Assembly (NCBI GenBank): GCA_942491855.1
Contig: CALOCL010000041.1
Coordinates: 81,024 to 145,023 of the forward strand
Direction of reading: 5' to 3'
Length of the DNA: 64,000 nucleotides
Source of the DNA: an uncultured Bacteroidales bacterium
Lineage (GTDB): Bacteria; Bacteroidota; Bacteroidia; Bacteroidales; GCA-2711565
The notes under the pieces were generated by a model that had not been told where the DNA came from, ran no database searches, and worked only from the letters and a program-made list of their open reading frames with translations. Position numbers and translations under genes: made by a program. Shown here one piece after another: positions 1-64,000 of this stretch. Numbering within the stretch: the first letter of the stretch is position 1; each line of letters opens with the position of its first letter.

Positions 1-2
1 TC

Positions 3-857
3 GCTTCATCTTTCGGGAATTTAAAGGAAATTAAATTCTCTGATCCACTGCTGACTATCAAAAATACCTGGGATATCTTTTCGAAAAATGCTGAAGCTCT
101 TTCGCAAGATTTTGAACTTTTAACATGTGAAAGTACAACGAACAAGTTAACATCAAATACCTATATCGGACCACCGGAAAATATTTTCATCCATCCAAAA
201 ACAAAAGCCAATCACGCCATTTTAAATGCTACTAACGGACCAATTTATCTGGATGAAGATAGTGAGGTGATGGAAGGTGCCATGATCCGAGGCCCTTTTT
301 ATTTGGGCAAAAACGCTCAGGTTAAAATGGGTGCAAAAATTTATGGACCCACTACCATCGGCCCATATTCAAAAGTTGGTGGAGAGGTGAACAATGTTGT
401 TATGTTTGGTTACTCAAATAAAGGACATGAGGGGTATTTAGGCAATGCAGTTATTGCCGAATGGTGCAATATTGGGGCGGATACCAATAATTCTAATTTA
501 AAGAATACTTACGATGAAGTTAAGATATGGAATTACGCTCAACGAATCTTCGTAAAAACTGGTCTTCAGTTTTGTGGATTGATTATGGGAGATCATTCAA
601 AAACAGGTATTAACACTATGTTTAACACAGGTACTGTAATCGGAATTTATTCTAATTTATTTGGGGCGGGATTTCAGCGAAATTTTATTCCTTCATTTTC
701 CTGGGGTGGTCCGTCTAAAATGATTGAGCACGATTTAAAACGTGCCTTGCTAACTGCAGCTCAGGTATATCAGCGAAGAGATCTTGAATTTACGGAGATC
801 GACAAGGAAATATTATGCTATTTGTATGCACAAAGTCAAACTGACTCACTACTGTGA
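3..857 (+). CDS. GlmU-family sugar-phosphate nucleotidyltransferase-like protein (Bacteroidota type, hexapeptide-repeat C-terminus); 5' truncated by the window edge
   Basis: The frame is open from base 3 (ASSFGNLKEIKF...NTWDIF...LNATNGPIYL) into ORF 267-857. It carries the left-handed beta-helix repeats and the GHEGYLGNAVIAEWCNIGADTNNSNLKN motif typical of this family. Confidence 0.8.
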   Translation, partial: ASSFGNLKEIKFSDPLLTIKNTWDIFSKNAEALSQDFELLTCESTTNKLTSNTYIGPPENIFIHPKTKANHAILNATNGPIYLDEDSEVMEGAMIRGPFYLGKNAQVKMGAKIYGPTTIGPYSKVGGEVNNVVMFGYSNKGHEGYLGNAVIAEWCNIGADTNNSNLKNTYDEVKIWNYAQRIFVKTGLQFCGLIMGDHSKTGINTMFNTGTVIGIYSNLFGAGFQRNFIPSFSWGGPSKMIEHDLKRALLTAAQVYQRRDLEFTEIDKEILCYLYAQSQTDSLL

Positions 858-868
858 TTTACGCACTT

Positions 869-883
869 TGGCACATTAGTTGA
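869..883 (+). promoter_or_regulatory. sigma54-like -24/-12 motif upstream of lon
   Basis: TGGCAC-ATTAG-TTGA matches TGGCAC-N5-TTGC except for A at -12. The same variant occurs before clpC. Confidence 0.45.
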
Positions 884-1023
884 CTATACATAAATCCAAT
901 TTTAAAAAGATAAATAATTTATATAAGTAATTGTATAATATTAATTTAAAGGAGTTATTTTTAATTTATGATGCGTGACTGACATATCGTGCTGACAGAA
1001 TGACCTAAGAAAGAGAAACATTT

Positions 1024-3459
1024 ATGGATTTTTTAAACTTCACCGATATCATCGATTCTGAAACTGAGTTTATCCCTTTATTGTCTTCCGAAGATGAAGA
1101 GTTAATGAATGCCGAAGAAGTTCCTGAGGAGCTTCCAATTTTGCCTTTACGTAATACTGTTTTATTTCCTGGAGTTGTTATTCCGATAACTGTTGGGAGG
1201 GATAAATCCATCAAGCTTATTAAGGAATCTTACAAAAAGAAAGCCTTGATTGGTGTCGTAGCTCAGAAAGATGTTGCTATTGAAGATCCTGAATTTGAGG
1301 AATTGAATTCGATTGGAACAGTTGCTCAAATCATAAAAATTCTACAAATGCCTGATGGAAGTACAACAGCTATCATTCAAGGGAAAAAGAGATTTACACT
1401 CCAGGCACTCGTTCAGGATGAACCTTACTTTATTGCCAAGGTTACTCAGTTTGGTACGGCTGAACAAATTAATTCAAACGATAAGTTTGATGCTTTAATT
1501 TCTTCTTTAAAAGATCTTTCCATACAAATCATCAAACAATCGCCAAACATTCCAACGGAAGCGAGTTTTGCCATTAAAAATATTGAGAGCCCTGTATTTC
1601 TGGTTAATTTTGTTTCATCAAATCTAAATATCGATGTTGTTGAAAAACAAGATTTACTGGAAGTAGGAGATCTTTACGAAAGAGCGAATAAAGTATTAAA
1701 AGCACTTACAGATGAACTGCAGGTACTTGAACTGAAAAACCAAATTCAAAAGAAAGTAAAAATTGATTTAGACAAACAACAACGCGATTATTTGCTCAAC
1801 CAGCAATTAAAAACCATTCAAGAAGAACTTGGCGGTAGTCCCAATGAACACGAGATTAAAGAACTCAAGGAAAAAGCAAAAACAAAAAAGTGGTCTAAGG
1901 AAATTTCAGAGTCTTTTAATAAAGAATTGAATAAACTTCAACGAATTAACCCGCAAGCAGCTGAATATTCCATTCAATTAAATTATTTGGAAATCCTGGT
2001 AGAATTGCCATGGAATGAATACACCCAGGATAATTTCGATCTGGATCGTGCGCAAAAAATTCTGGATGAAGATCATTTCGGATTGGAGAAAATCAAAGAC
2101 AGAATCATCGAACATCTTGCCGTTATTAAATTACGGAATGATATGAAGTCGCCAATCCTATGTTTGGTAGGCCCTCCGGGAGTAGGAAAAACATCCTTGG
2201 GGAAATCTGTTGCCAGAGCCCTCGATCGCAAATACATCCGGATGTCGCTTGGTGGCTTACGTGATGAAGCTGAATTAAGAGGCCACCGTAAAACCTATAT
2301 TGGTGCGATGCCTGGTCGTGTGATTCAAAACTTAAAAAAGGTAAAGGCATCCAATCCGGTTTTTGTTTTGGACGAAATTGATAAAGTAGGTGGTAATTCT
2401 GTGCAAGGAGATCCACAATCAGCCTTGCTCGAAATATTAGATCCGGAACAAAACAATAGTTTTTATGACAATTATTTAGAACTGGATTTCGATCTTTCTA
2501 AAATCATGTTCATCGCCACTGCAAACAGTCTGGCAACCATTCATCCTGCCTTACGGGATCGGATGGAAATTATTGACTTAAGTGGTTATTTGATTGAAGA
2601 AAAAATAGAAATAGCAAAACGCCATTTGATTCCGAAACAATTGCTTGAGCATGGGCTTAAAAAGAATCAACTTACTTTTGGAAAACAGGTTATTGAAAAA
2701 TTAATCGACGATTACACCCGCGAATCCGGTGTTCGGTCCTTGGAAAAAAACATCGCAAAAATCATTCGCAACAAAGCCAAATTCATCGTGATGAATAAAA
2801 GCTTTGATAAAAAGTTGAATGAAGATGATGTTGTAGAAATTATGGGCATTCCCAGATTTCAGCGTGATAAGCACATTAAGAATAATATGGCAGGAGTAGT
2901 CACAGGTTTGGCCTGGACTTCCGTAGGTGGTGAAATTCTTTTTATCGAGGCTAGCTTGAGTAGAGGCAAAGGTCTGTTAACCATGACCGGTAATTTAGGA
3001 GATGTAATGAAAGAATCTGCGACCCTTGCTTACGAATACTTAAAAGCACATTCAAATAGCCTTGGTATTGATTCAGAGTTATTCAGTAAATGGAATTTAC
3101 ATATCCATATCCCTGAGGGAGCAACCCCAAAGGATGGCCCATCTGCCGGCATAACCATGTTTACAGCAATTGCCTCTGCATTTACTCAACGAAAAGTTCG
3201 TTACAATATCGCAATGACTGGAGAAATTACTTTACGTGGCAAAGTACTTCCGGTTGGTGGTATCAAAGAGAAAATACTGGCAGCTAAAAGATCAAAAATT
3301 AAGGACATTATTTTATCTTCAGAAAACAAAAAGGATATTTCTGAAATTAATGAAAAGTACATCAAAGGGCTTAATTTTCAATACGTTGATGAAATGATTG
3401 AACTCATTGACCTGGCTTTACTGAAAGAGAAAGTTGAACATCCAATTAGTTTAAATTAA
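1024..3459 (+). CDS. lon: ATP-dependent protease La (Lon)
   Basis: N-domain [14 protein letters not shown], Walker [10 protein letters not shown], Walker B LDEIDK, catalytic PKDGPSAG; 811 aa. Confidence 0.98.
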
Positions 3460-3571
3460 CAAATACTTCACAACCCTTCTTAAATAATTAACCTTTTAAT
3501 AACATTTATTAACCAATAATTAACTCAAAAGGGATTGGGATGAACCTATCTTTGAATAAAAAAACTGAGCC

Positions 3572-3835
3572 ATGTTCTTATTCAATGTTAAATTATTTTT
3601 TAAAATTACTATTGCAATTCTGAGTGGGACAACAGTATCTGATACATTATCGGCGGATACAGTGGTGAAAGCCACACCCGCTCAGCCAACAACCGAAACT
3701 ATCCAAACCGAAATTAAAAAAGAAAATACCTTGGTTGATTATAAATGGGATAAGGTATCAGTTAACAGCTTGGATAGTACTTTAATAACTCCAAAAAAAA
3801 TGATTGATAACAATAAGGTTAAATCTGAAGTTTAA
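3572..3835 (+). CDS. small hypothetical protein, possibly exported
   Basis: 87 aa with a hydrophobic N-terminus and a Thr/Pro-rich linker. It has its own TAnnTTTG element (TATCTTTG, 3547-3554). Confidence 0.5.
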   Translation: MFLFNVKLFFKITIAILSGTTVSDTLSADTVVKATPAQPTTETIQTEIKKENTLVDYKWDKVSVNSLDSTLITPKKMIDNNKVKSEV

Positions 3836-3930
3836 TTTTTTAAACTAAGTTTACTAATAATTGCGGTGATCCTTTCTTTACAGTTTGGTGATCTAAATTT
3901 GTCAATTCAAGAATAAAACTGAGTAGGATA

Positions 3931-4254
3931 CTATCTTTCATCGTCATCATCTTCCTCTTCCTCGTCAATGTCTTCTTCAAGTTCAAGTTCGATGCTTTTT
4001 TTGTCAATTGCTGATGCAACTTCAGGTAATTCATCTTCTTTCTCCCAATAAAAAGATGAATCAATTTCTACCGGTACCTTTACCAGGTATGAGATGTCCT
4101 CATACTCCAGTGCTAAGGCATGAAAATACTCATTATTTCCTTTACTTATCTTAGTCGTTTCTCCTTCCCAGCCCTCAGGATATTTTTCCTGAAGGGCTTC
4201 AAGAACATCAGCTGGGAGCTTTTCGATGCTGGCAATTTTTTTGAGTTTTGTCAT
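3931..4254 (-). CDS. small acidic-tailed hypothetical protein of a Bacteroidota family
   Basis: 107 aa; KLPADVLEALQEKYPEG...YLVKV core followed by an Asp/Glu tail (ELEEDIDEEEEDDDDER). Confidence 0.75.
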   Translation of the reverse strand: MTKLKKIASIEKLPADVLEALQEKYPEGWEGETTKISKGNNEYFHALALEYEDISYLVKVPVEIDSSFYWEKEDELPEVASAIDKKSIELELEEDIDEEEEDDDDER

Positions 4255-4597
4255 GGTTTAATGGTCAGTAAACAGGCTGCAAAATAAAACAAGATTTTAA
4301 AAAATCAAATACAAAATATTTTTTTTTGAGGCTTGAAATCAAATATTTTTTAATATTTAAGCCTGCCTTGAAAATAATAAAGGAATTTTGATCAATCGTT
4401 CATTAAGTAGAATTTATCTGAATTCTGATTCTTGAATTTAAGATAGGCCTTAAAACAGCTTTTTCACAAAGAGCCATTCTTTTGTAAAAAAAACAATCGA
4501 GTATTCATCATTCATAAAATAAAGGGGTAAAATTACCTTCAAACATGATTGGCGGTTGACTGTTAATTTCGTATAAAAAATGTAAGTTTGCAGTTAA

Positions 4598-5428
4598 ATG
4601 AAAGTGATTAAAAATACCAAAAGCAGGTTTCGAGATATCAGCATCTTTTTAATCATTCTGCTTACCACGACTTACTTATTGCCGCAAACTTCCGAAAATG
4701 ATACTTGGATTGTTCTGCCGACAAAACTTAATCCGTATAAATCGAGTGACTTGATTAGCAAGGTGAGTGACATTAAGCTTAAGTACCCTCAGGAAGTGCA
4801 AGGTAAATTACTCGGAGATGAACAGTTTGGTACTGTAAAAATTCTAGTAAACAAAAAGAAGTATTATCTGCCAGTTCGTTTATTACTAAAAAAAACCTTA
4901 AATCTATTCGATCAAAAAAACATCCCGATAGGGCAAGAAATTGTGGATATTAAAATCCCATTGCCACCCAATTACAAACCCAATGATTTGGTGAAAATTG
5001 ATCAGAAATGGAATTATCATGCAGCCGATTATTCCAAATTTTTAAGAATAGATGCTTCAATTGCCCTCGAAAAAATGTTTAGAGAAGCAAAAAAACAAGG
5101 CTTATCCTTAAAAGTTGTTTCTGCATTTCGTGCATTTAAGAAACAGCGTCAACTTTATTTAAGAGCCATTAAAAAAAATGGAATTAATCAAAATGTGGTG
5201 GCAAAGCCTGGCCATAGTGAGCACCAATTGGGGACTACTGTTGATGTCAGTTCTTTTTCTTCCAAATCTGTCTTAAATCAAAGTTTTGCTGATACCAAGG
5301 AAGGAAAATGGATGCAGGAAAATGCGAGTAAATACGGATTTTATCAATCCTACACCATCGCAAATTCTGAAGTTACGGGATACATTCCCGAACCCTGGCA
5401 TTTTCGATTTATTGGCTCCTCAAAATAG
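4598..5428 (+). CDS. M15B (VanY-like) D-alanyl-D-alanine carboxypeptidase with N-terminal signal/anchor
   Basis: SAFR, PGHSEHQLG and EPWHFRF zinc-peptidase motifs; hydrophobic N-terminus; promoter TAAGTTTG at 4583-4590. Confidence 0.9.
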   Translation: MKVIKNTKSRFRDISIFLIILLTTTYLLPQTSENDTWIVLPTKLNPYKSSDLISKVSDIKLKYPQEVQGKLLGDEQFGTVKILVNKKKYYLPVRLLLKKTLNLFDQKNIPIGQEIVDIKIPLPPNYKPNDLVKIDQKWNYHAADYSKFLRIDASIALEKMFREAKKQGLSLKVVSAFRAFKKQRQLYLRAIKKNGINQNVVAKPGHSEHQLGTTVDVSSFSSKSVLNQSFADTKEGKWMQENASKYGFYQSYTIANSEVTGYIPEPWHFRFIGSSK

Positions 5429-5490
5429 ATGTCCCTTTGAAATAATTTCTGTAAAAAAATATTTTTTACTTGTTTTTTAAAAATTATTTT

Positions 5491-5498
5491 TAATTTTG
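5491..5498 (+). promoter_or_regulatory. Bacteroidota sigma70 -7 element of the met operon leader
   Basis: TAATTTTG fits TAnnTTTG and lies about 40 nt upstream of the SAM riboswitch. Confidence 0.65.
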
Positions 5499-5537
5499 CC
5501 AACACTATTTACAACTCCTATCCGAAAAATAGGTGTT

Positions 5538-5645
5538 TAGTTATAGAGAAGAGGGGAGAGATTAGGCTCTACGAACCTCTAGCAACCTTCTAAAAATTGG
5601 AAAAGGTGCTAAAACCTAACCTGCAATATTGCAGGAAATGATAAA
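5538..5645 (+). ncRNA. SAM-I riboswitch
   Basis: TTATAGAGA...GAGG-GGAGAG-ATTAGG-CTCT..CCTC-TAGCAACC...GGTGCTAAAACCTAA (pseudoknot ATTAGG/CCTAA), P4 CCTGCAATATTGCAGG, and closing GATAA. It lies upstream of metY/metA. Confidence 0.9.
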
Positions 5646-5656
5646 AAAACACGATA

Positions 5657-5752
5657 ATGACAACATTTAATTTATTACATTTTACGTTTTTAAGTAATCA
5701 TTTTACCATGCCCGAAATGCCTATGTGCATGGCCTGGTTCAAGTCTGTTTAG
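5657..5752 (+). CDS. putative Met-rich leader peptide (31 aa, MTTFNLLHFTFLSNHFTMPEMPMCMAWFKSV)
   Basis: Translated by hand. Four internal Met codons plus a Cys lie within 8 codons (MPEMPMCM); A at -3; located between the SAM-I aptamer and the aspartokinase gene. Confidence 0.65.
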   Translation: MTTFNLLHFTFLSNHFTMPEMPMCMAWFKSV

Positions 5753-5834
5753 CATTGGCTTGAGATTACTTCCAACAGGCATTGCATCTGCAAATGCCCA
5801 AAAACCCATACTTAATTATTATAAATCAGATAAA

Positions 5835-9429
<3,595 letters not shown>

Positions 9430-9489
9430 ATGGTGGTATCGGGCATTAAATTAAATAACCTATTTTAAAAATTTCTAAAATTAACACAA

Positions 9490-10482
9490 ATGAAAGTAGC
9501 AGTTGTCGGAGCCACAGGGCTTGTCGGAAGAAAAATTCTTGAACTAATGGAAGAAAGATCAATTGAAATGACCGAATTAATTCCGGTTGCTTCTGAAAGA
9601 TCAGTGGGTAAAAAAATCAGTTTTAAAGGAACAGATTGGACGATTAAATCATTAGCAGATGCTGTGAATTTAAAACCTGATGTTGCACTATTTTCGGCCG
9701 GTGGAGAAACCTCCTTAAAATGGGCTGAAGCTTTTGCGGAGAAAGGAACCTTTGTGATTGATAATTCTTCTGCTTGGCGCATGCATCCTGACAAAAAATT
9801 GGTGGTGCCGGAAATAAATGCTAACCAAATCACAGCCAAAGATAAAATTATTGCAAACCCTAACTGTTCTACCATACAAATGGTTTTAGCCTTGGCGCCC
9901 CTGCATAAAAAGTACAAAGTTAAAAGAGTGGTTGTTTCTACCTATCAGAGCATAACCGGATCAGGTATTGCTGCAGTTAATCAGTTGGAAGATGAAAGAA
10001 ATGGAATTGACGGTCCAAAAAAATATCCTCATGTAATTGATAAAAACTGCATCCCTCAATGCGATGACTTTAGTGATGGGGATTACACCAAAGAAGAATT
10101 AAAATTGGTTAACGAAACCAAGAAAATTTTAGGTGATGACAGCATTCAGGTAACAGCAACTGCTGTTCGTGTACCTTTGGTAGGCGGACATTCTGAATCG
10201 CTAAATGTTGAATTTTATAAAGAATATGAATTGGCTGATATCAGGCCTTTGCTTGAGGGTGAAGATGGAATTACGGTAATGGATGATATTAAAAACAGTG
10301 TGTATCCAATGCCTTTAAACGCCCATGAAAAGGATGATGTTTTTGTGGGACGAATCAGAAGAGATTTTTCTCAGCCTAAATCCTTAAACCTTTGGGTAGT
10401 GTCAGATAACCTGAGAAAGGGAGCAGCAACCAATGCAGTTCAAATCATGGAATACTTAATCAAAAATGATTTTATTCGTTAA
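9490..10482 (+). CDS. asd: aspartate-semialdehyde dehydrogenase
   Basis: VGATGLVG, DNSSAWRM, IANPNCST, VRVP..GGHSES, DNLRKGAATNAVQI. Confidence 0.97.
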   Translation: MKVAVVGATGLVGRKILELMEERSIEMTELIPVASERSVGKKISFKGTDWTIKSLADAVNLKPDVALFSAGGETSLKWAEAFAEKGTFVIDNSSAWRMHPDKKLVVPEINANQITAKDKIIANPNCSTIQMVLALAPLHKKYKVKRVVVSTYQSITGSGIAAVNQLEDERNGIDGPKKYPHVIDKNCIPQCDDFSDGDYTKEELKLVNETKKILGDDSIQVTATAVRVPLVGGHSESLNVEFYKEYELADIRPLLEGEDGITVMDDIKNSVYPMPLNAHEKDDVFVGRIRRDFSQPKSLNLWVVSDNLRKGAATNAVQIMEYLIKNDFIR

Positions 10483-11128
10483 GTTGCTTCAGAACATTAA
10501 ATGTTAAGGCTGCATCTTGTTCGTCTACAACTATCGTAAATTCGTTGGTTGTCGAAATAAGTTCAATGATATTGATTTTGTTCCAGGCCAGTTTTTTAAG
10601 AATAAAATAGTACAAGCCAGTCATGTGTGTATTGTTTTCTGGCAATCTTAAAGTTACGGACGATAACTTATCAATTCGTGAAACCAATCTTTCGGTATTA
10701 AAAAGTGTTTCTAAGTCTTCACTCATTGAGCTGCTTATTACCATGGTCGTTTCGTAAATGCCCTGAGAAAAAGTGTAAAAACATTCTCTTTTATTTTCGA
10801 TTTGTTTAAGTAAGGACATTTGTTTCTCAACAATTCGATCTGAATTTTTGTAGGTAAAATCTGACAGCTTGGATCGCACGGTAATTTCTCCCATTTGCCG
10901 TAACGACTTCATGAGTTTCATGTTTAAACTGGGATCAAGTTGTGAAGTGTATCTTTTTAAGGCCATCAGGATGGCTCCTTCTTTTACCGTTCTGCCAAGG
11001 GTTTGCTCAATTTCAGGTTGTACGGTTCGGGCCATGGCAGAAAGATTTACCAATCCTTCTGACATAACTTCTTCTAAAAAGGGTCGCTGACTAATAACTT
11101 TTTCAACGATTTGTGCAATGGTTAACAT
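10472..11128 (-). CDS. ACT-domain protein with helical N-terminal domain, no kinase domain; putative amino-acid-responsive regulator
   Basis: N-terminal GLVNLSAMAR...EGAILMALKR helical (HTH-like) segment; C-terminal tandem ACT-like repeats (GIYETTMVIS; GLYYFILKKLAWNKINIIELISTTNEFT); divergent from dapA. Confidence 0.75.
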   Translation of the reverse strand: MLTIAQIVEKVISQRPFLEEVMSEGLVNLSAMARTVQPEIEQTLGRTVKEGAILMALKRYTSQLDPSLNMKLMKSLRQMGEITVRSKLSDFTYKNSDRIVEKQMSLLKQIENKRECFYTFSQGIYETTMVISSSMSEDLETLFNTERLVSRIDKLSSVTLRLPENNTHMTGLYYFILKKLAWNKINIIELISTTNEFTIVVDEQDAALTFNVLKQLNE

Positions 11129-11251
11129 AATTCAAATTATAACTTATTGTTAAATTATCAACAAATATAAATAAAATTGAACAAATTTATCAAAAATTTA
11201 TTTACCTCAAGTCTTTCAAATAATTTTGCCGCTTAATAAAAATCATAAAAA

Positions 11252-12169
11252 ATGAATAATATTTCGGACTTAAGAGGATCTATTGTAGCCATAGTGACAC
11301 CGTTTAATGAAATGGGCGATATTGACTATCTGGCTTTAGATGGATTAATAGCATTTCATTTGGAAAACAACACCAATGGAATCGTTGTTTGTGGTACAAC
11401 CGGCGAAGCAAGTACCATGGATGATGCAGAATACGCAGAAATTGTAGAATTTGTAGTTAGGCGTGTTAATCATCAAATTCCGGTCATTGCCGGATCAGGT
11501 GGAAATTCTACCATTCAAACTTTGAAAAAATCACAAATTGCCATCAGTTGTGGTGTTGATGCTTTGTTGGTAGTAACTCCGTATTACAACAAACCAAATA
11601 CTCGTGGCATGTATGCGCATTACAAATACATTGCTGAGAATGTAGATGTCCCAATTATTCTTTACAACGTGCCTTCACGCACGGGAAGCAATTTGTCTCC
11701 TAAGCTAACGCTGCAGCTTGCTCATGATTTTGAAAATATTGTGGCCATTAAAGAAGCTACAGGTGATCTCAATCAGATGATGGAAATTATTAGCAATCGT
11801 CCGGCAGGATTTAAGGTTTATTCAGGAGAAGACACCTTAGCCTTGCCCATGCTGTCGATAGGAGCTGATGGCTGTATTTCTGTTGCTGCAAACATTATCC
11901 CAAAGGCGTTTAGTCGAATTATGGAACTTGGTTTGAACCAAGATTTTCATGCAGCACGTGAAATTCAATACAAGTATTTAAAATTGATGAATTTGAATTT
12001 TATTGAGTCGAATCCAATTCCGGTAAAAACAGCTTTGTTTTTAATGGGAATGATTCAAAATCAATTCAGATTGCCACTGGCACCAATTTCTACAGAAGAA
12101 AACCTAAGTGCATTAAGAAACGAATTACAACGGCTTGAATTGATCAATTCAAAAGTTTTAAGTTCATAA
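11252..12169 (+). CDS. dapA: 4-hydroxy-tetrahydrodipicolinate synthase
   Basis: GTTGE, PYYNKP, YNVPSRTG, AIKEATG, FIESNPIPVK; promoter TAATTTTG at 11221. Confidence 0.96.
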   Translation: MNNISDLRGSIVAIVTPFNEMGDIDYLALDGLIAFHLENNTNGIVVCGTTGEASTMDDAEYAEIVEFVVRRVNHQIPVIAGSGGNSTIQTLKKSQIAISCGVDALLVVTPYYNKPNTRGMYAHYKYIAENVDVPIILYNVPSRTGSNLSPKLTLQLAHDFENIVAIKEATGDLNQMMEIISNRPAGFKVYSGEDTLALPMLSIGADGCISVAANIIPKAFSRIMELGLNQDFHAAREIQYKYLKLMNLNFIESNPIPVKTALFLMGMIQNQFRLPLAPISTEENLSALRNELQRLELINSKVLSS

Positions 12170-12191
12170 TTAAGTGGAGGAGAGAGTTTAA

Positions 12192-13523
12192 ATGAGAGTT
12201 TGTAAGTTTGGAGGAACCTCCATTGGTTCAGCAGAAAGAATGAGGCAAGTGGCCCATATCGTTCGTGAAAACAAGTCAGCATTTATCGTTTTATCAGCCA
12301 TGTCGGGTACAACAAATACCCTGGTTGAAATAAATAGTTTGTTAAAGAAAAAAAACATAGATGGAGCCTCTGGCTCGCTTCACGAACTAAAACTTAGTTA
12401 CTTAACCGAATCAGGAAAGCTATTCAGCGACTTTGGAGATCCTTCTTTTATGGACGATACCATCAACAATTTCTTTGAGAATATTTTGCAGCTATTCGAT
12501 CGCCCTTACGATGTTGAATTAGAAAAAGAAATACTTGTTAAGGGTGAATTTATTACCACGCAAATTTTTACAACTTATTTAAAACTACTGGGGCTGAAGG
12601 CAAAAAATATTTCTGCCTTGCGGTTTATGCGTACCGATAGAGATTCAGAGCCTGATCACTACTATATTTCTGAAAAATTGTCTGAAATTTTGAAAATAAA
12701 TTCTGACATTAATTATTTTATCATCCAGGGTTATGTTTGTAAAAATGTGGAAGGAAAAACAGATAATTTAGGCAGGGGTGGAAGTGATTATTCAGCTACA
12801 ATAATTGGTGCAGCTATTAATGCCGAAGATGTTCAAATTTGGACTGATATTGATGGCATGCACAACAACGATCCGCGTTATGTTGAAAACACACAATCAA
12901 TCGAAAAGCTATCCTACAATGAAGCTGAAGAATTGGCATTTTTTGGAGCAAAAATTTTACATCCTACCTGCATTATTCCGGCAAGAAATAAAAATATCCC
13001 TATTTTTATAAAAAGTACCATGGCACCGGAAGCAAATGGAACCTTGATTAACAGTGAGGTCTTAAAGGAAGGAGTGAAGGCTGTTGCGGCTAAAGATGGG
13101 ATCATTGCCATTAAAATCAAGTCGACACGGATGATGTTAGCCTATGGCTTTTTAAGAAAAGTGTTTGAAGTTTTAGAGGACTACAAAACACCAATTGACA
13201 TGGTAACGACTTCTGAAGTTGCCATTTCGATGACCATTGATAACGCGGAGTATTTGAACGAAATTGTTAATAAATTAAATAAGCTGGGTGAAGTAACTGT
13301 CACAGAAAATCAATCCATCATTTGTGTTGTGGGTAATTTTCACGCACGTACACGAGGAATGGTTGGATTGGTGGGAGCCAGCTTAAAAAACATCCCAATC
13401 CGTATGATTTCATTCGGTGCCAGTAGCAGTAATATCACCCTTTTGATCGGCACGGAAAATAAACCCAAGGCATTAAATTTTTTAAGTGAATCATTATTTT
13501 TAAACAAAGCAGCTTATGTTTAA
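12192..13523 (+). CDS. lysC: aspartokinase (lysine-branch)
   Basis: KFGGTS, SAMSGTT, LGRGGSDYSA, WTDIDG, ELAFFGAKILHP, two ACT domains; lies within the dapA-lysA operon. Confidence 0.93.
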   Translation: MRVCKFGGTSIGSAERMRQVAHIVRENKSAFIVLSAMSGTTNTLVEINSLLKKKNIDGASGSLHELKLSYLTESGKLFSDFGDPSFMDDTINNFFENILQLFDRPYDVELEKEILVKGEFITTQIFTTYLKLLGLKAKNISALRFMRTDRDSEPDHYYISEKLSEILKINSDINYFIIQGYVCKNVEGKTDNLGRGGSDYSATIIGAAINAEDVQIWTDIDGMHNNDPRYVENTQSIEKLSYNEAEELAFFGAKILHPTCIIPARNKNIPIFIKSTMAPEANGTLINSEVLKEGVKAVAAKDGIIAIKIKSTRMMLAYGFLRKVFEVLEDYKTPIDMVTTSEVAISMTIDNAEYLNEIVNKLNKLGEVTVTENQSIICVVGNFHARTRGMVGLVGASLKNIPIRMISFGASSSNITLLIGTENKPKALNFLSESLFLNKAAYV

Positions 13524-14742
13524 CTCATCATTAATAAATACATTTCAACATATCCCAACACCCTTTTATTATTACGATTTAAGCTTGTTGGAGAAAACCA
13601 TTTTAGAGCTCAAAAATCTAATTGATGAGGATGTGTTTCAAATACACTACGCTTTTAAAGCCAATGTAAATGAGCCTATTTTAAATTTGATAAAAAAGCA
13701 TGGTTTTGGTGCCGATTGTGTGAGTGGAAATGAAGTTCTACACGCATTACAGCTTGGGTTTGATCCCAAAAAAATTGTGTTTGCAGGAGTTGGTAAATCT
13801 GATGAAGAAATTGAAATCGCGCTGGAAAACGATATCGGATTTTTTAATTGTGAATCCTTGCAGGAAGTTAGGGTAATCAATGAAATTTCCATGGCAAAAA
13901 ATAAAACTGCAAAAATTGCGATTCGTATTAATCCAAACGTTGAAGCAAAAACCCATCGTTACATTACCACTGGCATGCAGACCAATAAATTTGGCTTTAG
14001 TCAGGAAGAGTTGGAAGAGTTTTTGGGCATTTTAGATGAATTTCCTGCTATTGAAATCAAAGGTTTGCATTTTCATATCGGGTCACAGGTCTTAGATTTA
14101 GATGTGTTTAAAAACCTATGCCTAAGGGTAAATGAAATTCAGGATTGGTTTGAAGCTAGAAATTTTTCTTTAGAACACATCAATCTAGGTGGCGGCCTGG
14201 GAATCGATTATGAAAATCCTGATGAAAATCCGATTCCAAATTTTGAAAAACTAATAGAAATCATTAATCAGAATTTGATCAGACGCCCCATGCAAAAGAT
14301 TCACCTCGAGCCAGGTAGATCAATTGTTGGACAATGCGGTACACTGGTAAGTAAAGTATTGTACGTAAAAAATGGTGGAAGTAAAAGATTTGCAGTGATT
14401 GATGCCGGTTTTACCGAATTAATCAGAACAGCATTGTATCAGGCATTTCATAATATTCAAAATATCAGCTCAAACCTAACTCCAAAAGCCTATGACATTG
14501 TTGGACCCGTTTGTGAAACCACCGATAGTTTTGGCAGTGAAGTAGAACTTCCCGAAACCAAACGTGGTGATTTACTTGCTATTCGCTCTACAGGTGCTTA
14601 TGGAGAAGTAATGTCATCTTACTACAATCTACGAAAGAAAGTTAAATCATATTATTCTTCGGATTTTGAAGAACAAAATGTGATTGACTATTTTCAAACA
14701 CAACCCGAAGTTATTTCCATGGAAATTAACATGAATCTTTAA
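13516..14742 (+). CDS. lysA: diaminopimelate decarboxylase
   Basis: HYAFKAN (PLP Lys), HFHIGSQ, GGGLGIDY, EPGRSIV, VGPVCET, GAYGEVMSS.YN. Confidence 0.95.
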   Translation: MFNSSLINTFQHIPTPFYYYDLSLLEKTILELKNLIDEDVFQIHYAFKANVNEPILNLIKKHGFGADCVSGNEVLHALQLGFDPKKIVFAGVGKSDEEIEIALENDIGFFNCESLQEVRVINEISMAKNKTAKIAIRINPNVEAKTHRYITTGMQTNKFGFSQEELEEFLGILDEFPAIEIKGLHFHIGSQVLDLDVFKNLCLRVNEIQDWFEARNFSLEHINLGGGLGIDYENPDENPIPNFEKLIEIINQNLIRRPMQKIHLEPGRSIVGQCGTLVSKVLYVKNGGSKRFAVIDAGFTELIRTALYQAFHNIQNISSNLTPKAYDIVGPVCETTDSFGSEVELPETKRGDLLAIRSTGAYGEVMSSYYNLRKKVKSYYSSDFEEQNVIDYFQTQPEVISMEINMNL

Positions 14743-14751
14743 ATTAGAAAA

Positions 14752-15479
14752 ATGAATATAGCGATTATCGGCTATGGCCGAATGGGACAGGAGATTGAAA
14801 AAATCTCATTAAAACGAGGTCATCAAATTGTAATTAAAATTGATGAAAATAATCTCGATGAGATATATAAAATGAATTCTACGAAAATGTGGATGTTGCC
14901 ATTGAATTTACCAATCCTGATTCCGCCTATAGAAATATCTTAAATTGCTTTCAGGCTAATATTCCTGTTATAAGTGGAACTACAGGTTGGACAGCTAAGC
15001 TTGCTGAATTAAAAGAACGAAGTTTTAATGAAAAGAAAGGGTTTTTATATGCTTCAAATTTTAGTGTTGGTGTAAATGTTTTATTTGCGTTGAATAAAAA
15101 ACTTGCCCAAATCATGAATAATTATCCAGCATATACCGCAAATACTCAGGAAACACATCATACTAAAAAGCTCGACAGTCCGAGCGGAACAGCCATAACA
15201 CTTGCCGAGGGGATTATTCAAAATTCGAATAGTCTGGAAAACTGGGCTGAAACGAATAATCCGGATAAAAGCACCTTGGGCATTCAAGCTTTTCGTGAGG
15301 GAGAGGTTCCGGGAATACACAAAGTGATTTATGAGTCTTCTTTTGATACACTTCAGATTTCACATTCTGCTAAGAGCCGAGAAGGATTTGCTATAGGTGC
15401 AGTTTTAGCAGCCGAGTTTTTACAGCACAAGAGCAGTTATTACGAAATGAAAGATGTATTGCATCTCAATACACTTTAG
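14752..15479 (+). pseudogene. dapB: 4-hydroxy-tetrahydrodipicolinate reductase, frameshifted in this sequence (probably an assembly error)
   Basis: IIGYGRMG N-terminus in one frame; DVAIEFT...GTTGW...SNFSVG...ETHHTKKLDSPSGTA in another. Adding one A to the A4 run at 14869-14872 joins them (...IYKNEFYENVDVAIEF). Confidence 0.9.
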
Positions 15480-15492
15480 TTTTTTCATGGGA

Positions 15493-15522
15493 GGAAACCG
15501 TTGAATTTAATCAACGGTTTCC
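15493..15522. terminator. bidirectional terminator-like hairpin between convergent dapB and cupin genes
   Basis: Perfect 12-bp stem GGAAACCGTTGA / TCAACGGTTTCC with a 6-nt loop. Confidence 0.7.
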
Positions 15523-15863
15523 AACTTTTTAAATTCTTCCCGAACGGGACTAAAACAGTCTAGAATAAAGCAATCAGTGAGTGCTTCAATCTTGTGTGGA
15601 ACATTTGATGGAATAAACGCGGCCATACCTGGTGCTAAAACTTTAGTTTTATCACCTATGGTAAAAGATAACCTGCCCTCAATCAAATGAGTCCACTGTT
15701 CGTGCGGGTGTGAATGTGGTTCAAGTTTGGTTCCTTTTTCGATGTAAAGACGTGCAAAAGTTGAAGTATCTGAATGTGCAACATAGCCTGTAATTCCATC
15801 CCAAACTCTAACTTTGTTTAGCTTGTTAAAATTGATAAATGGCATAATTTTGTTTTCTAACAA
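15507..15863 (-). CDS. cupin-domain protein
   Basis: PHSHPHEQ...EG and PSNVPH metal-binding cupin motifs. Confidence 0.9.
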   Translation of the reverse strand: MLENKIMPFINFNKLNKVRVWDGITGYVAHSDTSTFARLYIEKGTKLEPHSHPHEQWTHLIEGRLSFTIGDKTKVLAPGMAAFIPSNVPHKIEALTDCFILDCFSPVREEFKKLETVD

Positions 15864-16039
15864 AAGTAATCATTTTAACAAATTAAATGAATGCATGGAT
15901 TCTAACTGATGAATTGAAAGGGTTAATGCCCTAAAATTTAGTCTTTCTCGAAAACCTTTAAATGCATTTTTAAATTGATTCAAATCAAATTATATTTACC
16001 TGATTTTAGAATCAAATTATTAAACTAAATATCTTACTC

Positions 16040-17194
16040 ATGAACAAGTTCAACAAAATAGCTGGCTTTATTCTGGCCTTTTTAATCATCTCAGTTTCAC
16101 TTTCAGCACAAACCTATTTTCCTGAAAAAAACAAAAGTTGGAAAATCAAAAAACCTTCTGAAGTTGGAATTAAACAAGCAGCGGTTGATCAAGCCATCAA
16201 ATTTGCGCAGGAAAACGAATATTCGGGTAGTAAAGATATGCGGATTAATATTTTAGAAGGATTTAAACATGAACCTTACATCAGCATTGTTGGACCTACA
16301 AAACATCGTGGCGAACCTGCAGGTATGATCATCAAAAATGGTTATGTGATTGGTCAATGGGGCGATTTAAGTCGTGTTGACATGACTTTTAGCGTAACCA
16401 AGAGTTATCTTTCAACCGTGGCTGGTTTAGCCATTGATGACGGTTTAATTGCCAATGTTCATGATAAAGCCAAAGACTACGTTTGGGATGAAACTTTTCA
16501 AGGTGAACATAATTCAAAAATAACCTGGCATCATCTGTTAACTCAATCTTCTGACTGGTACGGAAACTTTTTTGGAAAATACGACTGGGCTGATCGTCCA
16601 CCGCGCAAAGGAGGAATTGACGACTGGCGTAACCGTGAACTTCACGAACCCGGAACCCATTACAAATACAACGATGTGCGTGTTAATGTTACTGCTTATT
16701 CTTTGTTGCAAGTTTGGAGACGACCTTTACCACAAGTGTTAAAAGAGCGAATTATGGACCCGATCGGAGCAAGCTCAACCTGGCGTTGGTATGGTTACTC
16801 AACTACATGGACCAATGTTGATGGAGCTAAAGTTCAATCGGTAAGTGGGGGAGGCCATAGTGGTGGCGGATTATTCATCAATACTTACGATCATGCCCGT
16901 TTTGGTTTATTGTTTTTAAACAACGGAAACTGGAATGGCAAACAACTCATTTCTGAAAACTGGGTTAAGGCCGTTCAAAAACCTTCAGAAGCTTACGGAA
17001 GTTATGGATACATGTGGTGGTTAAACCAAGGGCCTCGTAGTTTTGAAGGGGTACCTTCACATATTTTTTATGCAGCCGGCTTTGGTGGTAACTACATTGT
17101 TGTCGACCAGAAAAACGATATCGTGATTGTGACCCGTTGGTTACAACCCAGTAAATTGGGTGAGTTTTTAAAGGGATTTTATGAAGGAATTTGA
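16040..17194 (+). CDS. exported serine hydrolase, beta-lactamase/class C-like family
   Basis: Signal peptide; FSVTKS (SxxK), YKYND, YGYMWW and AAGFGG motifs. Confidence 0.88.
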   Translation: MNKFNKIAGFILAFLIISVSLSAQTYFPEKNKSWKIKKPSEVGIKQAAVDQAIKFAQENEYSGSKDMRINILEGFKHEPYISIVGPTKHRGEPAGMIIKNGYVIGQWGDLSRVDMTFSVTKSYLSTVAGLAIDDGLIANVHDKAKDYVWDETFQGEHNSKITWHHLLTQSSDWYGNFFGKYDWADRPPRKGGIDDWRNRELHEPGTHYKYNDVRVNVTAYSLLQVWRRPLPQVLKERIMDPIGASSTWRWYGYSTTWTNVDGAKVQSVSGGGHSGGGLFINTYDHARFGLLFLNNGNWNGKQLISENWVKAVQKPSEAYGSYGYMWWLNQGPRSFEGVPSHIFYAAGFGGNYIVVDQKNDIVIVTRWLQPSKLGEFLKGFYEGI

Positions 17195-17217
17195 TAAATA
17201 ATATTTTTTAATTTAAA

Positions 17218-17250
17218 TGCCATCAGTTTACTGTTGGCTTTTTATTTTAA
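17218..17250 (+). terminator. probable intrinsic terminator; marks the left border of the AT-rich cassette
   Basis: GCCATCAG-TTTA-CTGTTGGC followed by TTTTTATTTT. Confidence 0.6.
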
Positions 17251-17384
17251 AAAGATGTATTTATTTTAATCATAATTCAGATTAAACAGTAGAGGTTTTA
17301 GAAACAATACTATTTGGTCGTACTACGTAGACTGTATTTTTTAGTACCTTGCAATATTATTACCTGTAAATATTACATACTACT

Positions 17385-18467
17385 TTGAGCCATCCAAATC
17401 ATAAATACGAATTTCTAAGATTTAAATCTGCTTTACGGAAAAGGAGGAAATCTAATTTAAAAAGAAAAAGCAGAAATATTCAGAGAAACAAAAGTAAGGG
17501 TTACAAGGCTCCCCGAGTTTCAAAAAATATTTACACTAATCGTACTCAAAACATAACGATTTACGGTGGAAAGAATTTTACTTTATTTGAAAATCAAGAT
17601 AGCCTCATAAACGTTCTTAGTTCATTAAATGACTTGAAAAAAGAGAAAAGAAAAATATTAATTGTGAATATAGATCTTTCAAATATAGTGCAGATTGATA
17701 TTGGTGCTATTAGCTTATTATTTGCAAAGATTCATGAGGTAAAGCAAACTAGAACTATAAAAATTTGGGGCACAATGCCAAAACATCCTGGCTGTCAGGA
17801 AAAATTTAAAGACTCTGGTTTTCTAGATAATATGAAGGATTTAAACGGAAATAAATTCACAAAAACCTCTAGGAATTTTTTCTTTAATATAGGAACCGAT
17901 ACAACACTTAATGAAGTTGTTGGAAAGACAATTAAGAAAACTATAAAAGAAATAACTGGAGTTGAAGAAAATTACCAACCTGTTTATACTATCGCTCAAG
18001 AAATGTGCGCTAATTCTGTAGAATGGGCAAATGATGTTGATAGTCGAAGCAAAAATTGGTTCATGGGTGTTAACTATGTGCTTGACAATGGACAAACAAG
18101 TGTTAACTTTACATTGACTGATATAGGGTTTGGTATTTTAAATACGTTGGAGAGAGATTATAAAAATAAATTTTCTGATTTTTTTGAAACAGCTAGCAAA
18201 ATTGATATTTTATATAAAGCCTTCGAGGGAAAGTATGGATCTAAATCAGGTGATATAAACAGGAATAAAGGATTGCCCCAAATAAAAAAAACCTTTGAGA
18301 GCAACTTTATATTCGATTTAAAAGTATATACAAATAATGTATTTTTGGATTTTAAAAATTATGAAAACTCAAAAGTATTGGAGAAAAAAGTACCAGGAAC
18401 ATTTTATACTTGGAGTATAAATAAAAACTGTATTGAATTATGGAAACAACAAATGATATCAAATTAA
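17385..18467 (+). CDS. STAS-like domain fused to a GHKL (histidine-kinase-like) ATPase, with a very basic N-terminus
   Basis: IDLSNIVQIDIGAISLL...G.MP....SGF (STAS-like); N box EMCANSVEWA (E206/N210); G1 box TDIGFGI (D246); G2-like RNKGLP; G3 PGTFY. No His-phosphoacceptor DHp segment is recognisable. The TTG start is uncertain. Confidence 0.75.
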   Translation: MSHPNHKYEFLRFKSALRKRRKSNLKRKSRNIQRNKSKGYKAPRVSKNIYTNRTQNITIYGGKNFTLFENQDSLINVLSSLNDLKKEKRKILIVNIDLSNIVQIDIGAISLLFAKIHEVKQTRTIKIWGTMPKHPGCQEKFKDSGFLDNMKDLNGNKFTKTSRNFFFNIGTDTTLNEVVGKTIKKTIKEITGVEENYQPVYTIAQEMCANSVEWANDVDSRSKNWFMGVNYVLDNGQTSVNFTLTDIGFGILNTLERDYKNKFSDFFETASKIDILYKAFEGKYGSKSGDINRNKGLPQIKKTFESNFIFDLKVYTNNVFLDFKNYENSKVLEKKVPGTFYTWSINKNCIELWKQQMISN

Positions 18468-18874
18468 ACATACTTGATTTCTCGGAATATCCTGGACCTA
18501 GATATTGTAGACAGGGAAAGGATTCCGGAGAAGAATATTATCACAATGTATTAAACCAATTCTTTGTGAAAGCATATAAAGATGATTGTATGCTGACAAT
18601 TAATCTTGATAATACGGCGGGTTATCTCTCCTCCTTCATTGACGAAGCCTTCGGAAATCTTGTATATGACTTCTCAGCTGAGGAAGTTAGTAAGAGATTA
18701 AAAATAGTATCTAACCAAGAGCCAGATTGGATTAATATGATTGAGAATGATATTTATGTTAAATGGAATATGAGGCGAATTGAGCAATTACAACCAAAAA
18801 AAACAATAAAACATGAAGGATGGTATAAATTAATAGATAACAATCTGGAGGTTAAAGTATGGATTTCCATTTAA
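18440..18874 (+). CDS. DUF4325-type stand-alone STAS-like protein
   Basis: PGPRY...SGEEY...LDNTAGYLSSFIDEAFGNL is the characteristic DUF4325 pattern; overlaps the upstream ORF by 28 nt. Confidence 0.8.
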   Translation: METTNDIKLNILDFSEYPGPRYCRQGKDSGEEYYHNVLNQFFVKAYKDDCMLTINLDNTAGYLSSFIDEAFGNLVYDFSAEEVSKRLKIVSNQEPDWINMIENDIYVKWNMRRIEQLQPKKTIKHEGWYKLIDNNLEVKVWISI

Positions 18875-19353
18875 TATTTTGTCTTACCATTTCAGATATT
18901 ATCACAATTTTTGAAATTCTAGTCACAGCTATCCTTGGTGTCTGGATTGCGGTTTTTGTGCAAAAAAATTTCACTATTAATCGAAACTTAAAACAATATT
19001 TCATTAAGGAAATTGAAGTTATTAAAGAAAAACAATCCTTGTTCTTTGATGAATTATATTCTGGTAAAATTTCGTCTAAGAACATAGCGGAATGGTTTAA
19101 GGTTATGACCATAAGAATAGAAACGTTTCAAGATTTAGCCACCAATGAATATAAAATAGAGCCGAAAGTCTTATTGCACCATAATGAAATTAAACACTTT
19201 GTAACAAGTAGACCAGAATTAAGTGACCAGTTCAATGAGTCACAGGTTCTACTAAATGTTTCTTCAAAAAATGAATTGTTAAATCTATATGGACGCATTA
19301 CTAAATCATTGGTTCAGTTAGTAGTTGATATTAATAAAGCAAAAAAAAGGTGA
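18859..19353 (+). CDS. hypothetical single-pass membrane protein
   Basis: One hydrophobic helix (IITIFEILVTAILGVWIAVFV) then a helical soluble domain; overlaps the upstream ORF by 16 nt. Confidence 0.7.
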   Translation: MDFHLIFCLTISDIITIFEILVTAILGVWIAVFVQKNFTINRNLKQYFIKEIEVIKEKQSLFFDELYSGKISSKNIAEWFKVMTIRIETFQDLATNEYKIEPKVLLHHNEIKHFVTSRPELSDQFNESQVLLNVSSKNELLNLYGRITKSLVQLVVDINKAKKR

Positions 19354-19465
19354 ATTAAAACTCTCTCAAAACATTTCACCCAAATCTTAGAAATAGAATT
19401 TTAAAATTTATCAAAAAAAGAGCAGCTAAAAATAAATTCCAGACAGCTATTTTTATCTTTGTCTT

Positions 19466-22389
19466 ATGCTCCTAAACTGCCATACCTATTTCTCTTATAA
19501 ATTCGGTACGCTCTCCATTGAGGAGTTGATTGAGGAGGGCGTAAGCAAAGATTTTGAAGAGTTATGTTTAACTGACATCAACAGTACTTCTGCTGTCTTC
19601 GATTTTATCCGCTTAGGTAAAGCGAAAGGAATCAGGCCTGTCATCGGTATCGATTTCAGAAATGGTGTTGATCAAAAATACATTGGCATTGCCAGAAATA
19701 ATGAAGGTTTCAGAGAATTAAATGAACACCTTACATTCCACTCACATCAAGAAATTGATTTTGAGAATAAAGCTCCTGAATTTGAAAATTCTTTTGTGAT
19801 TTATCCTTTTGATGCGAAACTAATCCGGCAACTAAAAGAAAATGAATTTATCGGAATCAAACCCTGGGAGTTGAACCAACTTTTGCGATCGGTCTGGGAA
19901 AATAAGCCTGATAAATTGGTCATTTTAAATCCTGTAACATTTCGTTACCAACGCGATTTTAATGTTCATCGATTACTGAGAACCATTGACAAAAAATACC
20001 TTTCTTTCGCAATTGTCGACCGGTGGGAGGGGGAATCCTCTGGAGATTTGCGTGGGGGGGGTGTGCACCTTTGTGTTTGGGGAAAGGTATCCACAACTCA
20101 TTCAAAAACCAAGTTTTTGTGAAGAGCAGCGTTGGGTTGATAGGATTGTTCAAAAAAAAAGCCACTTATACGGGTACACGTTCTACGGATTTTGAACTTC
20201 ACAAAAGAAGTGAAAGAGCAGGATTTGGAAAAGCATCCACTGCGGTTCGTGACCGAATTAATACCGAATTAAAAGTGATTAAGGATTTGGACTTTTGTTC
20301 TTATTTTTTAATTAATTGGGATTTGGTGAAATTCGCTCGGGAACAGGGTTTTCACTACGTAGGCCGAGGGAGCGGAGCAAACAGCATGCTGGCCTACCTG
20401 CTCCGAATCACCGATGTAGACCCCATCGAACTGGATTTGTATTTTGAGCGATTTATCAACCCCTCACGAAGCAGTCCGCCTGATTTCGATTTAGATTTTG
20501 CTTCCCGAGAACGGGACACGGTTACCAAGTATATTTTTGATCGACATGGCTGGGATCACACGGCTTTAGTTGGTTCTTACAATACTTTTCAGTACAGATC
20601 CATGATTCGGGAACTGGGTAAAGTATTCGGTCTGCCTCCTGAAGAAATTGATGAATTGCAAGCCAATAAAGCCCGTAAAGATTTGGATCATATCGGGAAA
20701 TTGGTCCTGTCTTACGGACAACTGATCAAAGATTTTCCAAGTCATTTAAGCGTGCATTCCAGCGGAATCTTAATTTCTGAAGAACCCATCTCGGCATACA
20801 GTGCCACTATCATGCCGCCAAAAGGTTTTCCGACTACTCACTTTAGTATGCTTGAAGCTGAGGATATTGGTTTGGCTAAATTTGACATACTTGGTCAGAG
20901 AGGAATTAGCAAGATCAAGGATACGGTTGATATGGTTTCGGAGCGGCAAAAAATCAATATCGACATCCATCAACTCGAGCAATTTAAAAAGGATAAAAAA
21001 GTTCGATCACTCTTAAAACAAGGCATGGCCATTGGTTGTTTTTACATCGAATCGCCTGCTATGCGGATGTTGCTCAAAAAGCTGGAGGCTGAGGATTACC
21101 TGAGATTGGTCGCAGCAAGTTCTATCATCCGTCCCGGTGTGGCTAAAAGTGGTATGATGCGTGAATACATCTTAAGGTACCGTGATCCGGCCAGGAGGGA
21201 AGAAGCAAGAAAAGCTTTACCCGAGCTTTACAAATTACTGGAAGAAACCTACGGGGTGATGGTTTATCAGGAGGATGTGATTAAAGTAGCGCATCTTTTT
21301 GCAAATTTAACTTTGGCCGAAGCGGATGTTTTGCGAAGAGGCATGTCGTGGAAGTTTAAGCAGCGCAATGAGTTTCACAAAGTGAGAGAGAAGTTTTTTG
21401 AGAACTGTCATTTAAAAGGCTATCGAAATGAAACCATTCAAGCCATCTGGGATCAAATTGAAAGTTTTGCAAACTATGCTTTTTCAAAGGGGCATTCAGC
21501 CTCATACGCCGTTGAAAGCTTTCAGGCACTTTATTTGAAAGCCTATCATCCGCTTGAATACATGACAGCCACTGTGAACAATGGCGGCGGTTTTTACCAT
21601 GCCGAACTTTATTTGCATGAAGCCAGAATGCACGGAGCTGAAATTGAAGCACCCTGCATTAATCGAGGTGATGGGCCTTGTTTGTTAATTGGTAAGCAGA
21701 TTTTTATTGGTTTTGCATTCATCAAAAATTTTGAAAGCAATAGCATTCGAAATATTTTAAGGGAGCAGCAAAATGGAAAATTTACTTCACTTGAAGGATT
21801 TATCAAAAGGGTTGCCATTAGTCTGGAGCAGTTAATCATTTTGATAAAAGTGGGAGCATTTCGATCCATAAATCCCAATAAAAAAGAATTGCTCTGGGAA
21901 GCACACCTTCATCTTTCAAAAGGTAAAAAATCAAAACCTTCAAAGCAATTATTTGATGAACATGCCAAACGATACAAATTACCGGATCTTACCCATAACC
22001 CCATCGAAGATGCTTTTGATGAAATTGAACTGCTGGGTTATCCTGTTAAAACATCTCCTTTTGATTTACTGATTGAGAAACCAGACATTAAAATAAGAGC
22101 TAAGGATTTGGAATCAAGAATAGGGAAGCAGGTTGAAATTTTAGGCTACCTCGTTCACGTTAAAGGAACCATGACTGGTGAGGGCAAACGCATGAGCTTT
22201 GGCGTATTTACCGATTTGGATGGTCATTGGATTGATACGGTTCAGTTCCCAAACACAGCACGTCAGTATCCTTTTCAAGGTCGGGGTTGTTATGCTTTAA
22301 AAGGAAAGGTAGTTGAAGAATTCGGTTTTATCAGCATAGAAGTTAGCTACCATAAACGCTTAATCAATTTAAATATTGAGGATGTTTAG
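19466..22389 (+). CDS. dnaE: short second-copy DNA polymerase III alpha (DnaE2-like), with a garbled, multiply frameshifted segment at about 19990-20240
   Basis: PHP domain (LNCHTYFS...TDINST), GRGSGANS, LYFERF, PPDFDLDF, KFDILGQRG, YAFSKGHSASY and a C-terminal OB fold. The total span is about 975 codons, split over three frames. Confidence 0.85.
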
Positions 22390-22419
22390 GGTCCGAAATC
22401 TGGAAAGAGTATGATCGCA

Positions 22420-22492
22420 TCGAACTTGTCGAGATGTGACTTTTAAACGCAATCTAATATTTAACCCAGTTCTCGACAGGCTCGAACTGACA
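22420..22492. repeat. REP-like inverted repeat pair
   Basis: TCGAACTTGTCGAGA (22420-22434) and TCTCGACAGGCTCGA (22471-22485) are 13/15 inverted repeats, followed by ACTGACA. They resemble extragenic repeat families common in Bacteroidota. Confidence 0.6.
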
Positions 22493-22811
22493 TGCCTGAA
22501 AAAAATATTGTCATTCTGGTTGCGAGAAGTGAAATACCGAAATTTAAATGGTTAAAGGTAGATTCATGCATTCGCAGGAACTACATTCTTGTTTTAAGGG
22601 AAAATTAAAATATCACTCCGTTTAAAACAGAATTTAAAATGCCACCTTCTCGAAACCTTCCTGCTGGAGTAAAGACTTACACGATTTCTAGGAAATTTAA
22701 AAATAATTAACTGCCTATTGGTTTTGAGATAACATGCTGCTTCTTTTTCTTTTTGATGATTCGCAATTGGTGTACTAATAATCAGTACTTTTGCACCTCC
22801 AAAAAAGAACT

Positions 22812-24602
22812 ATGCAATCAATTCGAAATATAGCCATTATCGCTCACGTTGATCATGGCAAAACTACCCTCGTCGACAAGATCATCGCTGAATGTAAAAC
22901 ACTGGATTCAAGAGTGGACGCGGGAGAACTAATCTTAGATTCCAATGATTTAGAACGGGAAAGAGGAATTACCATCCTCTCGAAAAATGTTTCTGTTAAT
23001 TATAAAGGAGTTAAAATCAATATCATTGATACCCCTGGTCACGCCGATTTTAGTGGTGAGGTAGAACGTGTGCTTAAAATGGCTGATGGCGTCTTGCTGC
23101 TGGTCGATGCATTTGAAGGCCCAATGCCTCAAACCCGTTTTGTACTTGGTAAATCACTGGCCTTAGGAATGCACCCAATCGTTGTGATTAACAAGGTTGA
23201 TAAGTTAAACTGTCGCCCCGAAGAAGTCCAGCAGGATGTTTTCGAATTGATGTTTAACCTTGATGCAACTGAAGAGCAATTAGATTTTGTTACTGTTTTT
23301 GGATCATCCAAGCAGGGCTGGATGAGTAATGATGTGAATAAACCAACCACGAATATCATTCCTTTACTGGATTGTATTTTAGAAAATGTACCAGAGGCAC
23401 CTTATGTTGAAGGAACTCCACAGATGCAGATTTCTTCTCTAGATTTTTCAAGTTATGTAGGACGTATCGCTATCGGAAGAATATTCAGAGGGGTTGTTAA
23501 AGAGGGAGAATATTACATCCTGTGCAAGAAAGCCGGAAAACGAAGCAAAGAAAAAATTAAAGAATTATTTATTTTTGAAGGACTGGGTAAAACAAAAGTT
23601 AAAGAAGCAAGATCAGGTGATATTTGTGCCATCGTAGGCATTGAAGACTTTGAAATTGGAGATACCATCGCGGATTTAGAGGCTCCGGAACCATTGCCAC
23701 GTATCGCCATTGATGAACCAACCATGAGCATGTTGTTCGCGATTAACAATTCCCCATTCCTGGGACAAGAAGGTAAGTTTGTTACTTCTAGGCATCTACG
23801 TGATCGTCTTTTTAAAGAAATGGAAAAGAATTTGGCACTACGTGTTGAATCCACTGATTCTGAAGACAAATTTAATGTTTTTGGTCGCGGGATTCTGCAT
23901 CTTTCTATCCTTATTGAAACCATGCGTCGTGAAGGTTATGAATTTCAAGTGGGAAAGCCAAAAGTTATTTTTAAAGAAATTGACGGAATTAAATGCGAAC
24001 CTTTTGAAACTTTAGTTATCGATGTACCAGATGAATTTGCGGGAAAAGCGATAGAACTGGTAACTCAAAAAAAAGGTGAATTGCTCATCATGGAGCCCAA
24101 AAGCGATTTGCAACATCTTGAATTCAATATTCCGGCTCGTGGTTTAATTGGTTTAAGAAACAATGTTTTAACTGCTACTACCGGAACTGCTGTAATGACC
24201 CACCGTTTTAATGGTTATCAGGCCTACAAAGGTGATATCAAAGAAAGAATGGCCGGATCGCTGATTGCTATGGATGGAGGTCAAGCTCTGGCCTTTGCAT
24301 TATTCCGCCTGCAAGATAGGGGCAAGTTTTTTATTGCACCACAGGAGCAAATTTACAAAGGACAGGTGATTGGTGAACATACCCGCGACAACGACCTGGA
24401 GGTTAATGCCACTAAAGGGAAGAAGTTAACCAACATGCGTGCATCAGGTAGCGACGAATCAACCAAGGTTTCTCCAAAAATTACTTTTTCACTAGAAGAA
24501 GCCATGGAATACATTAAAGATGATGAATACTTGGAAGTTACACCTAAGAATTTAAGAATGAGGAAGATTGTTTACAAAGTGGTTAAATTCCAGAAACAAT
24601 AA
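22812..24602 (+). CDS. typA: translational GTPase TypA/BipA
   Basis: IAHVDHGKTT, LERERGITI, DTPGHADF, NKVD, GRGILHLSILIETMRREG, EVTPKNLRMRK; ATG 22812 lies downstream of TACTTTTG. Confidence 0.97.
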   Translation: MQSIRNIAIIAHVDHGKTTLVDKIIAECKTLDSRVDAGELILDSNDLERERGITILSKNVSVNYKGVKINIIDTPGHADFSGEVERVLKMADGVLLLVDAFEGPMPQTRFVLGKSLALGMHPIVVINKVDKLNCRPEEVQQDVFELMFNLDATEEQLDFVTVFGSSKQGWMSNDVNKPTTNIIPLLDCILENVPEAPYVEGTPQMQISSLDFSSYVGRIAIGRIFRGVVKEGEYYILCKKAGKRSKEKIKELFIFEGLGKTKVKEARSGDICAIVGIEDFEIGDTIADLEAPEPLPRIAIDEPTMSMLFAINNSPFLGQEGKFVTSRHLRDRLFKEMEKNLALRVESTDSEDKFNVFGRGILHLSILIETMRREGYEFQVGKPKVIFKEIDGIKCEPFETLVIDVPDEFAGKAIELVTQKKGELLIMEPKSDLQHLEFNIPARGLIGLRNNVLTATTGTAVMTHRFNGYQAYKGDIKERMAGSLIAMDGGQALAFALFRLQDRGKFFIAPQEQIYKGQVIGEHTRDNDLEVNATKGKKLTNMRASGSDESTKVSPKITFSLEEAMEYIKDDEYLEVTPKNLRMRKIVYKVVKFQKQ

Positions 24603-24632
24603 TTATCGGTATTTTATTTAATACAGAAACAA

Positions 24633-24663
24633 AAAAAAGTCGGCTGATTGGGCCGACTTTTTT
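24633..24663. terminator. bidirectional intrinsic terminator
   Basis: AAAAAAGTCGGC-TGATTGG-GCCGACTTTTTT between convergent typA and peptidase genes. Confidence 0.85.
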
Positions 24664-24681
24664 CGCTTAAAAACGAAATTT

Positions 24682-25866
24682 CTATTCCTTAATCTTTTTC
24701 ATAATTTGCTTTGGAATCACATCTTTATGAACATAAATGGATAAGGTTTTGTACAGTACGAATGATTCGGAAACATACTCATATCCTTTGTTCTTACCTT
24801 TTGTTCCCCACGAATTTTTTACGTAGTAGTATAAATTATCAAGCTGATCTTTGGCCATTCCCATAATCAACATGGCGTGATCATCGGTAGTAATAAAATT
24901 ATCGTAGCCAGCCTGACGGAATTCTTGAGTTACTTCCTTTTGTTCAGCCGGAGCGTTTAGGAATTCTTTTTTCTTTTCTTTGTCCATTTTACTTACATCT
25001 TCTTTTGGAAAAGTCCAGATTCCATCCTGACGACCGGTAAATTCATCTCCCATATCACTGGCCCAGGCTACTGAGTAACCTTTTTCAATGGAGTTTTTGA
25101 TGATGCTTCTTAAATCGGCAAGTGGAACATTCATGGCTTTTGCCTGACTCCAGTTATCCGGAACTTCCAACACAAATTCTGAATAGAAAGGGAAGTGGTT
25201 GAAAGAGGTGAGTAAAATATAATCATCCGGATTAAAATCTAAAAACTTGGCAAAAGATTTGGGTGTGTAAGTCTTTCCTTGATACTCGAATGATTTGGGA
25301 GGGGCACCCAACCATGTTCCCAATAATGCTTTAAATCCTTTTTCCCACATCGGAGAAACATAACTTACTTCTTTGTATGATTTGGACTGAGCATCCCATG
25401 ATCTTTTGATTGAAACACTTTTAAGGTAAGCGCTTAGAACCCTGGCAAATTCTTTGTGATTGTGTGTTTCAGTGCCATACTGTAAACCGTTGTAAACAGA
25501 ATTTGGAATAGCCCCATAGATTCGAAACATGTCAGGAACATCGTTTAAGGCACCTCCTTCAGGGAAATTAGCTATGTCGTATCTTTTTAGTCGAACATAC
25601 CTGTTAGCTTTGTAATAATAGGCATTGTATACCGTAAACATGGGCGAAAGTTCATGAACACCCTTTCCTTTGCGAATGGCTTCTGTTTCAATAAATGAGG
25701 TTAAGGCAAATGACCAACAGGTACTGGTTCTGCTTTGATTTTTAATGGGTGTTGTTTTAAGTGTTTTTATCATCTTAAACTCGTAGGAATTTTCCTCCTG
25801 AGCACTTAAGCTTCCGATAAAAAACAAAGAAATAAAAACAATTAATAGGTGATTTTTTAGGTACAT
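24682..25866 (-). CDS. exported C1-family cysteine aminopeptidase (PepC/bleomycin hydrolase-like)
   Basis: Signal peptide; NQSRTSTCWSF (Gln/Cys), DDHAM (His), VKNSWG (Asn). Confidence 0.9.
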   Translation of the reverse strand: MYLKNHLLIVFISLFFIGSLSAQEENSYEFKMIKTLKTTPIKNQSRTSTCWSFALTSFIETEAIRKGKGVHELSPMFTVYNAYYYKANRYVRLKRYDIANFPEGGALNDVPDMFRIYGAIPNSVYNGLQYGTETHNHKEFARVLSAYLKSVSIKRSWDAQSKSYKEVSYVSPMWEKGFKALLGTWLGAPPKSFEYQGKTYTPKSFAKFLDFNPDDYILLTSFNHFPFYSEFVLEVPDNWSQAKAMNVPLADLRSIIKNSIEKGYSVAWASDMGDEFTGRQDGIWTFPKEDVSKMDKEKKKEFLNAPAEQKEVTQEFRQAGYDNFITTDDHAMLIMGMAKDQLDNLYYYVKNSWGTKGKNKGYEYVSESFVLYKTLSIYVHKDVIPKQIMKKIKE

Positions 25867-26111
25867 AACTTTTTAGGTTTAGGATTTTTTACAAATTAAC
25901 GGATAGTAGATTTAAAATAAAAACCAAATCGATCAATGATTTAGTTTTCTTGTCGAAACACAAAAATAAAACATACTTACTTTAAGCTTACAATTTGATT
26001 ATTTTCTGTTTAAAAATATTACTAATCGTAAATTTTTACCTAAATTAAAATTCTAATTTCCTGATATTTATTAAAATAGAAATTTCTTCTTGTTTTTTTA
26101 GAAAAACGCTA

Positions 26112-26119
26112 TACTTTTG
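26112..26119 (+). promoter_or_regulatory. sigma70 -7 element of the arg operon
   Basis: TACTTTTG (TAnnTTTG), 8 nt before the leader ATG. Confidence 0.7.
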
Positions 26120-26127
26120 TCAACTCA

Positions 26128-26238
26128 ATGGTAAAGTCAAAAACATATCAGATATTCAACCAACAGCCGATGCTGGTGGCTGGTACGATATTGCCTTTTA
26201 CCACCACCTTAAGACATAGACGCCCGTTCCGGGCATAA
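26128..26238 (+). CDS. putative Arg-rich leader peptide (36 aa, MVKSKTYQIFNQQPMLVAGTILPFTTTLRHRRPFRA)
   Basis: Translated by hand. All four Arg codons (AGA, AGA, CGC, CGG) lie in the last 8 codons. A hairpin GCCCG-TTC-CGGGC overlaps them and a second hairpin follows at about 26248-26266. Confidence 0.75.
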   Translation: MVKSKTYQIFNQQPMLVAGTILPFTTTLRHRRPFRA

Positions 26239-26328
26239 TTTATTTTTGCGGGGTTACGTACCCTGCCATTTCAACATACATATTCTTATTCATTTTATTC
26301 TTTAGTTAAAGAATCCACTTTTATTATC

Positions 26329-26997
26329 ATGAAAATAACTATTGGTGTGGCAAATAACAGCCACCTCTATTTTGCAAAGGAGATTTGCAAAATGATTGAA
26401 GATGCCTCAAAAATACGAGGCACCGGTATCGCAAAACGTGAGCCAGTTTACATCCGTCAAAAAATTATCGATGGCAAAGCCGTCATTGCAATGGACGGTG
26501 AGAAACTTATTGGCTTTTGTTATATTGAAAGCTGGGAGAAACAAAAATTTGTTGCCAATTCCGGCTTAATTGTTCATCCAGAGTATCGTAAGACCGGGCT
26601 TGCACGAAAAATTAAAGCAGCCATTTTTGACTTGTCGAAACAAAAATTTCCTAATGCCAAATTTTTTGGGATTACCACAAGTCTTGCCGTCATGAAAATC
26701 AATTCTGACCTTGGATACAAACCCGTAACATTTACCGAACTAACTAAGGATGATAGTTTTTGGAAAGGCTGTGAGAGTTGTGTAAACCATGACATACTGA
26801 TGAGAACGAATAGAACTATGTGCCTTTGCACAGGTATGGTTTGTAATCCAACCACGCTGCCAATTAATAATCATCAGGTTCGCAAAAAAGAGTTCTGGAG
26901 TTACTTTAAAACCTTTTTATCTGAAAGAAAAAAACGAATTAGAAATAAAGCAAAAGAATACCCAATCATCAATGAATATCAAAATGAAAAACAATAA
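26329..26997 (+). CDS. GNAT N-acetyltransferase, probable short N-acetylglutamate synthase (ArgA substitute)
   Basis: GLIVHPEYRKTGLA acetyl-CoA motif; FWKGCESC...CLCTGM; first gene of the arg operon. Confidence 0.75.
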   Translation: MKITIGVANNSHLYFAKEICKMIEDASKIRGTGIAKREPVYIRQKIIDGKAVIAMDGEKLIGFCYIESWEKQKFVANSGLIVHPEYRKTGLARKIKAAIFDLSKQKFPNAKFFGITTSLAVMKINSDLGYKPVTFTELTKDDSFWKGCESCVNHDILMRTNRTMCLCTGMVCNPTTLPINNHQVRKKEFWSYFKTFLSERKKRIRNKAKEYPIINEYQNEKQ

Positions 26998-28180
26998 CGT
27001 ACTACTTGCATTTAGTGGAGGCCTCGATACTTCGTACTGTTTAAAATATCTCACTAAAGATAAAAAGTTAACGGTTTATTCGGCCATTGTGAATACAGGT
27101 GGATTTTCAAAACAGGAGCTAAAAGAACTTGAAGAGAAGGCTTATGCTCTGGGTGCCGTGCATCATTCCGCGCTTGAAGAAACCAAGGCCTACTACGATA
27201 AAATTATCAAATATTTAATTTTCGGTAACGTATTAAAAAATAACACTTACCCGCTATCCGTAAGTGCCGAAAGGGTTCACCAGGCCATAGCTTTGGCAAA
27301 GTATGCGAAGAAAATTGAAGCCCGTTACATTGCACATGGAAGTACCGGTGCAGGTAATGATCAGGTAAGGTTCGATCTCATCTTTCAACTCATAGCTCCT
27401 GAAATTGAAATTATCACACCAACCCGGGATTTGAAATTGACCCGTGAATTCGAGATCAACTATCTCTCATTGAATGGAGTGAAGATGGATTGGGAATCTA
27501 CAGAATATTCAATTAACAAAGGACTATGGGGAACAAGTGTGGGAGGAAAGGAAACATTAACCTGCCATCAACCTTTACCAGAAAAAGCTTATCCCAGTCA
27601 ATTGAAGACAAAAATTCCGAAACTAATTAAACTGGAATTTAAAAATGGGGAATTGTGTGGATTAAACAGAAAAAAAATGTATCCCATTGAGATCATCCAA
27701 AAGCTCGATGAAATGGCTGGTGAATACGCTATTGGACGAGATACACACGTGGGAGATACCATCATCGGGATTAAAGGCAGGGTAGGGTTTGAGGCTGCAG
27801 CGGCCAGTATCATCATCAAAGCACATCACCTGCTCGAAAAACATACCCTTTCGAAATGGCAGCTTCATTACAAAGAGCAGATAGCCAGCTGGTATGGCAT
27901 GTTTATTCATGAGGCTCAATACCTTGACCCCGTAATGAGGGATGCAGAAGCCTTTTTAGAATGCACCCAAAAGAATGTTTCGGGTTTTGTGAGTATTGAG
28001 TTGCACCCGTATCGTTTTGAGGTTTTAGGAATAAAATCAGAAAATGATTTAATGAGCTCAGAATTTGGTGAATACGGTGAAATGAATAAAGCGTGGAGCA
28101 GCGATGATGTGAAAGGATTTACTAAAATACTGGCCAATCCAATTCAAATTTTTAATAAGGTCAATAAAATAAAATGGTAG
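26984..28180 (+). CDS. argG: argininosuccinate synthase
   Basis: LAFSGGLDTS, AHGSTGAGNDQVRF, YSINKGLWG, IKGRVGFEA. Confidence 0.96.
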   Translation: MKNNNVLLAFSGGLDTSYCLKYLTKDKKLTVYSAIVNTGGFSKQELKELEEKAYALGAVHHSALEETKAYYDKIIKYLIFGNVLKNNTYPLSVSAERVHQAIALAKYAKKIEARYIAHGSTGAGNDQVRFDLIFQLIAPEIEIITPTRDLKLTREFEINYLSLNGVKMDWESTEYSINKGLWGTSVGGKETLTCHQPLPEKAYPSQLKTKIPKLIKLEFKNGELCGLNRKKMYPIEIIQKLDEMAGEYAIGRDTHVGDTIIGIKGRVGFEAAAASIIIKAHHLLEKHTLSKWQLHYKEQIASWYGMFIHEAQYLDPVMRDAEAFLECTQKNVSGFVSIELHPYRFEVLGIKSENDLMSSEFGEYGEMNKAWSSDDVKGFTKILANPIQIFNKVNKIKW

Positions 28181-29152
28181 TAGCTGGAATAATAGGAGGT
28201 AGTGGATTTGTAGCCGGAGAGCTGATTCGTTGTTTGCTGCATCACCCTGAATTTGAAATCGACTTCATTTACAGTCATTCGAATGCCGGAAAAAAGGTTT
28301 ATGAAATTCATCAGGATATGGTAGATCAGCCAAGCCTGGAATTCACAAATAAGGTAAACCTGAAAGCGGATGTAATTTTTCTTTGCCTAGGTCATGGTAA
28401 TTCAACCCAGTTTTTGAAAAATCACAAGTTTTCTAAAAAAACAAAAATTATTGACCTGAGTAATGATTTCAGGTTAAAAAAGACGGCTGAATTTCAGAAA
28501 AGGAAATTTACTTACGGATTGGTCGAACTAAACAAGTCAGAAATTTCAGCGGCTCAACAATATAGCTAATCCCGGATGTTTTGCGACGGCAATACAACTG
28601 GCAATTTTACCCTTAGTAAAATACAGTCAGACTTTAAATGATATTCATATCCATGCCATTACCGGTTCAACCGGTGCAGGACAAACTTTATCTCCAACAA
28701 CAGCACATAGCTGGAGGAATAATAATCTTTCGGTTTACAAGGCTTTTAAGCACCAGCATCTTTCTGAGATCAAAGAAAGCATTTCAAAGTTTCATGATCC
28801 TGAAAATTCGGAGTTAAACTTTATCCCTTACCGAGGTGACTTTACTCGTGGAATTTTCACCAGTATTTATACTGAAACCAATTTTTGTGAAAAGGAATTA
28901 AAGGCTCTCTATTCCGAATACTATCGTGATGCCAGGTTTACGCATCTAATTGAAAATGATTTGAACTTAAAGCAGGTAGTAAATACCAATAATTGCTTAA
29001 TCCAGGTACAAAAAATCGAGAATAAGGTTTTTATTAATTCAGCCATTGACAACCTATTGAAAGGTGCGGCCGGACAGGCCATACAAAATATGAATCTGAT
29101 GTTTGGTTTAGAAGAATCATTAGGACTAAACCTAAAAGCGAGTTATTTCTAA
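28174..29152 (+). pseudogene. argC: N-acetyl-gamma-glutamyl-phosphate reductase, frameshifted in this sequence
   Basis: GGSGFVAGEL...DLSNDFR in frame 1 ends at TAA 28567-28569. From 28562 another frame reads IANPGCFATAIQL...GSTGAG...HQHLSEI...DNLLKGAAGQAIQNMN to 29152. Confidence 0.92.
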
Positions 29153-29173
29153 AAATATTAATCCAATAAAAAA

Positions 29174-30316
29174 ATGAAAATGTTTGATGTTTATCCACGA
29201 TACCCAATAAATATTGTTAAATCGCAAGGAGTTTATTTATGGGATGATCAGGGCCAAAAATACCTTGATTTATATGGAGGCCATGGCGCGATTTCCATTG
29301 GTCATTCCCAACCGGCTTTTAAGTCGGCCATCCGAAGGCAAATGAATAAGATTGGCTTTTATTCAAACTCCATTGAGATGCCAATACAGCAGGCCTATGC
29401 GAATAAACTTGCCGCATTGAGCTCATACGATAGCTACCGCTTGTTTTTGTGCAATTCAGGAACGGAGGCCAACGAAAATGCCTTAAAACTTGCATCTTTC
29501 CATACTGGGAAATCTCGTGTAATTGCTTTTAAAAATAGTTTTCATGGAAGAACTGCGGCATCATTAAACATAACAGATCAGGCAAATATTTCTGCACCGA
29601 TCAATCAACCGCAATTTCCTGTCGATTTTATTGATTTAAACAATACTAAGCAGTTAAAAGAAACTTTAAAGCAAAACGATATTTGTGCGGTGATTATGGA
29701 AGGCATTCAAGGGGTAGGTGGGTTGGATATGCCCACAAAATCATACCTTAAGTTACTTTCGGAGCTATGTATTGAAAAAGGAATTTTGCTCATTCTGGAT
29801 GAAATTCAAAGTGGATTTGGCAGAAGTGGAAAATTCTTCGCTCATCAACATTTTGATATCAAAGCCGATATCATCACGATGGCAAAAGGAATGGGAAATG
29901 GATTTCCAATCGGAGGTGTACTCATTAATCCGGCCATCCAAGCCAAACATGGAATGCTGGGAACTACTTTCGGGGGTAATCACTTAGCTTGTGCAGCATC
30001 TATGTCGGTTGTTACGGTCATGCAAAAAGAAAGCCTGATTGCAAATGCCGACAAAATTGGAAAGCACCTGGTTAAAGATTTAAAGAAAATTCCTAACATT
30101 AAACAGATTAAAGGAAAAGGTTTGATGCTTGGTGTGGAACTTAATATTCCGGCTAAACCTATCCGGGATAAACTACTGAAAGATCATTTTATTTTTACAG
30201 GAGCATCTGCAAATCCAAACTTGCTTAGAATTTTGCCCCCATTGTCAATTACCCCTGAAGAAATAAACATATTCCCAAAAGCCTTGGATTCGGTTCTAAA
30301 ATCAATGGAAGTTTAA
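29174..30316 (+). CDS. argD: acetylornithine aminotransferase
   Basis: NSGTEANE, SFHGRT, DEIQSGFGRSG, TMAKGMGNG (PLP Lys), GTTFGGN. Confidence 0.92.
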   Translation: MKMFDVYPRYPINIVKSQGVYLWDDQGQKYLDLYGGHGAISIGHSQPAFKSAIRRQMNKIGFYSNSIEMPIQQAYANKLAALSSYDSYRLFLCNSGTEANENALKLASFHTGKSRVIAFKNSFHGRTAASLNITDQANISAPINQPQFPVDFIDLNNTKQLKETLKQNDICAVIMEGIQGVGGLDMPTKSYLKLLSELCIEKGILLILDEIQSGFGRSGKFFAHQHFDIKADIITMAKGMGNGFPIGGVLINPAIQAKHGMLGTTFGGNHLACAASMSVVTVMQKESLIANADKIGKHLVKDLKKIPNIKQIKGKGLMLGVELNIPAKPIRDKLLKDHFIFTGASANPNLLRILPPLSITPEEINIFPKALDSVLKSMEV

Positions 30317-30318
30317 AG

Positions 30319-31101
30319 ATGAAAGAACAATTAGACATCATTAAGATTGGAGGAAATATTATCGACAATGAATATTCGCTGGATGCAGCACTGGAGAATT
30401 TCGCTCAAAACAAAAACCGTAAAATTCTGGTTCATGGAGGTGGCAAAATGGCAACCCGCTTTAGTCAAAAATTGGGGATAAAATCCAATTTGGTGAATGG
30501 GAGGAGGATTACTTCGGATGAAGATTTGGAATTAGTTACCATGGTTTATGCAGGCCTCATCAACAAGAAAATTGTTGCAAAACTGCAAGCATTAAGTTGC
30601 AATGCCATTGGACTTTCCGGCTGTGATGGTGGAAGTATTTTAGCCGAAAAACGTCAGCACTCCGACATTGATTATGGATTTGTAGGCGATATTGGATTTG
30701 TTAATTCAGCGCAAATCGACACGCTAATTACCAATGGTTTTTATCCAGTTTTTTCAGCGATAACCCATGATGGAAAAGGGCAATTACTCAACACGAATGC
30801 CGACACCATTGCGGCCAAACTGTCCATTGCATTTGCTCAAATTTATGAAGTACGTCTGCTTTATTGCTTCGAAAAGGATGGAGTTTTATCTGATCCAGGC
30901 GATGAATTCTCAGTAATTCCATTCTTTGATGAATCCTACTTCAAAGAGTTAAAAATGAATGGTTTTATCAGTGAGGGCATGATTCCAAAATTGGACAATT
31001 GTTTTGATGCCCTTGAACAAGGAGTTTTGGAAGTATTCATCGGCAATTCAGACATCATTAATAACAAAGCACAAAACTTTACTAAACTCACACTAAAATG
31101 A
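30319..31101 (+). CDS. argB: acetylglutamate kinase
   Basis: KIGGN, VHGGG, GRRIT, LLNTNADT, GMIPKL. Confidence 0.95.
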   Translation: MKEQLDIIKIGGNIIDNEYSLDAALENFAQNKNRKILVHGGGKMATRFSQKLGIKSNLVNGRRITSDEDLELVTMVYAGLINKKIVAKLQALSCNAIGLSGCDGGSILAEKRQHSDIDYGFVGDIGFVNSAQIDTLITNGFYPVFSAITHDGKGQLLNTNADTIAAKLSIAFAQIYEVRLLYCFEKDGVLSDPGDEFSVIPFFDESYFKELKMNGFISEGMIPKLDNCFDALEQGVLEVFIGNSDIINNKAQNFTKLTLK

Positions 31102-32159
31102 ATACGATCAAACTTAAAGATGACTCGATTAAACTGCTCAGGAGTCTGATCAAAATCTCTTCATTTTCGGGAGAGGAAGACAGAACAAAAGCTCAACTTA
31201 AATCCTTTTTAGAAAAAAGAAAGATTAAGGTTTTTGAAAGCAAGAATAATATTTGGGCATCTAACAAGCATTTTTCTGTGAATAAGCCAACAATACTGTT
31301 GAACTCTCATCACGATACTGTTAGGCCAAATGAGGGCTATACCAGAGATCCGTTTGACGCAAAAATAGAGAATGCTAAACTGTTTGGTTTAGGAAGTAAT
31401 GATGCCGGTGCCAGTTTGGTTTCTCTGCTTGCATTGTTCCTGTTTTTCTACGAACGTGATGATTTAAATTTCAATTTGCTTTATGCCGCAACTGCTGAAG
31501 AGGAAAGCTCGGGGCTAAATGGCTTAAACAGCATCCTTCAATATTTACCAAAAATTGATTTTGCAGTGGTGGGCGAACCTACTGAAATGCAGTTGGCCAT
31601 TGCTGAAAAAGGATTGTTAGTGATAGATGCAGTTGCACCTGGGATCGCTGGGCACGCAGCCCACACCAATACCGAAAATGCGATTTACAATGCCGTTAAA
31701 GATATTGATTGGATTCGAAATTATGAATTTTCAAAAATTTCAGAATCACTCGGAAAGGTTAAAATGACGGTGACCCACATTATTGCAGGCCAAGCGCATA
31801 ACGTAGTTCCGGGTGAATGTAAATTTGTGATTGATGTGAGGGTTACGGATCAATACACCAATCAGGAAGTTTTTGAGATCATCGATAAAAATACCATGAG
31901 CAATGTAAAAGCCCGTTCCTTCAATTTAAATTCATCTTCCATTGATCCAAATCATGCCATAGTAAGGGCAGGAGTGGAGCTAGGACGAAAAACTTATGGT
32001 TCACCAACTTTATCTGACCAGTCAGTTTTAAATTGTCCATCTTTAAAGCTTGGACCGGGTAAGTCAACACGTTCGCATCAGGCTAATGAATTTATAAAAC
32101 TCGATGAGATTGATGAAGCCATTGATCTTTACATAAAAATATTTGAAAAAATTCTTTAA
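31098..32159 (+). CDS. M20 deacylase (ArgE-like: acetylornithine or acylcitrulline deacylase)
   Basis: NSHHDTV, GSNDAG, AEEE, GEPT, GHAAH, SHQANE; lies within the arg operon. Confidence 0.85.
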   Translation: MNTIKLKDDSIKLLRSLIKISSFSGEEDRTKAQLKSFLEKRKIKVFESKNNIWASNKHFSVNKPTILLNSHHDTVRPNEGYTRDPFDAKIENAKLFGLGSNDAGASLVSLLALFLFFYERDDLNFNLLYAATAEEESSGLNGLNSILQYLPKIDFAVVGEPTEMQLAIAEKGLLVIDAVAPGIAGHAAHTNTENAIYNAVKDIDWIRNYEFSKISESLGKVKMTVTHIIAGQAHNVVPGECKFVIDVRVTDQYTNQEVFEIIDKNTMSNVKARSFNLNSSSIDPNHAIVRAGVELGRKTYGSPTLSDQSVLNCPSLKLGPGKSTRSHQANEFIKLDEIDEAIDLYIKIFEKIL

Positions 32160-32169
32160 ATCTATAAAA

Positions 32170-33453
32170 ATGAAACTTTGGGATAAGGGGTTTAGCACCC
32201 ATCAAAAAATAGAAAAATTCACAGTTGGTAATGATCGGGGTTTGGATTTAAAACTGGCAAAGTACGACATTGAAGCAAGTATTGCACATGCTAAAATGCT
32301 AGCTAAAATTAATATCCTTAATGAAAAAGAAATCGAACTCATTCTTGGTGGTTTAAACAAAATTGGCGAAAACATTGAAAAAGGTTCATTTAAAATTGAA
32401 GATGACTTTGAGGATGTACACAGCAAAATTGAATTTGAATTGATTAATCTGATAGGAGAGACCGCAAAAAAAATTCATACGGCACGCTCTCGGAATGATC
32501 AGGTTTTAGTGGATCTCCATTTGTATGCAAAAAATGAGATCGGTGAAATCAAACAACTAATTGAGCAGCTTTTCAATACGTTGTTAGCATTGAGCGAAAA
32601 ACATAAGGATGTTTTAATGCCTGGTTACACCCACCTTCAAGTGGCTATGCCTTCTTCGTTTGGACTGTGGTTTTCTGCCTATGCGGAATGTTTAATCGAT
32701 GATGTAATCATGCTTGAGGCCGCCTTTAAAATAGCAGATCAAAACCCCTTGGGTTCAGCGGCTGGCTATGGAAGTTCATTCCCTATCGATCGAGAAATGA
32801 CAACAAATCTACTTGGTTTTGAAACCATGAAGTATAACTCGATAGCTGCGCAAATGAGCAGGGGGAAGCTTGAAAAATCCTTATCCTTTGCATTGGCTTC
32901 TGTTGCATCAACCTTATCAAAATTTGCCATGGATGTTTGTTTGTACAATAGCCAGAACTTTAATTTTATAAGCTTCCCCAAGGAATTAACAACGGGTTCA
33001 AGCATTATGCCCCATAAACAAAATCCAGATGTGTTTGAATTGTTAAGGGCCAGTTTCAATAAAATTCAAGCCTTGCCAAATCAAATTACACTCATCACCA
33101 ACAATCTTCCATCGGGTTATCATCGCGATTTTCAACTTTTAAAAGAAGAATTAATCAATGGAATTGATTCAATGAAAGATAATTTAGAGATTTTTAATTT
33201 CATGATTAGACAAGTGATTGTTAATCAAAATATTATGTCTGATCCGATTTATGATAATATTTACAGCGTAGAGGAAGTAAATAAGTTAGTGATGAAGGGA
33301 CAAAGTTTTAGAGATGCTTACAAAGAAGTAGGAAAGAAAATTGCGGGAGGTGACTACAAACCTGACAAAAAATTGCAACATACCCACGAAGGAAGCATTG
33401 GAAATTTAGGTCTTGCAAAAATCCACCAAAAATTTAACCGACACTTTTGTTAG
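32170..33453 (+). CDS. argH: argininosuccinate lyase
   Basis: KLWDKG, IHTARSRNDQV, PGYTHLQ, TTGSSIMPHKQNPD, SGYHRD; ATG 32170 preferred. Confidence 0.96.
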   Translation: MKLWDKGFSTHQKIEKFTVGNDRGLDLKLAKYDIEASIAHAKMLAKINILNEKEIELILGGLNKIGENIEKGSFKIEDDFEDVHSKIEFELINLIGETAKKIHTARSRNDQVLVDLHLYAKNEIGEIKQLIEQLFNTLLALSEKHKDVLMPGYTHLQVAMPSSFGLWFSAYAECLIDDVIMLEAAFKIADQNPLGSAAGYGSSFPIDREMTTNLLGFETMKYNSIAAQMSRGKLEKSLSFALASVASTLSKFAMDVCLYNSQNFNFISFPKELTTGSSIMPHKQNPDVFELLRASFNKIQALPNQITLITNNLPSGYHRDFQLLKEELINGIDSMKDNLEIFNFMIRQVIVNQNIMSDPIYDNIYSVEEVNKLVMKGQSFRDAYKEVGKKIAGGDYKPDKKLQHTHEGSIGNLGLAKIHQKFNRHFC

Positions 33454-33487
33454 TACTTTTCTACTTGTTTTTTTGGTGAGTAAGTAT

Positions 33488-34168
33488 TCATGGATCATTG
33501 CCAAGCTCATCAATTTCATTTCGATCATCAAACGAATGATTGGGCTCATCTTGATTGTTTGCTAGATCATTACTGGAAAATATCAACTTGATTTGTTGAA
33601 AAACATTCGCAACCTTTTCTAACAGCTTCTTCTGTTTCAGTTTGCGCATCCCTTCATCAAAGACTTCTACCAATCTAATTTCTTTTTTCTGAGATAAGTA
33701 CTTTGAGGTATGACTATCGCAACTATTTTGATTGAATTCAAGTGTCTCTGCATCCAGAACCAGACCTATCTGAATGTTTTTCAGAAGTTGTTCTAATTTA
33801 CTTAATGCTGAATTAATGATACAAGTCAGGCTTATGTTTGCCTGAACTCTGCCTAAATTTATTGGCTGATACTGGATTTCATTTCCTGTATCCAGCGCCA
33901 GCATCAAATTTCGATTCTCAGTACCCGGACTTGGTAAGTCTTCGAAATCTTCGGAAGATTCGTACAACACAAAATCGGTTACATCCAATAAGTATGATTT
34001 CAGTTTCTCCCACCTGGAATTAATATCAAAGGATTTTTGTGGTTGATATGAGAACTGCTGATTGCGTGATTGATCTTTAAAAAAATTCGATTTAAGTTTA
34101 TTTCTTTTTCGTAGTTCATGAATACTGATAAACTCATCGATTAAGGACTGCTCTTTCATATTTTTCAT
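33488..34168 (-). CDS. hypothetical protein, no family recognised
   Basis: 226-aa ORF divergent from 34452; no motif recognised. Confidence 0.6.
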   Translation of the reverse strand: MKNMKEQSLIDEFISIHELRKRNKLKSNFFKDQSRNQQFSYQPQKSFDINSRWEKLKSYLLDVTDFVLYESSEDFEDLPSPGTENRNLMLALDTGNEIQYQPINLGRVQANISLTCIINSALSKLEQLLKNIQIGLVLDAETLEFNQNSCDSHTSKYLSQKKEIRLVEVFDEGMRKLKQKKLLEKVANVFQQIKLIFSSNDLANNQDEPNHSFDDRNEIDELGNDP

Positions 34169-34314
34169 AACACTAAATTTTATAACTTAATACATAGCCA
34201 TCTGATACGCTATTTTTTCTTTTATCTATTGGATGGTTACAATATTACAAACCTTTACTGCCTCTAAACAAGCTTTTTAAGCCTTATCTGAGTGCTTAAA
34301 AAAATCTTTTAGTG

Positions 34315-34419
34315 ACTTAATTATGGCTACTTAAGTATTTTTGCAAGACTTAATTTAGGTAGAGTTCATGACTTAATTAAATTGATATTTTAACTTAATT
34401 ATATCTTTATCACTTAATT
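34315..34419 (+). repeat. array of ACTTAATT direct repeats (operator/iteron-like)
   Basis: Exact ACTTAATT at 34315, 34348, 34371, 34393 and 34412; palindromic variant TACTTAAGTA at 34328-34337; a further ACTTAAT at 34185. Confidence 0.85.
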
Positions 34420-34451
34420 AATTACTATATTTGATTAAAAATTTCCTTACG

Positions 34452-35612
34452 ATGAATTATCGTTATACTTTTACCGGTCATGATTTTGAAAGCATTTTAC
34501 AAAATGCTGATCTGATTGTACCCGGTATTCAGAAGATGATTGCGATATACAAACCAATAGAAGGTCATGAAATTAAGGCCATCTTACAAAACCGGCCGGA
34601 TCGTTCTCAAGAAATTGAACCACTAAACATCATCGATCAGAAAGCCAGAATAAGCGAACTCCGAAAAATAAAAAAACGCTGCGATTGGTTAAGTGAAGAG
34701 GAACTTGGAATCGAAAAAGGACCTTCGTTCAGTAAGGAGGTAAATATTTTTGATGAGCTTAAGAAATACGTTCTGATACTGAGGTTTAAAAATGAATACG
34801 ATGATCTGAGCGATTTGCTGATAATTTATCTGAATTCAAACCAAGGAAATTATGGGCTAAGCCTATCGAATAAAGCACTGGCCAGCGCACAGAAAAGCAT
34901 TATTGAGTTCCACATGTTTAACAGCATCAACGCTTTTTTGATAACCAACCGTCAAAACAGAAGCATTCAACAAAGGATCAATGCCGATACCGAAGCGCTC
35001 ATTCAGGAAAACAGAAAGCTAAAAGATCAGCTTAAACGAAGCGAATCGATTAATCTTGAAAGTCTGAAAAATTTGGCAAATCAATACTGCCGGGAATTAT
35101 CGACTCGCAACCAAAAAATTTACAAGCTCACCGATCTGGCTTTCGAAAAAGTCCAAAGCTTTGAGGGAAATATAAACCACTTGTTTAGTATCATTAAAAA
35201 TGCGGTCATCTATGCTGAAAACATAAGTCAACAAGAGCAAGCGGAAATTTTTTACATCGATGATTGGCATATTAATCTCACTCATTACGAGGAATCTGAA
35301 GTTGATGAGATTGTTGTTCAATCCTTTACAGAGCAAAAATATGCCAATACGATTGCGCTACTAAACAGACTTGAAAATGGAGCAAAGCTGGTTTTAAGCA
35401 AAAACGAAAAATTAACCGGAGTTAATGTTGGCCTGGCCTGTGAAAGACCCATGAAGGCTCCGGGAATCACAGATGCACTTAAAAATCACAGTTCAAAAAT
35501 TCTAACACTTTTTCAAAAATATCCGAATAAGTGGGATACTATCCGTAATCATTTTACCCCTGTTAAAAATCTCATCATCTCATCCTTTAAGGATGACCAA
35601 CTTAGTGCATAG
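34452..35612 (+). CDS. hypothetical protein with coiled coil, AAA+-lid-like segment and possible C-terminal HTH
   Basis: Coiled coil (EALIQENRKLKDQLKRSE); YKLTDLAFEKVQSFEGNINHLFSIIKNAV resembles the enhancer-binding-protein lid motif (ALxxL..W.GNxREL.N...A); no Walker motifs. Promoter TATATTTG at 34426-34433 favours ATG 34452. Confidence 0.6.
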   Translation: MNYRYTFTGHDFESILQNADLIVPGIQKMIAIYKPIEGHEIKAILQNRPDRSQEIEPLNIIDQKARISELRKIKKRCDWLSEEELGIEKGPSFSKEVNIFDELKKYVLILRFKNEYDDLSDLLIIYLNSNQGNYGLSLSNKALASAQKSIIEFHMFNSINAFLITNRQNRSIQQRINADTEALIQENRKLKDQLKRSESINLESLKNLANQYCRELSTRNQKIYKLTDLAFEKVQSFEGNINHLFSIIKNAVIYAENISQQEQAEIFYIDDWHINLTHYEESEVDEIVVQSFTEQKYANTIALLNRLENGAKLVLSKNEKLTGVNVGLACERPMKAPGITDALKNHSSKILTLFQKYPNKWDTIRNHFTPVKNLIISSFKDDQLSA

Positions 35613-35656
35613 CATTGTTATTCATTTACCTTAACTTTGCGATCAATTTTTAGTTT

Positions 35657-37534
35657 ATGAATGTATTATCGATAGAAGGCCTTGGCCGACAATTTGGAGA
35701 GCGGGTATTGTTTGAGCAGGTTAGTTTTGGCCTTAACAAGGGTGAAAAGGTAGCACTCATTGCACCCAATGGTACCGGAAAATCAACCATCCTGAAAATC
35801 ATTGCCGGGATTGATGAAGCCAGTGCCGGCACAGTGGTGATTAATCCAGACATACGTTGGGCATACTTGGAGCAAGAGCCATCATTCAATGAGACTCTTT
35901 CCATTAATGAATACATTCGGGGAACCCATTCTGAAGTTTTAAAAATTATCAGAAATTATGAAAAAGCAGTAGCCAAGCAAAGTAAAAATTGGAATAAGGA
36001 CACGCAGAAGGAATTTGATAAGGCCTCTGTCTTAATGGATCAAAATCAAGGATGGGATTACGAGCGCAGGTTACAGCAGCTTCTTACGCTGTTTCAGATT
36101 AAAGACTTAAACCAAAACATTAAAGAGCTTTCGGGAGGGCAACGCAAAAGACTTGCCCTCGCTCTGGTTTTGCTGGACGAACCTGAACTGTTGATTTTAG
36201 ATGAACCTACTAACCATTTGGATATTGAAATGATTGAATGGCTGGAAAAATACCTGGAGAAGTCAACGATTACCTTGTTGATGGTGACACACGATCGGTA
36301 TTTTTTAGATCGAATTTGTACTCATATTCTGGAACTCGCAAATGGCAATATTTATACGCATCACGGAAATTATGCATTGTTTATCGAGAATGCTGCTGCA
36401 CGCGAAGAAGTTGAACAGACCGAAATTTTGAAGGCCAGAAAGCTTTTAAAAAAGGAACTGGATTGGATGCGTCGAATGCCTAAGGCCAGAACCACGAAAT
36501 CTAAAGCACGAATTGATTCATTTTATGAAACCAAAGAGGTTGCAGATACGAGTATCATTAAACAAGAAATTAACCTCGATATCAAAAGTACCCGAATGGG
36601 TGGAAAAGTATTAGAGGTGAAAAATTTGAGTAAAGCTTTTAATCAGATTACTTTAATTAAAGATTTCAATTATAATTTCTTAAAGGGTGAACGAATTGGA
36701 ATTATTGGAAATAACGGAAGTGGAAAATCAACTTTTTTAAATCTGTTAACCGACCAGCTAAGCCCTGATACCGGTAGTATCGTAAAAGGCCAAACCATTA
36801 GTTTTGGCTATTACAAGCAGGAAGGAATTAAATTTGAAGGAGATCAAAAGGTGTTAGATTTAGTGAGGGAGACCGCAGAAGTAATTGAACTGGGCAAGGA
36901 CAAGGCCATGACGGCAGCTCAATTCTTACATCATTTTATGTTCAATGCCCAAATGCAACATTCACCAGTTTCACTTTTAAGTGGTGGAGAAAAACGACGT
37001 TTGTATTTATTGATGGTGCTGATTAAAAATCCCAATTTTTTAATTTTAGATGAGCCCACCAACGATTTGGATTTGCTCACCTTAAATAAGCTTGAAGAAT
37101 TTTTACTCTCCTATAAAGGTTGTCTGATGCTGGTTTCGCATGATCGCTATTTCATGGATAAATTGGTGGATCATATTTTTATTTTTGAGAAGGATGGTGT
37201 GATTAGAGATTTTGCAGGCAATTATACCCAGTATCGAAATGAAGTTCTGTTGCCAGAAATGCTCAACAAAGAAAAGAAGGTTAAACAGCTGAAACCAGTT
37301 AAACCAAAAGTACTTGAAAAGACTAAATTAAGTTTTAAAGAGAAAAAAGAATTTGAGCAGCTGGAATCTGAAATCCCAAAACTTGAACAAGAAAAGAAAA
37401 CACTTGAAAATATCCTAAACTCAGGAGAACTCGATTATCAAAAATTGGAAGCTGCCTCTGCCAGAATCAGTGAAATCATCGCTGAACTTGAACAAAAAGA
37501 AATGAGATGGCTGGAACTATCGGAATACGCTTAG
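35657..37534 (+). CDS. ABC-F family ATP-binding protein (Uup-like)
   Basis: Two ABC domains (APNGTGKS, LSGGQ, LDEPTNH; GNNGSGKS, LSGGE, LDEPTND), no TM segments, C-terminal coiled coil. Confidence 0.93.
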   Translation: MNVLSIEGLGRQFGERVLFEQVSFGLNKGEKVALIAPNGTGKSTILKIIAGIDEASAGTVVINPDIRWAYLEQEPSFNETLSINEYIRGTHSEVLKIIRNYEKAVAKQSKNWNKDTQKEFDKASVLMDQNQGWDYERRLQQLLTLFQIKDLNQNIKELSGGQRKRLALALVLLDEPELLILDEPTNHLDIEMIEWLEKYLEKSTITLLMVTHDRYFLDRICTHILELANGNIYTHHGNYALFIENAAAREEVEQTEILKARKLLKKELDWMRRMPKARTTKSKARIDSFYETKEVADTSIIKQEINLDIKSTRMGGKVLEVKNLSKAFNQITLIKDFNYNFLKGERIGIIGNNGSGKSTFLNLLTDQLSPDTGSIVKGQTISFGYYKQEGIKFEGDQKVLDLVRETAEVIELGKDKAMTAAQFLHHFMFNAQMQHSPVSLLSGGEKRRLYLLMVLIKNPNFLILDEPTNDLDLLTLNKLEEFLLSYKGCLMLVSHDRYFMDKLVDHIFIFEKDGVIRDFAGNYTQYRNEVLLPEMLNKEKKVKQLKPVKPKVLEKTKLSFKEKKEFEQLESEIPKLEQEKKTLENILNSGELDYQKLEAASARISEIIAELEQKEMRWLELSEYA

Positions 37535-37570
37535 AATGGTTGTTTTCTAATGATTAATGAATAATTCGAT

Positions 37571-38725
37571 TTATTTGATCAGGTAACGTTCTTCAAGAAA
37601 ATTAATAAGGTCAATCGACTGTTCACTGAAGGATGGAAGATCATCATTTTTTACAGCGGCTTTTTGGTACAACCTGAAAAAGGCAAAAGGGTTCCGAACA
37701 ACGGTTTTTAATCTGTCCTCACCAAATTCTTTGATGATGGCATTACACATGTAAAATCCAGTTTGATGTCCGGAACGTGGAATCATCCAACTAAATCGGT
37801 TGGAAAAAATCTTTGCTGAATCCTGATGGTTGGTAATCTCAATAAATATCGAATCCATACTTTGAATCAGAGCTGGGTGCATTCTTAAATATCCTAAATA
37901 CTTTTCACCTTCTCTGGTATCTGCATAACAGCCTGGTTTAAAATATTCAATTTGCTTATTAATCTGATCTCCGATTCCTTCATTTTCAATCTGGTTCATA
38001 ATCCATATTAAGGATCTATAAGGGTCGTTATTGTTTGGAAATCTGAATTCCTTTTTCTTTTCTCGATAGTAATGAAAAGCTTCATGAGCATACAATAACT
38101 GGAAACTATAATGCTTGTCATACCCTAAATTGACCATGCAATCCATTGCCTGACTATCACGAATATCTTCAGTTTTAATAAACCTATTAAGACTAAGAAT
38201 GATTGGATCATATCCTCTTGAATCATTAAAAATGATGAAAGCTATTTTTGGGTAATCTTCGAAATCTTTCTCTGGTAAAAAGCGCGCTGATTGCTCTTTC
38301 GCAAAATTACTCAGTTCAAGTTTTTTGTAATCTTCAATTAATTGAATGAGTTCATCTTTCTGGTTTGGAATATTTTCGTATGCTTCCAAAAGTGTTGTAA
38401 CCCAAGCAGTCCAAAAGTTACCTTTACGGTCAATTCTTTTCAATAGCTCATTAATATCTTTGGTATGACCTGGCAAATAGGCTGCCCTGAAAACTTCCTG
38501 AAAGCGTGCCGGGCTTTTAAATTCCCTGCTAATTAATTCTTCATAAGCGGATGTTTGAAATAAATTACTCCATTGTGCTTCTGTTGGTTCATTCCCTGAA
38601 AGCAAAACATCCATTACTTTAAAATGTTGATAAACTGCAGTATAGTCAATGTTTTTTGAAGATGTTTGTGTGTAAATTTTTAAGCAAAAAAAAAGTGCAA
38701 TGGCGATTAAAATCTGTTTTTTCAT
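37571..38725 (-). CDS. exported putative Zn-dependent protease (DUF5700-like)
   Basis: Signal peptide; HEAFH (HExxH) and downstream NEGIGD; GHQTGFYM. Confidence 0.7.
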   Translation of the reverse strand: MKKQILIAIALFFCLKIYTQTSSKNIDYTAVYQHFKVMDVLLSGNEPTEAQWSNLFQTSAYEELISREFKSPARFQEVFRAAYLPGHTKDINELLKRIDRKGNFWTAWVTTLLEAYENIPNQKDELIQLIEDYKKLELSNFAKEQSARFLPEKDFEDYPKIAFIIFNDSRGYDPIILSLNRFIKTEDIRDSQAMDCMVNLGYDKHYSFQLLYAHEAFHYYREKKKEFRFPNNNDPYRSLIWIMNQIENEGIGDQINKQIEYFKPGCYADTREGEKYLGYLRMHPALIQSMDSIFIEITNHQDSAKIFSNRFSWMIPRSGHQTGFYMCNAIIKEFGEDRLKTVVRNPFAFFRLYQKAAVKNDDLPSFSEQSIDLINFLEERYLIK

Positions 38726-38830
38726 TAGATGCTAGGTTTTTCTTACAAATACTAGTTTTTAAAGAAAGTGTTACATTTTATTTTTAAACTATTTTATTTA
38801 AAGGTATTTTTGTCAGGAAATTGAAATAGG

Positions 38831-39040
38831 ATGACCGACGGTACAAAAAGATCGAATGTTAAAATTGGCTCAGAAGTAAAAATTGTTTTGAAAAAAGATC
38901 AACGCAGTGGAGATCTTACCCACGGTTGGGTAAAGGATCTTTTAACTAAGGCTCCTAATCACCATCATGGTATCAAGGTAAGGCTTGAGGATGGGCAAAT
39001 TGGAAGAGTGAAGGAAGTGATTGAAAATGATGAGGAGTGA
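38831..39040 (+). CDS. YwbE family protein (DUF2196)
   Basis: IVLKKDQRSG.LT.G.VKDLLTK..HHHGIKVRLEDGQIGRV signature. Confidence 0.9.
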   Translation: MTDGTKRSNVKIGSEVKIVLKKDQRSGDLTHGWVKDLLTKAPNHHHGIKVRLEDGQIGRVKEVIENDEE

Positions 39041-39095
39041 TGAATTATAAATTATTAGTGTTAAATACGCACTTATAGTTCATAACTCATAATTT

Positions 39096-40061
39096 TCATA
39101 AATCAATTCGAAATCCTGCATTCAGATTTACTTTTACTGCTTCCCGATACGCAGTCAAGGTTTTAGCCTTTTTAATTCGTTTAATCACTTTATGCGAATC
39201 ATTGAATGATCGTGAAAAATATTCCCAAAAAGCCAACATCTTAATTAGCAAATGTTTTTCGCCGGACAGATGAGCACCGTAACGTTCAAGTAAATCAAAA
39301 TGGAACTTTTTAAACACCTCAATGAAATTAGTTGGAAATTGACCGGAGTCATTTTTAATCATCTCGGCCAGAAACGGATTCGCAATCAAACCACGTCCAA
39401 TCATCCATTTGTTAATCTGAGGAAAACGATTTTTTAAGGTTTTATAATTTTCATAGCTATTTAAATCACCGTTAAAAACTAAATTATGTTTTGTCTGTTC
39501 AATGCACGATTCAAAACCATCAAGGTTTACCAAACCCTGATACATTTGTTTTGCGGTACGTGCATGAATAATTAGTTCTGATAAAGGGTAGTCGTTAAGC
39601 TTAGGTAATAAATGAATGGCATCTTTTGCATCTTCAAAGCCTAATCTCATTTTAATGGAAAGTTTATTCGACATATGAGGTAACACTTCATCTAAAATTG
39701 AAATTATCTTTTCTTTGTTCTTTAATAGCGCTGAACCTAAACCTCGCTTTGTAACCATGGGGTGGGGGCAGCCTAGATTCCAATTTATTTCATCGTATCC
39801 TAAATCATTCAGGTAATTCGCCAGAAACAAAAAATCATCAGCTTTATTACACATGATTTGTGGAATTAGATTCACTCCTGTATTGTTTTCAGGGTTTACA
39901 TCCCTAATTTGGGGTTTCTTTAATTTTCCTTCCCCATCAAGTTTAATCCACGGAGAAAAACATTTATCAACTTCACCAAAATACTTTTGATATGCATTTC
40001 TGAAATGAAAGTCGGTTAAACCTTGTAATGGAGCGAGAAGGATTTGAGCTTTTGAATTCAC
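39096..40061 (-). CDS. tRNA-dihydrouridine synthase family protein
   Basis: LAPLQG, PQIMCN, NWNLGCP, SIKMRLG, IHART, NGD, MIGRG motifs. GTG 40061 preferred, which avoids overlap with the response regulator. Confidence 0.9.
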   Translation of the reverse strand: MNSKAQILLAPLQGLTDFHFRNAYQKYFGEVDKCFSPWIKLDGEGKLKKPQIRDVNPENNTGVNLIPQIMCNKADDFLFLANYLNDLGYDEINWNLGCPHPMVTKRGLGSALLKNKEKIISILDEVLPHMSNKLSIKMRLGFEDAKDAIHLLPKLNDYPLSELIIHARTAKQMYQGLVNLDGFESCIEQTKHNLVFNGDLNSYENYKTLKNRFPQINKWMIGRGLIANPFLAEMIKNDSGQFPTNFIEVFKKFHFDLLERYGAHLSGEKHLLIKMLAFWEYFSRSFNDSHKVIKRIKKAKTLTAYREAVKVNLNAGFRIDL

Positions 40062-40110
40062 AGTGTAAAAATAGACAAAAGAATTGCTGAGATAAGCAAA
40101 TTGTTCAGTT

Positions 40111-40815
40111 TCATTTTTCAATTTTCTGTTTCAACAACATTTTATACATTTCTCCAATCGGAATTTCTGTGTCATTGATAAAAATGCGATTACCACTAAT
40201 CGAATCAATTTTTATTAAGGAGATGATGAATGATTTATGAACCCTTAAAAATTGCTTTTCAGGTAGTTTATTCACCATGTCGTGCATGGTATCACGCGTA
40301 ACATAAACTTTTTTATTGGTGTGAATTTTTAAATAATTGCCGTAAGCTTCAACATATAAAATGTCATTAAAAGCGACTTGGTAGCTAACCTGATCCTCTT
40401 TAATAAACAAAGCCTGTTCAATCTCTTTTATCGCTTCCAACTCTGGATTCTTTACTGGCTCAAAAGTCTCTACAACCTTATTCACAGCTTTAATGAATCG
40501 CTCCAACTTAATTGGCTTAAGCAAATAATCAACCACACCATACTCATAGCTTTCGAGTGCGTACTCAGAATAGGCTGTCGTTAAAATTACTTTGGGTGTA
40601 ACACTCAAGGTTTTTAGCATTTCAAGGCCACATAATTCAGGCATATTCAAATCTAAAAAAAGCAAATCAACAGAATTATTGTGCAAGAAAGAAATGGCTT
40701 CGATGGCATTATCACATTTACCAAGCAATTTTAAAGTAGGCATACTGGCAATGTATTTTTTAATTACATCCTGTGCCAGTTTTTCGTCATCAACAATAAG
40801 ACATTTAAGTTCCAT
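40111..40815 (-). CDS. LytTR-family response regulator
   Basis: IVDDE, FLDLNMP, TTAYSEYA, DYLLKP; LytTR FLRVHKSFII. Confidence 0.95.
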   Translation of the reverse strand: MELKCLIVDDEKLAQDVIKKYIASMPTLKLLGKCDNAIEAISFLHNNSVDLLFLDLNMPELCGLEMLKTLSVTPKVILTTAYSEYALESYEYGVVDYLLKPIKLERFIKAVNKVVETFEPVKNPELEAIKEIEQALFIKEDQVSYQVAFNDILYVEAYGNYLKIHTNKKVYVTRDTMHDMVNKLPEKQFLRVHKSFIISLIKIDSISGNRIFINDTEIPIGEMYKMLLKQKIEK

Positions 40816-40826
40816 GTTTTAGGGTT

Positions 40827-41837
40827 TTAAATTTCAATAGCCAAATTCACAACAAATTCTTTTGTAATATTAATTATTTCCAATTGATGTTTTTCAGCGT
40901 AAAGTAACTCAAGTCGTTTCTTTACATTATCAATGCCAGTTCCTGATTTTCTGTTAGAAGGATTAATTCTTTGAGGTGCAATGAAATTACTTGTATGCAG
41001 TTTAATCGTATTTCCAACTACTTCAACATTGATTTCTATCTTATTTTCTTTAGGGTCAACACCAATTCCATGTTTAAAGCAATTCTCGATGAATGCAATT
41101 AACAAAAGAGGAGAGATGATCTTACCACTTAAATCGCCGGTAAAACTGTAATTAACCCTTGCTTTATTACCTAATCGAATAATTTCTAAATCGATATAAT
41201 TCTTTAAAAAATCAAATTCGTGTTTTACAAGAACTTTGCGTTTTTTTGAGCTTTCTAAAAGATATCTCATCAAATCAGAAAGCTTCATCACTACATCAGC
41301 AGCTATGTCAGAATTACTTAAAATCAGCGAATAAATACTGTTTAGTGAATTAAATAAAAAATGTGGATTAACCTGCGATCGCAATAGGTTCAATTCGGCT
41401 TGAGATCGTTTTACTTCCATTTCCTTTAACTCAATTTCTGCTTTAATTCTTCTTTCACCTTCCTCCTTGAGTAAGATGCGCTGTTTAGTCCCAATTCTGA
41501 AATACTTGGCCCCGGTGTACAGAAGCATCAGCAGTAGTAAGGATCCATAAGTTTCTGCATTGCCCGATTCGTCAAAATATCTCTGAAACTGACTAACGAT
41601 AGTTCCAAAAAACAAAATGAGTGCTACGGTCGATAAAAGATACAGGATGTATTTCTTTCGGATGACGAAATAGTCGAAAATGAAATCGTGAATATAAACG
41701 GGTATAATAAAGGGAAATATGAGTAATGAAGCTATCCTGATTGAGTCCATGTTTGATTTAAATCGCATAATTGAAAATGCAAAAATCAACCATAGAAGCA
41801 ACCAAAATCCGAGATTGAATAATATGTTTTTTTTCAT
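40827..41837 (-). CDS. LytS/YehU-type membrane sensor histidine kinase
   Basis: N-terminal TM helices; LRSQVNPHFLFNSLNSIY, FIENCFKHG, SGTGIDNV. Confidence 0.93.
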   Translation of the reverse strand: MKKNILFNLGFWLLLWLIFAFSIMRFKSNMDSIRIASLLIFPFIIPVYIHDFIFDYFVIRKKYILYLLSTVALILFFGTIVSQFQRYFDESGNAETYGSLLLLMLLYTGAKYFRIGTKQRILLKEEGERRIKAEIELKEMEVKRSQAELNLLRSQVNPHFLFNSLNSIYSLILSNSDIAADVVMKLSDLMRYLLESSKKRKVLVKHEFDFLKNYIDLEIIRLGNKARVNYSFTGDLSGKIISPLLLIAFIENCFKHGIGVDPKENKIEINVEVVGNTIKLHTSNFIAPQRINPSNRKSGTGIDNVKKRLELLYAEKHQLEIINITKEFVVNLAIEI

Positions 41838-41905
41838 TTAGGTTTTTTGCTGATACAAAGAAAACAAATGAATTCAATAAGATGAACTTTTTGTGATTAA
41901 AGCTT

Positions 41906-41954
41906 TTCATCACAAGTTTATTCAGTTCATCACATAAACTCTTGGTTCATCACA
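41906..41954 (+). promoter_or_regulatory. three TTCATCACA direct repeats with 20-bp period; probable LytTR binding sites
   Basis: Exact copies at 41906, 41926 and 41946, plus an inverted near-copy at 41892-41900, in the divergent TCS/ABC intergenic region. Confidence 0.8.
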
Positions 41955-42019
41955 TATTTTTTCAAAAATAAGTAGAACAATCCATATTTGCAGCATAAAA
42001 ATACCTAAACCTAGAAAAT

Positions 42020-42892
42020 ATGAATCTGACAATTAATAATTTATCGAAGACTTATTCTAACGGCGTTCATGCTTTGAACAATGTTTCGCTAACCATTCCT
42101 AACGGACTATTCGGATTACTCGGGCCTAATGGAGCTGGCAAATCAACATTAATGAGAACCATAGCAACCCTTCAGGAAGCTGACAGTGGAAATATCATGA
42201 TGGATGATTTGAATGTGCTAGAAAACAAGCAAGAACTCAAGCAATCGCTAGGCTACCTGCCACAAGAATTTGGTTTTTATCCAAAAGATAGAGCAATTGA
42301 TTTGCTTGATCAGTTGAGTATGTTAAAAGGAATCAGTAATAAATCTGAACGCAAAGAGGTAGTTGAATACACTTTAAGGAAGGTAAATCTTTGGGATGCA
42401 CGTAAACAAAAAATTGGAACTTTCTCAGGTGGAATGAAACAACGTTTTGGCATCGCTCAAGCATTAATTGGAAATCCAAGATTATTAATTGTTGATGAAC
42501 CAACAGCAGGGCTAGACCCTAATGAAAGAAGACGATTTCATAATTTGCTGGCAGAAATAGGAACTGAAATTGTGATCATACTTTCTACTCACATTGTTGA
42601 TGATGTCAGCAATCTTTGCACAAATATGGCTATCATCAATAAGGGAAAAATTTTACTCCAAACCGATCCTTGTGAAATCATTAAAGAATTTGAAGGGAAA
42701 ATTTGGGAAATGGATATCACAGGTTTAGATGTAGCAATTATAGAAAAAGATTTTCATGTGGTTTCAACTCGTCTTTTTTCAGGAAAAAATATCGTTCGAA
42801 TATATAGTGAAACTAACCCCGGAGAAAACTATAAGCAAGCTGCTGCTATTCTTGAGGACGTCTATTTCTACACCCTGTCAACCCGATCTTAA
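42020..42892 (+). CDS. ABC transporter ATP-binding protein
   Basis: GPNGAGKST, FSGGMKQR, VDEPTAGLDP, STH. Confidence 0.95.
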   Translation: MNLTINNLSKTYSNGVHALNNVSLTIPNGLFGLLGPNGAGKSTLMRTIATLQEADSGNIMMDDLNVLENKQELKQSLGYLPQEFGFYPKDRAIDLLDQLSMLKGISNKSERKEVVEYTLRKVNLWDARKQKIGTFSGGMKQRFGIAQALIGNPRLLIVDEPTAGLDPNERRRFHNLLAEIGTEIVIILSTHIVDDVSNLCTNMAIINKGKILLQTDPCEIIKEFEGKIWEMDITGLDVAIIEKDFHVVSTRLFSGKNIVRIYSETNPGENYKQAAAILEDVYFYTLSTRS

Positions 42893-42912
42893 TCACCTAA
42901 AAAAAATAAATT

Positions 42913-45900
42913 ATGTTTTATCAAATATTTTTATTGGAATTAAAAAAGAATTTGAAAAGCCCAGCCTTTTCCATTTTCTTTTTATTAGTCTTTATTATTA
43001 CTTTCTTATTTACTGTAAATACTAATACAAGTATCCAGTTTGCAGGTATTTCCCATGGAAAAGAATGGCATAATGCGCCCATCATTATGGCGCAAATGCT
43101 AAACATTATGAGTGTACTTGGAATCCTCTTCACGATGGTTTTGATTGGAAGATCAGTTGTGAAAGATTTTGAGAATAATATTCATGAACTTATTTTTACA
43201 CGCCCAATCGGAAAGACCCAATATCTAGGTGGTAGGTTTTTTGGTAGTTTTATAGCCAATACCCTCATGTTTTTGGGAATTATTTTAGGCTTTGAAATTG
43301 GAATATTATTCATTGAAGATGTACGTTCAGGTCCCTACCAGTTTGGATCTTACCTATTACCATTATCATCGTTTGTGATTCCTAATCTTCTTTTAATTGG
43401 ATCAGCTTTATTTGCTTTGTCTACGCTTAGTCGTAAAATGACATCAACCTATATCGCATCCATTGCCTTTTTAGTTGTTTACACAAGCCTTACAGTCATT
43501 TTCTATCGGGTAGATAATGTGACACTAAAGGTGCTTGTAGATCCCTTTGGAATTACAGCCTTAAGATCATACACACAATATTGGACGGTTTCGGATATGA
43601 ATACCTCTCTAATTCCAATTAATCCTATATTTTTATTTAATAGAATAATTTGGTTGAGCGTGAGCTTTGCCATTCTTATGTTTACTTATCATAAATTCAA
43701 GCTTACTGCTTTTTTAGAAAGCAAAAAGAAGGAATTTAAAGTGGTTTCAGACAATACTCAACTTGTCGATTATAAAATGAAAGCACCCACGTTTAGCTTC
43801 AATAAAAATAAGCTATTCAGTTTCTCACAATGCTTAACTATTTCTTGGCGTGAATTTAAAAAAATAGTTTTTCATCCAGCATTTATCATTCTAACCGTGA
43901 TAGCCATGTTCCAAATATCAATTAATTTCATGGGATCTCTTGGAAACCAAAGTGGTTCAATATATCCCTTTACATCTTGGTTTATTGAGCAAACTATTCA
44001 TCTTTGGATTTATATGCTTCCGATAACCATCTTTTTTGGTGGCATGCTTGTTTGGAAGGAGAAAGACCATCGAACCGATGAAATTATAAATACCCTGCCT
44101 ATACCCAATTGGTTCAGTTATGCCAATAAGTTAATGACACTAAGCGGAATTTATATTTTATATCTCAGTTTGACAATTATTGTTGGTGTTTCAACCCAGT
44201 ATTTTGTTCTTGATTTTGCTGATGTTGAATTAGGATTATTTATAAAAAGGCTATTTGGAATTGATTTCTTCATTTTCCTTCACATGGCAATTGTTGTTTT
44301 ATTTATACAAAATTTAAGTCCTAATAAGTTTGTAGGATTTTTCTTCTCTGCCTTATTTTTTGTAATTGACTTGGTTGTTTTTGATGTATTACGATTTGAT
44401 AATATTTTATTTCGCTATGGACGTGTGCCGAATTTCATTTATTCAAATATGAATGGGTTCGGGCACTATGCGCAAAGTATTCTTTGGTACACCATTTATT
44501 GGGCATTTTTCGGGGCAATTATTGCATGGTTGACAATCTTGCTATGGAGACGAGGAAATGAAAATTCTGTTTTTGTTAGATTCAAATATGTCAGAAAATC
44601 AATAACAAAAAATCAGATTATTGGAATTCTTATTTTATTTATCATGTTTGCAACCACAGCATCATTTATTGGCTACAATAAATATGTTCTTAATCCATAT
44701 ATCTCTGAAAATGCGCATAGAGAAATGGCAGCAAACTATGAGAAGAAATTTTCGCAATATTCCAATGCTATTCGACCTACAATTCTGGATATAAATTTAA
44801 AAGTCGAGTTATTGCCTGAAGAGAGAACAGCTCATATTGAAGGAGTATACACGCTTCACAATCATAATAATCAACCAATAAATGAAATTTACGTTAATCT
44901 AAATGATTGGAATTTGAGCAATCTGAAGGCCATTAATTTAGACAGATCATTCATTAAAAAATCGCATTCAAAAGAGTTTGGGTTTAGAATCTTAGAACTA
45001 CAACAAGCTTTAAAACCTGGTGATACTATAAATATGAGTTTTGAGTACGACATTATAGCTCATGGTTTTACAGAAAATCTACCTAAAAATGATATCGTTG
45101 AAAATGGAACCTGTTTAATGCTAACCAGTTATGCCTCAGATTATTTTCCGATACTTGGTTATAATGTTAATAATGAATTAGTGGGTGGCAAACGCCGAAG
45201 CAAATTCGGCTTACCTAAAAAAGCTGATTCTCCAAAACTAGCAAATGCCAAGAGTACGAAGGCTATACTAGATATTAGTCGTGTAAATTATGAGGCAGTA
45301 ATTAGCACTTCTTTAGATCAAACAGTCATATCTGTTGGAGGTTTGGTTGCTAAGTGGGAAGAGAATAATAGAAACTATTTTCATTTTAAAACCAATACCA
45401 ATGTAGTGAATGAAATTGTGATCCTTTCGGGAAGATATGAAGTTGCCAAAGAAATTTACAAAGGAATTAATGTCGAAGTTTATTATCACCCCAAGCATAA
45501 CTTCAACACCCAAAGTATAATGGATGGTTTAAAAGATTCATATGACTATGGCAATGAGTATTTTGGTCAATATCCTTACAATGATTTAAGAGTAGTTGAA
45601 GTTCCTGCTTATTTGACCGATGGAGTTGCCAGACATTTCCCAACAACATTCATTTGGACAGAATCAGAAGGGTTTATTACAAGATACGATGAAGGTGATA
45701 TTGATATAGTTTATGGAATTGCTGCACATGAAAACGCACATCATTATTGGGCAAATTTTGTTACTCCTGCTTTTGCCGAGGGTGCCTTTATGCTTACCGA
45801 AACCGTGTGCCAATATGTGATGGCTATGTTAATCGAACATAAATTCGGGAAAGACATTGGACGAGATTATGTTAAACGTGATATGAATTCATATTTACGA

Positions 45901-46548
45901 GGGCGCAGCAGAGACAATGGAGGTGAAAATTCATTGATAGAGTCTTCTGATCGTCAATCGTATTTGGGTTATAAAAAAAGCACCAGTATAATGTACGCTT
46001 TGCAAGATTATATAGGCGAGGATAAAGTAGGGGAGGCACTTGGTAAAATCGTTGAGAAATATGGTTTTAGGATAGATACTTTTGCACTAGCCTCAGATTT
46101 AATCGATGAGTTTTACAAAGTATGTCCGGATAGCATGAAATATTTAGTCACTGATCTATTCACAAAAATCACACTCTACGAAAACAAAATAAATACAGCT
46201 TCGTATGTGCTTAAAGAGGATGGAAAATACCTCATTAATCTTGAGGTAGAAACGTTTAAATTCTACGCCGACAGTATCGGAAATCAAATTGAAGCGCCCA
46301 TAAACGATTATATTTATGTTGCTTTGCTTGATGAAGAAGGAGAGGCCTTCTATTATGAGAAACATAAGTTTACTCAAAACATCACAAATATTCAACTCAT
46401 AACAGAACAATTACCAGGAAAAGCTGGAATAGATCCATATTTGCTTTTAATCGATCGGAAGATGGATGATAATATTCGGGAGCTTAAGAAAGAAGATGAT
46501 TCAATGTATTCATCATTAAAAAAATTAACAGCTCATGTAGTTAAATAA
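42913..46548 (+). CDS. ABC-2-type permease fused to a C-terminal M1-family metallopeptidase domain
   Basis: Two blocks of TM helices, then AHENAHHYW...LTE (HExxH plus distal Glu) and YKKS..MYAL; 1211 aa. Confidence 0.88.
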   Translation: MFYQIFLLELKKNLKSPAFSIFFLLVFIITFLFTVNTNTSIQFAGISHGKEWHNAPIIMAQMLNIMSVLGILFTMVLIGRSVVKDFENNIHELIFTRPIGKTQYLGGRFFGSFIANTLMFLGIILGFEIGILFIEDVRSGPYQFGSYLLPLSSFVIPNLLLIGSALFALSTLSRKMTSTYIASIAFLVVYTSLTVIFYRVDNVTLKVLVDPFGITALRSYTQYWTVSDMNTSLIPINPIFLFNRIIWLSVSFAILMFTYHKFKLTAFLESKKKEFKVVSDNTQLVDYKMKAPTFSFNKNKLFSFSQCLTISWREFKKIVFHPAFIILTVIAMFQISINFMGSLGNQSGSIYPFTSWFIEQTIHLWIYMLPITIFFGGMLVWKEKDHRTDEIINTLPIPNWFSYANKLMTLSGIYILYLSLTIIVGVSTQYFVLDFADVELGLFIKRLFGIDFFIFLHMAIVVLFIQNLSPNKFVGFFFSALFFVIDLVVFDVLRFDNILFRYGRVPNFIYSNMNGFGHYAQSILWYTIYWAFFGAIIAWLTILLWRRGNENSVFVRFKYVRKSITKNQIIGILILFIMFATTASFIGYNKYVLNPYISENAHREMAANYEKKFSQYSNAIRPTILDINLKVELLPEERTAHIEGVYTLHNHNNQPINEIYVNLNDWNLSNLKAINLDRSFIKKSHSKEFGFRILELQQALKPGDTINMSFEYDIIAHGFTENLPKNDIVENGTCLMLTSYASDYFPILGYNVNNELVGGKRRSKFGLPKKADSPKLANAKSTKAILDISRVNYEAVISTSLDQTVISVGGLVAKWEENNRNYFHFKTNTNVVNEIVILSGRYEVAKEIYKGINVEVYYHPKHNFNTQSIMDGLKDSYDYGNEYFGQYPYNDLRVVEVPAYLTDGVARHFPTTFIWTESEGFITRYDEGDIDIVYGIAAHENAHHYWANFVTPAFAEGAFMLTETVCQYVMAMLIEHKFGKDIGRDYVKRDMNSYLRGRSRDNGGENSLIESSDRQSYLGYKKSTSIMYALQDYIGEDKVGEALGKIVEKYGFRIDTFALASDLIDEFYKVCPDSMKYLVTDLFTKITLYENKINTASYVLKEDGKYLINLEVETFKFYADSIGNQIEAPINDYIYVALLDEEGEAFYYEKHKFTQNITNIQLITEQLPGKAGIDPYLLLIDRKMDDNIRELKKEDDSMYSSLKKLTAHVVK

Positions 46549-46637
46549 AAATGCATTTCAAATTTCTCTCACAGTAGGGGATTTTTGAATGTACATATTT
46601 GCTTCTTATTCCTATCTTTGCACGATATTTATACTTT

Positions 46638-47876
46638 ATGAAATTTGAACAGTATCGTATTGCCGAAGGAATAAAAACCAGTATTTCAAAATTAGGTTAT
46701 AAAAAACCGACCGATATTCAGTATAAATCTATTCCTCCTATTTTAAGAGGAGAAGATGTTTTAGCCATTGCTCAAACAGGTACTGGTAAAACGGCGGCAT
46801 TTGCCATTCCCATTTTACATGTTTTACAAGAACGTAAAGTTCAAAACCGACCAGATGGTGTAAAGTGTTTGGTAATGGCACCTACCCATGAATTAGCTAT
46901 TCAAATTGAAAGTGTTTTTTATGATTTAGGTCGGCATACCCGTGTCACTTCTTTTTGTATTCATGGTGGAGTTGATCAGGAACCACAGATTGAACAACTG
47001 AATAAGGGTGTTGATGTTTTAATTGCCACCCCCGGTAGAATGTTTGATTTGGTAAGTCAAGGCGCACTAGATTTAAAACGGGTTGAAATTCTAGTGTTGG
47101 ATGAGGCAGATCACATGTTGGATCTGGGGTTTATTAAAGATATTCGGGATCTCATGCGCCATTTACCACGCAAACGTCAAACCCTCTTCTTTTCGGCAAC
47201 CATAAATGAAAAGATTAAAGATCTGGCTTATTCTTTGGTTAAGGATGCAATTCGTATTCAAATTTCACCTAAGGACCCGGTAGCCAAAAACATTGAACAT
47301 GCGGTTGCCTTTGTCGAAATGGACGATAAACGTTTTTTTCTGGAAGATTTTATCAAGAATAATTTAGAGAAGAAGATTTTAGTTTTTGTGCGTACCAAGG
47401 TTAGAGTCGAAAGAGTAAAAAAAGCAATGGAACGGGTAAAGCTCATGACCAATACCATTCACAGTGATATTGCTCATGAAGAACGTGAGCAAACCATGCA
47501 AGCATTCAGAGAGGGAGAATTAAAGGTTTTAATTGCTACAGATGTAAGTGCCAGAGGGATTGACATCCCTAATGTAGAATTTGTGATCAATTATGATTTA
47601 CCCGATACAGCAGAAAATTATGTGCATAGGGTAGGGCGCACCGGTCGTGGCAGCCAGAAGGGAAAAGCAGTCTCCTTTTGTAGTACAGAAGAAAGACCCC
47701 TGCTGGAAGAAATTGAAAAAAATCTGGGCAAACCCATTCATCGGATAGAGATTTCTAAAAGCGATTACCAAATCACGCTGGATTTTTCGGAAGAAGTACC
47801 TCGTGATTGGAGAGCATTGATGGAAGAAGCTGAAGGTTTTGAAAAGAAGAAAAAAAAGAAAAAGTTTAAAAAATAA
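46638..47876 (+). CDS. DEAD-box RNA helicase (RhlE-like)
   Basis: AQTGTGKT, PTHELA, TPGR, LDEAD, FSAT, ARGIDI, HRVGRTGR; Lys-rich tail; promoter TATCTTTG near 46613. Confidence 0.95.
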   Translation: MKFEQYRIAEGIKTSISKLGYKKPTDIQYKSIPPILRGEDVLAIAQTGTGKTAAFAIPILHVLQERKVQNRPDGVKCLVMAPTHELAIQIESVFYDLGRHTRVTSFCIHGGVDQEPQIEQLNKGVDVLIATPGRMFDLVSQGALDLKRVEILVLDEADHMLDLGFIKDIRDLMRHLPRKRQTLFFSATINEKIKDLAYSLVKDAIRIQISPKDPVAKNIEHAVAFVEMDDKRFFLEDFIKNNLEKKILVFVRTKVRVERVKKAMERVKLMTNTIHSDIAHEEREQTMQAFREGELKVLIATDVSARGIDIPNVEFVINYDLPDTAENYVHRVGRTGRGSQKGKAVSFCSTEERPLLEEIEKNLGKPIHRIEISKSDYQITLDFSEEVPRDWRALMEEAEGFEKKKKKKKFKK

Positions 47877-48860
47877 AATTTTTGTATTTCTGAGCTAGCT
47901 CAAGTAAAACCAGCATCGATACATTGTTGCCCGAACAAACAGCAACTGTATGCGGTCCAAAAATAGTTAATTTTTTATTCAGAAATGTTGCAATGGTGTT
48001 GCTGCGCCTCCACCTTCCAGTACCAATTTTTCTTTTAGTAATGCATAGGCCATGGCTTTTTCGATTTCATCTTCCGAAATCAACAAAGTTTCATCCACAA
48101 ATTTTTGACACATTTTAAAAGTATACTTATTGTTCGGAGAAATTGAACCAGTCAGTGCATCTGCCAGACTTTCAAATTCTCCAACTTGTACTATTCTTCC
48201 GGCTCTTAAGCTTTTGTACATGGCTGGTTCTGTGTCGTTAGTAACACCTATCATTTTTATCTTAGGATTAATGGCTTTAGCCGTTAGTGCCATTCCGCTC
48301 ATTAATCCGCCACCACTTAAAGGGACAATCATGGTGTCAGTCTCCGGCTGCTTTTCAAGTATTTCTAAAGCAACAGTACCTTGTCCAGCTATAACTTCCG
48401 GGTCATCAAAGGCAGAAACAAAACACAAACCTTCTTCTTGCTCCATTTTAAATGCATGTTCGGTGGCTTCATCCTGATTTTTTCCAATGATGATCACTTC
48501 GGCACCCAATGCTTTCATCGCCTCAATTTTAACTTTAGGAACTAATTCAGAAATACAAATAACAGCCCTTATCCCCAGTTTATTCCCCAAGTAAGCAATG
48601 GCCTTTCCATGATTTCCGGTTGATACTGTTACTACTCCACGTTTCTTCTGCTTTTCGCTTAAACATAAAATTGCGTTTGCTGCACCTCGAATTTTAAAGG
48701 CCCCGGTAGGCTGCAGATTTTCCAGTTTCAAAGAAATATTTTTGTTCCATTTAGCTGAAAGAATGGAAGATTGTATTAGAGGTGTTCTGTTTATCAGAGG
48801 CTCAATCCTTTCTCTGGCCTGGTAAACTTTATCGAGGTTAATGTCTTTAAAATGGGTCAT
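47866..48860 (-). pseudogene. PLP-dependent threonine/serine dehydratase family protein (EutB-like), frameshifted near the C-terminus
   Basis: KLENLQPTGAFKIRGA, STGNHG, GQGT, PLSGGGL. The frame ends at ATPLQHF*, but a shift near 47997 continues IATFLN...VAVCSGNNV...KNFIF* to 47866. Confidence 0.8.
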
Positions 48861-48918
48861 TATTTTACATCAAGTAAACATTAAGATAAAATGGTCATAA
48901 TATCATCTAATCTGTTTG

Positions 48919-50040
48919 TTACAAATTATACTTATCCTTTAGAGCCTCTCTGATCCGTTCCAAACCATTTAAAATATATTCTTTTCTTTCTCCTATTCCA
49001 ATTCTAAAATAGTGATCCATTCCATAACAATCTCCTGCTAAAATGAAAACACTCTTCTCTTTTCGAAGCCATTCTGCCAATTCAGTGGAATTTATGTCCA
49101 GGTTATACTTGATGAATAACATACCTCCGGCTTTTGGTGCTACATACTCAAACAAATTACCATAGTGATCGAGCCATTGCTTAACCGCCACTAAATTCTC
49201 ATTTAACATCTTTCTGTTTCGTGCTAAGATCTCCTGACGTTTTGCAGGCCTTAAAGCAATCTCAGCGATATAATTACTCATGATTCCCGCCGTAATGGTG
49301 GTGTAATCGTGATAGGCCCATGTATCTGCAATTAAATCATGAGGGCCAACCAACCAACCTAAACGAAGGCCGGGTAGGGCATAGGCCTTCGAAAGTCCAC
49401 CATTCACCATTACCTTTTCATAGGTTCCATAAAAACTTTCAATCGTTTTGCCGTTTAGTTCAGCTCCGCGATACACTTCATCGGCATAAATCCATGCATC
49501 CACACTCTTTGCAATTGCAATGATTTCTTGCATCTCTGCGGAAGTTAAGGTGTATCCGGTAGGATTGTTTGGATTGCAAATGGCGATCATTTTTGTTTTT
49601 GGCGTCACCAAAGATTTTAATTCTTCCAAATTTGGAGCCCAATTATTAGCTTCAATTAAATGCCATGCCTTAGGAATGCAACCCATCTCTTCGGCAATGC
49701 CCCACATTTGCATGTAATTAGGAACCATCATCACCATTTCATCACCTTTTTCTAAAAGCGTATGGCAAGCGATAAAATTGGCTTCGGCAGATCCATTGGT
49801 TACCAACACATTGTTTTCATCAGCCTGATGGTATAAATCTCCAATTCGTTTTCGCAAAGGAATGGAACCATTGGTTTGCCCATATCCAAGGTAAAGGTTA
49901 TTCAATTCTTCAATTTCCTTTTTGTTCAGCAATTCATTTAGGGTATAGGGATGAAAACCACTTTCGGTTAAGTTAAAATCAACCGTATTTTCATAAATTG
50001 ATTGAACCCTCTCGAGTTCAAAAATTGGAATGTTCAACAT
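48919..50040 (-). CDS. class I/II PLP-dependent aminotransferase-family protein
   Basis: TNGSAEAN, NPNNPTG, DEVYRG, LSKAYALPGLRLGW. Confidence 0.9.
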   Translation of the reverse strand: MLNIPIFELERVQSIYENTVDFNLTESGFHPYTLNELLNKKEIEELNNLYLGYGQTNGSIPLRKRIGDLYHQADENNVLVTNGSAEANFIACHTLLEKGDEMVMMVPNYMQMWGIAEEMGCIPKAWHLIEANNWAPNLEELKSLVTPKTKMIAICNPNNPTGYTLTSAEMQEIIAIAKSVDAWIYADEVYRGAELNGKTIESFYGTYEKVMVNGGLSKAYALPGLRLGWLVGPHDLIADTWAYHDYTTITAGIMSNYIAEIALRPAKRQEILARNRKMLNENLVAVKQWLDHYGNLFEYVAPKAGGMLFIKYNLDINSTELAEWLRKEKSVFILAGDCYGMDHYFRIGIGERKEYILNGLERIREALKDKYNL

Positions 50041-50053
50041 AATATTTTTGTGT

Positions 50054-51016
50054 TTACTTGTTTTTAATTTTATTTAAATACTTTAGGTATATGGCCTTAG
50101 CAATCATGATGTCCTGCACTGCAACGCCTGTTAAATCAACCACACTCATTTGCTTCTCATTTGTTCGCTGCAATGTTTTGTTTTGAATTGCATTTCCCAA
50201 TTCAGTTATTTTATTCTTATCAAAATTTGGATTTTTTCGGGCTTGAAAAACTTCACCTCTTGTTTTACTCTGACTAATGCTGTCAGAAATTACCAAATCC
50301 GCCTTCATTAAAATTTCAGCAGAGAGTTCTTGTTTTTCAGAAGTATCAGATCCAACAGCCGTGATGTGTGTTCCGGAAAGAATATCCTCGGCCTGTAGCA
50401 ATGGAGTTTCGGATGGGGTAGAAGTAACGATTAAATTGCAGTGCTGTGCAACTTTTGTCGGGCTGTTAGCAATGTTGATATTGAAAGTAAATCCTAATTC
50501 CTTTTTATACTTTTTTGCTTCTTCCGGATTCCGGTCCCAAATCCATACTTCATGACAAGGATTGTATTTTTGAAGATATTGAAGTTGCAATCTTCCTTGA
50601 ATCCCGGTTCCAATGATTCCGATCGCTTTAATTTTTTTTGGCGCAAAATATTTTGCTGAAAGAGCCCCAGCTGCAGCTGTTCTTAGATTGGTAAGGTTTC
50701 CTCCATCCAATAAAATAGAAACAGGTGCTCCGGTTTTCTGGTTAAATAAAAGCATTAATCCCTGACTGGATGAAATGCCCAGTTTGGTGTTTTCGTAAAA
50801 ACCGGAGGCTATTTTTATACAGTAAAAATCATCCCCTTTAATGTAGCCGTATTTAATGTGGGTTTCACCTTTGGGATTGTCGAAAAGTAACTCACCAACA
50901 GGTGGAACCACAGCATTTCCATTACTGTAAGCAATAAAAGCTTCTTCCATGGCTGAAACAACATCAAGGTCTTTAACCAAGGATAAAATTTCTTTTTCGT
51001 TAATAATTGTTAGCAT
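50054..51016 (-). CDS. ornithine cyclodeaminase / mu-crystallin family protein
   Basis: HIKYG, KIASGF, RTAAAGA, IGTGIQG, TAVGSD, DLTG.AVQD. Confidence 0.9.
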   Translation of the reverse strand: MLTIINEKEILSLVKDLDVVSAMEEAFIAYSNGNAVVPPVGELLFDNPKGETHIKYGYIKGDDFYCIKIASGFYENTKLGISSSQGLMLLFNQKTGAPVSILLDGGNLTNLRTAAAGALSAKYFAPKKIKAIGIIGTGIQGRLQLQYLQKYNPCHEVWIWDRNPEEAKKYKKELGFTFNINIANSPTKVAQHCNLIVTSTPSETPLLQAEDILSGTHITAVGSDTSEKQELSAEILMKADLVISDSISQSKTRGEVFQARKNPNFDKNKITELGNAIQNKTLQRTNEKQMSVVDLTGVAVQDIMIAKAIYLKYLNKIKNK

Positions 51017-51049
51017 CGCTTTCTATTTTAAACTTGGGATATAAAGCAA

Positions 51050-51104
51050 AACCTCCCTATACCGCCAAAACGCTTTTGTTTTAAGGTATACGGAGGTTCC
51101 GTAC
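51050..51104 (-). promoter_or_regulatory. mutually exclusive hairpins in the roughly 165-nt 5' leader of the cyclodeaminase operon
   Basis: 14-bp near-perfect stem (51050-51063 with 51085-51098) competes with TACGGA-NNN-TCCGTA (51089-51103). A minus-strand TATATTTG lies at 51186-51193. Confidence 0.45.
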
Positions 51105-51259
51105 GAAAATCGTTCATTTTCTCAATGTCTTCCTTAAGATAAAAAATGAGCGAGTAAGCCTGGCTTACACAATTTCTTCTGAAGGCAAATATAAAAAATA
51201 ATTTATATACTTGTACCATTACTGAAAAACCAAGCTTATTAACTACTCTTAAAAACTAG

Positions 51260-51895
51260 ATGATGAACAATTTTATAGCGATACTAATTTTATTACCAGT
51301 AATTTTAACTACAGAAGCAAAAGATACATCAAATCAGCCTATTGCCATTCAAAAATATGAAGTTAAATCCGACACTGCTGTACTTGGTGCCGGATGCTTT
51401 TGGTGTGTTGAAGCGGTATTTCAGGCATTAAAAGGAGTCATTAAAGTTACACCAGGTTATTCGGGTGGAAGTATTAAAAATCCAAGTTACAGCGAAGTGT
51501 CAACTGGAAATACCGGACATGCTGAAGTGGCTCAGGTCGTTTTCAATCCGGATATCATCTCATTTGAGTTTTTACTTTCAGTGTTTTTTCAAACCCATGA
51601 TCCCACAACTTTGAATTACCAGGGAGCTGATCGTGGTACCGAATATCGATCAGCAATTTTTTATACGTCTGAAGAGCAAAAAATGATCTCAGAAAAGATT
51701 ATTGCCGAATTAGATAAACAACAGGCATTTCCTGATCCGATTGTTACTGAAATTACAAAATTTGATGCATTTTATGTAGCAGAGGATTATCACATTAATT
51801 ATTATTTGAGGAATAAAGATCAGGCCTATTGCAAAATTGTGATTCAACCTAAATTGGATAAATTTAAAAAAGTGTTTAAGGAATACCTAAAGTAA
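51260..51895 (+). CDS. msrA: peptide-methionine (S)-sulfoxide reductase with N-terminal signal peptide
   Basis: GAGCFWCVEA, GHAE, HDPT...QGADRGTEYRSAIF, AEDYH..Y, YC. Confidence 0.95.
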   Translation: MMNNFIAILILLPVILTTEAKDTSNQPIAIQKYEVKSDTAVLGAGCFWCVEAVFQALKGVIKVTPGYSGGSIKNPSYSEVSTGNTGHAEVAQVVFNPDIISFEFLLSVFFQTHDPTTLNYQGADRGTEYRSAIFYTSEEQKMISEKIIAELDKQQAFPDPIVTEITKFDAFYVAEDYHINYYLRNKDQAYCKIVIQPKLDKFKKVFKEYLK

Positions 51896-52161
51896 TGGAA
51901 CCCGAAGTGGTACAAACATAACTAACGGTTGCTACGATTACGATACTGAAATTCATTTAAAAATATTCGCATATACCTTAACATAAAATCGGTATCGATT
52001 TCTAACAAGAAGATTGTACAAAATCTGATTTTATTTTAAATACTGGTATTTCAGAATTTGTTAATTGTTGTCCTATAATTAATATTATGTTAAATACAAT
52101 TGTTAAATAAATAGGGAGAATAATTTTGAACATCCTCCCTATTAGTAAACTATATTAATTT

Positions 52162-53358
52162 CTATTCAGCATCAGGCTCACCAATTTCAGCTAGCTTGTC
52201 ATTAACTGCTTTGTATTTTTCAGCTTGTCCTGTCCTGGAATAGATTTGTTTAAGTGAGAATAAAGTATTATAATCTTCTCCATTTAAACTAAGTGCTTGC
52301 TCAAGATAAGGAAGCGCTTTGTTTAAAAATCCGTCACCTTTTTCCTTGAATGGCTCGTAACCTTTATCACCATAAGGTAGCGCATCAGCCTTAGTTAAAT
52401 AAAATACTCCTTTGTTAAAATACAGTGCACCTAAATTATAGATTGCATCAAAATAATTAGCTTTGAGCTCAATCGCCTTTAAATAAGCTAATTCGCTTTC
52501 ATCAAAAGCAGATAATCTTTCTTCATCAGTAAATTCATCATTATTAAAAATGCGATCATATTGAGTTGCAACTGCGTAATGTACCGAGAAATTCGATGGA
52601 TCTAATTCAATTGCCAATCTAAGATTTCCGAGTGCTCTTTCAGTTTGGTCTGTTTCCAGAAAAATATTAGTCTCAGCCAAAATTAAATTAAAATCAGTTG
52701 GGTAAATTTGCCTTCCCTTCTCAACAACTTGTTGTGCCTTAGCAGTATCCCCTGAAATTTTCAATAGATCGGTATACGAATAATAAACAGTCGGGCTCTC
52801 ATAATTCATATCTGCAAGCTTCGCATAATTTACTAATGATTTATCGAAGTTCTCAGCTTTATAATAAGCCATAGCTCCATTAAATAAGGCTAATGTATCA
52901 ATACGACCATTTCCTTCAGAAATCATAAAAGATTGATCAAAATATTCACCCGCTGTCAAGTAATTTTTCTCGTTGTATTTTGCAACAGCAACGTTAAAGT
53001 ACACTTCTCCGGCTATGCCAAGATATATCTTTATATCTTCAGCAAGCTCATTTTCGGTATCTAGTTCTTGTGCTTTTAATAAAGCCTCGTAGCCTAACTT
53101 GGCAGCATCTTCATTACTAATTTTAACAAGATCAGCCAGTGGACTTCTTCCAATTTCAAGATAAATTTCCCCTTTGTATAACCAAGTTTTAGGATCGTTC
53201 TTTGTTTTGGTATGCTCAATAGCCTCGTCAATAGCCGCTTTTGCTTTGGGCAAATTGCCACTTTTCATAAAATTGAATGCACTATTTCTTTTACCAGTTT
53301 GCGCATGAGATAGTCCAAATACGATGAGCAAACTAAATAGAATTGCGTATTTTTTCAT
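52162..53358 (-). CDS. exported tetratricopeptide-repeat protein
   Basis: Signal peptide MKKYAILFSLLIVFGLSHAQ, multiple TPR-like repeats, downstream of gyrA. Confidence 0.8.
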   Translation of the reverse strand: MKKYAILFSLLIVFGLSHAQTGKRNSAFNFMKSGNLPKAKAAIDEAIEHTKTKNDPKTWLYKGEIYLEIGRSPLADLVKISNEDAAKLGYEALLKAQELDTENELAEDIKIYLGIAGEVYFNVAVAKYNEKNYLTAGEYFDQSFMISEGNGRIDTLALFNGAMAYYKAENFDKSLVNYAKLADMNYESPTVYYSYTDLLKISGDTAKAQQVVEKGRQIYPTDFNLILAETNIFLETDQTERALGNLRLAIELDPSNFSVHYAVATQYDRIFNNDEFTDEERLSAFDESELAYLKAIELKANYFDAIYNLGALYFNKGVFYLTKADALPYGDKGYEPFKEKGDGFLNKALPYLEQALSLNGEDYNTLFSLKQIYSRTGQAEKYKAVNDKLAEIGEPDAE

Positions 53359-53442
53359 AGTCTTTGTTTTTTTAGATTTTTTATGGCGCAAAGATACATA
53401 TTTGCCATATTCAAAATCAGTTATTACTTATTTTTAAACGTT

Positions 53443-55983
53443 TTATATTGTGTCTTCTTCAATTTCCTTGCCATTCTCGTCACCTGAGAGATTATTTTCA
53501 TCAAGTTCCTCACCTTCAATATCATCTAAATTGTCAGCACCTTCCACATATTCAACTTTAGCAACAGATGCAATCGAGTCTCCATCTTTTAAATTGATCA
53601 ACCTCACTCCTTGAGTAGCTCTACCCATCACTCTTAAATCTTCAACTGAAAGTCGAATAATTAAACCTGAGCGATTAATGATCATTAAATCATCCCGATC
53701 CTGAACATCTTTAATGGCTATCAACTGACCTGTTTTTTCAGTTATGTTGATGGTTTTAACCCCTTTTCCCCCTCTATTGGTTATTCTGTAATCTTCAACA
53801 GAAGAACGTTTTCCGTAACCATTTTCAGCCACAACAAGTATATTGGCATTCTCATCATTAATACATATCATTCCAACTACTTCATCTTTAGGCCCGGCCA
53901 ATGATATTCCTCTCACTCCTGCCGCGTTTCTACCCATAGGTCTTACCTTTTCTTCATTAAACCTAATGGCTTTACCTGATCTTAGCGCTAAAATAATTTC
54001 GCTTTTTCCGGTAGTAAGTCTTGCTTCAAGTAATTGGTCACCCTCATTAATGGTGATGGCATTAATTCCATTTTGACGTGGTCGTGAATACGCAGCCAAT
54101 GAAGTCTTTTTAATGGTTCCTTTCTTGGTAGCCAGAATGATGAAATTATTCTCCACATACTCTGTATCCTTAATGTCTTTTACATTGATAAAGGCTCTTA
54201 CTTTATCATCGGGGTCGATATTAATCATGTTTTGAATAGCCCGTCCTTTGGATGTTTTACCACCTTCAGCGATTTCGAATACCCTCAGCCAGAAACATTT
54301 CCCTTTTTCAGTAAAGAATAACATGTAATTATGCATAGAAGCAACAAACAGATGTTCCAGAAAGTCCTCATCCCGGTTTCCACTTCCTTTCGCTCCTCGC
54401 CCACCTCTTTTTTGTTGGCGATATTCAGACAGTTGGGTACGTTTAACATAGCCCATGTGCGAAATGGTTATCAGTACATCGTCATCCGGAATGGTATCCT
54501 CTATTTTAAAATCTTCTGCCGAATAAATAATTTGACTTCTTGAAGTGTCGCCATATTTTTCTTTAACCTCAGCTAATTCAGTTTTAATGATATCCATACG
54601 CATGGATTCATTTCCTAAAATTTCTTTGTAAATCTCAATTTGTTTGATTAATTCATCAAATTCGAGTTTTATTTTATCGCGTTCAAGTCCGGTTAGTTTC
54701 TGTAAACGCATATCTAAAATAGCACGAGCCTGAAGTTCGGAAAGTTGAAATTTTTCCATTAACCCATTTCTGGCTTCTTCAGGAGTTCTTGAAGCTCGAA
54801 TGAGTTTAATTACTTCATCCAGATTATCGAGTGCAATGAGTAAACCTTCTAAAATATGTGCCTTTTTCTCTGCTTCGGCCAACTCGTATTTGGTGCGTCT
54901 AACAACAACCTCATGGCGATGCTCCACAAAATAATAAATCATGTCTTTTAGATTTAACATTTGAGGACGGCCTTTTACCAGTGCGATGTTATTCACACTA
55001 AATGAGGACTGTAAAGCAGTTAATTGATACAATTTGTTTAGCACAACATTGGTAACAGCATCCCGCTTTAATTCATAAACAATTCGAATTCCATTTCTAT
55101 CCGATTCGTCTCTCAGATCCGAAATACCTTCAATTTTTTTATCGTTAACAAGGTCAGCAGTTTTCTTAATCATCTCCGACTTATTAACCTGATATGGAAT
55201 TGAGGTAACAATAATGCTTTCTCTTCCATTTGGCAGCTCTTCAATATTCGATTCACCGCGCATCATCACTCTGCCCCTACCTGTTTCAAAAGCATCTTTA
55301 ACACCTTCGTATCCATAAATCATAGCGCCAGTTGGAAAGTCCGGAGCTTTGATATACTTCATTAATTCAGGAATGGTAATATCCTTGTTGTCAATGTAAG
55401 CTATTGTTCCTTCAATAACTTCTGAAAGATTGTGAGGTGGCATATTAGTAGCCATACCCACGGCAATTCCTGAAGCTCCGTTAATTAAAAGATTAGGAAT
55501 ACGAGTAGGAAGTACTGTTGGCTCTTTTAATGAGTCATCAAAATTTAACTGAAAATCAACGGTGTCTTTGTCAATATCAGCCACCATTTCTTCAGCAATT
55601 TTTCTTAGGCGAGCTTCTGTATAACGCATCGCTGCAGGGCTATCGCCATCAATCGAACCAAAGTTTCCCTGTCCATCAACTAAGGGATAACGCAAAGACC
55701 ATTCTTGGGCCATACGCACCATCGCATCGTAAACTGAAGTATCACCGTGAGGATGATACTTTCCTAAAACCTCTCCAACTATACGTGCCGATTTCTTATA
55801 TCCTCTGTTCGATAGGAGGCCTAAATCGAGCATTCCATACAAAACTCTTCTGTGAACTGGTTTCAATCCATCCCGCACATCTGGCAGTGCTCTTGACACA
55901 ATTACCGACATCGAATAATCGATATAAGCCGATTTCATTTGATCCTCAATATTTACCTTCAGAATCTTACTTCCGTCTTCCAT
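53443..55983 (-). CDS. gyrA: DNA gyrase subunit A
   Basis: [27 protein letters not shown], GyrA-box-like QQKRGGRG, beta-pinwheel repeats, acidic tail. Confidence 0.98.
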
Positions 55984-56244
55984 ATTTATTATAGCTTAAA
56001 CTGCTGTATATTAATCAATTAGTATTACTAGTTGTAAGATACGAAAATACTAATTTTTTCGCTTAGCAACTACCTTTTCATCAACTTTTTATTACTAACA
56101 GCCAACTGTTAATAATTATTAAATCTTGATTTTATAGATAGTGTCAGAGTTTTTAACTTTATTTTAATATAAATATCAGAATATCAAATATTAACGACAT
56201 GTGTTCAAATTTTTATTTATCAAAAATGAAATAGAAAAAGTAAG

Positions 56245-56259
56245 TGGCATTAGATTTGA
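56245..56259 (+). promoter_or_regulatory. sigma54-like -24/-12 motif upstream of clpC
   Basis: TGGCAT-TAGAT-TTGA, with the same spacing and -12 variant as before lon. A TAnnTTTG element (TATTTTTG, near 56286) is also present. Confidence 0.4.
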
Positions 56260-56319
56260 TCGATCATATTAATCAGATAATGATTATTTTTGTAAGAGTT
56301 AAGGATTTAAAATTGAATT

Positions 56320-58881
56320 ATGGAAGCGAAGTTTTCACAGAGAGTAAAAAATGTTTTAACCTTTAGTCGTGAAGAAGCCATTAGGCTTGGTAACAGCTAT
56401 ATCGGACTTGAACATCTTTTATTAGGAATCATACGAGAAGGGAATGGGATGGCAATACAAATACTAAAGTATTTTAATGCTGATATTGACGAAATTAGAA
56501 GAACCATTGAAGCTTCCATCAGAAACGCTGAAAAATCGTACAAGAAGCCTGAAAATATTCCATTGATTAAACAGGCTGAAAGAGCCCTGAAAATCACTTA
56601 TTTAGAAGCTAAATTATTTAACAGTGAATTAATTGGCACTGAGCATTTAATGCTGGCTATTTTAAAAGACGAAGATAATGTTGTAACCAAATCACTCAAA
56701 AAACGAGGAATTGATTACGATGCAGTAAAAGATGAAGTTAAAGCATTAACCATGAGAGATGACGAAACCAAAATAACTCCTAGTGCTGATATACCAAGCG
56801 ACCCATCAGAGGAAGATTATGAAGACCTTGGCAAAAGTTATAGTGCCGGAAGTGCTAAAAAGATTCAGGATTCGAAATCAAAAACACCAGTGCTTGATAA
56901 TTTTGGCCATGATTTGACTTTGGCTGCTGAAGAAAATCGCCTTGATCCGATTGTTGGTCGTGAAAAGGAATTAGAACGCATTGCTCAGATATTAAGCCGT
57001 AGAAAGAAAAACAACCCCATTCTAATTGGAGAACCCGGTGTTGGTAAATCAGCTATTGCCGAAGGATTGGCTTTGAGAATCATCAACAGAAAAGTATCAA
57101 GAGCCTTATTTAACAAACAGGTGATTACACTGGATTTGGCTTCGTTGGTTGCAGGTACAAAATATCGAGGTCAATTTGAAGAGAGAATGAAAGCGGTATT
57201 AAACGAACTTGAAAAAAATCCGAATATCATTTTGTTTATAGATGAAATCCATACCATTGTCGGGGCTGGTAACGCTTCCGGAGCCCTGGATGCATCAAAT
57301 ATGTTTAAGCCCGCCTTAGCCAGAGGTGATATTCAATGCATAGGAGCTACTACCCTTAACGAATACAGACAATACATTGAAAAAGACGGTGCACTTGAAC
57401 GTAGATTTCAAAAGGTTTTAGTTGATCCAACCACACCTGATGAAACGGTGGAGATCTTAAATAATATCAAAGAAAAGTATGAAGATCATCACCTGGTTAC
57501 TTATACACCCGAAGCAATAAAAGCATGTGTTTCATTAACCACACGATATATCAGCGATCGCTTTTTACCTGACAAAGCCATCGATGCGCTTGATGAGGCT
57601 GGTTCGAGAGTGCATATTACCAATATTCATGTACCGGTTGAGATCATTAATATTGAAAGTAGAATTGAAGAAACTCGCCTGAAGAAAACAAAAGCCATTA
57701 ACAGTCAAAAATTTGAAGAAGCGGCTGAATTTCGTGATTTAGAGAAAAAGCTTCAAGCTCAACTTGAAGACGAAAAACGTAGATGGGAAGAGGAATCAAA
57801 AATTCATAGAGAAACGGTTGAAGAAGATAATGTTGCCGAAGTGATTGCCATGATGACGGGAGTTCCTGTACAAAGAATTGCACAGAATGAAGGTGATCGT
57901 TTGGTAAACATGGAGAAAGAGCTTGAGAATTCAGTTATTGGACAAAATGACGCCATTAAAAAAGTTGTTAAAGCTATCCGTAGAAATAGAGCTGGTTTAA
58001 AGGATCCGAACAAACCGATTGGTACTTTCGTGTTTCTTGGCCCTACTGGCGTTGGTAAAACATATCTCGCAAAGGTATTGGCTCAATTTTTATTTGATTC
58101 GGAAGATGCCCTTGTGAGGGTTGATATGAGTGAGTACATGGAGAAATTTGCTGTATCTCGACTTGTTGGAGCTCCTCCGGGCTATGTAGGATATGAAGAA
58201 GGTGGACAACTGACAGAAAAGGTTAGACGCAAACCTTATTCAATCGTTTTACTTGATGAAATTGAAAAAGCACATCCTGATGTATTTCATTTATTGCTAC
58301 AAGTTTTAGATGATGGCGTTTTAACCGATAGTTTAGGACGAAAAGTTGATTTCAAAAATACCATCATCATCATGACTTCGAACATTGGTTCACGACAACT
58401 TAAAGATTTCGGGTCGGGTGTTGGTTTTGCAACTGCGGCTAAAACTGCATCTAAAGCCAGTTATGCAACAGGTGTAATTCAAAATGCACTGAAACGTGCC
58501 TTCGCTCCTGAATTCCTAAATAGAATTGATGATGTCATTATTTTTGATCAGCTGGAAAGAGATGACATTCATAAAATAATCGACATTGAATTAAAACATC
58601 TTTTCAAACGAGTGTACGATTTGGGTTACCAAATGAAAGTGTCGGCCAAAGCTAAAGATCATATTGCCGAAAAAGGCTGGGATGTTCAATTTGGAGCACG
58701 TCCGTTAAAGCGTGCAATTCAAAAACACATTGAAGATGAGTTAGCAGAAGAAATCATTAAGGTTAAAATGGTTGAAGGAGACATTATCAATGTTGATTTT
58801 AGTCAAAAAACCAAGAATATTGTAATCAAAATTAGCAAGCCAAAACTGCCTGCTAAACGTGTAAAAAAGAAACCGGAATAA
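56320..58881 (+). CDS. clpC: ATP-dependent Clp protease ATP-binding subunit ClpC
   Basis: Double Clp-N repeats, GEPGVGKS, FIDEIH, UVR segment, GPTGVGKT, GAPPGYVGY, LLDEIEK. Confidence 0.96.
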   Translation: MEAKFSQRVKNVLTFSREEAIRLGNSYIGLEHLLLGIIREGNGMAIQILKYFNADIDEIRRTIEASIRNAEKSYKKPENIPLIKQAERALKITYLEAKLFNSELIGTEHLMLAILKDEDNVVTKSLKKRGIDYDAVKDEVKALTMRDDETKITPSADIPSDPSEEDYEDLGKSYSAGSAKKIQDSKSKTPVLDNFGHDLTLAAEENRLDPIVGREKELERIAQILSRRKKNNPILIGEPGVGKSAIAEGLALRIINRKVSRALFNKQVITLDLASLVAGTKYRGQFEERMKAVLNELEKNPNIILFIDEIHTIVGAGNASGALDASNMFKPALARGDIQCIGATTLNEYRQYIEKDGALERRFQKVLVDPTTPDETVEILNNIKEKYEDHHLVTYTPEAIKACVSLTTRYISDRFLPDKAIDALDEAGSRVHITNIHVPVEIINIESRIEETRLKKTKAINSQKFEEAAEFRDLEKKLQAQLEDEKRRWEEESKIHRETVEEDNVAEVIAMMTGVPVQRIAQNEGDRLVNMEKELENSVIGQNDAIKKVVKAIRRNRAGLKDPNKPIGTFVFLGPTGVGKTYLAKVLAQFLFDSEDALVRVDMSEYMEKFAVSRLVGAPPGYVGYEEGGQLTEKVRRKPYSIVLLDEIEKAHPDVFHLLLQVLDDGVLTDSLGRKVDFKNTIIIMTSNIGSRQLKDFGSGVGFATAAKTASKASYATGVIQNALKRAFAPEFLNRIDDVIIFDQLERDDIHKIIDIELKHLFKRVYDLGYQMKVSAKAKDHIAEKGWDVQFGARPLKRAIQKHIEDELAEEIIKVKMVEGDIINVDFSQKTKNIVIKISKPKLPAKRVKKKPE

Positions 58882-58895
58882 TTCCGGTTTCTTTT
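58865..58895 (+). terminator. intrinsic terminator of clpC
   Basis: AAAAGAAACCGGAAT-A-ATTCCGGTTTCTTTT inverted repeat overlapping the stop codon. Confidence 0.8.
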
Positions 58896-59069
58896 CTGTA
58901 TCCCCCACTCTGTAGCTCACCTGGAGATATCTTATTAGATTAGAGTTACCCTGTCATTAAACCAGTGCTTCATTCAATAAGCCTTATTCGACTTTGTTTC
59001 TAAATTCGATATTTATATATTTGCCGTTTTTAAGACCCGAATTAAAAAACAAAGATTAACATAAACTAT

Positions 59070-60893
59070 TTGAACATGGAAAATGATCAACTCATGAAAG
59101 GTGGCGAATTTTTACTAAAAGAGACTAAAGCAGGTAACGTATTTATTCCTGAAGAATTTGACGAAGAACAAAAGATGATAGTTCAAACTTGTGAAGATTT
59201 TTTACAAGCAGATATTTATCCTATTCTAGACCAAATCGATAAACAGGAAGATGGCCTGATGGCAAGTCTTGTTTCTAAGGCAGGAGAACTTGGGCTTCTT
59301 GGAATTTCAGTTCCCGAAGAATTTGATGGATTCAACCAAAGTTTCCTGACTAATATGAGAGCCAACGAAGCCATGGGTGCAGCTAATTCATTTTCGGTTG
59401 CCTTTATGTGCCATACCGGAATTGGTACTTTACCTATTCTTTATTATGGAACCGAAGAGCAAAAACAAAAATATGTACCGCAATTGGCAAGTGGTGAATT
59501 AAAAGCTGCTTATTGCTTAACAGAGCCTGGTGCAGGATCTGATGCTAACTCTGGAACAACCAAAGCTGTACTCTCTGAAGATGAAAAGCATTATATTTTA
59601 AACGGGCAGAAAATGTGGATCACCAATGGTGGTTTTGCTGATGTTCAAACTGTATTTGCAAAAATTGACGGTGATCGTGTTTTAAGTGCGTTTATTGTTG
59701 AAAAGGATTGGGAAGGTGTTGTTATCAACCCTGAAGAGAAAAAGATGGGAATTAAAGGTTCATCAACTACTCAGATATTTTACAATGATGTAAAAGTTCC
59801 GGTTGAAAACCTTTTAGGTAAACGTGGAGAAGGTTTCCGTATCGCTTTAAATATTCTACATATTGGAAGAATTAAATTGGGTGCGACAGTAATAGGAGCC
59901 GCTAAAAATGCAATTAATCATTCGGTAAACTATGCCAATGAGCGTAAACAATTCGGAAAAACGATTGCAAACTTTGGTGCCATCAAACATAAACTTGCTG
60001 AGCAGGTTATTCAAACTTTTGTAACCGATTCAGCGGTGTACAGAGCAAGTAAAGATGTTAATGATACCATCGAAGCCTATATTGCAGGTGGAATGTCGCA
60101 TGGCGAAGCTAATATCAAAGGAAGTGCTCAATTTGCTATCGAATGTGCTTTAATTAAAGTTTTAGGATCGGAAGCACTTGATTTTGTTGTTGATGAAGCA
60201 GTTCAAATTTATGGCGGAATGGGATTTTCGGCAGAAGCACCTGTTGACAGAGCTTACCGAGATTCCAGAATAAACAGAATTTTTGAAGGCACCAACGAAA
60301 TTAATCGTCTGTTAATTGTTGATACTACCCTTAAGCGTTCGATGAAAGGTGAAATAAATCTTTTCGACGAAGCCAAAAAAGTTGTTGAAGCTTTAAATGA
60401 AACCTCAAGTCAGGAATTTGTAATTGAAAATTATTTTGAAGAGAAAAGAAGTTATATCAGGAACTTTAAAGATGCTGTTTTAATGGTATTAGGAGTTGCT
60501 TCTGATCATTTCAAACGAAAATTTGTTGATGAACAAGAAATTTGGATGAACATTTCGGATATGATTATCCAGCTTTACGGTTGTGAATCAACCATGTTAA
60601 GGGTTGAGAAGCTAGTGATGATTCATGACGAAAGCGAAGAGGCAGAAGAACAAGCCGAGGATGGAGAAGCAGTTAAATTGTACAAGCATATTTTAAATGT
60701 TAACACTTACGATGCTGCTGATAAAATTTATAAAGCAGGAGCAGATGCAATCAATTCATTTACCACAGGAAAACGTCAACAATTATTACTTAATGCACTT
60801 AATAAATTTACGAGGGTTGCTCCGGTAAATGTTAAGGAAGCAAGAAAAGCAATTGCCGATAAATTAATCGAAGACAATACTTATAAATTCTAG
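59070..60893 (+). CDS. long-type (about 600 aa) acyl-CoA dehydrogenase, FadE-like
   Basis: AYCLTEPGAGSD, KMWITNG, KMGIKGSST, QFGKTI, QIYGGMG, RIFEGTNEI. Confidence 0.92.
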   Translation: MNMENDQLMKGGEFLLKETKAGNVFIPEEFDEEQKMIVQTCEDFLQADIYPILDQIDKQEDGLMASLVSKAGELGLLGISVPEEFDGFNQSFLTNMRANEAMGAANSFSVAFMCHTGIGTLPILYYGTEEQKQKYVPQLASGELKAAYCLTEPGAGSDANSGTTKAVLSEDEKHYILNGQKMWITNGGFADVQTVFAKIDGDRVLSAFIVEKDWEGVVINPEEKKMGIKGSSTTQIFYNDVKVPVENLLGKRGEGFRIALNILHIGRIKLGATVIGAAKNAINHSVNYANERKQFGKTIANFGAIKHKLAEQVIQTFVTDSAVYRASKDVNDTIEAYIAGGMSHGEANIKGSAQFAIECALIKVLGSEALDFVVDEAVQIYGGMGFSAEAPVDRAYRDSRINRIFEGTNEINRLLIVDTTLKRSMKGEINLFDEAKKVVEALNETSSQEFVIENYFEEKRSYIRNFKDAVLMVLGVASDHFKRKFVDEQEIWMNISDMIIQLYGCESTMLRVEKLVMIHDESEEAEEQAEDGEAVKLYKHILNVNTYDAADKIYKAGADAINSFTTGKRQQLLLNALNKFTRVAPVNVKEARKAIADKLIEDNTYKF

Positions 60894-60910
60894 ATTAAAA
60901 AACCTTTCAT

Positions 60911-60944
60911 AAAAAAGCCTCCCGAAATCTCGGGAGGCTTTTTT
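60911..60944. terminator. bidirectional intrinsic terminator
   Basis: AAAAAAGCCTCCCGA-AATC-TCGGGAGGCTTTTTT between convergent acyl-CoA dehydrogenase genes. Confidence 0.9.
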
Positions 60945-60961
60945 ATTTTGTAACCACTAAG

Positions 60962-62104
60962 TTATTTTAAAATTGCTTTTGAGATTACGATGCGTTGAAC
61001 CTGATTGGTTCCTTCATAAATTTGGCAAAGCTTAACATCTCGCATTATTTTCTCAACCCCAAATTCGGTAGAATATCCATCTCCACCCATTACCTGTACA
61101 GCGTTGGTTGTAACTTCCATTGCCATATCCGAAGCATACAATTTCGACATGGCCGAAAGTTTAGAAGCACTTCTTATACCGTTATCGTATTCCCATGCTG
61201 CTTTCCAGGTTATCATTCTGGCTGCCTCCAAAGAGGTTGCCATATCCGCTAACATAAATCCAATGGCTTGGTTCGATGCGATGGGTTTTCCGAATTGAAC
61301 TCTTTTCTTCGACCAGTCTCTCGATAATTCATAGGCTTCGCGAGCCGCACCAACACTTAATGCCGCAACACCGGTTCGGGTTCGATCAAAGGTTTTCATC
61401 GCGAATAAAAAGCCATGTCCCTCCTGCCCTAGTCTGTTCTCCACAGGAACTTCAACATCTGTAAAAATAATTTCATTTTGTACTGAAGCTTTTTGTCCCA
61501 TCTTTTCTAGGTGAGGTTTAATCTCAATTCCTGGAGAATTTGCCGGAACTACAAATGCGGTTAAACTCCTAGAACCCTTGGTTGGATCTGTTTGCGCAAA
61601 TACCGTAAGGAAAGTCGCAACTTCTGCATTGGTTATAAATCTTTTATGGCCGTTCAAAATATATTTATCGCCTTTTAGAATAGCAGTAGATTTAATTCCT
61701 TGAACATCAGATCCTGCATTAGGCTCCGTTAAACAATAAGCTGCAGCTGCTTTCTCTTCTACAATTTGTCCGAAAAATTTATCTTGTTGCTTTTCATTAG
61801 CTGCTAACAAAAGCGGGGTTAATGCCAAGGTATTTGCGTCAATGCAAATTCCGATACCGATACAACCGGCACCCAGTTCTTCAGAGGCTAAAGCGCTATC
61901 GAAAATATTAAAACCATTGCCACCAAACTTTTTGGGCATGGGTCCATTCATGATGCCTTCACCATAAGCTTTCTTTACAATATCCCATGGAAATTCTGCC
62001 AACTTATCATGCTTTAATCTGTCCGGACGAATCACTCTGTCTGCGAAATCCCTGTATTTCTCAACAATTTGCTGTTGTTCATTTGTTAACGAAAAATCTA
62101 TCAT
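60962..62104 (-). CDS. short-chain (butyryl-CoA-type) acyl-CoA dehydrogenase
   Basis: AYCLTEPNAGSD, FITNA, KMGQKAS, QFGKPI, QVMGGDG, QIYEGTNQVQR. Confidence 0.92.
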   Translation of the reverse strand: MIDFSLTNEQQQIVEKYRDFADRVIRPDRLKHDKLAEFPWDIVKKAYGEGIMNGPMPKKFGGNGFNIFDSALASEELGAGCIGIGICIDANTLALTPLLLAANEKQQDKFFGQIVEEKAAAAYCLTEPNAGSDVQGIKSTAILKGDKYILNGHKRFITNAEVATFLTVFAQTDPTKGSRSLTAFVVPANSPGIEIKPHLEKMGQKASVQNEIIFTDVEVPVENRLGQEGHGFLFAMKTFDRTRTGVAALSVGAAREAYELSRDWSKKRVQFGKPIASNQAIGFMLADMATSLEAARMITWKAAWEYDNGIRSASKLSAMSKLYASDMAMEVTTNAVQVMGGDGYSTEFGVEKIMRDVKLCQIYEGTNQVQRIVISKAILK

Positions 62105-62375
62105 TTCTTATTTTAATTATAGGTTAGTTATTAATTTCATCAAATCCACTATTTCATAAAAATTCAGTTGTTAGACCGTTAACAAATATAAAAAAATATA
62201 TCTGAAATTGAAAATTGAAATTAAATAAACACCTGATAGATTTTTGGAGTTAGAAGCCTGGTCACGCAATGCAATTTAAAAGCCATAATTCTTCCAATAA
62301 TTAATAAATATACTTTAATTTTATTGCCTCAATCAAACCATGAATCTGATAATTTTATTACATAAATAACTAAGC

Positions 62376-63476
62376 ATGAATGCATCCAGTTTTAACATCC
62401 CTACCAAAATAATCTTTGGAAATGTAAGTCTTAAAAAATTATCCGGTGAAATACCAGATTCAGTTAAAACTATTTTAATAATTACTGATAAAAACTTACG
62501 CCAGCATACCTCTGTCATTCAAGAAGTTGAGGATTTGCTTAAGGCTTTTAGTATTCATATTTTTGATGATATTGCAGAAAACCCTCTCATTGAATCAGTT
62601 GATGAAGGAGCTGCTTTTGCAGTTAATCATGACATTGAGTTGATTCTTGGAATTGGTGGTGGATCAAGCATGGATGCAGCAAAAGGAATTGCGCTGGCCT
62701 CTGCAAACGAAATTGCCTTTAATTCAATTTTGAATGGTGAAACACCCACGAAATATTCTTTACCCTTAATCTGTATTCCAACCACCTCAGGAACCGGAAG
62801 TGAGGTAACACCATTTGCAGTATTTACAGATAAAACTGATGAATCGAAAAAAGGATATTCGCATCCCAGCCTATTTCCTTCCGTTTCTATCATTGATCCG
62901 GAATTAACTTATTCGATGCCAGAAAATGTAAGAATTAATACCGGATTAGATGTTCTTTCGCATGCTTCTGAAGCTTATTTGTCTCTCGAATCCAATGAAT
63001 TGAATGACCAAATTGCTTTGGAGTCGATTAAGCTGGTTATTGAAAATTTACCTCTTGCAGTAAAAGGTGATCAGTCTGCCATCACTTCAATGGCTTATGC
63101 CTCTGTTCTTGCAGGTATTGCGATTACTCATGCAAGCACCATTTTACCTCATATCATGGGTTACCCATTTACGGTTTTCCATCAAATCCCACATGGAAAA
63201 GCAAGCATACTAACCTTACCTGCTTTTTTGGATTTTCTTGAAGAATCGGGGATTGATGAAAAGGTGAAAGTGCTTAGGACTATTTTTGAGTCTGCAGGTG
63301 GGTTGAAAAACTTTCTGAATGATTTGAACATTTCGCCCAAATTATCAGATCATGGAATAAAATTATCTGAACTGGATCTTTTTGTGGAAAAGACTATTTG
63401 TAAAGGAGACGTGAAAATTACTCCGGGAAATATTACCGAAGATAAGATTCGAAAAATTTATCTGGATTCAATGTAA
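62376..63476 (+). CDS. iron-containing alcohol dehydrogenase
   Basis: GGGSSMDAAK, PTTSGTGSE, DVLSHASE, PH.MG, PHG. Confidence 0.9.
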   Translation: MNASSFNIPTKIIFGNVSLKKLSGEIPDSVKTILIITDKNLRQHTSVIQEVEDLLKAFSIHIFDDIAENPLIESVDEGAAFAVNHDIELILGIGGGSSMDAAKGIALASANEIAFNSILNGETPTKYSLPLICIPTTSGTGSEVTPFAVFTDKTDESKKGYSHPSLFPSVSIIDPELTYSMPENVRINTGLDVLSHASEAYLSLESNELNDQIALESIKLVIENLPLAVKGDQSAITSMAYASVLAGIAITHASTILPHIMGYPFTVFHQIPHGKASILTLPAFLDFLEESGIDEKVKVLRTIFESAGGLKNFLNDLNISPKLSDHGIKLSELDLFVEKTICKGDVKITPGNITEDKIRKIYLDSM

Positions 63477-63509
63477 GAATGAACCTGTGCATGAAGATTT
63501 TGAGTCATT

Positions 63510-64000: not shown

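Follow-up and report, generated by a model that had tools for sequence, protein, structure and literature searches.

Control of methionine genes is credited to SAM riboswitches, T-boxes and protein repressors, and to our knowledge methionine is among the few amino acids without a known leader-peptide attenuator. Two inputs can converge on a met leader, as in the tandem SAM-I and AdoCbl riboswitches of Bacillus clausii metE, and charging of Met-tRNA is sensed for met genes by the Met T-boxes of Lactobacillales. The leader analysed here shares the two inputs but differs from both in its proposed second sensor, a translating ribosome, and it has no T-box match in Rfam. The Salmonella mgtA leader, on which Park et al. 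in 2010 and Hollands et al. in 2012 reportedly worked, is said to join a Mg2+-sensing RNA to an ORF with proline codons (mgtL) and to have a Rho-dependent output. Our leader resembles mgtA in that a ligand-sensing RNA is combined with a sensing ORF, an intrinsic terminator is lacking, and two adjacent hairpins come after the ORF. It differs in ligand, amino acid and phylum, the part of Rho is read here from base composition, and the aptamer helix abuts the start of the ORF, which suggests that the two sensors act in series.

The classical attenuators (trpL, hisL, thrL, leuL, pheL and ilv, and the Bacteroid-trp motif; Weinberg et al. 2010, PMC2864571) have a leader ORF rich in codons for the end product, and these codons adjoin a hairpin that ribosome stalling would open. 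Our leader has both features, but the amino acid is methionine, and there is neither a hairpin followed by a U-run nor a conserved 2:3 antiterminator. Of the marks of an attenuator, the conserved short ORF and the cluster of end-product codons were found, while terminator and antiterminator were not. A 2010 survey of attenuators (PMC2965389) mentions no methionine leader peptide, and a search of the full-text literature revealed neither a Met leader peptide nor a SAM-I riboswitch combined with a leader peptide. In the available part of a report on Mycobacterium tuberculosis (PMC11260477), B12 riboswitches are coupled to translation of a uORF at a methionine-pathway gene. That uORF, as far as this part describes it, serves as a relay, whereas the ORF described here has sensing codons of its own and also exists without a riboswitch. 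Among known systems, the composite leader comes closest to this coupling and to mgtA. A widespread family of Met leader ORFs in Bacteroidia is apparently undescribed.

The window, by which we mean the whole stretch of 64,000 nt that was analysed, has uncultured Bacteroidales MAGs as its closest genomes; the met leader and its operon lie on its + strand. The original prediction had placed a SAM-I aptamer ahead of the met operon, and the Rfam covariance model RF00162 matched the core at 5538–5647 over its full length (model positions 1–108), with a score of 76.7 bits (gathering threshold 44.4). RF00162 was the sole Rfam family matched within the 64-kb window, and full-length matches above threshold were also obtained in at least 12 relatives. 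With an extended P1 of 12 bp (5533–5544 pairing with 5641–5652) the aptamer spans 5533–5652. Judging by the covariance model it is a member of the SAM-I family, with SAM binding predicted, and it is placed in the 5′ leader of Met genes (aspartokinase, metY-like, metA, asd). The usual SAM-I platform, a terminator with an antiterminator that uses the 3′ strand of P1, was not seen here. A scan of the + strand between aptamer and gene for a terminator-like hairpin with a U-run found none, in agreement with the original prediction, and the same scan found canonical terminators elsewhere in the window, e.g., at 15493–15522 and 26222–26234. Membership in SAM-I stands nevertheless, because the platform is outside the Rfam definition of the aptamer.

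The −7 consensus of Bacteroidetes promoters is TAnnTTTG, and a probable −7 box (TAATTTTG) can be read at 5491–5498; at the matching position, relatives that lack the aptamer have the conserved box TATGTTTG. Between the probable transcription start and P1 there is also a small hairpin (CUAUUU..AAAUAG, 5505–5532), which is kept in the alignment of L001–L005 (L numbers designate related loci).

Downstream of the aptamer, an ORF of 31 codons plus UAG at 5657–5752 encodes MTTFNLLHFTFLSNHFTMPEMPMCMAWFKSV. Its presence had been predicted correctly, but not its distance of 12 nt from the aptamer: the AUG is 9 nt beyond the Rfam end, and only GAUA (4 nt) separates it from the extended P1. Codons 18–25 read M-P-E-M-P-M-C-M, which confirms the four Met and the single Cys described before for these eight codons. 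The Met-codon cluster, AUG CCC GAA AUG CCU AUG UGC AUG (M-x-x-M-x-M-x-M), occupies 5708–5731.

The ORF is conserved and open in L001–L005, L074, L075, L077, L078, L080, L081, L086 and others. Our close set consisted of the genomes L001–L005, with aspartokinases 77–87% identical to that of the window, and the metagenomic contig L074 (75%). In all six the aptamer is located about 190 nt upstream of the aspartokinase gene, and a window-type ORF is present. The sole length change in this clade is a 3-nt deletion in L004, and indels in the leader ORF come in threes both here and in the alignment of leaders without aptamer. The remaining two frames contain 13 stops each across six sequences. In distant leaders (aspartokinase 64–46% identical) the ORF begins 10–17 nt past the aptamer and ends in the shared Met motif, as in L075 (MKTIIKLHFILLDKCFTILELPMCML), L078 (MRSFIENNKVQSGVEFTMPMCML), L077 (...DSLPMGME), L080 (...NHFIMPEMPMRMR), L081 (...FFMPFLPMCMQ) and L086 (...SSMMPTMTMCMR). 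ORF, frame and Met pattern are retained from 87% down to 46% aspartokinase identity, and the N-terminal residues diverge. The contig of the tandem leader L081 also carries, at 13–166, a group II intron domain (RF02001, 97 bits) that is unrelated to the leader.

The ORF was open in every relative examined, and the frame of the motif was open over 7–28 codons in 16 lineage representatives. In shuffled sequences such openness arose with a probability of 0.10–0.71 per lineage, which gives a product of about 10^-10.6 over the 16 representatives; this value treats them as independent, and kinship makes the chance estimates upper bounds on significance. By this comparison the leader ORF exceeds chance. 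Within the close clade, nucleotide identity is higher in the ORF (80–94%) than in the aspartokinase gene (69–74%), and the variable sites are distributed 12/9/14 over the codon positions, a pattern that is not coding-like. The constraint in this clade looks like one on the RNA as much as on the coding sequence. A frameshift fusion of the ORF to aspartokinase was considered and rejected: the aspartokinase frame is open from 5760, yet the distance from stop to AUG varies modulo 3 (82, 82, 81, 84, 97, 82 and 74).

Conserved Met-rich uORFs behind SAM riboswitches, for which the original prediction had suggested a search, are present in the window lineage and in at least eight others. About 60 leaders of aspartokinase or met operons in Bacteroidia have an ORF that ends in M-x-x-M-x-M-x-M, usually followed by x-stop. 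The length of the ORF ranges from 16 to 48 codons across relatives, while the Met spacing is constant (−7, −4, −2 and 0, counted from the last Met). The clusters read MPEMPMCM in the window, MPEMPMRM in L080, MHSMSMDM in L008 and MRTMSMFM in family B, which shows that the residues at x positions vary freely and the Met positions are fixed. The AUGs are all in frame with an AUG further upstream, after which AAA usually follows. Possible variants of the Met ORF were seen in L103 (536–604; ...EELNMMMCYTPPG-stop, 96 nt before the kinase gene) and, with SAM-I, in L170 (452–583; ...SIFSMAMPTQG-stop, 117 nt before the kinase gene).

A scan of metagenomes with an aspartokinase alignment yielded 80 loci, all of them from uncultured organisms. 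An ORF ending in M-x-M-x(0–1)-stop was found in 41 of the 80, located 79–155 nt (mostly 85–117) before the kinase gene, the start positions of which are approximate. An HMM built from 16 aptamers detected SAM-I in 15 of the 80. About 30 metagenomic loci, together with L008, L085 and L079, have the Met ORF without SAM-I; for L008, L079 and L085 an Rfam scan found no SAM-I aptamer. In these stand-alone leaders about 38 nt separate the end of the −7 box TATGTTTG from the AUG, and hence there is no space for an aptamer. Their consensus ORF has 37 codons (MKRENLNSVSVAQGEQPCFSGFL.SV..M.S.SMFMR). Since some 30 leaders have no riboswitch, the Met ORF is an independent, self-sufficient module. An aptamer is present in L086 and absent from L008 and L085, at 66–69% aspartokinase identity, and it must therefore have been gained or lost beside a resident ORF. 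The core of the original prediction, a SAM aptamer and a translated Met-codon ORF as two inputs, is thus supported at the level of sequence comparison: deeply diverged leaders agree in the ORF, the frame, the Met pattern and the place beside the aptamer, and the ORF also occurs alone.

Within the stand-alone ORF we observed a further hairpin, Hq (GGAGAACA-GCCA-UGUUUUUCC), in L109 and 28 others (alignment columns 57–72). It covaries (CAACA/UGUUG, CUCCA/UGGAG, and CCGAAGUA/UACUUCGG in L086) and may be a pause hairpin. The apparent conservation of a ‘QPC’ peptide is due to its coincidence with this covarying hairpin.

All 18 tandem leaders have a P1 of 12–13 bp, the 3′ strand of which ends 4–10 nt before the AUG of the ORF, as judged from geometry only. 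The two kinds of SAM-I leader also differ in terminators. Among the 18 SAM-I leaders with the Met ORF, 13 are free of terminator-like sites and five show weak matches only, whereas a terminator-like hairpin plus U-run is present in six of ten SAM-I leaders of aspartokinase that lack an M-x-M ORF. Four of these six (L006, L082, L096 and L098) have a GCCC-N4-GGGC hairpin about 40 nt past the aptamer. A short conserved ORF, M.Q.FYFRMPG.A-stop, begins 13–19 nt after SAM-I in these four (2795–2836 in L006, matching positions in L096, L098 and L082); it overlaps the terminator of the riboswitch, which is made up of its final codons, and its single internal Met codon lies on the 5′ arm. Like the window leader, these Marinilabiliales-type leaders precede aspartokinase and place a Met codon at the base of a hairpin. 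They differ in that their hairpin is a canonical terminator (AUGCCCNNNNGGGCAU plus AAUUAUUUU) with one internal Met in the ORF, while in the window type four Met codons are present and a U-run is missing. They may represent a second, terminator-embedded kind of leader with SAM-I and a Met codon.

Minimum free energy folding and RNAalifold predicted a three-way junction in and just past the window ORF (5692–5771). It is closed by the helix Hlong (5692–5699 with 5764–5771) and contains H1, which is formed by the Met codons (5706–5737), and H2 (5739–5763; 5739–5747 with 5755–5763), which has the UAG stop in its loop. RNAalifold on seven clade members gave 32 pairs, 10 of them with compensatory changes. 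In the 50 leaders compared, H2 has 9–19 bp, its start is 3–10 nt downstream of the A of the last Met codon (median 7), and its stem sequences differ (UCAAG/CUUGA, AGCCUUC/GAAGGCU, GACUUC/GAAGUC and CGGAGAC/GUCUCCG). In this comparison H2, a hairpin absent from the original prediction, is the conserved partner of the Met cluster. In the ancestral layout, as far as the aligned leaders tell, the ORF ends in M-x-M-x-stop and H2 begins within or right behind the stop codon. In the window clade UGG has replaced this stop, which is UGA in L004 and L091, and reading continues for five codons to the UAG in the loop of H2. The Met codons have nevertheless kept their distance to H2, and therefore the conserved relation is that of the Met codons to H2 and not to the stop.

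The hairpin that had been described before, here named H3 (GGCATTGCA-TC-TGCAAATGCC, 5778–5798), is present, has no U-run after it, and is kept with compensatory changes in relatives (GGCAUU/AAUGCC is replaced by GGCUUU/AAAGCC in L003). Most stand-alone leaders have a short hairpin in the position of H3; L085 has none. The complementarity that had been noted between its arm and the Met codons also exists, with AATGCCT (5716–5722) facing AGGCATT (5777–5783) over 7 bp. As a switch, however, the proposed pairing of AAUGCC with GGCAUU did not hold up. It beats shuffled sequences solely in the window and in L001–L003, the three relatives nearest to it, but not in L004, L005 or L074, and the wider family lacks it altogether. 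Nor does its sense suit a classical antiterminator: the strand with the Met codons is the one that a stalled ribosome would occupy. A stronger register of Met codons with H3 exists in the window (5724–5736 with 5774–5787; −17.4 kcal/mol versus −11.6 for H3). As a family feature it was rejected, since only the window and L001–L003 beat shuffles. An Rfam search of 5648–5835 and of a stand-alone leader, with E values up to 10, gave no match to a T-box or any other family.

How the state of H2 might be passed on to the operon was approached through the region before aspartokinase. Sequestration of the start site was rejected within the limits of thermodynamic modelling: the modelled unpaired probability of the aspartokinase start was unchanged (means 0.58 versus 0.58) when 14 window-type and 29 stand-alone leaders were modelled without a ribosome, with one stalled at the last Met codon, or with one at the stop. 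H3 persists in the modelled stalled state. No strong conserved alternative fold of the 3′ arm of H2 with H3 was found for this state (RNAalifold gave −3.6 kcal/mol only), and the one correlated change, CCGG/C versus CCUG/A, is limited to one clade. A further candidate, in which a purine tract of the ORF would pair over a long distance with a pyrimidine tract after H3, was discarded. It looked covariant by eye, yet duplex energies do not differ between own pairs and cross pairs, and the observed value was reached in 2427 of 5000 permutations.

The spacer from H3 to the aspartokinase start (5799–5834) is A/U-rich with more C than G. In the window the last 45 nt before aspartokinase contain 9 C and 3 G, compared to 6.0 C and 5.2 G per 45 nt in background upstream regions. 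All 29 stand-alone leaders have a post-H2 spacer with C>G (mean skew +0.35 versus −0.08 and −0.10 in flanking sequence), as do 13 of the 16 leaders of the initial, mostly tandem set. This C-rich, G-poor composition hints at a resemblance to Rho-binding sites. Factor-dependent (Rho-type) premature termination within the spacer is our best guess for the output. None of the hairpins has a U-run behind it, and in the models the start of aspartokinase is not sequestered.

From these data we consider it probable (roughly 60%) that the leader consists of a SAM-I aptamer and a translated Met-codon ORF that gauges charged Met-tRNA, arranged in series, and that it belongs to a Bacteroidia-wide family. 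Every step of the mechanism outlined here is derived from sequence comparison. Bacteroidetes ribosomes do without Shine-Dalgarno pairing and need an A-rich stretch in single-stranded form. Binding of SAM would close the long P1, which ends 4 nt before the AUG and would cover the A-rich stretch, leaving the ORF untranslated. At low SAM, P1 would open and ribosomes would enter the ORF. With plentiful Met-tRNA they would reach the stop and leave, and H2, or in the window clade the whole Hlong/H1/H2 junction, would refold. With scarce Met-tRNA they would stall on M-x-x-M-x-M-x-M, and a stalled ribosome would hold H2 open because the last Met codon is 3–10 nt away from it. Closed H2 would mean low expression of the operon, by premature and probably Rho-dependent termination, and open H2 high expression; the operon would be fully on only if both SAM and Met-tRNA are low. 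The sign of this logic (stalling means ON) is adopted by analogy with biosynthetic attenuators. Methionine starvation could also limit charging of the initiator tRNA, and this could blunt a sensor made of Met codons. More specifically, we tentatively suggest, at somewhat less than even odds, a Met leader-peptide attenuator of Bacteroidia that lacks a terminator and uses a Rho-type shut-off, which SAM-I would have captured repeatedly as a module by placing P1 on its start site, so that an AND-like gate for low SAM and low Met-tRNA results.

The high nucleotide conservation of the leader, which includes synonymous positions, and the distribution of variable sites in the close clade would also fit a leader in which SAM-I is the sole sensor. 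Structured RNA at 5650–5800 (Hlong, H1, H2 and H3) would then switch with P1, and the open frame and its AUGs would be untranslated by-products of a conserved RNA, CAUG being self-complementary. The outer stem of H2 is indeed invariant across 29 stand-alone leaders, and the 3′ strand of P1 (5636–5649) can pair with 5686–5703, which overlaps the 5′ arm of Hlong, so that a switch without ribosomes is possible. Several observations argue against it and make it unlikely in our view. The stand-alone family keeps the ORF without an aptamer, so something besides SAM must be read; the frame has stayed open over 7–28 diverged codons in each of 16 lineages; all AUGs are confined to a single frame behind an upstream AUG (usually with AAA after it); indels come in threes; and residues at x positions vary freely beside fixed Met positions.

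If the ORF is translated, its product could matter in ways other than decoding of Met codons. In most lineages the M-x-M-x-stop geometry is strict, with the stop right next to a hairpin; there is no intrinsic terminator, and the spacer is C-rich, as in the tna and speF leaders, which are Rho-dependent. This would suit an arrest peptide like TnaC or SpeFL, with (S/P)-M-x-M-x-stop stalling the ribosome near the stop on a free metabolite (Met, SAM or homocysteine). Such peptides have conserved nascent residues and a stall tied to the stop, while here the Met positions alone are conserved across lineages, and the window clade has lost the stop (UGA to UGG), reads five codons further and still retains the element. 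A ligand-induced stall would moreover switch a biosynthetic operon on when its product is abundant, unless the wiring is inverted. We consider an arrest peptide improbable. Still harder to sustain, and in our opinion very improbable, is a small functional Met/Cys-rich peptide encoded by the first gene of a SAM-regulated operon. It would account for a conserved ORF of 16–48 codons, and one subfamily has similarity at the peptide level (MKRENLNSV..QGEQPCFSGFL); this similarity, however, coincides with the covarying hairpin Hq, the peptide is otherwise not conserved and variable in length, and called genes at the position of the ORF have no Pfam or other family match on record.

An ORF that gauges Met-tRNA by its Met codons, present by itself in about 30 leaders and joined to SAM-I in nine or more lineages, would fill a gap in the repertoire of attenuators. 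It would show a riboswitch that has adopted a ribosome-based sensor as its output stage, and would constitute a natural gate with two inputs that tells the pools of SAM and of Met-tRNA apart. The terminator-less leader would also offer a handle on attenuation in Bacteroidetes and is a candidate for a natural Rho substrate in this phylum.

The regulated operon (5835–10482), as derived from ORFs and Pfam matches, consists of four genes for aspartokinase (AA_kinase/ACT domains, 5835–7214), an O-acetylhomoserine sulfhydrylase-like Cys/Met PLP enzyme (7217–8515), homoserine O-acyltransferase (HTS, 8506–9429) and aspartate-semialdehyde dehydrogenase (9490–10482). The same gene order was found in L074, L077 and L008, and downstream genes, where visible, belong to the Met pathway (metY/metA, or HcyBio-NIL/Fer4-metH, or asd). 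A second aspartokinase is encoded in a dapA-AK-lysA operon (11252–14742), which is preceded by about 120 nt of A/T-rich sequence with a TAnnTTTG box; neither a leader ORF nor a lysine riboswitch was found upstream of it. The kinase behind the met leader is thus the methionine-branch isozyme. The conserved upstream neighbour of the leader is a gene for a VanY-type D-Ala-D-Ala carboxypeptidase (4598–5428 in the window), also present in L074, L075, L079 and L083. In L083 and L084 the kinase gene follows the VanY-type gene after 51 nt, without a leader.

The window contains on its + strand an arg leader (26128–26238) with the ORF MVKSKTYQIFNQQPMLVAGTILPFTTTLRHRRPFRA, located before genes for a GNAT protein (argA-like), argG, argD, argB, an argE-like protein and argH. 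The original prediction had assigned it the same architecture as the met leader, but the two differ: its Arg codons (AGA CAU AGA CGC .. CGG) run into a canonical terminator at 26222–26234, a GC hairpin (GCCCGUUCCGGGC) followed by a U-run (AUAAUUUAUUUUU), while the met leader has none. The layout of the arg leader is that of the terminator-overlapping ORFs of L006, L082, L096 and L098.

Follow-up and report, generated by a model that had tools for sequence, protein, structure and literature searches.

Comparative analysis of a single open reading frame and its relatives indicated that the 218-aa protein P0001, whose homologues are commonly named after a kinase, is probably a DNA-binding, lysine-responsive one-component transcription factor from an undescribed Bacteroidota-wide family; full-text literature searches returned no description of this family. 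The window, i.e., the whole stretch of 64,000 nucleotides that was analysed, carries the P0001 gene on the minus strand (10472-11128, stop codon at 10472-10474), divergent from a candidate target operon on the plus strand (11252-15479) in which family matches identified dapA (11252-12169), lysC (12192-13523, AKIII-like), lysA (13516-14742) and dapB (14752-15479, with a broken frame near 14869-14889). The intergenic region between the gene and dapA (11129-11251) is 123 bp long. The other flank of the gene is occupied by an operon on the plus strand that encodes aspartokinase, O-acetylhomoserine sulfhydrylase, MetA and Asd, and a SAM riboswitch that controls this neighbouring met operon was found with Rfam (5538-5647). 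No relevant Rfam family, neither at the gathering cut-off nor at E≤10, was found in the dapA leader, where the L box (RF00168) is absent, and a riboswitch or attenuator was rejected on these grounds. The leader measures only some 20 nt, which agrees with the prior claim that the lys operon has no room for either element.

The sequence-only reading had described a protein with a helical N-terminus and ACT repeats that lacks a kinase domain, and the ORF, the AF2 model and the family searches all confirmed this description. The catalytic AA_kinase domain (PF00696) has no match in P0001, while both local aspartokinases match it with 143-147 bits, and the identity of P0001 as an aspartate kinase (EC 2.7.2.4) was ruled out because this domain is missing; its score against asp_kin_monofn (TIGR00656) was 17.6 bits at a cut-off of 402. 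The AF2 model, which was built on 25 homologues and reached a pLDDT of 88.8, comprises four helices (residues 4-13, 16-23, 29-44 and 50-77) that are followed by two beta-alpha-beta-beta-alpha-beta units. The best Foldseek matches of residues ~70-218 were regulatory subunits or domains of aspartokinases (2zho, 3ab2, 2dtj, 6mx1 and 3s1t), with E-values of 6e-8 to 1e-6 and a TM-score to the target of approximately 0.7. Residues 80-218 (10475-10891, minus strand) are, according to the model, a tandem ACT sensor module of the aspartokinase type, in which two interleaved units are predicted to adopt the fold of the aspartokinase beta subunits. The relationship is only faintly visible in the sequence; Pfam ACT, ACT_7 and ACT_9 gave no match in P0001 at E≤0.01, and the family profile reached E=0.16-0.46 against the aspartokinase sequences in the PDB. 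Within the module, G171 is invariant and residues 192-196 form an S-T-T-N-E motif, and the family pattern G171-x4-I...GINI..I-S-T-T-N-E aligns with G....I...GINI.ISTSE of the aspartokinases. In E. coli AKIII, substitutions of T344, S345 and E346 within this motif are listed among the feedback-deregulating mutations (PMC3195717). We regard the conserved motif as a lead to a possible lysine pocket. BLASTP of P0001 against the local aspartokinases yielded E-values of 0.6-1.3, i.e., no significant similarity, and a recent duplication of the ACT region of the neighbouring aspartokinase was rejected as the origin of the gene on the basis of these values. A 460-aa, tandem-duplicated form of the family, P0183, was also found, whose score against ACT_7 (22.9 bits) is below the threshold of 27, and the existence of such a form fits what would be expected of a protein functioning as a dimer. 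No fused longer forms of the family were scored, which is weak evidence.

The four-helix N-terminal domain (residues 1-78; 10895-11128, minus strand), which was delimited by the AF2 model and by conservation, is the candidate DNA-binding part of P0001. Residues N28, S30, R34, M55 and R59 of this domain are invariant or almost so; the polar ones among them, N28, S30, R34 and R59, lie where helix 3 begins and within helix 4, and their conservation would be compatible with a DNA-recognition surface. A separate model of the domain gave a helical bundle with good confidence (pLDDT 82.5). The sequence-only reading had pointed to structure prediction as the way to find a helix-turn-helix; the helical N-terminus was modelled, and a helix-turn-helix was not demonstrable from the fold using either Foldseek or VIA-align. 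The Pfam HTH families had no match in P0001, the isolated domain had no Foldseek match in the PDB below E=3, and the best Z-scores in a representative-wide structural search with VIA-align were 5-6, which is within the noise for helical domains; the weak matches from this search include BEN, cullin WHB, Fur/PerR/Zur and homeodomains. A profile search of the PDB and a search of the ESM Atlas with the domain likewise gave weak leads only. Residues 5-69 of P0001 showed a weak likeness to DUF7523 (PF24367; 23 bits at a cut-off of 27, model positions 3-59 of 158), for which some homologues have a precomputed match and P0183 scores 32 bits. In a profile search of 1.84 billion representatives with the N-terminal domain, the 150 best matches listed belonged to the same family or were fragments of it, with approximately 1,500 weaker matches beyond them, and no new domain partner occurred among the matches listed. 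That the N-terminal domain is a diverged DNA-binding domain of Rex was rejected, as hhalign against the Rex DNA-binding domains gave a probability of 0.5%.

The homologues of P0001, 541 proteins of 216-225 aa that apparently all belong to Bacteroidota, are named “aspartate kinase”, “aspartokinase” or “hypothetical protein” where their sources give a name, which bears out the expectation that the family is often mislabelled as a kinase. Of 400 high-quality genomes sampled evenly from the phylum, 38 were carriers; almost all genomes of one family have the gene (25/28, including one genus with 15/15), and it was found in 0/86 and 0/61 genomes of two large families. Within the genus of the window, nine of the 12 genomes have the gene, and completeness is 68-78% for the three that lack it. 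Divergence from dapA, lysC, lysA or dapB was observed in the nine genomes of this genus and in at least 16 genomes from other families or classes. Each of the nine informative loci in the genus, and one locus of another family, has the gene divergent from lysine genes, and the partners of the gene in this set are dapA-lysC-lysA-dapB, dapA-lysC-dapB, lysC alone or lysA alone; elsewhere in the phylum, lysC is divergent from it in seven genomes and dapA in three. The high-GC genomes of other classes, in which the protein is 26-29% identical, have lysC-lysA-dapB, dapB-dapA or lysC-dapB-dapA as partners, and in a family resembling Flavobacteriaceae the gene comes after those for an LD-carboxypeptidase and a UPF0102 protein. 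In one genome with 64% GC (G092), in which no match to dapA was found, the homologue is divergent from homocitrate synthase-LysX-LysY, that is, from the alpha-aminoadipate route to lysine. Lysine as the end product is the sole feature that these neighbourhoods have in common, which argues against both a dedicated aspartokinase subunit and DAP as the signal. Judging from the gene order, the tie of the gene would be to lysine rather than to aspartokinase, and lysine is favoured as the ligand because a homologue is located at the alpha-aminoadipate cluster and lysine is the only metabolite common to the alpha-aminoadipate and DAP pathways.

The sequence-only reading had also drawn attention to two palindromes in the shared promoter region, TTGTT-N8-AACAA at 11147-11164 and TTGA-N9-TCAA at 11177-11193, and had proposed phylogenetic footprinting of both; the first proved to be real and conserved and travels with the gene across the phylum, while the second, although present, is not significant and is conserved in one half only. 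The pattern of the first has two matches in the window with 0.33 expected, and its 16-bp core TGTTAAATTATCAACA (11148-11163) is the candidate operator. The corresponding family core, TGTTA-N6-TAACA, is present in almost all intergenic regions that separate the gene from a lysine gene, and at loci without adjoining lysine genes it is still found just upstream of the gene. Using a matrix that was built from 23 sites and is partly circular for the training loci, which supplied many of the sites counted later, a site of at least 11.5 bits was found no more than 200 bp upstream of the start codon at 40 of the 46 loci, which span several classes, and at 45 of the 46 when 9.5 bits was applied; the background for sites of at least 11.5 bits was four in 316 kb of the DNA flanking these loci. 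At high-GC loci outside the training of the matrix, the site is found in AT-rich islands with TGTTATAAATATAACA, TGTTATATTTAAAACA and TGTTGTATATACAACA in DNA of 58-69% GC. One genome (G229) has no clear site. Members of the window's genus consistently have CAACA or AAACA in place of TAACA as the right arm. In many promoters, extra TGTT half-sites follow roughly 20 and 30 bp past the main palindrome. The pattern of the second palindrome occurs at chance frequency in the window (six found, 4.35 expected), GAACA (11179-11183), a possible auxiliary half-site, is the sole part of it that is kept in the genus, and a likely -33 TTTG of the divergent promoter falls on the right arm of this palindrome; it was rejected as an operator for these reasons.

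A scan of five genomes with the exact pattern, which gave 3-21 matches per genome, revealed sites upstream of DUF6913-dapA in three genomes and, in one genome each, upstream of GNAT-lysC and of a dehydrogenase of the AlaDh/PNT family. The co-occurrence of the site and the protein was then described for 15 genomes with and 15 without the protein from 14 families (seven with carriers and 10 with non-carriers), and genomes were counted in which a site scoring 11.5 bits or more was located within 1.5 kb upstream of dapA, lysA and lysC. Such a site was found at dapA in 8/14 carriers and 0/15 non-carriers, at lysA in 6/15 and 0/14, and at lysC in 6/9 and 1/7, respectively, the single case in a non-carrier being weak with a TGCT arm; these counts are descriptive, with no formal test, and overstate independence because the compared genomes are related. 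Some carriers have no site at dapA or lysA. In one family (f38), the genus with the protein has the dapA site, while two genera without the protein lack it. The proposal that P0001 is the dedicated regulator of the lysine genes gained support from these observations, since the first palindrome follows the gene and precedes unlinked lysine operons only in genomes that encode the protein, the weak lysC case aside. A conserved putative operator is found at the gene itself and at its presumed targets, and it co-occurs with the protein, as would be the case for an autoregulated one-component regulator.

The position of the site relative to the promoters provides an indication of how such a regulator may act. 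The -7 box of the dapA operon promoter, TAATTTTG (11221-11228, plus strand), which had been noted at this position from the letters alone, fits the Bacteroidota -7 consensus TAnnTTTG and is located 23 bp before the dapA ATG and 65 bp downstream of the centre of the palindrome. An exact TAnnTTTG 64-66 bp downstream of the site centre was found in 15 of the 25 dapA, lysC and lysA promoters, which belong to several families. The offset is not single-valued; the distance is 70-74 bp in five DUF6913-dapA promoters. On the opposite strand, TATATTTG (11162-11169, minus strand; CAAAnnTA on the plus strand, conserved in relatives) is the candidate -7 box of the promoter of the regulator gene, and since it overlaps the edge of the palindrome, transcription would start within the palindrome. 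A TTTG at 11191-11194 on the same strand, 21 nt upstream of this box and coincident with the right arm of the second palindrome, is its putative -33 element. At the loci resembling those of Flavobacteriaceae, the gene's own -7 box is 14-24 bp from the site centre and the palindrome covers the -33 region. The far-upstream site at the lysine promoters suggests activation, and the core-overlapping site at the gene's own promoter suggests autorepression. This combination is typical of the classic autorepressing activators, such as the LysR-type regulators. The difference in geometry between the gene's own promoter and the targets argues for an autoregulated factor, as a co-regulated enzyme subunit would share the geometry of the targets.

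A mechanism can be proposed in which P0001 would form a dimer that is joined via its ACT module, as in the aspartokinase beta subunits, and the N-terminal domains of the dimer would bind the TGTTA-N6-TAACA palindrome. The protein bound at the upstream site would activate the lysine promoters and would repress its own, at the divergent loci through a site over the -7 box and the start and at the Flavobacteriaceae-like loci through a site over the -33 element. When lysine binds to the ACT module, the protein would be released or disabled and the pathway would be shut down. The DNA-binding role of the N-terminal domain, lysine as the ligand and the direction of control are what we infer from the conservation and the promoter geometry. 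We also lean, albeit less firmly than in the case of the regulator itself, towards a wider proposal, namely, that an aspartokinase-derived lysine sensor has been combined with a new, small helical DNA-binding domain related to DUF7523 in a phylum-wide family that activates the DAP or alpha-aminoadipate genes, represses itself, perhaps represses a lysine-catabolic dehydrogenase and replaces the L box or LysR/ArgP in Bacteroidota.

The motif itself is the source of one competing explanation. The clostridial-type Rex box TTGTTAANNNNTTAACAA is TTGTTAA-N4-TTAACAA (PMC8457756), and the palindrome at 11148-11163 differs from this consensus by one mismatch, so that it might be read as a Rex box that links lysine synthesis to the redox state, with the ACT protein being unrelated to it. 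The source genome (G000) indeed has two Rex genes (on C16 and C36), each beside a Rex-type box, and better matches to TGTTAA-N4-TTAACA were found before the genes for acetyl-CoA synthetase (acs), biotin carboxylase, a PFOR-like enzyme, a Nuo51-like subunit, phosphate acetyl/butyryl transferase (pta/ptb) and pyridine-nucleotide oxidoreductases. The other match in the window (62168-62185) is located between an acyl-CoA dehydrogenase (bcd) and an iron alcohol dehydrogenase (Fe-ADH), and the top matches of the matrix in this genome are Rex-type targets, with the 65-bp geometry found only at the lysine site. Since the genome has both Rex and a near-Rex motif, the binding protein in G000 cannot be told from the motif, and the site in the window might be contacted by Rex as well. 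Across the phylum, Rex is absent from 13 of the 15 tested carriers and from all five distant high-GC carriers, and these 18 Rex-less genomes keep the palindrome and its position relative to the gene and to the lysine promoters, while the site is missing from dapA, lysA and lysC in two genomes that have Rex and lack the protein (G070 and G337). Moreover, Rex represses from boxes that overlap promoters, whereas the site here is approximately 65 bp upstream of the -7 box, and P0001 itself does not have the Rex architecture, i.e., Put_DNA-bind_N (PF06971) with a CoA-binding Rossmann domain. Rex was thus rejected as the general explanation of the palindrome, with a local caveat for G000, and even for the site in the window we consider a pure Rex box the least probable of the alternatives. 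How a nearly identical operator and Rex box would be kept apart in a genome that has both proteins is a question in its own right; one may speculate that the CAACA or AAACA right arm in the genus helps to separate the two regulons.

Two other explanations accept that P0001 senses lysine or belongs to lysine metabolism and assign the palindrome to a different protein. P0001 might sense lysine without binding DNA and, like GcvR, modulate a separate palindrome-binding factor or RNA polymerase, which would agree with an N-terminal domain that has no recognisable helix-turn-helix and with the ACT tandem being a classic module for ligand and protein interactions. However, no second conserved regulator gene was found near any of the 46 loci, and the palindrome tracks the protein, being missing at the lysine promoters of the 15 genomes without it apart from the weak lysC case; many lineages would need to have gained and lost a hidden partner in step with the protein, and we therefore judge such a modulator to be unlikely. 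It is more doubtful still that P0001 is a free, beta-like regulatory subunit of aspartokinase or of another lysine enzyme that is co-regulated by some other palindrome-binding factor. The aspartokinase beta subunits are its closest structures and the gene often adjoins lysC, but it also adjoins dapA, dapB-dapA or lysA with no aspartokinase gene as well as the alpha-aminoadipate cluster, the adjacent LysC already has two ACT domains of its own, and P0001 has no significant sequence similarity to either of the local aspartokinases. Additionally, the site at its own promoter overlaps the core, unlike those at the biosynthetic genes, an arrangement characteristic of an autoregulated factor, and the beta subunits do not have its extra conserved N-terminal domain.

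To our knowledge, the control of lysine and diaminopimelate synthesis in Bacteroidota is essentially uncharted, and the dap and lys genes studied here have neither an L box nor an adjoining LysR homologue. A lysine-responsive transcription factor of the P0001 family would explain how lysine synthesis is controlled in these bacteria without a lysine riboswitch. The analysis offers a defined protein family, a 16-bp candidate operator, a predicted regulon and an effector hypothesis, all of which are testable in Flavobacterium and other tractable carriers. If the proposal is true, a widespread misannotation as “aspartate kinase” would be corrected, part of DUF7523 would be given a role and a new combination of DNA-binding and sensor domains would be added to the ACT-domain regulators; a compact lysine-responsive switch would also become available for synthetic biology in Bacteroidota.

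Each of the known systems resembles P0001 in part. The lysine riboswitch (L box, RF00168) also exerts lysine feedback on dap and lys genes, but it is RNA-based and is absent at the P0001 locus. Rex shares nearly the same palindrome of 16-18 bp, yet it is an unrelated protein with a redox regulon rather than lysine genes, and the site persists in genomes without it. GcvR, which has two ACT domains and no DNA-binding domain and acts through GcvA, is similar in being a small tandem-ACT protein that regulates amino-acid genes; it differs in that no partner is evident for P0001, to which a conserved N-terminal domain is added and whose gene is linked to a palindrome. LysR and ArgP of E. coli are LysR-type regulators of lysA, dapB and lysC, and P0001 would share with them a gene divergent from its target, probable self-repression and an activating site upstream of the core promoter. 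Unlike these proteins, P0001 has neither LysR_substrate nor HTH_1, is much smaller and probably responds to lysine via its ACT domains. LysM of Sulfolobus, a member of the Lrp/AsnC family with an HTH and a RAM/ACT-like domain, is a lysine-responsive activator of the alpha-aminoadipate lysine operon. Both are small one-component factors, in the case of P0001 putatively so, that pair a beta-alpha-beta-beta-alpha-beta amino-acid sensor with lysine genes and whose activity is probably weakened by lysine; P0001 differs in its double, aspartokinase-type ACT sensor, N-terminal domain, phylum and operator, and no Pfam or NCBIfam match of the Lrp/AsnC HTH_AsnC-type or RAM (AsnC_trans_reg) kind was found in it. 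The closest structural relatives are the beta subunits and ACT tandems of the aspartokinases from T. thermophilus (2zho/2dt9), C. glutamicum (2dtj/3ab2/3aaw) and M. tuberculosis (3s1t), whose two-ACT fold is also predicted for residues ~80-218 of P0001 and whose GxxxxI...GINI..ISTxE motif is kept in it. In contrast to these subunits, P0001 is encoded by a gene of its own and not in frame within lysC, lacks a kinase partner domain and adds a conserved N-terminal domain of 78 residues, a link to a palindrome and lysine-gene neighbours other than aspartokinase.

The operon that encodes the methionine-branch aspartokinase together with metY, metA and asd is preceded by a SAM-I riboswitch (window 5538-5647, 76.7 bits) and, therefore, the two aspartokinases of the window locus are under different control mechanisms: the methionine-branch enzyme is under RNA control, and the lysine-branch enzyme is under the control of a protein, the predicted lysine regulator. 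At the distal end of the lysine operon, dapB (window 14752-15479) was found in two frames, with the start of the DapB_N domain at 14752-14943 and the remainder at 14889-15479; this split is probably an assembly error in the source MAG, which is 78% complete.

The regulator family and its candidate operator, TGTTA-N6-TAACA, were also found in other settings. In the genome G185, a gene encoding a 402-aa dehydrogenase of the AlaDh/PNT family (L071:2530-3795) is preceded by the palindrome found at the regulator gene itself, copied without mismatch (TGTTATATTTGTAACA); its spacer contains a -7 box, the Bacteroidota promoter element. This enzyme may be lysine-catabolic, of the saccharopine or lysine dehydrogenase type, and repressed by the lysine regulator. 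The palindrome also lies upstream of operons in Flavobacteriaceae-like genomes (G377, G185 and G329, with loci L073, L074 and L079; also G333 and G393) that open with a gene of the DUF6913 family (~175 aa; L073:2627-3151) and include dapA, which makes the DUF6913 protein a candidate for an unrecognised component of the lysine/DAP pathway. In G092 (L177:3810-7787), a homocitrate synthase-LysX-LysY cluster is divergent from a regulator homologue of 36% identity and, therefore, lysine seems to be made in a Bacteroidota genome through the alpha-aminoadipate (LysW-type) pathway under the control of this family. In the genus g37 (L023, L031, L034 and other loci), the regulator gene is consistently downstream of the genes for an LD-carboxypeptidase and UPF0102/YraN. 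LD-carboxypeptidase recycles DAP-containing murein tetrapeptides, and a tie between the regulator gene and DAP recycling is possible in this genus. The metagenomic protein P0183 (460 aa) carries the whole architecture of the family twice in tandem in a single polypeptide, with two matches to the N-terminal domain and, in its second half, also matches to DUF7523 and, below threshold, to ACT_7; it is, in effect, a covalent dimer.

The window's own genome encodes two Rex paralogues (C16:56882-57505 and C36:9062-9679), and Rex-type boxes, TTGTTA-N6-TAACAA, are present in the window (62168-62185) and on other contigs (C16:57581, C36:9911, C34:11452, C34:51493, C25:94039 and C19:61402). The genes behind them, namely a bcd-like acyl-CoA dehydrogenase/Fe-ADH, acs, PFOR-like, Nuo51-like, pta/ptb and a pyridine-nucleotide oxidoreductase, make up a Rex regulon of considerable size. 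Its operator and the candidate operator of the lysine regulator are near-identical.

Follow-up and report, generated by a model that had tools for sequence, protein, structure and literature searches.

What kind of system is built from three small overlapping genes that lie between a terminator-like hairpin and a dnaE-type gene of an uncultured Bacteroidales bacterium, and is it self-contained? In the window, the 64,000-nucleotide stretch of DNA analyzed here, all three ORFs are on the + strand: ORF1 (17385..18467; 360 aa, TTG start, pI 9.7) encodes a kinase-like protein, ORF2 (18440..18874; 144 aa, acidic, pI 4.95, Pfam DUF4325) a STAS partner, and ORF3 (18859..19353; 164 aa) a membrane protein, as judged from hydropathy and an AF2 model. 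ORF1 and ORF2 overlap by 28 nt and ORF2 and ORF3 by 16 nt, a layout of overlapping genes also seen in homologous loci. The GC content of the cassette is 29.8%, compared to 36.0% for the window (standard deviation 2.2% for windows of the same size as the cassette); the genes flanking it are at 40%, and all ten of the lowest-GC 2-kb windows overlap it. The original prediction of three overlapping, GC-poor ORFs between a terminator and dnaE is thus borne out by the coordinates, by the hairpin on the left, and by the dnaE-type gene start at 19466 on the right.

The hairpin with its T-run (17219..17250, + strand; GCCATCAG-TTTA-CTGTTGGC; RNAfold dG -8.9 kcal/mol) lies directly past an upstream serine-hydrolase-like gene, which it closes, and was missed by a simple terminator scan because of one mismatch in its stem. 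It is the left border of a variable slot. In the closest relative genome, similarity ends at window position 17243 and the syntenic slot holds unrelated genes; a 166-aa membrane ORF among them was considered as a diverged ORF3 and rejected, as it has no BLASTP similarity. The cassette is accessory and not core, since it is absent from this slot and its GC content is 6 points below that of the window, so that the concern raised at the outset, that it might be syntenic core genome, can be set aside. Between hairpin and ORF1 is an AT-rich region (17251..17384, + strand, 23% GC) that presumably serves as the cassette's own promoter region; a sigma-70 scan gave no more hits there than in shuffled sequence, and the Bacteroidetes -7 motif TAnnTTTG was not found upstream of the cassette. 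Convincing repeats or target-site duplications were looked for in the cassette flanks, and none was found.

ORF1 starts with a basic helix (residues 1-50; 17385..17534, + strand), recognized from composition, family conservation, and the AF2 model. It has 18 K/R and only one D/E, a family consensus of LRxxKxERxRRKSxxKKxxRN with R18 and N31 at least 90% conserved, and a modeled helix at residues 6-35 with a pLDDT of about 95, and it may be a nucleic-acid-binding or regulatory element. Next come a STAS-like domain (about residues 52-150; 17538..17834, + strand), identified by motif, Pfam, AF2, and Foldseek, and a GHKL kinase/ATPase domain (about residues 160-360; 17862..18464, + strand), identified by invariant columns and Foldseek. 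The GHKL motifs are an N-box with E206 and N210, a G1 box D246-x-G-x-G, a lid R293-x-x-G296-L-P, and G338-T339. Residues E206, N210, D246, G248, G250, R293, G296, P298, G338, and T339 are invariant in 32 family members, as are D105 and G107 of a D-I-G motif in the STAS-like domain, which an alignment of the MlaB STAS domain to ORF1 spans. At this site, anti-sigma antagonists carry a phosphorylatable D-S-x-G, and the STAS domain of ORF1 would therefore not be a substrate itself. ORF1 has no match in the PADLOC, NCBIfam, or Pfam family libraries, while its family does (Pfam STAS in 17 and HATPase_c_2 in 15 of the 32 members). The AF2 model (pLDDT 86) matches SpoIIAB in Foldseek (1tid_C, probability 1.0, TM 0.71), with STAS matches to 3lkl and 6jhk and further matches to CheA P4 and the LvrB CA domain. 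A direct sequence search of ORF1 and ORF2 against PDB chains gave no significant match, and their kinship to SpoIIAB and STAS proteins is visible only by fold and profile comparison. Judged from its motifs and its model, ORF1 is a STAS-GHKL fusion with an intact-looking active site and a distant homolog of the kinases CapK and VapK, and the domain call, GHKL boxes, and D-I-G motif that had been read from this single sequence hold across the family.

The second protein matches Pfam DUF4325 (PF14213) with an E value of 9.8e-10 and has a C-terminal extension (about residues 95-144) that is conserved in the family alignment. The original prediction singled out a pair of serines, S64 and S65 (codons at 18629..18634, + strand). 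Both are present, but they are not equal: S65 is invariant in all 53 unique sequences, whereas position 64 is occupied by S in 44 of them, by P in 7, and by T in 2. The family alignment and an alignment with VapS make S65, or its neighbor S64, the candidate phosphorylation site, and ORF2 is presumed to be the kinase substrate and the switch.

The only hydrophobic segment of ORF3 covers about residues 14-34 (nt 18898-18960; Kyte-Doolittle 19-residue maximum 2.49), in agreement with its earlier description as a single-pass membrane protein. Its AF2 model (pLDDT 83; structure prediction was made with database proteins) is all helical, with a TM helix and a four-helix bundle, and the K/R residues after the TM helix suggest an N-out, C-in topology, which would probably place the bundle on the cytoplasmic side. 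A named fold was rejected for ORF3, since Foldseek searches of PDB and BFVD viral models returned no significant match, only generic helical bundles. Family libraries, PHROGs, and structure search revealed no likeness to a known toxin, pore-former, or holin, and there is no PIN domain match in Pfam, NCBIfam, PADLOC, or PHROGs. A word-indexed search found only one relative, and the family alignment was made with a profile built from locus-derived sequences. ORF3 is presumed to be the output or effector because of its operon position and by elimination.

Two characterized relatives provide a framework for these parts. CapK/CapS is an ssDNA-activated kinase with a STAS-wHTH repressor, found upstream of CBASS, Bub, Thoeris, and other operons, and VapKSC consists of the VapK kinase, the VapS STAS antitoxin, and the VapC PIN toxin (Chambers, Rani, Min, Villa & Corbett, EMBO J 2026, PMC13373217). 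CapS is phosphorylated by CapK, VapK and VapS control VapC, which is released by phosphomimetic VapS, and the vapKSC operon protects against phage Bas42; the kinase-to-STAS logic thus has experimental precedent in homologs (PMC13373217). The original prediction knew of no characterized system of this composition, which is outdated for the sensor pair now that VapKSC, with a PIN protein as its third gene, has been described; the published supplementary tables of the same paper mention no transmembrane variants (PMC13373217).

On this basis, our main reading, to which we give a probability of roughly 0.55, is that of a mobile conflict module, complete in itself and either anti-phage or toxin-antitoxin-like, which is built around a sensor pair of the CapKS/VapKSC type. 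In the resting cell, acidic ORF2 would be bound to the cytoplasmic helical bundle of ORF3 and keep it harmless, while the serine kinase ORF1 would be idle until a trigger arrives, perhaps a nucleic acid that signals infection or damaged DNA. ORF1 would then phosphorylate ORF2 at S65 (or S64), ORF2 would release ORF3, and freed ORF3 would act on the membrane and stop growth before the phage cycle is completed. The cassette has no phosphatase gene to reset the switch.

The unity of the three genes is clear from their distribution. Of 63 loci whose sequence extends far enough (44 kinase clusters), 62 have the kinase-STAS-TM triad with its gene order unchanged, and in these 62 the genes abut or overlap; in the lone exception, the kinase gene is interrupted by an IS element. 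A more distant family representative has the triad too. ORF3 thus co-occurs with the ATPase/STAS pair, as was anticipated from the window. A first search, which found 45 clusters, made the ORF1 family appear rare, and this was rejected by a full-library profile search that found 2,801 cluster representatives at 50% identity.

Such fixed linkage bears on a more conventional explanation, in which the proteins form a SpoIIAB/SpoIIAA or RsbW/RsbV partner switch acting on a sigma factor or regulator whose gene is located in another part of the host genome. The fold agrees with SpoIIAB and STAS antagonists, some ORF1 family members are named "anti-anti-sigma / anti-sigma regulatory factor" by JGI, and sigma-70 domains are found in 2 of 113 neighbor proteins. 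Yet the kinase, like CapK and VapK but unlike SpoIIAB, has a STAS domain of its own in the same chain. No sigma factor or PP2C gene is linked within the cassette in any of the 62 loci, as had been noted for this locus; gene-by-gene Pfam tables for five loci list none, and the three genes abut or overlap in all 62. Moreover, the closest relative lacks the cassette at the syntenic position, and the cassette moves among unrelated contexts, including phage genomes. We consider this explanation very improbable.

The company kept by homologous loci agrees in part with the idea of a conflict module. One locus has type I R-M and GmrSD genes as neighbors in an integrase island, another has DpnII R-M and a SocA/Panacea antitoxin-type gene, and a further one has CfrBI R-M and AbiJ. 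R-M families recur among 253 neighbor proteins, and R-M genes are within 10 kb in at least 7 of 26 well-flanked loci (at least 27%). For comparison, 36% of vapKSC operons are within 10 kb of a known defense gene, and CapK/CapS frequently adjoin R-M systems (PMC13373217). The association with defense islands is partial, with recognizable R-M neighbors at about a quarter to a third of loci, and many family loci are in polysaccharide-biosynthesis or ordinary chromosomal surroundings. Thus, the expected defense-gene company exists in the form of R-M, Abi, and mobile genes but does not extend to the family as a whole. The proposed defense role also drew no support from the PADLOC-DB 2.0.0 models, which matched neither ORF1 nor ORF2; the match of ORF3 to Cas3a2 (E 0.0024) is weak and was judged to be due to chance.

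These contexts could also be read as those of a toxin-antitoxin-like addiction module that stabilizes mobile elements, or of a module for general stress responses, neither of them dedicated to anti-phage defense. Location in prophages, on integrase islands, or in variable slots would suit such a module, many loci have no defense neighbors, and the VapKSC authors regard the boundary between stress response and defense as blurred (PMC13373217). We nonetheless find this quite unlikely, given the protection against a phage by VapKSC (PMC13373217) and the recurrence of R-M, Abi, and Panacea-antitoxin genes among the neighbors. In mechanism it overlaps with the conflict module and differs only in selective benefit.

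The family is also carried by phages. Prophage copies, which come from human-gut metagenomes, occupy moron slots, after holin/amidase genes or between endolysin and integrase, and in two prophage lineages the triad is directly downstream of holin and endolysin/amidase genes. This position, together with the small size and membrane location of ORF3, could point to phage lysis timing, with ORF3 as a holin- or antiholin-like protein under kinase control and the chromosomal copies as remnants. However, the holin-adjacent prophages already encode their own holin, phage genes are absent from the surroundings of most loci, this window among them, and outside prophages the triad is kept intact by selection; lysis timing is therefore a highly improbable function. 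A tblastn search with ORF1 found nothing in GenBank phages and only a weak Leptospira ATP-binding protein among plasmids.

Two temperate phages have triads that agree with the cassette in gene order and sizes, and their genes are annotated merely as hypothetical proteins. In the accessory region of Marinobacter phage AS1, beside repressor genes, AS1_41 matches the ORF1 profile (E 5e-13) and likewise has a basic N-terminus, AS1_40 is a DUF4325 protein like ORF2, and AS1_39 has one N-terminal hydrophobic helix like ORF3, to which it has no detectable sequence similarity. In Francisella phage KIRK, Fhv_0046-0048 are in an accessory region between repressor and integrase, and the gene table describes them as a hypothetical protein of 293 aa, a protein with DUF4325, and a hypothetical TM protein. 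Phages also carry two-gene kinase-STAS forms without a third gene.

These phage forms help to weigh the possibility that ORF3 is not an effector but a sensor or anchor that tethers ORF1 and ORF2 to the inner membrane, the site of phage DNA entry; the output would then be an action of the kinase on proteins of the phage or the host, or else blocked injection (superinfection exclusion). ORF3 is a plain helical bundle without toxin-like features, the prophage moron slots are a common home of exclusion genes, and the extra basic N-terminal helix of ORF1 would fit such a role. On the other hand, in the two characterized relatives it is the STAS protein, not the kinase, that carries the output (PMC13373217). 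Moreover, the third protein of AS1 keeps only the membrane-anchored architecture, without detectable sequence similarity, and the two-gene phage forms dispense with it altogether. A sensor or anchor role is thus unlikely, and we retain the conflict module with ORF3 as its effector as the main reading.

The CapK/CapS pair, described only in 2026, has two known outputs, a repressor and a PIN toxin, and a membrane protein would be a third class, strengthening the view that the kinase-STAS pair is portable and is coupled by bacteria and phages to different effectors. ORF3 is without known relatives, and its membrane action, if learned, would add a new effector type, in a compact system of about 2 kb. 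Since the family is found on human-gut prophages, it may also shape phage-host dynamics in the gut. We further consider, tentatively and at somewhat under even odds, that these loci form a distinct and widespread defense family of Bacteroidota and temperate phages, in which a CapK-like phosphorylation switch gates a new membrane effector and the kinase uses its basic N-terminal helix, unique to it, to sense another trigger. The kinase-STAS pair would then be a general plug-in sensor that can be joined to a transcription factor, a nuclease, or a membrane protein.

How does the cassette compare to known systems? With SpoIIAB/SpoIIAA and RsbW/RsbV, it has in common the GHKL serine-kinase and STAS folds (Foldseek 1tid_C, 6jhk, 6m36) and the same proposed logic, in which phosphorylation of a STAS serine would change its binding partner. 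Those switches are linked to a sigma factor and a PP2C phosphatase and serve a core developmental or stress regulon, while the cassette has neither linked gene and is mobile and accessory; its kinase is fused to a non-phosphorylatable (D-I-G) STAS domain, and a STAS fusion is likewise present in CapK and VapK, not in SpoIIAB.

CapK is the best match of the ORF1 family profile (hhalign E 2.5e-6, probability 89%, 190 columns), followed by VapK (E 4.4e-5, 176 columns), although the kinship is remote, at 18-21% identity. ORF1 shares with CapK the motifs GF[FL]DH, the N-box, D-x-G-x-GI..TLKR, and R-G/K-L-G/P. In the N-box, E206 and N210 align with CapK "ELIGNVRDH" and VapK "EIYANSFEH", so that N210 is part of the ANS[VF]EH motif common to VapK and of the GN motif that holds CapK N218, the catalytic Asn mutated in the published work (PMC13373217). 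The ssDNA-stacking aromatic is W68 in CapK and F54 in VapK, with ssDNA activation shown for CapK only (PMC13373217). The position equivalent to VapK F54, Q103 in ORF1, is variable in the family, and the alignment there is not confident; a conserved residue, F66, is F in 28 of 31 covering sequences, and its surrounding "GKNFTLFEN" resembles CapK "GDAWIDEN" but is outside the hhalign range. Because the aromatic is not confidently alignable and the F54 equivalent is variable, the trigger of ORF1 may differ from that of CapK and VapK. The CapS gene comes immediately after that of CapK, and likewise, in 62 of 63 family loci, a DUF4325 STAS gene directly follows the kinase gene, abutting or overlapping it. 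CapS, however, is a transcriptional repressor with a wHTH, whereas ORF2 lacks any DNA-binding domain; the N-terminus of CapK is an HTH where that of ORF1 is the basic helix; and the immune operon downstream of CapK/CapS has no counterpart after this cassette.

A second close parallel is VapKSC. Like the cassette, it is an operon of three genes that run from kinase through STAS protein to output, both are partly associated with defense genes, and VapK and ORF1 are STAS-GHKL fusions without an HTH, although VapK lacks the 50-residue basic N-terminal helix of ORF1 and the identity between the systems is only about 18%. VapS (DUF4325, E 2.7e-17) and ORF2 are small DUF4325 proteins with C-terminal extensions that cannot be aligned with each other, and each has a conserved serine where helix 2 begins. 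In an ungapped hhalign alignment (offset 16), the VapS phosphosite S48 pairs with ORF2 S64, and the residue opposite S65 is Pro in VapS, so that the invariant serine of ORF2 is one residue off. The third gene of VapKSC encodes a PIN nuclease, while that of the cassette encodes a membrane-anchored four-helix-bundle protein, and because ORF3 has no PIN match, the cassette cannot strictly be counted as VapKSC. Rather, it is probably a variant of the CapKS/VapKSC defense or toxin-antitoxin system in which a membrane protein replaces the nuclease.

The three genes of the cassette overlap on the forward strand, with ORF1 at 17385-18467 (360 aa, TTG start), ORF2 at 18440-18874 (144 aa), and ORF3 at 18859-19353 (164 aa), the first two sharing 28 nt and the last two 16 nt. 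As the original prediction described, they sit between a terminator and a dnaE-type gene that starts at 19466. At 17219-17250, just past the stop codon that ends a serine-hydrolase-like gene, the terminator consists of a hairpin (dG -8.9 kcal/mol) followed by a T-run; a simple terminator scan overlooks it because of a single mismatch in the stem. The predicted AT-richness is also real, since the cassette has a GC content of 29.8%, whereas the window as a whole has 36.0% (windows of equal size vary with an sd of 2.2%) and the flanking genes have about 40%; no other 2-kb stretch of the 64 kb is lower in GC.

Searching the ORFs of loci gathered from metagenomes, IMG/VR, and individual look-ups with profiles of all three proteins, we found that the three-gene linkage is obligate. 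The count covers the 63 loci where 1 kb or more of sequence is available downstream of the kinase, a set that includes 44 kinase clusters (90% identity); in 62 of them, kinase, DUF4325, and ORF3-family genes occur in the same order, overlapping or abutting. The membrane protein thus accompanies the ATPase/STAS pair, as the idea of a three-part system demands. The lone exception, locus L130 (466-2659), is without the DUF4325 and membrane genes; this copy was knocked out by an IS element, whose DDE_Tnp_1/DUF4372 transposase interrupts the kinase gene after residue 306. The kinase family is not rare: a full-library profile search returned 2,801 representatives with E values up to 1e-3, of which 931 reach 1e-30 or better, far more than the 45 clusters of an earlier word-indexed search. 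Almost all of the best 150 of the 2,801 are full-length, and one more distant representative that was sampled has the same triad.

The cassette is accessory, not core. In the closest genome found, Bacteroidales MAG OY787449.1, synteny extends on both sides (flanks 71-79% identical in DNA, a neighbouring protein 88% identical), yet unrelated genes occupy the slot that separates the hydrolase gene from dnaE (11208-13229 of that locus): a 166-aa membrane ORF with a weak DUF6082 match and a CDGSH iron-binding zinc-finger protein of 79 aa encoded on the other strand. This different cargo makes the slot a variable spot. No flanking repeats that explain the insertion were found. Two nearby housekeeping genes are broken. 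The dnaE-type gene (19466-22389) is split into ORFs of 218 and 788 aa, compared with an intact 980-aa gene in the relative, by about 140 nt of G-rich sequence (20003-20142) that is unrelated to the relative's gene, replaces residues 180-228, and shifts the frame; taken alone, the split is compatible with a pseudogene, with a local rearrangement, or with an artefact of assembly. A dapB-like gene (14752-15479) is split around 14880-14890 into overlapping ORFs of 63 and 196 aa by a 2-nt insertion relative to the same MAG. Because the two breaks lie less than 6 kb apart, they suggest assembly indel errors rather than real decay.

The neighbourhoods of related cassettes often include defence genes. 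In a locus from JGI 3300076802 (L002, 158-17128), the cassette comes directly after a Type I restriction-modification (R-M) operon into which a GmrSD-like Type IV restriction gene has been inserted. A transposase, DUF3987/primase-like genes, and a tyrosine integrase lie downstream, giving the region the appearance of an integrative element with a defence cargo. Another cassette adjoins a DpnII R-M system, further methylases, and a SocA/Panacea antitoxin-type gene, and yet another is flanked by CfrBI R-M and AbiJ-like genes. Among 253 neighbour proteins within 6 kb, the R-M families N6_Mtase, N6_N4_Mtase, ResIII, HsdM_N, Methylase_S, and Eco57I recur, as do polysaccharide-biosynthesis genes, and PADLOC matches comprise Type I and II R-M, mad2, and PDC-S05. 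By a conservative count, R-M genes are present at 7/26 well-flanked loci; the association expected for a defence system is therefore real yet partial. It is quite unlikely that the cassette is an addiction or stress module without a dedicated function against phages, a reading that would overlap mechanistically with our preferred explanation.

Temperate phages are a second recurrent context. IMG/VR viral contigs carry 14 matches, and two prophage lineages are represented on metagenome and IMG/VR viral contigs (L159, 4227-13279; L102, 8600-14213), both with the cassette closing the late region. One lineage has it behind genes for tail fibre, holin, and amidase; in the second, the largest cluster with 17 loci, several of them from human-gut metagenome assemblies, it lies between endolysin and integrase, the classic moron position of temperate phages. 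A phage lysis-timing device is nevertheless very improbable, since many loci are non-phage. Further phages provide independent instances of the architecture. In Marinobacter phage AS1 (MK088078.1, 1880-3806 of the collected locus), three genes adjoin cro/cI: AS1_41 encodes a kinase-like protein of 371 aa with a basic N-terminus (ORF1-profile match E 5e-13), AS1_40 a DUF4325 protein, and AS1_39 a 159-aa protein with one hydrophobic helix and no detectable sequence similarity to ORF3. For Francisella phage KIRK, the published gene table gives a comparable trio, Fhv_0046-0048: a 293-aa hypothetical, a DUF4325, and a TM hypothetical protein. Pairs of STAS-GHKL kinase and DUF4325 genes, with no obvious third gene, lie beside integrases in Burkholderia phage vB_E188 (L165, 3001-4208), where a BrnT/BrnA toxin-antitoxin pair is also nearby, and in Marinitoga phage MPV1 (L166, 2911-4264).

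ORF1 itself has zero Pfam matches, and its relatives weakly match STAS (17/32) and HATPase_c_2 (15/32). Its AlphaFold2 model (pLDDT 86) resembles the anti-sigma kinase SpoIIAB (1tid_C, probability 1.0, TM 0.71) as well as the CheA and LvrB CA domains and, in a second, separate match, the STAS proteins 3lkl, RsbS (6jhk), and MlaB; the two matches together identify ORF1 as a STAS-GHKL fusion. Residues D105, G107, E206, N210, D246, G248, G250, R293, G296, P298, G338, and T339 are invariant across 32 sequences, including the GHKL-box residues picked in the original prediction and the D and G of its D-I-G motif. Since antagonists have a phosphorylatable serine where this motif stands, the STAS domain of ORF1 is presumably not a phosphorylation substrate. 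The first 50 residues form a family-conserved, strongly basic helix (18 K/R and 1 D/E). In PHROGs, ORF1 matches phrog_3364, of unknown function, over nearly its full length (E 9.4e-20). Despite the likeness to SpoIIAB, a conventional sigma-factor partner switch is most improbable, because no sigma or PP2C gene is linked and the cassette is mobile.

ORF2 is a DUF4325 STAS protein (Pfam, E 9.8e-10), as predicted, and is acidic (pI 4.95) with a conserved C-terminal extension. Of its proposed acceptor pair, S65 is invariant across 53 unique family sequences, whereas S64 varies (S 44, P 7, T 2). ORF2 also matches the C-terminus of phrog_5816, a 441-position profile (E 2.8e-6), which hints that DUF4325 may also be fused to larger phage proteins.

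ORF3 has the single hydrophobic helix expected of it (residues 14-34) and no named match in any protein-family library searched. Its model (pLDDT 83) is all-helical, with the membrane segment at the start of a long first helix (11-68) that packs as a bundle with helices 73-98, 103-123, and 134-160; basic residues after the membrane helix suggest that this bundle is cytoplasmic. Foldseek comparison with PDB and viral models returned generic helical bundles only. ORF3 might instead be an anchor or sensor, with the output being the kinase or an exclusion effect, a reading that we consider doubtful.

Two characterised switches clarify the possible mechanism (Chambers et al., EMBO J 2026, PMC13373217). 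[quoted passage not shown] The operon VapKSC has three genes: VapK is a STAS-GHKL kinase; VapS, a small STAS protein that has a helix at its C-terminus, neutralises the toxin; and VapC is that toxin, a PIN protein, which is freed by the phosphomimetic VapS S48E. The protection that the operon confers against phage Bas42 amounts to about 2 logs (PMC13373217). Using sequences from the supplementary model files of that study, we found that the ORF1 family profile aligns to CapK (E 2.5e-6, 190 columns) and VapK (E 4.4e-5, 176 columns), with common motifs that begin in the second half of the STAS domain and continue as far as the GHKL lid. VapS is likewise a Pfam DUF4325 protein (E 2.7e-17) and aligns with the ORF2 family gaplessly, S48 falling on ORF2 S64. 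We put the probability that the ORF1/ORF2 sensor pair is homologous to CapKS/VapKSC and that the cassette is a mobile conflict module at roughly 80%. The original observation is confirmed and its interpretation was largely right, updated by the invariance of S65, the size of the family, and the characterised relative that now exists.

By analogy with VapKSC, we lean slightly toward a mechanism in which ORF2 would restrain ORF3 in resting cells until a trigger switched on ORF1; ORF1 would then phosphorylate ORF2 on S65 (or S64), and freed ORF3 would act on the membrane, causing growth arrest. ORF1 may respond to a different trigger from CapK, because the residue at the VapK F54 position is variable in the ORF1 family, ORF1 F66 (GKNFTLFEN) resembles CapK W68 (GDAWIDEN) at motif level only, and a basic N-terminal helix replaces the HTH. 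The membrane-protein variant is absent from the text and tables of PMC13373217, and we found no other description in the literature. The cassette is compact, testable, common in Bacteroidota, and present in human-gut-metagenome prophages. Unlike VapKSC, to which it does not strictly belong, its third gene does not encode a PIN nuclease, and it would extend this very recently discovered sensor module with a third class of output and an uncharacterised membrane effector.

Follow-up and report, generated by a model that had tools for sequence, protein, structure and literature searches.

An arginine-codon leader ORF with two covarying hairpins ahead of the arginine biosynthesis operon of Bacteroidota: a candidate ribosome-coupled attenuator

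The question raised by this locus is how an arginine biosynthesis operon with no recognizable repressor gene nearby might be adjusted to the supply of arginine. Bacterial arg operons are usually controlled by the ArgR repressor, for which arginine synthesis is the textbook case, and arginine is absent from the classical attenuated operons, namely trp, his, thr, leu, ilv and phe. The DNA analyzed here, referred to as the window, is a stretch of 64,000 nucleotides from an uncultured Bacteroidales bacterium (GCA_942491855.1, contig CALOCL010000041.1, positions 81,024 to 145,023 of the forward strand). A search of these 64 kb by tblastn with three Bacteroidota ArgR proteins detected no argR, and matches to an E. 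coli-type ARG box occurred at chance level (20 compared with 20.3 expected, for the E. coli consensus, from which the box of this organism may diverge), which upholds an earlier note on this DNA that had seen neither an argR gene nor a convincing ARG box. The only ARG-box-like match nearby was located at 26041-54 and carried two mismatches to the E. coli-type core. The same note had pointed to a short ORF ahead of the operon and suggested that ribosome stalling on its Arg codons controls either Rho-dependent termination or RNA folding.

This ORF (MVKSKTYQIFNQQPMLVAGTILPFTTTLRHRRPFRA*) consists of 36 codons at 26128..26238 on the forward strand, begins 8 nt past a TAnnTTTG promoter box and ends ahead of the GNAT gene, which starts at 26329. 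The four Arg codons that had been placed within its last eight positions were found there as codons 29, 31, 32 and 35. Arg accounts for 3.8% of all codons in the long ORFs of the window, with AGA, CGC and CGG making up 34%, 9% and 7% of the Arg codons, respectively, and in a count of small ATG-ORFs over both strands of the window (756 in all) this leader was the sole case with at least four Arg in the last eight codons or with an RRR run. The TAnnTTTG box in Flavobacterium spans -12 to -5 relative to the transcription start (PMC9723704); the distance between the -7 element and the transcription start is 4-5 nt (PMC6847099). Going by this promoter consensus the leader is probably transcribed, with a predicted start at about 26124; the ORF, which is presumably translated, would then be nearly leaderless, its AUG following a predicted 5' UTR of about 4 nt. 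Short 5' leaders such as the one predicted for the Arg ORF are exceptional elsewhere in the phylum, since leaderless mRNAs amount to 5.5% (PMC9723704) and 87% of leaders are longer than 10 nt (PMC6847099). The other features of the locus are listed in Table 1.

Table 1. Features of the leader region and the arginine operon (positions of the window).
Feature	Position	Strand	Remarks
Promoter, Bacteroidota sigma-A type	26090..26119	+	-33 TTG 26090-92, N19, -7 box TACTTTTG 26112-19
Arg (putative sensor) codons	AGA 26212-14, AGA 26218-20, CGC 26221-23, CGG 26230-32	+	read from sequence
H1, GCCCG-UUC-CGGGC	26222..26234	+	codons 32-36; stop codon starts 2 nt past 3' end
AU-rich spacer AUAAUUUAUUUUU, stop codon included	26235..26247	+	between H1 and H2
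H2, GCGGGGU-UACGU-ACCCUGC	26248..26266	+	pentaloop U-R-N-G-U at 26255-26259
G-poor, C-containing tail, mostly unstructured (C 18%, G 3%)	26267..26328	+	runs to GNAT start codon
Clade-specific AU hairpin	26297-26314	+	two compensatory pairs, within close clade only
Operon GNAT-argG-argC-argD-argB-argE-argH	26329..33453	+	NCBIfam matches
GNAT acetyltransferase	26329-26997	+	NCBIfam match; first gene of operon
argG	26972-28180	+	NCBIfam match
argC, frameshifted in window	28174-29152	+	NCBIfam match
argD	29174-30316	+	NCBIfam match
argB	30319-31101	+	NCBIfam match
ArgE/DapE-family deacylase (argE position)	31098-32159	+	NCBIfam match
argH	32143-33453	+	NCBIfam match

The gene order GNAT-argG-argC-argD is identical in relatives as far as their loci extend. 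The frameshift in argC implies that the operon of this particular genome may be decaying, or that the assembly is wrong at this point.

The earlier note had proposed to compare the regions upstream of arg operons in Bacteroidales and Flavobacteriales. As detailed below, such a comparison showed that a short ORF ending in Arg codons is conserved, that its stems covary and that it does not occur together with an adjacent argR gene. In all eight close relatives (GNAT identity 72-91%) the ORF retained its ATG, frame and TAA; the sole indel inside it was 3 nt long, the peptide body had diverged, the tail was fixed as R-x-R-R-P-[SF]-[RG]-A*, and the TAnnTTTG box was located 7-9 nt ahead of the ATG. 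Among a total of 71 leaders the box was present 3-9 nt ahead of the ATG in 29, including the whole window clade. At the species level, 80 loci carrying the same GNAT gene were compared. A strict rule recognized an Arg-tailed ATG leader in 52 of them, a number that rose to about 65 once the loci had been inspected and searched with a covariance model. An ORF with at least four Arg in the last eight codons or with an RRR run was found upstream of GNAT in 45 of 77 related loci compared with 3 of 77 on the reverse complement, and the corresponding controls for Arg-tail enrichment in these 77 loci gave 1.6% of shuffles and a score of 5 for the next-best amino acid. The C-terminal Arg cluster is the one feature common to the leaders of all lineages, and since AGA, AGG and CGN are used for Arg in different lineages, the signal appears to lie at the codon level. 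The metagenome loci followed the same pattern, as all 73 with the Flavobacteriaceae H2 22-mer had a GNAT gene 39-51 nt downstream and an Arg-tailed ATG ORF was present upstream in 66 of 75. Of the 168 loci examined altogether, species-level and metagenome loci combined, at least about 140 carried the element, which is distributed over Flavobacteriales, Cytophagales, Balneolales and their allies; judged by sequence, it is dedicated to the arg operon.

The two GC-rich hairpins described by the earlier note, H1 and H2, were both recovered in the MFE and centroid folds. A short GC-rich hairpin crosses the leader end in every lineage with differing stems, the variants of H1 including GCCC/GGGU (with the stop codon in a GUAA loop), GGUCC/GGACC, CCGC/GCGG and GGCC/GGCC. 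Its loop is UUC in the window and GUAA in Flavobacteriaceae, where a compensatory change from CG to AU was also observed in the stem. At loci for which both hairpins were called, the spacer between them was mostly 10-15 nt long and AU-rich regardless of the position of the stop codon, and the distance from stop codon to H2 differed (8-13 nt vs 19-21 nt). A covariance model derived from the Flavobacteriaceae version, which matched the window at the right place with E = 7.2, proved too specific for all lineages, so that a plain MAFFT alignment was used to count covariation across lineages. In this alignment of 20 sequences from different lineages, all seven base pairs of H2 varied on both sides (7/7), and paired cells reached 95%, compared with 60% in shuffles (0/500) and 35-56% with the partner slid. 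The H2 loop reads UACGU in the window and UGAGU in Flavobacteriaceae, with UGUGU and UAUGU as further versions. Hairpins with an H2-type loop were nearly exclusive to the leader site (14 of 16 in 613 kb). A role of H2 as a generic terminator of the genome was considered and rejected, since TACGT-loop hairpins are almost confined to this site.

In the sampled loci, argR and the leader exclude each other at the locus level: argR was located directly upstream of GNAT in seven loci, none of which had a real leader, and was found within 3 kb in none of the approximately 65 leader-bearing loci. Six of the seven argR-adjacent loci belong to Bacteroidales, Marinilabilia or Lentimicrobiaceae, and argR-GNAT-argG is the layout of Bacteroidales. 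The ArgR/ARG-box system shares the operon, its first gene and the position directly upstream of GNAT with the leader, the former being a protein repressor that acts on DNA and the latter a cis-acting ORF plus RNA.

We propose, with a probability of roughly 0.6, that the near-leaderless leader senses the charging of tRNA-Arg through its Arg codons and relieves premature termination via a two-hairpin platform that does not switch. When arginine is scarce, ribosomes would stall on the four terminal Arg codons; the stalled ribosome, probably together with a queue behind it, would melt H1, which is built of those codons, and would also shield the leader RNA in its C-rich 3' half, so that no premature termination would occur ahead of the first gene and the operon would be on. 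When arginine is plentiful, the ribosome would reach the stop codon and depart, H1 and H2 would fold, and transcription would be aborted on the exposed, naked C-rich and G-poor leader, most likely by Rho, with H1 and H2 serving as pause or entry signals. Less probably, H1 and its AU-rich tail would act as a weak intrinsic terminator. What we infer in this scheme is that the ORF is translated, that scarcity of arginine turns the operon on and that the output is premature termination.

Rho-dependent termination would fit the C-rich, G-poor composition of the leader. The C/G ratio was 1.5 in the ORF body and 4.9 in the 25 nt past H2, compared with 1.0 upstream of the promoter, and across loci the 24 nt that precede the Arg codons contained 28% C and 16% G and the 25 nt past H2 24% C and 5% G. 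G-poor leaders are typical of the Shine-Dalgarno-less Bacteroidota, and control 5' regions of the same loci already had a C/G ratio of 1.5, the skew of the leader being only moderately stronger.

Regarding the inference of the earlier note, the comparative test argues for an Arg-codon leader that acts in cis instead of ArgR, whereas the alternative of an RNA folding switch did not hold up, H2 remaining unchanged. No conserved alternative pairing was found, and the consensus fold contains H1 and H2 only. With ribosome footprints modelled at every Arg codon as well as at the stop codon, H2 was unaffected in the window as well as in 53 leaders, for which its mean probability was 0.71 in the free RNA and 0.69 and 0.73 with a ribosome on the first and last Arg codon, respectively. 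Candidate helices of 4-5 bp between the 5' arms of H1 and H2, or between their 3' arms, were rejected because they are weakened by substitutions that preserve H2. Likewise, a helix pairing the 5' end with the region past H2 and thereby enclosing the ORF was not seen at loci of the window type (mean z +0.2, with +1.4 for the window itself); such a long-range helix was significant only in the distal Arg-leader class (mean z -3.0). Some Flavobacteriaceae possess a second, truly leaderless Arg leader that is enclosed by a helix with a long U-tract at its end, which couples Arg leaders to terminator-like structures in this phylum.

The conservation of the U-R-N-G-U pentaloop of H2 is left unexplained by the proposed relief of termination. 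On a tentative and rather doubtful reading, H1, the AU spacer and H2 would form a ribosome-gated platform without any refolding. RNA polymerase, a Nus factor, Rho, an RNase, another protein or conceivably arginine would dock at the pentaloop, and assembly of the module would hinge on the ribosome at the Arg codons. If this applied, a large part of the Bacteroidota would control arginine synthesis by a mechanism without a described counterpart, set off from a near-leaderless sensor ORF. The loop was also considered as a mimic of the tRNA-Arg anticodon or codon, which was rejected since ACG and CGU fit UACGU, not UGAGU, UGUGU or UAUGU, and inspection for complementarity between the loop and the rest of the leader revealed nothing consistent.

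It is possible, if unlikely, that the same sensor has a post-transcriptional output, with the module being a processing or stability site or controlling access to the GNAT start codon, and with the stalled ribosome altering cleavage or translation, not transcription. In one variant an RNase would cut between the hairpins, leaving H2 as a protective 5' stem-loop. An AU-rich single strand between stable hairpins is the classical layout of an RNase E/G-type site in E. coli, and the leader does have such an AU-rich stretch, unpaired and of fixed length, between H1 and H2, the latter of which forms in all modelled states, like a constitutive 5' protective hairpin, with no terminator evident. Access to the start codon could be affected by the clade-specific hairpin 14-31 nt ahead of the GNAT ATG; this hairpin, however, is not conserved outside the close clade, and no pairing links the module with the GNAT initiation region. 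In addition, a post-transcriptional output does not predict the direction of the effect.

In a classical attenuator of the trp/his type, H2 (or H1) would be an intrinsic terminator and the stall on Arg codons would favour an antiterminator helix. The succession of a leader ORF and hairpins resembles this arrangement, which nevertheless appears quite improbable given the steady probability of H2 with a modelled ribosome in 53 leaders and the failure of candidate alternative pairs to be maintained. The earlier remark that neither hairpin has a clean U-tract also stood: H1 is followed by the spacer, which begins with AUAA, and H2 by CAUUUCAACAU in the window. A simple terminator scan still flagged H1 together with AUAAUUUAUUUUU. 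With H1 as terminator, however, the geometry does not make a response to arginine obvious, as H1 would be blocked by any ribosome following close behind, stalled or not. The tail of H2 is not U-rich in most lineages (e.g. GCAAAAC in Flavobacteriaceae), and a U-run behind it was observed in a few (e.g. UUUUUUCUG at locus L017). A real canonical terminator was found elsewhere in the window (24632-24664), indicating that the organism does use such terminators.

We give little chance to the leader being an arrest peptide whose nascent chain senses free arginine, in the manner in which the fungal arginine attenuator peptide, TnaC or SpeFL respond to their ligands. Abundant arginine would then arrest the ribosome at or near the stop codon, turning the operon off. 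Distant lineages do have F-T-P or P-F-T before the Arg run (SFTPxRRRP, NFTPTPLRRIPRRR, LPFTTTLRHRRPFRA and HTTPFRFRS), synonymous codons vary under the S-F-T-P positions in the Flavobacteriaceae alignment, and the leaders of this family end in Pro (RRRP*), a residue that slows termination in E. coli when located at the C-terminus; by the modelling, a ribosome at the stop codon would extend to the foot of H2 in the window clade. The F/T/P bias, however, may equally reflect selection for pyrimidine-rich, G-free RNA. Moreover, the peptide body varies even among close relatives, and both the terminal residue (A, P, R, V or I depending on the clade) and the distance from stop codon to H2 vary, while the number of Arg codons, the single property conserved throughout, is the hallmark of tRNA-charging sensors.

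Alternatively, the RNA alone might be functional by binding a protein, RNA polymerase or a small molecule, in which case the ORF would be incidental and its Arg codons a by-product of the GC-rich stems (CGC, CCG, CGG). The nearly invariant H2 loop on top of wholly changed stems would agree with this, as would tandem-type loci, which retain the module though the proximal copy has an ORF of only 8-10 codons or no ATG ORF. We nevertheless consider an incidental ORF very improbable, as Arg codons are also present upstream of H1 and outside the stems (AGA CAU AGA in the window, CGU CGU in Flavobacteriaceae), ATG, frame, stop codon and promoter-ATG spacing are all conserved, the enrichment is specific to the strand and to Arg, and no Rfam family matched. 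Finally, short ORFs abound in AT-rich intergenic DNA, as illustrated by the 756 in the window, but a chance ORF combined with chance hairpins and devoid of function is scarcely credible, since conservation, specificity and covariation far exceed the controls.

Searches of Rfam 15 with the leader region returned nothing better than E = 3.6, and 10 related loci had no Rfam match at E <= 0.1. At gathering score, Rfam matched the window at a single place, a SAM riboswitch. Guanidine-II (mini-ykkC) was considered because of the two small GC hairpins and the ACG-containing loop and was rejected, since it needs two ACGR tetraloops, whereas the loop of H1 is UUC and that of H2 a pentaloop, and the family was absent at E <= 10. 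Seven leader peptides had no match to Pfam-A or NCBIfam 20 at E <= 10, and four of five were without a gene call in a collection of 15 billion proteins. A small His-rich ORF elsewhere in the window (49660-49755) was examined as a potential his leader and discarded because it sits within a 373-aa gene on the opposite strand. Within the literature that could be searched in full text, no Arg leader was described for arg operons, and the sensing of arginine supply by the ribosome for arginine synthesis is apparently undescribed as far as we found.

If the function proposed here is true, arginine would join the list of attenuated operons, and ArgR and the leader would be phylogenetic alternatives at the same locus within one phylum. 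The sensor ORF is predicted to start essentially at the 5' end of its mRNA, in a phylum that initiates without Shine-Dalgarno pairing. Ribosome-coupled mechanisms are hardly explored in Bacteroidota, and an output module without a terminator/antiterminator switch would make ribosome-coupled and perhaps Rho-dependent control in this phylum more accessible to study. An annotation rule is gained for an unannotated small gene and its RNA element, which might also serve genetic work in Flavobacteria and Cytophagia as a compact part that responds to arginine.

Among known systems, trpL, hisL, thrL, leuL, pheL and ilvL likewise are short 5' ORFs ahead of a biosynthetic operon. Codons for the end product are clustered near the ORF end, hairpins overlap and follow the ORF, and the leader is conserved as a unit with the operon; unlike these, the Arg leader has no terminator/antiterminator alternative or clean U-tract and is predicted to be nearly leaderless. 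Leaders within the phylum include those of ilvE and hisG in Flavobacterium psychrophilum (PMC9723704), the latter ending in a GC-rich hairpin (AACCCGUUUGA...UCAAACGGG; PMC9723704 supplement), and the Bacteroid-trp motif, which is a leader attenuator (Rfam RF01692, PMC2864571). Arginine is sensed by Arg-codon uORFs in the case of Salmonella speF orf34 (PMC6386406) and Staphylococcus aureus rbfL (PMC13009471), where ribosome pausing at the Arg codons reads the arginine supply as proposed here. Their targets, however, are polyamine synthesis and a biofilm regulator, respectively, not arginine biosynthesis, and the rbfL uORF occludes the next ribosome-binding site and has no similarity to the Arg leader in sequence or structure. 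The fungal arginine attenuator peptide (Neurospora arg-2, yeast CPA1) is also encoded by a uORF before an arginine biosynthesis gene and is ribosome-coupled, but it is the peptide sequence, not Arg codons, that senses free arginine, and the stall blocks scanning, which is restricted to eukaryotes; no similarity to the Arg leader was seen, by eye only, and the sign of the stall would be opposite. In pyrBI and pyrE of enterobacteria, the leader ORF likewise enters a hairpin that is blocked by the ribosome with no need for an antiterminator; in this case, however, the signal is that RNA polymerase pauses when UTP is low, and the hairpin has the U-tract of a canonical terminator. Attenuators that are Rho-dependent and controlled by a uORF are represented by tnaC-tnaAB, speFL-speF and mgtL-mgtA (PMC12360218). 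Arrest in these depends on a ligand and the nascent peptide (Trp, ornithine) or on Pro codons, compared with a lack of charged tRNA-Arg as proposed for the Arg leader, whose two conserved hairpins have no counterpart in this type. The likeness that we propose lies in the output, since in tnaC the arrested ribosome masks C-rich RNA and blocks termination without a terminator hairpin, and an alternative fold would be as unnecessary for the Arg leader as it is for tnaC.

The arginine operon of the window is preceded by a compact leader region, in which each of the elements described in an earlier note was found at its coordinates (see the table): a promoter, an unannotated short ORF with a cluster of Arg codons at its end, and two GC-rich hairpins (H1 and H2) ahead of the first gene of the operon, a GNAT acetyltransferase. 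With at least four Arg in its last eight codons, this leader stood alone among the 756 small ATG-ORFs on both strands of the window, in whose long ORFs Arg represents 3.8% of codons.

Elements of the leader region and operon in the window, and loci carrying the distal leader class (L handles denote fetched species-level loci holding the same GNAT gene)
Feature	Position	Strand	Details
Promoter, Bacteroidota type	TTG 26090-92, 19 nt, TACTTTTG 26112-19	+	read from sequence
Leader ORF, 36 codons	26128-26238	+	MVKSKTYQIFNQQPMLVAGTILPFTTTLRHRRPFRA, then stop; ATG 8 nt after promoter box
Arg codons of leader	codons 29, 31, 32, 35	+	AGA, AGA, CGC, CGG; read from sequence
H1	26222-26234	+	GCCCG-UUC-CGGGC, made of codons 32-36; MFE and centroid folds
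Spacer between H1 and H2		+	13 nt, AUAAUUUAUUUUU; read from sequence
H2	26248-26266	+	GCGGGGU-UACGU-ACCCUGC; MFE and centroid folds
G-poor stretch, H2 to GNAT gene start	ends at 26329	+	62 nt
Operon	26329 to 33453	+	GNAT acetyltransferase, argG, argC, argD, argB, ArgE/DapE-family deacylase, argH
Distal-class loci	L037:2691-2860; L076, L079, L043, L059, L078, L045, L049, L075, L072, L031, L025		

The GNAT gene, a member of a family found widely across Bacteroidota and allied groups, served as the anchor for a comparison with 80 species-level genome loci and 8 loci of close relatives, the closest of which were MAGs. The earlier note had proposed comparing arg-operon upstream regions for a conserved short ORF with terminal Arg codons, and such an ORF was indeed found. 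A leader of 36-37 codons was kept in all eight close relatives (72-91% GNAT identity) with invariant ATG and TAA and a single indel, of 3 nt, within the ORF, and its strongly diverged peptide body contrasted with a fixed tail, R-[HNY]-R-R-P-[SF]-[RG]-A. Of the 80 distant loci, 77 were scorable, and 45 of these contained an ATG-ORF of 12-60 codons no more than 300 nt upstream with at least three Arg in the last eight codons, compared to 3 on the reverse complement and 1.6% of shuffles, while the runner-up amino acid in this C-terminal cluster test, Phe, scored 5. A search span of 450 nt raised the number passing the strict rule to 52 of 80 loci, and inspection combined with a covariance-model search added 13 loci with GTG/TTG starts, just two Arg codons or ORFs the rule had missed; neither leader nor argR was recognisable in 8 loci. 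Typical tails before the stop were ...RRRRP in Flavobacteriaceae, ...IPRRR in Balneolaceae, ...PFRFRSxRT.. in Spirosomataceae and ...RHRRPFRA in the window and its close relatives. Since different lineages use AGA, AGG or CGN, it is the Arg codon that is conserved and not a nucleotide string.

H1 and H2 were better conserved than the coding body of the leader among the close relatives, with 94% of cells paired and a GC pair of H2 replaced once by AU. For 25 Flavobacteriaceae, in which the stop codon lies inside the GUAA loop of H1, the consensus fold consisted of precisely these two hairpins with nothing further predicted, and compensatory changes were present in 5 of the 12 pairs. Across the sequences in which both hairpins were called, H1 was a GC-rich, lineage-specific stem of 4-6 bp spanning the end of the ORF, and the AU-rich spacer measured mostly 10-15 nt independent of the stop position. 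The H2 loop was constant as U-R-N-G-U (UACGU, UAUGU, UGAGU, UGCGU, UGUGU) on stems that differed wholly between lineages. When 20 sequences from different lineages were aligned with plain MAFFT, each of the seven H2 pairs changed on both sides, and 95% of cells were paired compared to 60% in shuffles (0 of 500 reaching this value) and 35-56% with the partner slid.

The element is specific to the arg operon. Only 16 TACGT-loop hairpins of at least 6 bp occurred on the two strands of 613 kb, 14 of them being H2 at the leader site. The Flavobacteriaceae covariance model recovered 34 genome loci with E <= 7e-5, each time at the leader site, and no match of comparable score elsewhere in 567 kb. Similarly, a metagenome scan with a 22-nt Flavobacteriaceae H2 returned 80 loci; the GNAT gene started 39-51 nt past H2 in all 73 with enough downstream sequence, and among the 75 whose upstream sequence was long enough, 66 had an Arg-tailed ATG-ORF ending just ahead of H2. 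Bacteroidota generally avoid Shine-Dalgarno-like sequences; H2 of Flavobacteriaceae carries an invariant, Shine-Dalgarno-like AGGUGA(G) about 40-60 nt upstream of GNAT (L009, L040, L077 and others; e.g. L040:2936-2957).

In a classical attenuator, the position of the ribosome decides between a terminator and a competing antiterminator. We modelled the ribosome as a 30-nt mask, an assumed footprint size, on the first Arg codon, the last Arg codon or the stop codon of 53 leaders. Mean H2 probability was 0.71 in the free RNA and stayed close to this with a ribosome on the first (0.69) or last (0.73) Arg codon. It fell to 0.53 for the stop position, a drop confined to leaders in which H2 starts no more than 13 nt from the stop and is therefore touched by the mask. 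The alternative pairings found in the leader were limited to 4-5 bp and weakened by substitutions in relatives that preserve H2. A classical terminator/antiterminator switch was thus rejected, and the suggestion that stalling would act through RNA folding was not supported. The lack of a clean U-tract noted previously was borne out, as the tail of H2 is pyrimidine-rich and not U-rich in most lineages and that of H1 begins with AUAA before a U-run, although a permissive scan rates it as terminator-like. H1 alone would probably be unable to confer arginine dependence, because less than one footprint separates its 5' arm from the Arg codons and a closely following ribosome would block the hairpin, stalled or not. 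The organism does use canonical terminators, as evident from a textbook bidirectional one (A-tract, 13-bp stem, U-tract) at 24632-24664 separating the convergent genes 22791-24602 (+) and 24682-25866 (-).

In the window clade and most single-leader Flavobacteriaceae, the leader ATG follows the -7 box TAnnTTTG at a distance of 7-9 nt. In Flavobacterium this box covers -12 to -5 (PMC9723704), and the -7 element is 4-5 nt from the TSS (PMC6847099). With the TSS assumed on this basis, the leader AUG is predicted 3-5 nt from the 5' end. Such an arrangement would be unusual as well as conserved, since short or absent 5' leaders are rare in both studies: leaderless mRNAs account for only 5.5% (PMC9723704) and leaders longer than 10 nt for 87% (PMC6847099).

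A second, distal Arg leader was present upstream of the H1-H2 unit at other loci, e.g. MNLLKNKIRNTVPSMFVRLRRRS; this applied to 12 of 13 scored distal leaders, almost all of them from Flavobacteriaceae. Where recognisable, its TAnnTTTG box is 3-4 nt ahead of the ATG, which would place the AUG exactly at the 5' end and make the ORF leaderless. The A-rich codons at its 5' end (AAAAAUAAAAUACGU) can pair with ACGUAnAUUUUUAUUUUUU, located 25-35 nt past the stop, in a helix that encloses the entire ORF and ends in a long U-tract, UUUUUAUUUUUU. The mean duplex z-score was -3.0 (10 of 13 below -2), compared to +0.2 for the window type, and the window leader lacks this enclosing-helix design. The proximal unit at these loci retains H1 and H2 with an ORF of 8-10 codons or none. 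From its predicted fold, the distal helix looks like a terminator that a ribosome inside the loop would block, and it ties Arg leaders to terminator-like structures in the phylum.

In other lineages the leader is replaced by argR. In 7 of the 80 loci (L015, L030, L035, L041, L042, L064, L071; six Bacteroidales, Marinilabilia or Lentimicrobiaceae, the seventh labelled Bacteroidetes only), argR stops about 40 nt short of the GNAT gene and, about 500 nt upstream of it, sits where the leader sits elsewhere. A real leader is missing from all seven, as the two apparent hits lie inside argR. No argR occurred within 3 kb at any locus with a leader or in the 64-kb window, and E. coli-type ARG boxes matched at chance level only, in agreement with the initial reading of the window.

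Sequence comparison thus establishes that a conserved Arg-codon ORF lies at the predicted 5' end and overlaps H1, and that H2 and a G-poor tail come after it, both hairpins being conserved; every functional statement is drawn from this comparison. We propose that the leader ORF is translated and that a shortage of charged tRNA-Arg would stall ribosomes on codons 29-35. A stalled ribosome would melt H1 and, together with queued ribosomes, cover the leader of roughly 110 nt, and premature termination would be prevented. Rho is the favoured terminating agent, given the missing switching structure and canonical terminator, the C>G skew of the transcribed leader and a logic as in tnaC and speFL, where the arrested ribosome masks rut RNA (PMC12360218). 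The C/G ratio, 1.0 upstream of the promoter, rose to 1.5-1.8 in the leader ORF and to 4.9 in the 25 nt past H2; the control value of 1.5 from other 5' regions is exceeded only moderately, so that the skew argues for Rho only weakly. H1 may additionally act as a pause hairpin, given the constant spacing of about 10-15 nt that separates it from the next hairpin. Rival readings let the leader act on processing, stability or translation, take it as a classical intrinsic attenuator or as an arrest peptide that senses free arginine, or regard the module as an RNA-only element. The classical attenuator is opposed by the same missing structures.

Several further observations concern the operon and window. 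In the window argC (28174-29152), a 1-nt insertion near 28554 breaks the reading frame in two; three close relatives lack it, their argC being an intact 325-aa gene. This may be a sequencing/assembly error or a pseudogene, in which case the operon of this genome may be damaged, and has no bearing on the comparative argument for the leader. A carbamoyltransferase gene (argF/argF') is missing between argD and argB, and a crude scan for motifs (SxRTR with HPxQ, or HCLP) found none in window frames of at least 150 codons, so the gene must be elsewhere in the genome. The GNAT protein (26329-26997) has a Cys cluster after the GNAT domain followed by a Lys/Arg-rich tail (residues about 145-215), a possible metal-binding or regulatory module; among 25 homologues C148, C151, C165 and C167 were invariant and C172 was present in at least 90%. 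An AU-rich hairpin, AUUCUUU-AGUU-AAAGAAU, at 26297-26314 (+), 14-31 nt upstream of the GNAT start codon, shows two compensatory pairs inside the close clade and was not seen in other lineages. The sole Rfam family at gathering score in the 64 kb was a SAM riboswitch at 5538-5647 (+; RF00162, 76.7 bits, E = 3e-16). An HHHH small ORF at 49660-49755 (+), considered as a his leader, was spurious, lying inside an opposite-strand 373-aa gene (48919-50040).

No Rfam 15 family matched the leader/H1-H2 element, no Pfam or NCBIfam model matched the leader peptides, and four of five leader peptides were missing from a collection of 15 billion proteins. Full-text searches of literature outside the subscription journals found no description of an Arg leader for an arg operon. 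Fungi possess a peptide-based arginine attenuator. In bacteria, uORFs with Arg codons have been described for Salmonella speF (PMC6386406) and S. aureus rbf (PMC13009471). None of these three systems controls a bacterial arg operon or resembles the Arg leader. Within the phylum, the Bacteroid-trp motif encodes a Trp leader. This motif is listed among those of Bacteroidetes (PMC2864571), and ilvE and hisG leader peptides were reported in a flavobacterium (PMC9723704). In its sensing, the Arg leader would resemble the trp, his or leu leader peptides; the two defining features of that family, an antiterminator alternative and a clear terminator, are missing here, and the Arg leader is therefore filed as a variant and not a plain member.

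Follow-up and report, generated by a model that had tools for sequence, protein, structure and literature searches.

Which factor, if any, reads a phased array of short repeats lying between two divergent genes, and what does such an array control? The question is raised by a spacer of 283 bp (34169-34451, 24% GC) in the window, i.e., the whole 64-kb stretch of DNA that was analysed, which houses five exact copies of the octamer ACTTAATT along with degenerate and reverse-oriented copies. The original prediction described a self-contained DNA-binding module in which the product of the gene at 34452 binds the array. The evidence collected here makes it probable that the 386-aa product of that gene is a stand-alone, autoregulated transcription factor and that the array is its operator region. 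As had been described, the unit sits between argH (Lyase_1) and the gene of an ABC-F ATPase.

The octamer array and its promoters

The features of the spacer and its flanks are the following, positions being counted from the start of the forward -7 box unless otherwise indicated.

33488-34168, minus strand: divergent 226-aa gene, function unassigned, lineage-specific and fast-evolving
34185-34192, plus strand: outlying copy ACTTAATA; distance to the 226-aa start codon 17 nt
34240-34247, minus strand: probable divergent -7 box, TAATATTG on the minus strand, one mismatch from TAnnTTTG
34277-34282, minus strand: reverse-oriented site GCTTAA (TTAAGC on the plus strand), preceding the divergent -7 box by 35 nt
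34294-34301, plus strand: degenerate site GCTTAAAA, lattice position -132; CTTAA core invariant in the orthologue alignment A2
34315-34322, plus strand: site ACTTAATT, position -111; family-wide peak -111 to -113
34329-34336, both strands: site ACTTAAGT, position -97; TTAA core conserved in A2
34348-34355, plus strand: site ACTTAATT, position -78; family-wide peak -75 to -79
34371-34378, plus strand: site ACTTAATT, position -55; family-wide peak -55 to -58
34393-34400, plus strand: site ACTTAATT, position -33; about -45 to -38 when counted from the predicted TSS
34412-34419, plus strand: site ACTTAATT, position -14, within the core promoter spacer; about -26 to -19 when counted from the predicted TSS
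34426-34433, plus strand: sigmaA -7 box TATATTTG of the 386-aa gene (TAnnTTTG), predicted from the consensus
34452-35612, plus strand: gene of the 386-aa putative regulator (AF2 models, Foldseek, PDB profile search, Pfam)

The five exact octamers start at 34315, 34348, 34371, 34393, and 34412, all on the plus strand and where they had first been reported. The palindromic variant and the further copy that had been noted were also located, the former as ACTTAAGT (34329) within the palindrome TACTTAAGTA and the latter as ACTTAATA at 34185. The clustering is significant: at least five non-overlapping copies of any 8-mer arose in 2 and 10 of 20,000 simulations under order-1 and order-2 Markov models, respectively, and the test is conservative because the models were trained on the spacer itself, with its 24% GC and the repeats included. 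The density of octamers is therefore beyond what the AT content would give. Over the window as a whole, ACTTAATT is not enriched (11 matches vs. 6.5 expected), the 6 matches outside the array are a chance number, and no other 120-nt stretch of the 64 kb carries more than three copies of any 8-mer. Two further clusters, at 4726-4779 of the window and at 4233-4342 of locus L048, were rejected as arrays: they lie inside coding regions and are unphased, in part overlapping palindromes. A scan of viral contigs for three copies of ACTTAATT gave more than 120 matches, mostly AT-rich repeats of giant viruses.

In Flavobacterium, the -7 box spans positions -12 to -5 from the TSS (PMC9723704). The TSS of the 386-aa gene is predicted near 34438, with a leader of about 14 nt, and that of the divergent transcript near 34235. 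Most loci of the family, and every close orthologue, carry a TAnnTTTG box 21-26 nt ahead of the ATG. The two TAnnTTTG elements to which attention had been drawn (34336 and 34426) are both present, but only the one at 34426 is conserved in the orthologues. On the opposite side, the divergent -7 box at 34240 falls within a conserved block, T.CAA.A.TA..AA, of alignment A2. Of 58 family loci, 34 have an exact reverse-strand TAnnTTTG at 150-210 nt upstream of the ATG, whereas base composition would give about 0.055 per locus. In 32 of the 41 loci having a reverse -7 box, a site oriented with that promoter precedes the box by exactly 34 or 35 nt.

The sites are helically phased. Their best period is 10.9 bp family-wide (power 112, where the null of 1000 randomisations reaches at most 15.5), which upholds across the family the view that they lie on one face of the helix. 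The 10.9-bp lattice is anchored to the sigmaA -7 box, with positions at +7, -14, -34, -46, -56, -78, and so on. At the forward promoter, it is the site at 34393 whose position is best conserved: a plus-strand site at -32 to -36 is present in 35 of 51 loci; a site at -12 to -16, corresponding to that at 34412, is present in 27 of the 51. The site at 34348 falls in a 21-nt insertion that is shared with L001 alone. Being asymmetric, the motif has an orientation, and this reverses from one promoter to the other; the distal copies are on the opposite strand, and palindromic composites (ACTTAATTAAGT) occur. Because the sites are locked to the forward -7 box and mirrored at the reverse one, two divergent promoters appear to share the array as their control region.

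A -33 TTTG element is found in only about 10 of 51 promoters, which fits factor-dependent promoters. None of 59 upstream regions matches the sigma54 -24/-12 element, TGGCAY-N5-TTGC or a looser form of it. A regulon search of the 64-kb window for sites 33-36 nt upstream of the start of a -7 box gave no second target; its sole match outside the array is inside the 226-aa coding sequence, at about chance level.

Conservation and linkage across the family

The locus is syntenic in seven genomes (argDBEH, 226-aa gene, 386-aa gene, ABC-F), on contigs of 1-4 Mb that are chromosomal. Phylogenetic footprinting of these seven loci shows invariant CTTAA cores among divergent spacers. The reverse-oriented site at 34277 retains CAAGnnnnTTAAG in all orthologues (alignment A2), and the outlying ACTTAATA copy at 34185 is partly conserved, being found in L001, L004, L005, and L007 and missing from L002 and L003.

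Beyond the orthologues, each homologue examined has the array beside it, very distant ones in other genomic contexts included, as the original prediction would have it. RCTTAA(tt) is the commonest upstream hexamer in all of the roughly 59 related loci with upstream DNA, which include proteins only 20-40% identical in unrelated neighbourhoods, and RCTTAA(T) ranks first upstream at every one of about 52 diverse loci; in L009, for example, the array is kept beside a 30%-identical homologue in a different neighbourhood. The density of sites is 34.8/kb upstream, while the flanks (about 478 kb) have 1.52/kb; the upstream array is essentially the sole site cluster of each locus. Conservation is limited to the core of 6-8 bp, sequence between cores diverging freely. 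Within it, the C is invariant and the purine is kept at 88-96%, in sequence that is otherwise 78% A+T.

No neighbour gene of any kind is conserved next to the array and the 386-aa gene in 62 loci; therefore, the unit consists of these two elements, and the gene is the only constant partner of the array. The idea of a self-contained module thus holds for the array plus the gene at 34452 and has to be given up for the 226-aa gene, which lies outside the universal unit. Searches of Rfam, PADLOC, and PHROGs gave nothing relevant at the array locus, no GC-skew switch is seen there, and the papers retrieved by a literature search on the octamer or on ATPase-less enhancer-binding proteins in Bacteroidetes were all irrelevant.

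The 386-aa protein and its divergent neighbour

The gene of the 386-aa protein starts at the conserved ATG 34452 (MNYRYTF...); the TTG start at 34431 proposed by the ORF finder is an artefact. The encoded protein can be divided as follows.

Residues 1-130 (34452-34841, plus strand): alpha/beta sensor-like domain (AF2)
Residues 141-220 (34872-35111, plus strand): one long helix (AF2)
Residues ~201-270 (35052-35261, plus strand): sigma54-activator-type AAA+ lid (profile, Pfam, Foldseek)
Residues 281-293 (plus strand): disordered linker (AF2)
Residues 293-386 (35328-35609, plus strand): conserved six-helix C-terminal domain, LTGxNVG...APGITDALKNH (AF2)

The fold assignment of the N-terminal domain is weak (best Foldseek E 0.02). 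The lid is recognised by several approaches. In the PDB profile search it matches NtrC1 (4bs1, E=4e-4), the entries 1ny5, 1ny6, 3m0e, and 4ly6 (E about 3e-3), and, more weakly, NtrC4, ZraR, and VpsR; Pfam AAA_lid_14 is detected in 5 of 123 family members (best E 1.8e-5); Foldseek retrieves ZraR, FlrC, and NtrC1 with a probability of 1.00 and an rmsd of 2.0-2.5 A, at E-values of only 0.02-0.2. The Sigma54_activat core, with its Walker A/B motifs and GAFTGA loop, has no match in the window protein or in the 123 family members, and in the AF2 model a single 80-residue helix occupies its place.

Within the protein, conservation is highest in the C-terminal domain (51% mean column identity vs. 29% overall), in keeping with the invariance of the DNA motif. 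The position and conservation of this domain suggest that it is the DNA-binding part. A Fis-type HTH, as in the architecture of NtrC, was considered for it and then dropped: the profile search finds no HTH in the PDB for the C-terminal 94 residues, hhalign against E. coli Fis gives a probability of 0.2%, and no recurrent HTH match emerges when 60 C-terminal fragments are scanned permissively against Pfam. Foldseek finds no match to the domain among viral structures. Members from a metagenome scan in which the putative recognition helix is changed (D to W, ALKKH to MVNNN) still have CTTAA arrays.

Both flanking genes had been regarded as orphans. Neither product has a Pfam match, but the 386-aa protein belongs to a large unnamed family, for which there is no Pfam or NCBIfam model and which comprises at least 441 clusters at 50% identity in an exhaustive HMMER search; word-index protein searches undercount it, with 8 and 17 matches. 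Relatives of the protein are absent from 72,556 plasmids and 50,697 phages searched by tblastn.

The 226-aa protein is of a different kind. It has no Pfam, PADLOC, or PHROGs match, and only 8 homologues, which come from the same genomes and are 36-66% identical, vs. 67-87% for the 386-aa partner. Related ORFs, some of them shortened to 86-96 aa, adjoin the more distant family members L017, L018, and L023. Some divergent ORF is found upstream in 46 of 56 loci; these ORFs form at least seven mutually unrelated groups, and about 17 loci lack any of 40 aa or more. A conserved divergent partner gene was accordingly rejected as a universal component, and the 226-aa gene is a lineage-specific passenger or partner.

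Proposed mechanism, rival explanations, and known systems

The 386-aa protein, which is the likely binder of the array, would dimerise or oligomerise via its long central helix and lid domain, and its conserved C-terminal helical domain would read the asymmetric motif RCTTAA(tt). Protomers may be arranged head to tail, all on the same face of the DNA, along the lattice of about 10.9 bp (mostly steps of 11 or 21-22 bp), and such an arrangement would make occupancy cooperative. The sites point to the nearer of the two divergent sigmaA promoters. One of them, 33-35 nt upstream of each -7 box and centred about -42 to -44 from the TSS, has an activator-like position, while sites inside the regulator's own core promoter (-14, and +7 from the box start in other lineages) have repressor-like positions. 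The likely outcome would be concentration-dependent autoregulation together with co-regulation of the divergent transcript, here that of the 226-aa gene, and the N-terminal sensor-like domain presumably ties occupancy to a ligand or signal. We infer both the sign of the regulation and the existence of a ligand.

A wider proposal is offered tentatively, as one that may well prove wrong. The family could represent an undescribed, Bacteroidota-specific class of one-component regulators derived from sigma54 activators, which would have lost the ATPase engine, kept the lid for oligomerisation, and gained a new type of DNA-binding domain. A head-to-tail polymer on a phased lattice of 6-12 short asymmetric sites would then act as a two-promoter switch, with a fast-evolving small divergent gene (226 aa here) as its second arm, e.g., an anti-regulator.

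It is rather unlikely that the array, while a genuine operator, is bound by a different trans-acting protein, for instance a global regulator that is itself conserved or the small protein encoded divergently, with the 386-aa protein only as the regulated target. Such a reading can draw on the C-terminal domain, which is not identifiable as a DNA-binding domain, on the CTTAA core, which stays unchanged when the putative recognition helix changes, and on the divergent ORF present at most loci. However, as those ORFs fall into unrelated groups or are missing, the 386-aa gene is the only constant partner, and a global regulator should have sites elsewhere, whereas flanks and window are at chance density and at no other promoter of the window is the -7 box preceded by a site at 33-35 nt. 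Repeats that work with no dedicated factor, as phased DNA-bending elements or UP-element-like contacts of RNA polymerase at the two divergent promoters, would agree with the AT-rich spacer, the helical phasing, and the fixed positions relative to the -7 boxes. This is nevertheless improbable: an invariant C and a strongly preferred purine in A+T-rich surroundings, an asymmetric motif that turns with the promoter, and its confinement to one gene per locus rather than to promoters generally make up a specificity typical of a sequence-specific protein.

Of the three analogies originally drawn, that with cooperative operators stands, whereas those with iterons and centromere-like sites do not. Direct repeats about 21-22 bp apart beside a possibly autoregulated gene do recall iteron plasmids, and the 386-aa protein would then be the initiator or a centromere-binding protein. 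The locus is, however, chromosomal and syntenic, the protein has no plasmid or phage relative, no Rep, ParA, or ParB neighbour is conserved in the 62 loci or matched by Pfam in the flanking proteins, the conserved core is of 6-8 bp only and not a unit of 17-22 bp, the sites are anchored to promoter elements, and the GC skew does not switch, so that this explanation is very improbable. Equally little credence is given to an action at the RNA level, by ACUUAAU repeats in a 5′ leader that are structured or bound by an RNA-binding protein. The promoter-proximal copies are on the same strand, which would permit it; yet the copies lie upstream of the conserved -7 box, which itself precedes the ATG by 21-26 nt, the distal copies are on the other strand, palindromic composites occur, and Rfam has no match.

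The proposed autoregulation by the 386-aa protein can be compared with known systems. With sigma54 activators (NtrC, NtrC1, ZraR, and FlrC) the family shares a homologous lid, in which GN(I/V)xxLxxxIxxAV aligns to their GNVRELxNxIERAV, several upstream sites, and the domain order of N-terminal sensor, lid, flexible linker, and small C-terminal helical domain. It differs from them in having a long helix instead of the AAA+ alpha/beta core (Walker motifs and GAFTGA loop), promoters that are sigmaA-type with no -24/-12 element (0 of 59), a C-terminal domain that is not HTH_8/Fis by sequence, and sites that abut or overlap the core promoter, whereas theirs are 80-150 bp away. VpsR and the RegA/PrrA/ActR group are NtrC-lineage regulators that act at sigma70-type promoters without sigma54 or ATP-driven remodelling. 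Descent from NtrC, sigma70-type promoters, and the absence of such remodelling are proposed here as well, but those proteins keep the receiver, HTH_8, and, in VpsR, the AAA+ core, none of which is detectable in the family.

PhoB/OmpR proteins bind head to tail to the asymmetric sites of pho boxes, which have a phase of about 11 bp and are oriented to the promoter. The present sites are likewise asymmetric, phased, and promoter-oriented, and in both cases the proximal repeat replaces a missing -35-type element. Conversely, the 386-aa family has no receiver or winged-helix Trans_reg_C, and its arrays are much longer, with 6-12 sites over 120-200 bp and two promoters. In lambda OR, which lies between the divergent PRM and PR and serves the CI/Cro switch, 17-bp palindromic operators are bound by dimers of Xre-type HTH proteins. 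Common to both are an operator cluster shared by two divergent promoters, one site near -42 with others overlapping the core promoter, a small divergent gene, and, as proposed here, cooperative concentration-dependent autoregulation; the sites described here, in contrast, are asymmetric 6-8-mers and the locus is outside any prophage.

DnaA is an AAA+-lineage protein in which a lid is followed by a C-terminal DNA-binding domain, and arrays of its short asymmetric boxes precede its own gene. The 386-aa protein would resemble it in combining a lid with a C-terminal domain and in binding a short asymmetric array before its own gene, but its best lid matches are sigma54 activators, and it has no ATPase core, Bac_DnaA_C match, or origin context. 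Plasmid iterons with their Rep proteins are similar in having direct repeats about 22 bp apart upstream of an autoregulated gene, which here is putative, and dissimilar in that the present sites are chromosomal, promoter-anchored, and short in their core, with no Rep homology of the protein.

Transcription control in Bacteroidota is poorly mapped beyond the SusR, hybrid two-component, and ECF-sigma paradigms. A large unnamed family is now paired with a precise and testable motif, RCTTAAtt, whose placement with respect to the -7 promoter element specific to the phylum follows strict rules. The family suggests that the sigma54-activator scaffold is reusable without its ATPase, and its C-terminal domain is a candidate new DNA-binding fold. 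The unit of about 1.4 kb, with two divergent promoters, an operator lattice, and a sensor-regulator, could serve as a Bacteroidota regulatory part if the signal is found. Cultured species of Carboxylicivirga and Plebeiibacterium (Carboxylicivirga linearis FB218, C. caseinilyticus A049, and Plebeiibacterium sediminum) are among the carriers, and therefore the prediction is directly testable.

Repeat copies in the spacer and their conservation

The spacer between the 226-aa and 386-aa ORFs is 283 bp long, with 24% GC. The coordinates and numbers that the original prediction had given for the octamer ACTTAATT are correct, and every copy listed below was confirmed in the spacer; GCTTAAAA at 34294 and the reverse TTAAGC at 34277 are additions to that set.

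Features of the spacer and its borders (window positions)
33488-34168, - strand: 226-aa ORF, upstream border of the spacer
34185: ACTTAATA
34247 to 34240, - strand: probable reverse -7 box TAATATTG, one mismatch
34277: reverse copy TTAAGC; read on the - strand (34282 to 34277), the GCTTAA site of the reverse promoter, 35 nt from the reverse box
34294: GCTTAAAA
34315, 34348, 34371, 34393 and 34412, + strand: five exact copies of ACTTAATT
34329: ACTTAAGT
34452, + strand: ATG of the 386-aa ORF, downstream border of the spacer

The octamer shows no excess across the window (11 matches versus 6.5 expected), and the six matches beyond the spacer are scattered singles. Its clustering, for which a comparison with an AT-matched background had been proposed, does exceed chance: in simulations under Markov models fitted to the spacer, an 8-mer reached at least five copies without overlap in 2 of 20,000 runs at order 1 and in 10 of 20,000 at order 2. 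More than three copies of any 8-mer were found in no other 120-nt stretch of the window. Other 8-mers, GGATTTGG and TTCATCAC, occur three times within 120 nt at about 20211-20340 and 41841-42020, the only such places besides the array. Triple ACTTAATT is also common in AT-rich contigs of giant-virus metagenome-assembled genomes (L071:3056-3639, L130:2243-2826 and more than 100 other viral contigs), in some cases as long tandem arrays. These viral patterns are unrelated to the 386-aa gene system, and they show that the pattern by itself has no diagnostic value where the promoter context is missing.

A word-index search with the 386-aa protein returned seven close homologues (67-99% identity) and one at 30%. 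The close homologues share the order argD-argB-argE-argH, 226-aa gene (-), 386-aa gene (+), ABC-F, and their contigs reach 4 Mb, so that this is an ordinary chromosomal locus. In their aligned spacers, CTTAA cores are invariant at about eight positions, and the intervening sequence has freely diverged. Two TAnnTTTG elements had been pointed out originally. The one lying 21-26 nt before the ATG is conserved in these alignments, whereas that at 34336-34343 (TATTTTTG), overlapping the palindromic copy, lacks conservation among the orthologues and is probably fortuitous. The 30% identical homologue, at locus L009, has a different gene neighbourhood and retains the array, with ACTTAAT, GCTTAATT, GACTTAATT, ACTTAA and GCTTAA upstream and then TATATTTG. 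The public gene call for P0002, the orthologue at locus L001 (358 aa), starts 28 codons too late; the conserved start, MNYRYTF, is at L001:4918, and the region annotated there as intergenic (L001:4918-5000) therefore includes coding sequence.

Directly upstream in the window (29174-33453), and in the same order in all close relatives, lies a co-directional arginine biosynthesis cluster (acetylornithine aminotransferase-like, acetylglutamate kinase-like and M20 deacylase-like genes, and argH). Downstream of ABC-F are a gene for a DUF5700 putative zinc peptidase (37571-38725) and a small DUF2196-type gene (38831-39040), whose presence and order vary among relatives.

The protein family and the geometry of its sites

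The 386-aa protein had been regarded as an orphan, which does not hold. An exhaustive HMMER profile search yielded at least 441 cluster representatives (50% identity) at E<=1e-3, 211 of them at E<=1e-30; among the matches listed, most are 365-400 aa long and align end to end. Word-index searches gave 8 and 17 relatives, and orphan status based on them would be wrong. Members are labelled "hypothetical protein" in source records, and neither Pfam nor NCBIfam holds a model for the family. A genome scan added 56 loci, all in Bacteroidales or Marinilabiliales-type organisms, including Salinivirgaceae, Prolixibacteraceae, Carboxylicivirga and many MAGs.

The array was expected to recur beside homologues, and it does: in every locus with upstream DNA, RCTTAA, CTTAAT or a reverse complement of these is the top hexamer within the 260 nt that precede the start codon. 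The family motif is R (88-96%) C T T A A t (~55%) t (~62%). Site density is 34.8/kb upstream versus 1.52/kb in 478 kb of flanking DNA, the latter close to the expectation that we estimated from base frequencies. Clusters of at least four sites within 130 nt occur essentially only upstream of a family gene; the few others inspected were unphased chance groups inside coding regions. When neighbouring ORFs were compared all against all, no further gene proved to be conserved family-wide. What is conserved as a unit is the array together with the 386-aa-type gene.

Positions of + strand sites were counted from the first base of the -7 box (the sigmaA promoter element TAnnTTTG) nearest the ATG. Family sites peak at +7, -14, -33 to -35, -45/-46, -55 to -58, -66, -75 to -79, -89, -97 to -101 and -110 to -113. 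Those of the window, at -14, -33, -55, -78, -97, -111 and -132, fall on family peaks. Consecutive sites on the same strand are spaced by 10-12, 19-22, 30-34 or 40-43 nt. The placement of the repeats on one face of the helix, as originally suggested, is right and is a property of the whole family, the best period being 10.9 bp with a power of 112.5 (563 site pairs, 48 non-redundant loci), versus a maximum of 15.5 in 1000 controls with randomised positions.

The distal part of the array usually has the opposite orientation (TTAAGY), and a composite palindrome, ACTTAATTAAGT, occurs in about 10 loci. A second promoter seems to explain these reversed sites. Of 58 loci, 34 carry a reverse-strand TAnnTTTG at 150-210 nt upstream of the ATG, versus about 0.055 per locus expected from base composition, and 32 of the 41 loci with such a box have a site in the reverse promoter's orientation exactly 34 or 35 nt upstream of it, a mirror image of the arrangement at the forward promoter. 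The sigmaA -7 box of Flavobacterium lies at -12 to -5 from the transcription start site (TSS) (PMC9723704), so a site 33-35 nt upstream of the box would be centred near -42 to -44 from the predicted TSS. On the same placement the -14 site falls at about -26 to -19, and the +7 site, which occurs in 14 other loci, covers the predicted TSS. At 18-22 nt upstream of the -7 box, a TTTG element is found in only about 10 of 51 forward promoters; a sigma54-type -24/-12 element is found in none of 59 upstream regions.

The 386-aa protein and the reading of the array

Parts of the 386-aa protein in the first AF2 model (shallow alignment, pLDDT 70)
Residues 1-130: N-terminal alpha/beta domain
Residues 141-220: one long helix
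Residues 223-269: small alpha/beta unit
Residues 295-385: C-terminal helical domain

Foldseek matches of the N-terminal part are weak (best E 0.02) and all belong to the small-molecule sensor class: a histidine kinase periplasmic sensor domain, GAF domains, Cache domains and the LasR ligand-binding domain. Four concordant lines of evidence identify the middle unit as a sigma54-activator lid subdomain. A 123-member profile matches NtrC1 in the PDB (4bs1, E=4e-4), four further NtrC-family chains (E about 3e-3), NtrC4, ZraR and VpsR, always over profile positions 201-255, where GdieeLekiiekAv aligns with GNVRELKNVIERAV. Pfam AAA_lid_14 is found in 5 of the 123 members. The only NCBIfam matches that share a theme are NifA, PspF, AtoC, LuxO, NorR and FlgR, each weak and in a single member. 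Finally, a second model (residues 200-386, pLDDT 81) superposes on the lids of ZraR, FlrC and NtrC1 at 2.0-2.5 A across some 80 columns, with a Foldseek probability of 1.00 and E-values of only 0.02-0.2. The ATPase core of sigma54 activators is absent.

Conservation within the family is highest in the C-terminal 94 residues, which include the near-invariant stretch LTGxNVG...(S/T)APAI(S/T)DALKKHxxKI...YPxKWxxIRxxF(K/R)PxxN. A Fis-type helix-turn-helix (HTH), as in NtrC proteins, was unsupported: the C-terminal profile found no HTH in the PDB, hhalign gave nothing against Fis, and a permissive Pfam scan of 60 C-terminal fragments returned no recurrent HTH family. Foldseek against viral structures also gave nothing. 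This domain may nevertheless bind DNA, judging from its position where enhancer-binding proteins carry their DNA-binding domain, its helix-loop-helix layout (residues 323-329 and 338-345) and an invariance that parallels that of the DNA motif.

The array is almost certainly a functional, conserved cis-regulatory element tied to the 386-aa gene. In the simplest account it would be an operator lattice to which that gene's own product binds, since the asymmetric motif persists over protein identities ranging from 99% to as low as about 20%, is essentially confined to the DNA preceding 386-aa-type genes, is phase- and position-locked to two divergent promoters and is oriented toward the nearer one. 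It is rated probable that the 386-aa protein binds the array and autoregulates. Binding by another protein is unlikely; its appeal is that the DNA-binding domain of the 386-aa protein is unrecognised and that members with an altered putative recognition helix (D to W and others) keep CTTAA arrays, but the neighbouring ORFs offer no alternative constant partner. Still less probable are factor-independent bending or UP-like elements, which fit poorly with the invariant C and conserved purine, the orientation rule and the restriction to one gene. Chromosomal synteny, the shortness of the conserved core and the anchoring of sites to promoters contradict the iterons or centromere-like sites originally offered as analogies, and no plasmid or phage relatives of the 386-aa protein were found; such a role is very improbable. 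Equally improbable is action at the RNA level, given copies upstream of the -7 box and on both strands and no Rfam match.

If the 386-aa protein does occupy the lattice, it would bind head to tail and cooperatively, with the long helix and lid making protein-protein contacts and the N-terminal domain receiving a signal. Each of the two promoters has a site near -43, as an activator would use, -33 elements are scarce, and further sites lie within the core promoter of the regulator gene itself. Taken together, this layout suggests that low occupancy would activate and that high occupancy would lead to self-repression; of the whole account, the sign of regulation is the least secure. By analogy, the protein may work like the cooperative autoregulators of pho-box-type direct repeats and of the lambda OR divergent switch. 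Its evolutionary kinship, through the lid, is with sigma54 activators; the family lacks three of their four defining features (ATPase core, HTH_8, sigma54 promoter) and should therefore not be classed among enhancer-binding proteins. No name for it was found in the libraries used. We rate it as a putative, unnamed regulator family of unusual domain make-up, with a predicted operator lattice that is unusually long, strictly phased and bidirectional.

The divergent gene

The 226-aa protein has no match in Pfam, PADLOC or PHROGs. Its homologues occur only in the genomes that carry close 386-aa orthologues, and it evolves far faster than its neighbour. Related ORFs, some truncated, accompany the more distant family members at L017, L018 and L023. 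Elsewhere the divergent position is held by small ORFs (70-130 aa) of at least six other groups without detectable mutual similarity, except for one pair (53% hhalign probability). At about 17 loci a divergent ORF of at least 40 aa is missing, and many of them still have the reverse -7 box. The predicted divergent promoter belongs to the unit, its transcribed product being lineage-specific. In L043, L046, L051, L065 and L050-L055 the divergent ORFs, some 190-320 nt away on the upstream side of the family gene, form two groups. These share an N-terminal motif, MRSEFFNEIxxxRxxF in one and IIQQIRENRERYY in the other (hhalign probability 53%), a hint that some, at least, of the lineage-specific partners may be distant homologues.
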